This document shows positions 1-10,213 of a stretch of DNA of 10,213 nucleotides, one piece after another. Numbering within the stretch: position 1 is the stretch's first letter; every line of letters starts with the position of its first letter. The DNA lies in the NCBI GenBank assembly GCA_002317795.1, contig NVWC01000005.1:11816-22028 (forward strand), written 5' to 3'. The notes below the pieces were generated by a model. The model did not search any database. It had not been told where the DNA came from and saw nothing but the letters and a program-made list of their open reading frames with translations. Made by a program: the position numbers and the translations under genes. Source of the DNA: Nitrososphaerota archaeon (GTDB lineage: Archaea > Thermoproteota > Nitrososphaeria > Nitrososphaerales > Nitrosopumilaceae).

Positions 1-1
1 C

Positions 2-373
2 ATTAAAAATACAAAAATTCAGAAACTTCAAAACTTTGTAAACAATGGACAAATTGAGTTAAAAATTGCAATTCCTAATTCAGAACTAGTAGCAAATTCA
101 TTTTCAGAAAGAATTGGAATATTTAGAGATAAAGATGATCAAGTAGTAGCATTTACTGGGACATCAAAGGAATCATTTTCTACCCAAACACGGGATTTTG
201 AATCAGTGGATGTTTTTACTTCATGGAATGATAAATCAAGAGTTGAAAGAAAGATGAAAGATTTTGAAGAGTTATGGGAGAATAAAACAAAGTATATCGA
301 AGTTTATGATTTTATGTTTGCAGAGAAAAATAATCTTTTAAAGTATTCATCAGAGTGGATTTCACAAGACTAA
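2..373 (+). CDS. 3' part of a PLD-like (HKD-fold) domain protein with a degenerate catalytic motif, resembling the N-terminal domain of PLD-SF2 helicase fusions; 5' end lies outside the window
   Basis: Not in the ORF track. Frame 2 is open from base 2 to TAA at 371-373: IKNTKIQKLQ...LKIAIPNSELVANSFSERIGIFRDKDDQVVAFTGTSKESFSTQTRDFESVDVFTSWND...FEELWENK...SQD*. It matches the recalled pattern LxIA..FHxKxGIFxD....VAFxGSxNES..NFESxDVF.SW..FEELW. Confidence 0.7.
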   Translation: MKNTKIQKLQNFVNNGQIELKIAIPNSELVANSFSERIGIFRDKDDQVVAFTGTSKESFSTQTRDFESVDVFTSWNDKSRVERKMKDFEELWENKTKYIEVYDFMFAEKNNLLKYSSEWISQD

Positions 374-933
374 AGGTCAAATGATTCATCTATTCTAGAT
401 TTATTTTCATAGAAATTCATCTTGTTAATTTTATAATAAATAATTTCACCACGGCGTTCAATTACTGCAATGATTGGTTCTTTTCCCATTTGAGTTATTT
501 CTTGAATCTTTTTTTGTAGAGTTCCTATCTTTTCTTGTTGTCCTTCATTAAGACCAAAAATTAGAAATTTTGCCCCTTTTTCACCAAAATGGCCTCGCTC
601 ATATACTCTAAAATCAGAACCAAATCCAAAACCATCTTTTACAACATAGCCTCGATTACGAAGATCTCGATAAATCAAAAACTTTGTTAAAACTTCAGAA
701 CTAGTTTTTTGGCAAAGACTCATGAAAGAGTCAAAATCAAAATGTTTTTTTCCTTTTTTTAGAATCAATTTTTTAGTATATAATAAATATAGAGTTTCAA
801 ATTCTTGAAGAAATAATTTTTTATTTTCTATTTCCCCATATCCCTTTTGCTCTAATTCGTGAATCATGGTTTTATCCGCGATACAGGTTTGATCTGAAAT
901 CAATTGTCCATTTACTAGAGGAGTCTCATCCAT
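370..933 (-). CDS. endA: tRNA-intron endonuclease (EndA family) subunit, probably the structural non-catalytic subunit; likely start at ATG 933 (track start 969)
   Basis: Family motifs ETLYL and FLIYRDLRNRGYVVKDGFGFGSDFRVY, plus IIAVIERRGEIIYY. The Tyr is present, but GAKFLI stands where catalytic subunits have HSxYL. Confidence 0.88.
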   Translation of the reverse strand: MDETPLVNGQLISDQTCIADKTMIHELEQKGYGEIENKKLFLQEFETLYLLYTKKLILKKGKKHFDFDSFMSLCQKTSSEVLTKFLIYRDLRNRGYVVKDGFGFGSDFRVYERGHFGEKGAKFLIFGLNEGQQEKIGTLQKKIQEITQMGKEPIIAVIERRGEIIYYKINKMNFYENKSRIDESFDL

Positions 934-1030
934 GATGTAAAGAAAATCAAGGAATTTCCATATAAGCATTAGATAGGAAAAATAATCATCGTCTAACCGT
1001 TAAAATATGGGCATTTTAGTTTGAGATATC

Positions 1031-1540
1031 ATGCATGGTGCCAATTATAGAGCTGGAAGGGGACAAGTATTCACCAGAAAAAAATACATCAAAGGTAAAC
1101 CACAAATAAAAATTGCAAAATTTCAAGGTGGTAAAAGAGGCACATACCAATATTGCGTTCAATTACTAATGAATGAAAAAATTCAGATTAGACATATGGC
1201 CATTGAATCAACGAGATTAGCTGCAAACAAAACACTAGAAAAAACAACAGGGGAATCAGGCTATTATACAAGACTTAGAATTTATCCACATAATTTACTT
1301 AGAGAAAACAAGCAGATTGCAACAGCAGGTGCAGATAGAATTTCAGAAGGAATGAGAAGAGCATGGGGTAAGGCTACTAGTTTAGGTGCTAGAGTAAAAC
1401 AAGGTCAATGCATCATGGAATTATACGTAAACGGTGAGGACCATTTAGCTGCAGCAAAAAAAGCACTTCATGGTTCATGTGTAAAATTACCAGGTACACC
1501 AACAATCAAAGTAATAGAGTGGAATAAATCATCACCATAA
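1031..1540 (+). CDS. rpl10e: 50S ribosomal protein L10e (uL16)
   Basis: Hallmark motifs QIRHMAIESTRLAANK and LRIYPHNLLRENKQIATAGADRISEGMRRAWGK, plus KLPG near the C-terminus; length of 169 aa is typical. Confidence 0.97.
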   Translation: MHGANYRAGRGQVFTRKKYIKGKPQIKIAKFQGGKRGTYQYCVQLLMNEKIQIRHMAIESTRLAANKTLEKTTGESGYYTRLRIYPHNLLRENKQIATAGADRISEGMRRAWGKATSLGARVKQGQCIMELYVNGEDHLAAAKKALHGSCVKLPGTPTIKVIEWNKSSP

Positions 1541-1795
1541 ATTTTCTAAATCAGATTTCTTTTTTTGAATAAATTTTAAAAATTCTTCAAATTCATCTTT
1601 TGTTGGTTCACGATTTAGGATTCTTTTTGATTGATAATAAAATGAATTATAAATTCGTCCAACAGCAATTCCCAAAGCAAATGATTTTGAATCATCAATT
1701 GATGAAAGTGATTTTATCAGTTGTTTAATTTCATCTTTGTTTGAAATGGTTTCTTGAATTTTTTGATCTATTTTCTTTAGTAGAGTTTCATCCAT
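1532..1795 (-). CDS. Small hypothetical protein (87 aa), probably conserved in Thaumarchaeota
   Basis: Protein-like ORF (FALGIAVGRIYNSFYYQSKRILNREPT) overlapping the rpl10e stop convergently by 9 nt. Confidence 0.75.
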   Translation of the reverse strand: MDETLLKKIDQKIQETISNKDEIKQLIKSLSSIDDSKSFALGIAVGRIYNSFYYQSKRILNREPTKDEFEEFLKFIQKKKSDLENLW

Positions 1796-2038
1796 ACTAT
1801 ACCATCTTTAAAATAGTTAAAAACAGTTTTACAGGTAGATTTGTTGGATATTAACACAAATTCAACATGTGAATTTCGGGTAAGAGCAGTCTAATTTCAA
1901 TAAATTATTGATGATTTGCACACATCAATTGCAGGTTTGATCAATGCAAACCATAGATTAAACACTTTTTCAATACGATCAACTATTAATCACAAAGTTA
2001 ACTGTTGTGAGGCCATAGTTAAACAGCCAAAACATCTA

Positions 2039-2563
2039 TTAATCATTTTTCATAGCTTGATCAAGTTTTGGTCGTAATAACGGTAATTCATTATGTGTCC
2101 AACGAAAAAATTTTACAAATTCTTCTGTTTCTTTTTTGATATAGTTTTCAATTTCTTCATATTTTCCAAGCTTATACCATTCTGGAATAGGACTACCACC
2201 ATGAGGTTTTCCAGTCAGTTTATCCAAGCCTGAATTTTTGAATTCACCGTTATTCATCAAAACACCAACGCTACGTAAATCAATAAACGGTTTTGTAAAA
2301 ATATTGATTGGAAAAAGTTTTTTGTATTTGTTAGTTTTTTCATGCAGAAATCTATGTTCAAATCCTAAATTATATCCAACAGAAACAAAATCAAAACTAT
2401 AGGAATTAACTACTGGTGAATCAATAATGAATTATCTTATCATTTTCTCTTCTCCATCATCCCATTCTTTGAAGATTTTTAATTCACCAATTTGTTTTCC
2501 AGTACCACGCTCAAGTTCGACGTATTGAATTGTAATTATTTTATTTTCAACTTCATCCAGATA
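2039..2563 (-). pseudogene. Disrupted RNase H-fold 3'-5' exonuclease-like gene (RNase_H_2/PolB-exo-like)
   Basis: The track ORF 2039-2260 extends upstream in the same frame through one TAA (2432-2434): YLDEVENKIITIQYVELERGTGKQIGELKIFKEWDDGEEKMIR*FIIDSP...VGYNLGFEHRFL...PFIDLRSVG.... The VGYN(L)xF motif II and the IDL motif are present. The N-terminal DIET motif and the start codon are missing. Confidence 0.72.
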
Positions 2564-2597
2564 TTCCTGTAACCAAAGGATCGATCACAATTACCAT
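2553..2597 (-). pseudogene. Possible 5' remnant of a larC-like gene (14 codons)
   Basis: ATG at 2597 reads MVIVIDPLVTGISG*, similar to the recalled LarC N-terminus (..D...GISGDM). A TATA-like TTTATAAG lies 22-29 nt upstream. Confidence 0.4.
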
Positions 2598-2614
2598 GAT
2601 TCAAAATCATCAAA

Positions 2615-2626
2615 AATGCTTATAAA
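2615..2626 (-). promoter_or_regulatory. Archaeal TATA-box candidate TTTATAAGCATT
   Basis: Leaderless-type spacing to ATG 2597. The same 12-mer recurs at 3070-3081 (minus). Confidence 0.45.
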
Positions 2627-2814
2627 TTCGTCTAAAAATTAATGAATTTCATTAGATTTAATTATGAACCTGTAAAAGTGGCTATTAATTATTTATTTTC
2701 AAAAAAATTAATCAAAGATTAATAGATTTTATCATGATTCACAAATGAATTACACTAAAAGGAAAAATCTTGGTTTAGATCTACAACGTCTTATGTCGAG
2801 ATTCATTTTAAATC

Positions 2815-3036
2815 TTAATCTCTCTTGAAAATTTTCATGGAACTTCCTTTATGGAATACATATTTTAACACCAAATAATATACATCAGTTCTTTTAATGA
2901 CAAGATAAAATTTCCTCACACATGTGTTATCTTGAACTCCAATTTCATTAGTTAATGTGGGTTCATCACCAAATTCTTCTTGTTCAATTTCATCAATAGA
3001 TAAGAATACTGTGGGTTGGGTAATGAAATCACTCAA
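2815..3036 (-). CDS. Small hypothetical ORF or gene fragment with an acidic N-terminal half
   Basis: TTG start, 73 aa, downstream of a TTTATAAGCATT box at 3070-3081. No recognisable motif. Confidence 0.35.
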   Translation of the reverse strand: MSDFITQPTVFLSIDEIEQEEFGDEPTLTNEIGVQDNTCVRKFYLVIKRTDVYYLVLKYVFHKGSSMKIFKRD

Positions 3037-3188
3037 GACAATAAAATGTTGTTGAGATTAATTGCATACAATGCTTATAAAGTTAAAAAATTAGAATTTG
3101 TTATTTTACGATGGTTTCTACAAGGCCCGTATCATCGTTAACTTAATTTTAAAAATACTTAATTACATTATTGACTTGATCTAAGTAA

Positions 3189-3674
3189 ATGACTGTGTGT
3201 TTTGCTCAAATATCTAGTACAGGTGATCAGAGACCAAAGGATACAAAACCTACAATTATCAGTCTCAATCAAAATGATGCAATTAGTGGAATTGAACATA
3301 CTTCTGATGAAAATTCTGGAGATATTCGCATTATAGAATCTGGGATTTATGTGGTAATAGCTGCACCTCAGATAGGACGAACACATGGAACTGAACCAAG
3401 ACATGTAGATATTTGGTTAAGAAAGAATGGCAGTGACATTCCACACTCAAATGTACGTCTGGTCATTAGAACTAAAGATGATAAAGATGTTATTGTTAAT
3501 CAAACTATGATGCCATTCAATAGAGATGATATTATCAACATTATGATGTCTGTTGAGGTAACGGATGAGGGTTTAGGGCTTGAAACAATTAGACCTGATG
3601 GTGAACCAGCTATTCCAAGTATCATATTATCTATGCATAAAATAAAAGAGTATTCGAGTTTAGTTAACGACTAA
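3189..3674 (+). CDS. Stand-alone C1q/TNF-like (BclA C-terminal-like) beta-sandwich protein
   Basis: Beta-strand pattern GDIRIIESGIYVV, VDIWLRKNGSDIPHS and DDIINIMM. No signal peptide or collagen repeats are visible. Confidence 0.6.
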   Translation: MTVCFAQISSTGDQRPKDTKPTIISLNQNDAISGIEHTSDENSGDIRIIESGIYVVIAAPQIGRTHGTEPRHVDIWLRKNGSDIPHSNVRLVIRTKDDKDVIVNQTMMPFNRDDIINIMMSVEVTDEGLGLETIRPDGEPAIPSIILSMHKIKEYSSLVND

Positions 3675-3724
3675 AAAATATTTAACTTAGTTCAATATTT
3701 CATAATTGATTTTTAGATTCGTAA

Positions 3725-4240
3725 CTATTTATTTTTTAATCCAATGTTGCTACAAAAATTAACCCAAGATTTACTAAACTCCGTTACTGGGTTTGGGGTT
3801 TCATTAGCTGCTCTGATGTTCTTTATCGTCAGGGCAAACGCTTGAGATGACATGTTGTTTTGGAATTGAATAAACCTTGTAGCATGATCCATTGATTCAT
3901 CAATAATTTTTTTTGTGTAATCTGGCATGGAATAGCCTCTTTCATAGTTATTTCCAATCATTAGGCTTTGTTGAGTAGAAATAACAGTAGAATTTGTTAT
4001 TTTTTTCCAAGATTTCACACATTCTATCTGAAGAGTTTCTACTAGCTCCCTATACTGTTTAATTGCGGTTTCACATGCGCTAAAGAAATTATCTGTGTTT
4101 GGGTTATTAGATTGACTTGAATCTTTTGGGTTATTAGATTGACTTGAATCTTTTGGGTTATTAGATTGACTTGAATCTTTTGGGTTATTAGATTGACTTG
4201 AATCTTTTGGTATTGTTGTTTCATCCATGTTGTTTAACAT
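3725..4240 (-). CDS. Helical thaumarchaeal hypothetical protein, possibly phasin-like, with an N-terminal repeat expansion
   Basis: Amphipathic helical body (FFSACETAIKQY..LQIECVKSWKKITNSTVISTQQ..SWVNF) preceded by (PKDSSQSNN)x4. The start may be ATG 4228. Confidence 0.6.
   Translation of the reverse strand: MLNNMDETTIPKDSSQSNNPKDSSQSNNPKDSSQSNNPKDSSQSNNPNTDNFFSACETAIKQYRELVETLQIECVKSWKKITNSTVISTQQSLMIGNNYERGYSMPDYTKKIIDESMDHATRFIQFQNNMSSQAFALTIKNIRAANETPNPVTEFSKSWVNFCSNIGLKNK
4098..4210. repeat. Perfect 27-bp tandem repeat, 4 copies plus 5 nt
   Basis: Unit TTTGGGTTATTAGATTGACTTGAATCT at 4098, 4125, 4152 and 4179. No spacers; in frame within the CDS. Confidence 0.97.
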
Positions 4241-4394
4241 ATGACCTAAACTAAAAGTATGGTGGTATTTTTATTTAGAAATAATTTTATGTGAAATTTA
4301 CATATTAATGAAAAAAGTATGATCAACATATTGTGCACAAATAATGTGCGATATTATACTTCAATACGCCTTAATGATTAGAGTGTCAAAATAA

Positions 4395-4428
4395 CATTAT
4401 CTTGATAATGGTAGTTGATACCATTATC
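4395..4428. promoter_or_regulatory. Overlapping GATAAT/ATTATC palindromes, candidate operator
   Basis: CATTATC-TT-GATAATG (4395-4410) overlaps GATAATGGTA-GTTGA-TACCATTATC (4404-4428). Confidence 0.45.
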
Positions 4429-4498
4429 TTTTTGATAGGGTAATGATACTCTATACCCACACTATGAAAATGATAGTTGTACAGTATTTCATTTTCTG

Positions 4499-4575
4499 CG
4501 TAATCTCTAATAAGATTACGTAATATTTTAGATCTTGATTAAGAATATTTCGTAATCTTGTATAAGATTATGAAT
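4499..4575. repeat. Two copies of the palindromic site CGTAATCT-N6-AGATTA(C/T)G
   Basis: CGTAATCT ctaata AGATTACG (4499-4520) and tttCGTAATCT tgtata AGATTATGaat (4548-4575), with a weak copy between them at 4528-4549. Confidence 0.8.
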
Positions 4576-4609
4576 CATATCAAATACAAACTAAATTTTT
4601 AATTTCTTA

Positions 4610-6325
4610 TTACTTGCTATACTTTACAGGATCAAGTAAATAATTCATAATTTTTTGAGCTCTTTCATTTTCTAGAAGCATTCTTTGGATGATTTCTAGA
4701 TTATCTAATTTGTTTAGTTCATTTGAGTATTCATAACTAAATGAATCATCAAAATCAATAAAAGAATCCAAACATGATGGGCAATATTCTAATAATTGTG
4801 GAATTGCATTTTGAGCCTGTAATTCTTTGTATTCTGCAAAGTCTGAATGCATTCTATTAAACACAGATGATGTATCTTGAACTCGTTCATTCTTTACATA
4901 ATCCTGCTCCCATATACCATATTGAAATGACCATGTGTCACCAAACTCATCAACTGCAGTAGTTTTACTAGTTTCAGTTAGATGATAAATCTGACCTGCA
5001 TTAATTCCATCATGAATCTTTGCAGGATTTAATGACTCACCTGTTACCTCAATTCCATGATTGTAATAATTTTGCCAAGAGTTTCTTTTCATATCCCACA
5101 CATCAGTTACAACAATGTTGAAATCAAGTGGTGCTCTAAACATATGATTAATTGTAACTATGAGACATTGAGTATCTGAGTCACCTTCATTACAATTTCC
5201 AATATTTGTAGATACTTTGATGTTATCAAGAGCATTTTCAGGATCAGTTACTGTGACTGTTTCAGTACCCTCGTGATCAATATCTAATTCAATCATAGCC
5301 TTACTATTACTGATTATATCACTTTTATCAAGACCAAATGCAAATGAGAAATGTTTCACATTTTCAGGACCCATGTTTTCATAAATTTTGAATACTGCCG
5401 TGTTTTGTTTTCCAACATTTGCAGTGATTAATGGGTATGGTGTAAAGAATCGTTCAACATTAGTTGGGTTTCCATTGTATGTGAATCCATTTTTAACTAT
5501 TTGTCTACCGTTAGAATCCATACCAAGTGTTGGTTCTTCACAATCACCATCACACCCACTTCCATTTTTAGAAGTAACACCATCATTATCAGTAGCAATA
5601 ACAGATGCAGCAATTGCAGTGTTTACAGTGCCCACATTAATTACATCAGTTACAAAGTCCCCACCTAATGTAACAATAGGAGTTACATCATTTCCCATTA
5701 CTTGATTTGTAGTAATTGTTACTACACCACCTGTTTCAGAAATTGATGCAACAGTTAATACTCCATCCAGAGTAAAATCAGATGCTTCTGCGTCTAAAAT
5801 ATCTTCACTAAATGTGATATCAATTGTTGTCAAAGAAGTTTTTGATGCAGAATCCATAGTAGGTCTAACATTATCAAAAGTAACACCTGTTTTAGCTACT
5901 GCAGCAAGAGCAGGATTAGTAATTTCCACAGTAACAGTATAGATAGTTCCACTAACAAGATCAGCAAACCCTGCGTCAGCTTGAAGTTCAGTTACATCCT
6001 TCGTAATAGCATTACCACCCGAAGTAGAAGCAAGATCATTCTCACCACCGCCAACGGTCATAGTATACGTATGGGTAGTAGCATCTGCAGTTCCACCAGT
6101 TCGTACAAACGTAATAGTACCTGCAACCGCATTTTCATTAGCAAGAGTACCTGTTAAAGTGTAAACTACGGTACCATCTCCACTCATTCTATTATCATTA
6201 ACAATATTGACAAAGGTCATAGAATTTACAGTAGCATGTGCTTCTTGAGCCATAAAATTTGGAAATCCTCCAATAAGTAAAGCAGTTAAAACTACAAAAG
6301 TAATTCTAGTAGAAAGATTATTCAT
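4610..6325 (-). CDS. Secreted/surface protein (571 aa): signal peptide, two Thr/Val-rich Ig-like modules, a GSGCDGDC linker and a thaumarchaeal-type C-terminal domain
   Basis: Hydrophobic N-terminus ending in AQEAHA (signal peptidase site), Ig-like PTMDSA..TIDITFSE, and the GCDGDCEEPTLG motif recalled from Nitrosopumilus extracellular proteins. Confidence 0.8.
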   Translation of the reverse strand: MNNLSTRITFVVLTALLIGGFPNFMAQEAHATVNSMTFVNIVNDNRMSGDGTVVYTLTGTLANENAVAGTITFVRTGGTADATTHTYTMTVGGGENDLASTSGGNAITKDVTELQADAGFADLVSGTIYTVTVEITNPALAAVAKTGVTFDNVRPTMDSASKTSLTTIDITFSEDILDAEASDFTLDGVLTVASISETGGVVTITTNQVMGNDVTPIVTLGGDFVTDVINVGTVNTAIAASVIATDNDGVTSKNGSGCDGDCEEPTLGMDSNGRQIVKNGFTYNGNPTNVERFFTPYPLITANVGKQNTAVFKIYENMGPENVKHFSFAFGLDKSDIISNSKAMIELDIDHEGTETVTVTDPENALDNIKVSTNIGNCNEGDSDTQCLIVTINHMFRAPLDFNIVVTDVWDMKRNSWQNYYNHGIEVTGESLNPAKIHDGINAGQIYHLTETSKTTAVDEFGDTWSFQYGIWEQDYVKNERVQDTSSVFNRMHSDFAEYKELQAQNAIPQLLEYCPSCLDSFIDFDDSFSYEYSNELNKLDNLEIIQRMLLENERAQKIMNYLLDPVKYSK

Positions 6326-6368
6326 AGTGTGTGATAAAAATAATTAAATAAAAACTTGTTTATGATTA

Positions 6369-6396
6369 ATTCATAATCCATAGTAAGATTACGAAA
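6369..6396. repeat. Third copy of the palindromic site, inverted relative to the 4548-4575 copy
   Basis: ATTCATAATCC atagta AGATTACGAAA; the arms match the reverse complement of 4548-4575 at 21 of 22 positions. Confidence 0.8.
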
Positions 6397-6557
6397 ATGC
6401 ACAGTATTTTAAAAAAATCGTAATTAAAAAACAAGTGTGTATAAAAAAACAAACACATGATTTTGTATTCATGTTAGTATCTATTAACATGACATTGGAA
6501 ACGATACCTAAGAAAAAGGATTGTAGTATATCAGTTAAAGAAAATAGAGGATCAAAT

Positions 6558-7325
6558 ATGTATCAATTAGGTAAGAAGATATTTGATAAAATCCCGATAT
6601 TGAGACCCATGTTGATTAAAGGACAGCAGAATTTTAGACCAAAATTTTCAGGGATAGGAATGACGAGTTTTCATACATTACCCGATGAGCAGTTTTTTAA
6701 AAAAATAATGAGTGAGTTACACAAATTTTCGACGAATGAAAACCAGTATTGTTATTCCGATAAAATGATGGATGAGAATTACTGGAAATTTTACTTTGTA
6801 GCTTTTGCATCTTCATATGCTGTCAAGTCAACAGGTCTAAGCAGTTTGGTTGAGTGTGGTGTAGCTAATGGTTATAGTGCATTTGTTGCACTAAAATCGG
6901 TTAAAAACTCAGAAATGCATCTTTATGATGCTTGGAATGTAATGAAAGATGATCTCATCTCAGAGTCTGAAAAAGCAATCCGCGGATATTATAAGACACT
7001 TGACATAAATTTTACAAAATATAATTTAAAAGAATTTGGAAGTACTAGATGGCATCAAGGCTACATTCCAGAAACACTAGATAATTCATCCCCAAAATTA
7101 ATATCATATCTGCATATTGATCTTAATTCATCAATACCAACTTTTGAAGCCTTGACATTTTTTTATCCAAAAATCTTGAATGGTGGTGTAATCTTATTTG
7201 ATGACTATGGATTGAATGATTATGCAGAAACAAAACAGGTTATAGATCAATTCTTAATTAATAAGAACGGTACAATGTTTAAGTTGCCTACAGGTCAGGC
7301 AATGTTTTTTGTATTAAAACCATAA
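6558..7325 (+). CDS. TylF/MycF/NovP-family (macrocin-type) SAM-dependent O-methyltransferase; likely start ATG 6558 (track start 6435)
   Basis: Motifs VECGVANG, HLYDAW, GYIPETL, ISYLHIDLN and GGVILFDDYG. A GAGG lies just upstream of ATG 6558. Confidence 0.88.
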   Translation: MYQLGKKIFDKIPILRPMLIKGQQNFRPKFSGIGMTSFHTLPDEQFFKKIMSELHKFSTNENQYCYSDKMMDENYWKFYFVAFASSYAVKSTGLSSLVECGVANGYSAFVALKSVKNSEMHLYDAWNVMKDDLISESEKAIRGYYKTLDINFTKYNLKEFGSTRWHQGYIPETLDNSSPKLISYLHIDLNSSIPTFEALTFFYPKILNGGVILFDDYGLNDYAETKQVIDQFLINKNGTMFKLPTGQAMFFVLKP

Positions 7326-7406
7326 TTTTCTAATAAGATCTATGCAATCTACATAATATTTACTAGGTGTTACATTAATTGTGAATGGCTCATAGTAATT
7401 GCAATT

Positions 7407-7461
7407 ATAGATTCCAAAGAAACATCCGAATATGATGTTTGGATGTTTCTTCTTTATCTAT
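7407..7461. other. Strong hairpin downstream of the methyltransferase gene
   Basis: AAGAAACATCC (7417-7427) and GGATGTTTCTT (7441-7451) form a perfect 11-bp stem. It extends inward with G.U pairs and outward through ATAGAT/ATCTAT. Confidence 0.65.
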
Positions 7462-7603
7462 GTTAAAACAACTCAAAAATTATTCTCGAAATAATACATG
7501 TATAATATCTACGAGAATGATACATAGAAAAAGATCATCAAAAATTTCAAGAATATAGAATATTGTATTACTCACAAAATTTACGTAATCTACCTAACGA
7601 TGA

Positions 7604-7890
7604 CGCAACAATACAAGCAAAAAATACACACAGAATTCTACAATCGTACAAACTAGCAGAAAGTACTAGAAATTACAATTACGAAATAGTACAACGTATG
7701 ATTTTGTACTTTATGTATTATGGTAATCCATAGGTGTATTGTTTATGAAATTCTAGGTGTATGATGTAAAAGTCAGGTGTATTTTGTACAATACGATTTT
7801 GTATTTTCTCATATCTAATACGTACTGAATTTTGTATTTTTTGTACTTGTGATAATTGTATGTGTATTTAGTTTTGTATTTTTGTTTGCG
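7604..7890. repeat. ~290-bp degenerate palindromic region of TACA/TGTA motifs
   Basis: The left end CGCAACAATACAAGCAAAAAATACACA resembles the reverse complement of the right end, CGCAAACAAAAATACAAAACTAAATACACA. AGGTGTAT occurs at 7732, 7755 and 7775. Confidence 0.6.
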
Positions 7891-7975
7891 GAATAATTTT
7901 TGAATTCTTTACTGATATTGAATGACTATAACCTTTGAGAAATTTTACGTTGTAATGATTTCTCTTCAGATTCAT
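7868..7975 (-). pseudogene. cas1: 5' remnant of a second solo Cas1 (thaumarchaeal casposase type)
   Basis: MNLKRNHYNVKFLKGYSHSISVKNSKII|PQTKIQN*. The first 28 aa match the Cas1 first beta-strand pattern (compare LLLSGFGISITVDKRKLVI in the intact gene) and the recalled NHYNVKFLxGYGxSISVKxxKI start of Nitrosopumilus Cas1-solo proteins. Confidence 0.7.
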
Positions 7976-8070
7976 CACTTTGATTTACTAATCCGTCCAA
8001 TGATCACTACAGAAATTGCAATTATGAAAACTACAACAACTGCAATTCGACCATAGTCTGATGCTCGCAT
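7975..8070 (-). CDS. 31-aa single-pass membrane peptide
   Basis: MRASDYGRIAVVVVFIIAISVVIIGRISKSK*: a hydrophobic core with a basic tail. Its stop overlaps the cas1-remnant start as TGATG. Confidence 0.55.
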   Translation of the reverse strand: MRASDYGRIAVVVVFIIAISVVIIGRISKSK

Positions 8071-8082
8071 GGTGTCTGTATT

Positions 8083-8132
8083 ACTAGTTTGAATTCAATG
8101 TTGTTGAAACATTTGAAATTTCTAAAACTAGT
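8083..8132. other. Bulged ~50-bp hairpin immediately after the HTH gene stop
   Basis: ACTAGTTT-GAA-TTCA-ATGTT-gttga-AACAT-t-TGAA-at-TTC-ta-AAACTAGT. Confidence 0.5.
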
Positions 8133-8136
8133 TGAC

Positions 8137-8643
8137 TCAATTCCCATCTCCATAAATTTCATAAAATTCGGGTTCTTCAATTTTATCTTGTATTTTAATT
8201 AGGTTTGTAGAATTTGTTTCCAAAACATGAAAATCTCCATTTACATCTTTAATTCTCTTGTTTTTGAATCGTAATAGTAATTTAGAGTTTCCAGTTTCTA
8301 AAAATCGTTTTACATCATTTAGATATCTTCCAATAATAGATGCATTTCGAGAATCATTAATCTCAATAGATATTTCTCGTCCATTCTCTTTAATCTTCAT
8401 TACACGTGATATTTTGTCATATTTTTTTGGAATCCATTTTTGATTAATTTTCTTAAATCCATTTGTATTGTTAATGACAGTTTTTACTGACATTCCAAAA
8501 TCTTTTGCAATTCTTGATAATGATTTTGTTGATTTTCTAGATTTACTCAAAACTTCAAGTGAGCGTTCTCGGAATAATTTTTGTCTAGATGTTAGATTAT
8601 TCCATGATTTTTTGAAAACTGGAATTCTTTTTCTATTCACCAA
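8137..8643 (-). CDS. Basic HTH DNA-binding protein of the type associated with casposons; probable start TTG 8643 or GTG 8640 (track start 8685)
   Basis: HTH-like segment KSLSRIAKDFGMSVKTV, C-terminal ASIIGRYLNDVKRFLETG..LLRFKNKRIKD..G..HVLET, a GGAG upstream, and divergent position next to solo cas1. Confidence 0.65.
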   Translation of the reverse strand: MVNRKRIPVFKKSWNNLTSRQKLFRERSLEVLSKSRKSTKSLSRIAKDFGMSVKTVINNTNGFKKINQKWIPKKYDKISRVMKIKENGREISIEINDSRNASIIGRYLNDVKRFLETGNSKLLLRFKNKRIKDVNGDFHVLETNSTNLIKIQDKIEEPEFYEIYGDGN

Positions 8644-8925
8644 ATCATACTCTCCAAGCCAGTTTTTGTACAAAGATAGGCACAAATTTGTCTGATTTGA
8701 GTTAAAAAATCACTCATTACAACAAAAAATAAGCTATTTAGTCTTTTTATATCTAAAAGCATTTTTGAGTAAAAATCGTGAAAAATAATTGGACTCAACA
8801 AATGAAATTTATGTAAATTAACCTATTAAAGGTAAAATTGGGTTTTTAGAAAAAATTGGAATTACAAAATAACAAAAGAATGATTTCTACACAACTCCTT
8901 AATGGTATGATCAATACAAAAATCA

Positions 8926-10167
8926 ATGAATCCTCTTTTACTTTCTGGTTTTGGGATTTCAATCACAGTTGACAAAAGAAAACTAGTCATTAACAACAAG
9001 CCAAAAAATGAGAAACTAGAGTTCTATCCACACAAGATTAGTCATGATGGAATAGTAATTGATGGACATTATGGAAATGTTTCTTTTGAAGCATTACGTT
9101 GGTTATCAAAACATGACATTTCACTATCTTTGTTAAACTGGAATGGTAAACTCCTTAGTGTTACATTACCCGATACTCCAAAATCAGGAAGACTACGAGT
9201 ATCACAATATCAAAAGTATTTGGATAATGACTTTCGATTTAAAATAGCAATTAAAATAATTAATAACAAAATTAGTAATTCATTAAATCTTTTAAAAGAA
9301 CTATCAAAGTTTTATGATGTTGTAAATGTTTTAAACTTTAAAAAGACTATTCATAAGGAAGAACAATATTTTAAAAACAATTTAAAAGATTTTAAATTTA
9401 AAACTAGTCATGATTCTTTAAAATATTTAAAATCATTAATGACGTATGAGGGTAGAATGGCCATACTTTACTGGTCAGAACTAGAAAAAATCTTTAAAAT
9501 TTTAAAACCAGAATTTAACTTTAAAACAAGAAAGAGTAAGGAATCATCAAGAAATTATAATGCATCAGATGAGATTAATTCTCTTTTAAATTATGGATAC
9601 TCCATTTTAGAGTCTGAAGTTAGAAAGGCAATTAATTCTGTAGGCCTTGATCCCTCCATCGGGTTCTTACATGAGATTACCCAGAGCAGAACTCCACTAG
9701 TATATGACCTTCAGGAACTATTCAGATGGATTGTAGAACTATCTGTCATTCAATTATTGGAACAAAATAGCCTCAAAAAGTCTGATTTTGTGACTACTGA
9801 GAACTATCATACTAGACTCAAAGAGAATACTGCCAGTCTGCTAATTGATACTATGAGGTTTAATTTTGCCCTAAAGGTACCCTACAAGTCTGGAAAAAAC
9901 TACCTGTATTCAGTGATTCTTGAGGATAATGTAAAACAACTTGCAAATCACATTTTAAACAAAACTACAAAATTCGAGATTGTAATTCCAAAAATATCTT
10001 TACAAAGAAATGATGTTGTATCATTAAGAAACAAGATAGAATTAATGACGCCTGAGCAAAGAAAACAATTAGGAATTAACAAATCAACTTTGTGGTATCT
10101 TAAAAAGAATTTAAAAAATAATAAAAGTTTTAAAATTTATGATAAAGTGTTGACAAAGATTCAGTGA
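8926..10167 (+). CDS. cas1: Solo Cas1 endonuclease (casposase) with a C-terminal HTH extension
   Basis: Catalytic Glu/His/acidic motifs are intact (MTYEGRMA, ASDEINSLLNYGYSILE, GLDPSIGFLHE, LVYDLQE). C-terminal HTH-like TPEQRKQLGINKSTLWYLKK; 413 aa; no cas2 or array nearby. Confidence 0.93.
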   Translation: MNPLLLSGFGISITVDKRKLVINNKPKNEKLEFYPHKISHDGIVIDGHYGNVSFEALRWLSKHDISLSLLNWNGKLLSVTLPDTPKSGRLRVSQYQKYLDNDFRFKIAIKIINNKISNSLNLLKELSKFYDVVNVLNFKKTIHKEEQYFKNNLKDFKFKTSHDSLKYLKSLMTYEGRMAILYWSELEKIFKILKPEFNFKTRKSKESSRNYNASDEINSLLNYGYSILESEVRKAINSVGLDPSIGFLHEITQSRTPLVYDLQELFRWIVELSVIQLLEQNSLKKSDFVTTENYHTRLKENTASLLIDTMRFNFALKVPYKSGKNYLYSVILEDNVKQLANHILNKTTKFEIVIPKISLQRNDVVSLRNKIELMTPEQRKQLGINKSTLWYLKKNLKNNKSFKIYDKVLTKIQ

Positions 10168-10213
10168 ATTCTTTTAAAATTTATAATTTTAAATCGAGAA
10201 ATCGTGCATATTT

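What the first reader, a model, noticed from the sequence alone, without database searches (positions are those of the whole stretch)
8137..10213. HTH-tailed casposase in a Nitrosopumilus-like host with no polB beside the HTH gene
Seen: a C-terminal HTH on Cas1, intact catalytic motifs, and a divergent HTH gene followed only by micro-ORFs. Known (recalled): the C-terminal HTH is described for family 2 casposases, mostly euryarchaeal, whereas described Nitrosopumilus casposons are family 1; casposons normally encode a PolB. Inference: either a family-2-like element in an atypical host, or a polymerase-less, non-autonomous or domesticated casposon.
Basis: partly seen in the sequence, partly recalled or inferred. 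Interest (0 to 1): 0.7.

Follow-up and report, generated by a model that had tools for sequence, protein, structure and literature searches.

The report
Decayed polymerase-less casposon at tRNA-Glu
An intact Cas1-type integrase with a DNA-binding tail sits in the eroded, polymerase-less remains of a self-replicating transposon (casposon) inserted beside a tRNA gene of a Nitrosopumilus-like archaeon, an ordinary fate for a kind of element that turns out to be common in this group.

Summary
Window 8926-10167(+) encodes a 413-aa Cas1 that aligns end to end, C-terminal HTH included, with the solved Methanosarcina mazei casposase. A divergent 182-aa HTH gene (8137-8685, -) is followed only by micro-ORFs. 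No cas2, CRISPR-like array, casposon PolB or HNH was found in the 95.6%-complete assembly.

In relatives from Nitrosopumilaceae the same two genes belong to a PolB-HNH-HTH | (wHTH)-Cas1 module. Those elements are 12-15 kb, bounded by about 36-bp terminal inverted repeats and 14-15-bp target duplications at tRNA-Glu, -Ser or -Pro genes.

The window's genome keeps both kinds of end outside the window: one beside tRNA-Glu(CTC), 3.2 kb downstream, and one 9.6 kb upstream. Both carry the same 14-nt duplication. They lie in direct orientation because an 11.7-kb segment between two inverted repeat copies is inverted, or misassembled, relative to a congener. Undoing the inversion gives an 8.6-kb island without a polymerase.

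A multicopy repeat carrying a stub of a second, HTH-less Cas1 type sits where HNH and PolB should be. A decayed second cas1 3' end lies just downstream.

Verdict: a decayed family-2-like casposon, probably the remains of a tandem array. It is a new member of a known kind. An earlier first-stage note on this same stretch had flagged the second Cas1 remnant.

The parts
8926..10167 (+). Intact casposase gene: Cas1 core (residues ~6-308) plus a C-terminal HTH-bearing tail (309-413)
   Evidence: Pfam E 2.7e-60. 6opm_A matches at E 4.4e-72 over residues 2-412. E175, H249 and D261 are invariant. dN/dS is 0.08-0.09 against the 81%-identical L058 gene.
8137..8685 (-). Divergent casposon HTH gene. In relatives this is the first gene of the HTH-HNH-PolB operon; here the rest of the operon is missing.
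   Evidence: 53% identical to the L048 HTH gene. Relatives align from residue ~15, so the true start is probably internal. Pfam HTH_36 is sub-threshold, E 0.009.
8686..8925 (.). Divergent intergenic region between the HTH gene and cas1. The wHTH gene that precedes cas1 in many relatives is absent.
7993..8136 (.). Interval that holds the truncation point of the module. In relatives the HNH gene starts at or overlaps the HTH stop.
   Evidence: No HNH similarity was detected. Contigs of three runs from two studies run through it: X1 and X2 cover 7883-10021, X5 covers 7909-9431.
7889..7972 (-). Stub (about 25-28 codons) of the N-terminus of a second, HTH-less Cas1 type
   Evidence: tblastx gives 24/25 identical to the C27 Cas1 fragment. 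The genome search places it at C28:19704-19787. Full-length relatives in the genus have 335-378-aa open frames.
7524..7961 (.). Multicopy repeat occupying the place of HNH-PolB. An inverted copy lies at C28:7229-7665.
   Evidence: The core shared by the two C28 copies, window 7579-7912, differs only at N positions. Contig depth there is 2-3x that of the flanks.
7584..7605 (+). Recombinase-site-like palindrome (CGTAATC-N8-GATTACG type, 1 mismatch) inside the repeat
9978..10213 (+). 3' end of cas1 (the HTH-coding part) plus about 46 bp beyond the stop. This segment is repeated elsewhere in the genome.
   Evidence: A 90% copy lies at C11:26556-26797. A 70% decayed copy lies just past the window at C28:22118-22244.

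Best explanation
The HTH gene and the HTH-tailed cas1 are what is left of a family-2-like casposon, most likely of a tandem array of two. The element integrated at the 3' end of tRNA-Glu(CTC), making a 14-bp target site duplication.

In intact relatives the casposase would cut and join the roughly 36-bp terminal inverted repeats into the tRNA-adjacent target, and the element's own family B polymerase would copy it. That mechanism is inferred from published work on family 2 casposases, not shown here.

In this genome the HNH, PolB and wHTH genes are gone. Their place is taken by a multicopy repeat that carries a recombinase-site-like palindrome and a stub of a different Cas1 type. A decayed second cas1 3' end lies just downstream.

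The two surviving element ends are unlike each other. They now lie in direct orientation, because an 11.7-kb chromosomal segment between two inverted copies of the repeat is flipped, in the cell or in the assembly.

The cas1 gene itself is intact and has evolved under purifying selection. The element can no longer replicate itself.
For: **Module membership.**
- By my count, after removing the duplicates listed, about 28 relatives' loci carry PolB-HNH-HTH divergent from (wHTH)-Cas1.
- The roughly 900-aa protein has the exonuclease and polymerase motifs of family B polymerases in a 16-sequence alignment. Its profile hits DNA polymerase alpha and archaeal PolB chains in PDB at E 4e-5 to 8e-3.

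**Ends.**
- In 8 of 9 relatives' loci that have a tRNA gene, a TIR starts 8-10 nt after the tRNA. An inverted partner lies 12-15 kb away, next to a repeat of the 14-15 nt target.
- In G000, nhmmer with that TIR profile hits C28:25187-25220, beside tRNA-Glu at 25231-25305 (E 2e-4), and C28:10320-10356 (E 1.7e-6).
- A 13-mer of the duplicated target has zero-mismatch matches at exactly these two places in C28:1-30000; the printed contexts extend it to 14 nt. The two copies lie on opposite strands.

**Inversion.**
- The repeat copies at C28:7229-7665 and 19339-19776 are inverted and share a 335-bp core that differs only at N positions.
- Against the congener G283, which has a complete casposon at the same tRNA-Glu, the tRNA-side flank aligns reversed and the other flank aligns direct.

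**Losses and decay.**
- There are no PolB, HNH or wHTH hits in the genome.
- A decayed duplicate of the cas1 3' end lies downstream.

**Cargo.** It is typical of mobile elements: AbrB/MazE-like, CcdA-like and SAP-domain proteins, and ferritin.

**Selection.** dN/dS is 0.08-0.09.

**Published parallels.** Tandem casposons at one target, inactivated copies, solo TIRs and 14-bp TSDs are described in Methanosarcina (PMC4779613, passages read).
Against: - The two ends differ in core and inner motif, whereas most relatives' TIR pairs are nearly identical. A single element is therefore unlikely. The internal junction expected of a tandem array was searched for and not found.
- No remnant of HNH or PolB was detected, so their former presence in this copy is inferred from relatives only.
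- No member of the window's own Cas1 clade (13 rows, SH-aLRT 100, quick tree) is known to sit beside a PolB. Context is known for only three of the 13.
- The intact ORF and low dN/dS fit a gene still in use.
- The assembly is 95.6% complete in 37 contigs, so a PolB on unassembled DNA is not excluded.
- The unitig-like contigs cannot say which way the 11.7-kb segment lies.
Confidence: 0.78

Rival explanations
1. The window's Cas1 clade belongs to a lineage of polymerase-less, non-autonomous casposons that are still mobile. An active casposase moves TIR-bounded DNA, and replication or gap repair is left to host enzymes.
For: - The clade is distinct (13 rows, SH-aLRT 100, stem length 0.4; quick tree).
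- None of its three members with known context has a PolB beside it.
- cas1 is intact with dN/dS 0.08-0.09.
- The three contexts differ, as expected of mobile DNA.
- TIR-bounded elements without cas1 or PolB exist: a 2.1-kb TIR-CBS/TrkH-TIR unit in G283.
Against: - One of the three is a broken pseudogene (L082). Another is cut by a contig end 121 bp upstream of cas1.
- The window's copy shows signs of decay rather than a compact design: unlike ends, a foreign repeat at the truncation point, and a decayed duplicate of the cas1 3' end.
- No TIRs were found within 10 kb of five of the six intact solo cas1 copies from the other clade; the sixth, L091, was fetched later and not scanned. The five that were in the tree are scattered among full casposons: 5 changes for 5 rows.
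Confidence: 0.13
2. The casposase has been domesticated by the host, as a solo Cas1 with a cellular role.
For: - The ORF is intact, three invariant residues that I recall as catalytic are kept, and purifying selection is strong.
- It is the only full-length Cas1 in the genome.
- There is no polymerase partner.
Against: - There is no conserved locus. L058 and L082 share nothing with the window beyond cas1 itself.
- Only 2 of 150 congeners carry this clade.
- One copy is a pseudogene.
- The gene lies inside a TIR/TSD-marked island next to a tRNA gene.
Confidence: 0.05
3. The gene is an ordinary CRISPR adaptation gene.
For: The Cas1 family match.
Against: - No Cas2 match at E <= 1 in the genome.
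- No repeat-spacer-like array of more than 3 units anywhere in my crude scan, and none near the gene.
- The best solved relative is a casposase, which aligns through the HTH tail that the CRISPR Cas1 hits do not cover.
Confidence: 0.01

Closest known systems
Family 2 casposons (AciBoo-C1 of Aciduliprofundum boonei; Methanosarcina mazei casposons; NitNCS1-C1 of Ca. Nitrosotalea okcheonensis)
   Same: - Cas1 with a C-terminal HTH, aligned along its whole length to the M. mazei casposase 6opm.
- An accompanying HTH gene.
- TIRs, a 14-bp TSD and insertion at a tRNA 3' end.
- Relatives carry the set published as typical of family 2: a distinct PolB, Cas1, HNH and two HTH proteins (PMC6563490).
- Tandem insertions and inactivated copies, as described in Methanosarcina (PMC4779613).
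   Different: - This copy lacks PolB, HNH and the second HTH gene.
- Its two ends are unlike each other and lie in direct orientation.
- The host is a Nitrosopumilus-like archaeon and the target is tRNA-Glu(CTC).
- I built no phylogeny with the published family 2 sequences. Family assignment rests on the 6opm match, the gene set in relatives and the target type.
Family 1 casposons of Nitrosopumilus (e.g. NitAR1-C1)
   Same: The same host group, and a Cas1 integrase. A stub and a fragment of an HTH-less Cas1 type, common in the genus, lie in this genome.
   Different: - The family 1 casposase lacks the HTH domain (PMC8464041, abstract seen in the listing).
- Family 1 elements carry a protein-primed PolB and mostly target ef-2 (PMC6563490).
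- The window's Cas1 is only about 25-35% identical to that type.
- That the HTH-less type here is family 1 was not tested against named references.
Solo TIRs and degraded casposons of Methanosarcina mazei
   Same: Remnants of casposons kept at the target site, next to the duplicated target (PMC4779613). This genome has further isolated ends on contig C4.
   Different: Here an intact casposase gene survives among the remnants.

Membership tests
Family 2 casposon | Cas1-family integrase with intact core | tested here: met
   Pfam E 2.7e-60. NCBIfam cas1 E 1.1e-54. E175, H249 and D261 invariant in 46 rows; their catalytic role is recalled.
Family 2 casposon | C-terminal HTH domain on the casposase | tested here: met
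   Residues 2-412 align to residues 19-411 of 6opm_A at E 4.4e-72. The CRISPR Cas1 chains among the hits stop by residue ~333.
Family 2 casposon | Family B DNA polymerase (not the protein-primed type) inside the element | tested here: not met
   No tblastn hit with 4 relatives' PolBs. PF00136 hits only an 878-aa gene on contig C35. PF03175 is below its cut-off. PolB is present in about 28 relatives' loci.
Family 2 casposon | HNH nuclease gene | tested here: not met
   No hit with L048's HNH. A remnant under about 45 codons could escape detection. Relatives' HNH genes give only weak DUF968 hits.
Family 2 casposon | Two HTH proteins | tested here: inconclusive
   One is present (8137-8685, 53% identical to L048's). 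The wHTH gene upstream of cas1 is absent here, but it is also absent in some otherwise complete relatives.
Family 2 casposon | Terminal inverted repeats | tested here: inconclusive
   Two TIR-profile hits, at C28:25187-25220 and C28:10320-10356. They differ in sequence and lie in direct orientation unless the 11.7-kb inversion is undone.
Family 2 casposon | Target site duplication of about 14-15 bp | tested here: met
   The same 14 nt abut both ends. The searched 13-mer has zero-mismatch matches at only these two places in C28:1-30000.
Family 2 casposon | Insertion at the 3' end of a tRNA gene | tested here: met
   tRNA-Glu(CTC) lies at C28:25231-25305, and the TIR starts 10 nt after it. A congener has a full casposon at the same tRNA.
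Family 2 casposon | Placement of Cas1 within the published family 2 clade | not tested
   No named family 1-4 reference sequences were available as tool output. The tree holds only Nitrosopumilaceae rows.
CRISPR-Cas adaptation module | cas2 next to cas1, and a CRISPR array | tested here: not met
   No Cas2 in the genome. No array-like repeats near the gene or of more than 3 units anywhere.
Family 1 casposon | HTH-less Cas1 with a protein-primed PolB | tested here: not met
   The window's Cas1 has the HTH tail. No pPolB was found.

The most novel reading that the evidence does not exclude
The window's Cas1 clade (13 sequences at 70-87% identity) marks a lineage of casposons that have dispensed with their own polymerase. 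The casposase would be kept under selection and would move TIR-bounded cargo, its own unit and cas1-less units such as the 2.1-kb TIR-transporter-TIR element of a congener. That would make it a casposase-only, cut-or-copy transposon system in marine ammonia oxidisers.
Probability: 0.13. Interest if true: 0.6.

Novelty: new member of a known kind. Interest (0 to 1): 0.35.

Why it matters
In the papers I searched, casposons of Nitrosopumilus appear as family 1 elements. The only thaumarchaeal family 2 element I found in print is NitNCS1-C1 of Nitrosotalea (searches; passages read).

The data here show that HTH-tailed, family-2-like casposons are common in Nitrosopumilaceae. They have defined TIRs, 14-15-bp duplications and tRNA-Glu, -Ser and -Pro targets. 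They also decay into tandem remnants, solo cas1 genes and cas1-less TIR-bounded units.

This provides candidate ends and targets for biochemical work on a mesophilic marine casposase. It also offers natural examples of a casposase that has outlived its polymerase, which is the step assumed in models of how CRISPR adaptation arose. The window's copy itself is an ordinary decayed element.

Tried and rejected

The contigs of the closest proteins, P0002-P0013, could therefore not be read.
- Scans of genome contigs and metagenome contigs returned only L058/L083 and L082 from that clade. The scan of viral contigs found nothing.
- No tRNA gene and no Rfam family lies in the window.

**Attempts to find the element ends**
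- A generic inverted-repeat search found no TIRs, only AT-rich chance pairs. The ends were found only after aligning the sequence downstream of different tRNA genes.
- The 97%-identical L059/L079 pair did not mark element ends. Similarity fades inside polB and about 20 bp before the cas1 stop, which looks like recombination between two elements.
- No partial copy of the tRNA-Glu 3' end lies inside the island.

**PolB identity and the search for L058's missing partner**
- The relatives' PolB gave no PDB, Pfam or NCBIfam hit as a single sequence, apart from one sub-threshold Pfam hit. Only the 16-sequence profile and the motifs identify it.
- No close partner of the window's HTH gene exists in G353 or G334. 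No contig overlaps the cut end of L058.

**Sequencing runs**
- No RNA holder was listed.
- The contigs laid break at the repeat, so they do not settle the orientation of the 11.7-kb segment.

**Tree and counts**
- The careful tree search did not finish. The tree used is the quick one, with SH-aLRT support only.
- Rows dropped before the tree and the invariance count: L017, L018 and L021 (unpublished genomes), and L033 and L099 (short).
- L045 (395 aa) failed my length filter and is in neither.
- Supplementary files of the papers were not open. The element tables of PMC6563490 and PMC4779613 may list more thaumarchaeal elements than the text I read.
Full report
**Where the window lies**

The window is G000:C28:11816-22028, on a 110-kb contig of a 1.9-Mb, 31% G+C assembly of 37 contigs that is 95.6% complete. 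The contig carries scattered N positions. One cluster of Ns lies right after the window's end.

**Checking the observation**

- ORF 8926-10167(+) encodes 413 aa. It matches Pfam Cas_Cas1 over residues 6-308 at E 2.7e-60.
- Against PDB, the best hit is 6opm_A, deposited as a Cas1 of Methanosarcina mazei; that it is the family 2 casposase structure is my recollection. It aligns to residues 2-412 at E 4.4e-72. CRISPR Cas1 chains score far lower and stop near residue 333. The C-terminal HTH-bearing tail is therefore real.
- E175, H249 and D261 are invariant in 46 aligned rows, including a distant outgroup.
- The divergent 182-aa ORF 8137-8685(-) has only a sub-threshold HTH_36 hit. It is nevertheless 53% identical to the HTH gene of relatives' casposon modules.
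- Beyond it lie only ORFs of 49-56 aa.
- The genome has no Cas2 match and no CRISPR-like array.
- The only family B polymerase is an 878-aa gene on another contig.
- The 30 kb downstream of cas1 hold no polymerase-sized casposon gene.

**What the relatives look like**

- The protein has more than 1,200 database relatives. Many are about 410 aa long and about 60% identical, several per genome in some long contigs.
- In 300 other Nitrosopumilaceae genomes, 19 hold a near-full-length relative at 55-63% identity. Three of those are unpublished genomes. Many more hold fragments.
- I fetched 20-kb neighbourhoods and scored their ORFs against reference module proteins.
- By my count, after removing duplicates, about 28 loci carry PolB (~900 aa)-HNH-HTH on one strand and (wHTH)-Cas1 on the other.
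- Six loci carry an intact cas1 with none of the other module genes within 10 kb.
- The roughly 900-aa protein has no family hit as a single sequence, apart from one sub-threshold Pfam DNA_pol_B match. A 16-sequence alignment, however, shows what I read as the DxE, NxxxFD, YxxxD, KxxxNxxYG and YxDTDS motifs (motif names recalled). Its profile hits DNA polymerase alpha and archaeal PolB chains.
- Family 1 casposases, the kind described for Nitrosopumilus, lack the HTH (PMC8464041, abstract seen in the listing).

**Ends of the relatives' elements**

- tRNA genes (Glu, Ser, Pro) lie near many of these loci.
- The sequence just downstream of the different tRNAs is conserved, which marks it as element DNA, not host DNA.
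- In 8 of 9 loci examined, the 14-15 nt between the tRNA end and this motif recur 12-15 kb away, directly after an inverted copy of the motif.
- The aligned ends give a roughly 36-bp TIR.
- These are therefore bona fide casposons with TIRs, TSDs and tRNA targets. Some follow one another in tandem.

**The window's own element**

- A TIR-profile search hits C28:25187-25220, which starts 10 nt after tRNA-Glu(CTC) at 25231-25305, 3.2 kb beyond the window. It also hits C28:10320-10356, which is 1.5 kb before the window's first base and 9.6 kb before the HTH gene.
- The same 14 nt abut both ends. The searched 13-mer has zero-mismatch matches at only those two places in C28:1-30000, on opposite strands. 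The two ends therefore lie in direct rather than inverted orientation.
- The explanation is a 438-bp repeat. Window 7524-7961 has an inverted copy at C28:7229-7665, with a 335-bp core that differs only at N positions. Flipping the 11.7 kb between the copies puts the ends face to face and yields an 8.57-kb island.
- The congener G283 has a complete casposon at the same tRNA-Glu. Its tRNA-side flank aligns to C28 reversed and its other flank aligns direct, which shows the same inversion.
- Contigs of four runs from two studies support the local sequence. X1 and X2 cover 7883-10021 and X5 covers 7909-9431 without a break. They break at the repeat, whose nodes have 2-3 times the flank depth in X1 and X2. 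Whether the inversion is biological or an assembly choice is therefore open.
- Either way the content is the same. It holds ferritin and small genes, the repeat, the HTH gene, cas1, a decayed second cas1 3' end, and five small genes of kinds typical of mobile elements. There is no polymerase.
- The two ends differ in sequence, unlike most relatives' pairs. A junction of the two end types occurs on contig C4 and in G283. I therefore read the island as the remains of two tandem elements whose inner junction was lost. That junction was not found.

**What replaced HNH-PolB**

- Window 7889-7972(-) encodes about 25-28 codons that are 24/25 identical to the start of a Cas1 fragment on contig C27.
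- That type is 25% identical to the window's Cas1. Its full-length form in 32 of 150 congeners has open frames of 335-378 aa, without the tail.
- Short N-terminal stubs of the same extent recur in other genomes.
- The rest of the repeat has copies on at least eight other contigs (C1, C4, C6, C10, C11, C15, C27, C32), besides the second copy on C28. It carries a CGTAATC-N8-GATTACG-type palindrome.
- How the deletion happened is not shown.

**Is cas1 alive?**

- Against the 81%-identical gene of L058, dN/dS is 0.08-0.09 and is low in every quarter of the gene, tail included.
- This shows selection over the time since the two genes diverged. It does not show present activity.
- In a quick tree the window falls in a 13-row clade with SH-aLRT 100.
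- Context is known for three members. The window has the HTH gene only. L058 is cut 121 bp upstream of cas1. L082 is a broken gene in another TIR-marked region.
- The three flanks share no similarity. That speaks against a domesticated, vertically kept gene.
- The five intact solo cas1 genes of the other clade that were in the tree are scattered among full casposons: 5 changes for 5 rows. This points to repeated decay.

**Comparison and verdict**

- The element works like, and most likely is, a family 2 casposon that lost its replication genes.
- Four features were tested and met: the Cas1 core, the HTH tail, the TSD and the tRNA target.
- PolB and HNH were tested and not met.
- The TIR pair is inconclusive.
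- Placement among named family references was not tested.
- Tandem, inactivated casposons and remnants at the target are known from Methanosarcina (PMC4779613, passages read).
- I found no paper describing family 2 casposons in Nitrosopumilus itself. I could not open the supplements.
- The finding is real and its 'no polB' reading is right. It is nevertheless a new member of a known kind, of modest interest.

Noticed in passing
window 4499-4520, 4551-4572, 6372-6393, 7584-7605; genome-wide: Palindromic sites of the type CGTAATC-N8-GATTACG occur 17 times exactly and 44 times with up to one mismatch in the genome, against 0 for four control palindromes. Four of them lie in the window, against 0.02 expected. 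They bracket single genes (a surface protein, a methyltransferase) and look like tyrosine-recombinase core sites around cassettes.
   Followed up: partly
window 7524-7608 and copies on C32, C11, C4, C10, C6, C15, C1: An ~85-bp unit carrying one such palindrome has about ten copies in this genome. It was not found in any of the relatives' loci I fetched.
   Followed up: partly
L048:13173-15302 (genome G283): A 2.1-kb unit bounded by casposon-type TIRs sits in tandem after a complete casposon. It carries only a CBS/TrkH-like transporter gene, so it is a cas1-less, polB-less derivative.
   Followed up: partly
C11:26556-26797 (L002:1474-1715, minus strand): A free-standing 69-codon ORF is 86% identical to the last 64 residues (the HTH part) of the window's Cas1. 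Similarity runs about 30 bp past the stop.
   Followed up: no
Many loci (e.g. L076, L080, L081, L112-L127): Truncated cas1 copies are mostly C-terminal pieces that start between residues ~160 and ~245. The 3' part of the gene appears to be kept preferentially in remnants.
   Followed up: no
L044, L045, L046, L047, L063, L091: Intact solo HTH-tailed cas1 genes have no module genes within 10 kb. No recognisable TIR was found in the five that were scanned (L091 was not). Several sit among arrays of small secreted proteins. Within a genome the copies share only the ORF, at about 82% nucleotide identity.
   Followed up: partly
C4:7068-7200: Two partial tandem TIR copies are followed by a target-like 13-mer and a TIR of the other type. 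This is a junction of two casposon remnants with no tRNA gene within the first 20 kb of the contig.
   Followed up: partly
window 3725-4240 (-): A 171-aa ORF has four tandem copies of a 10-residue unit near its N-terminus and a sub-threshold DUF4279 hit.
   Followed up: no
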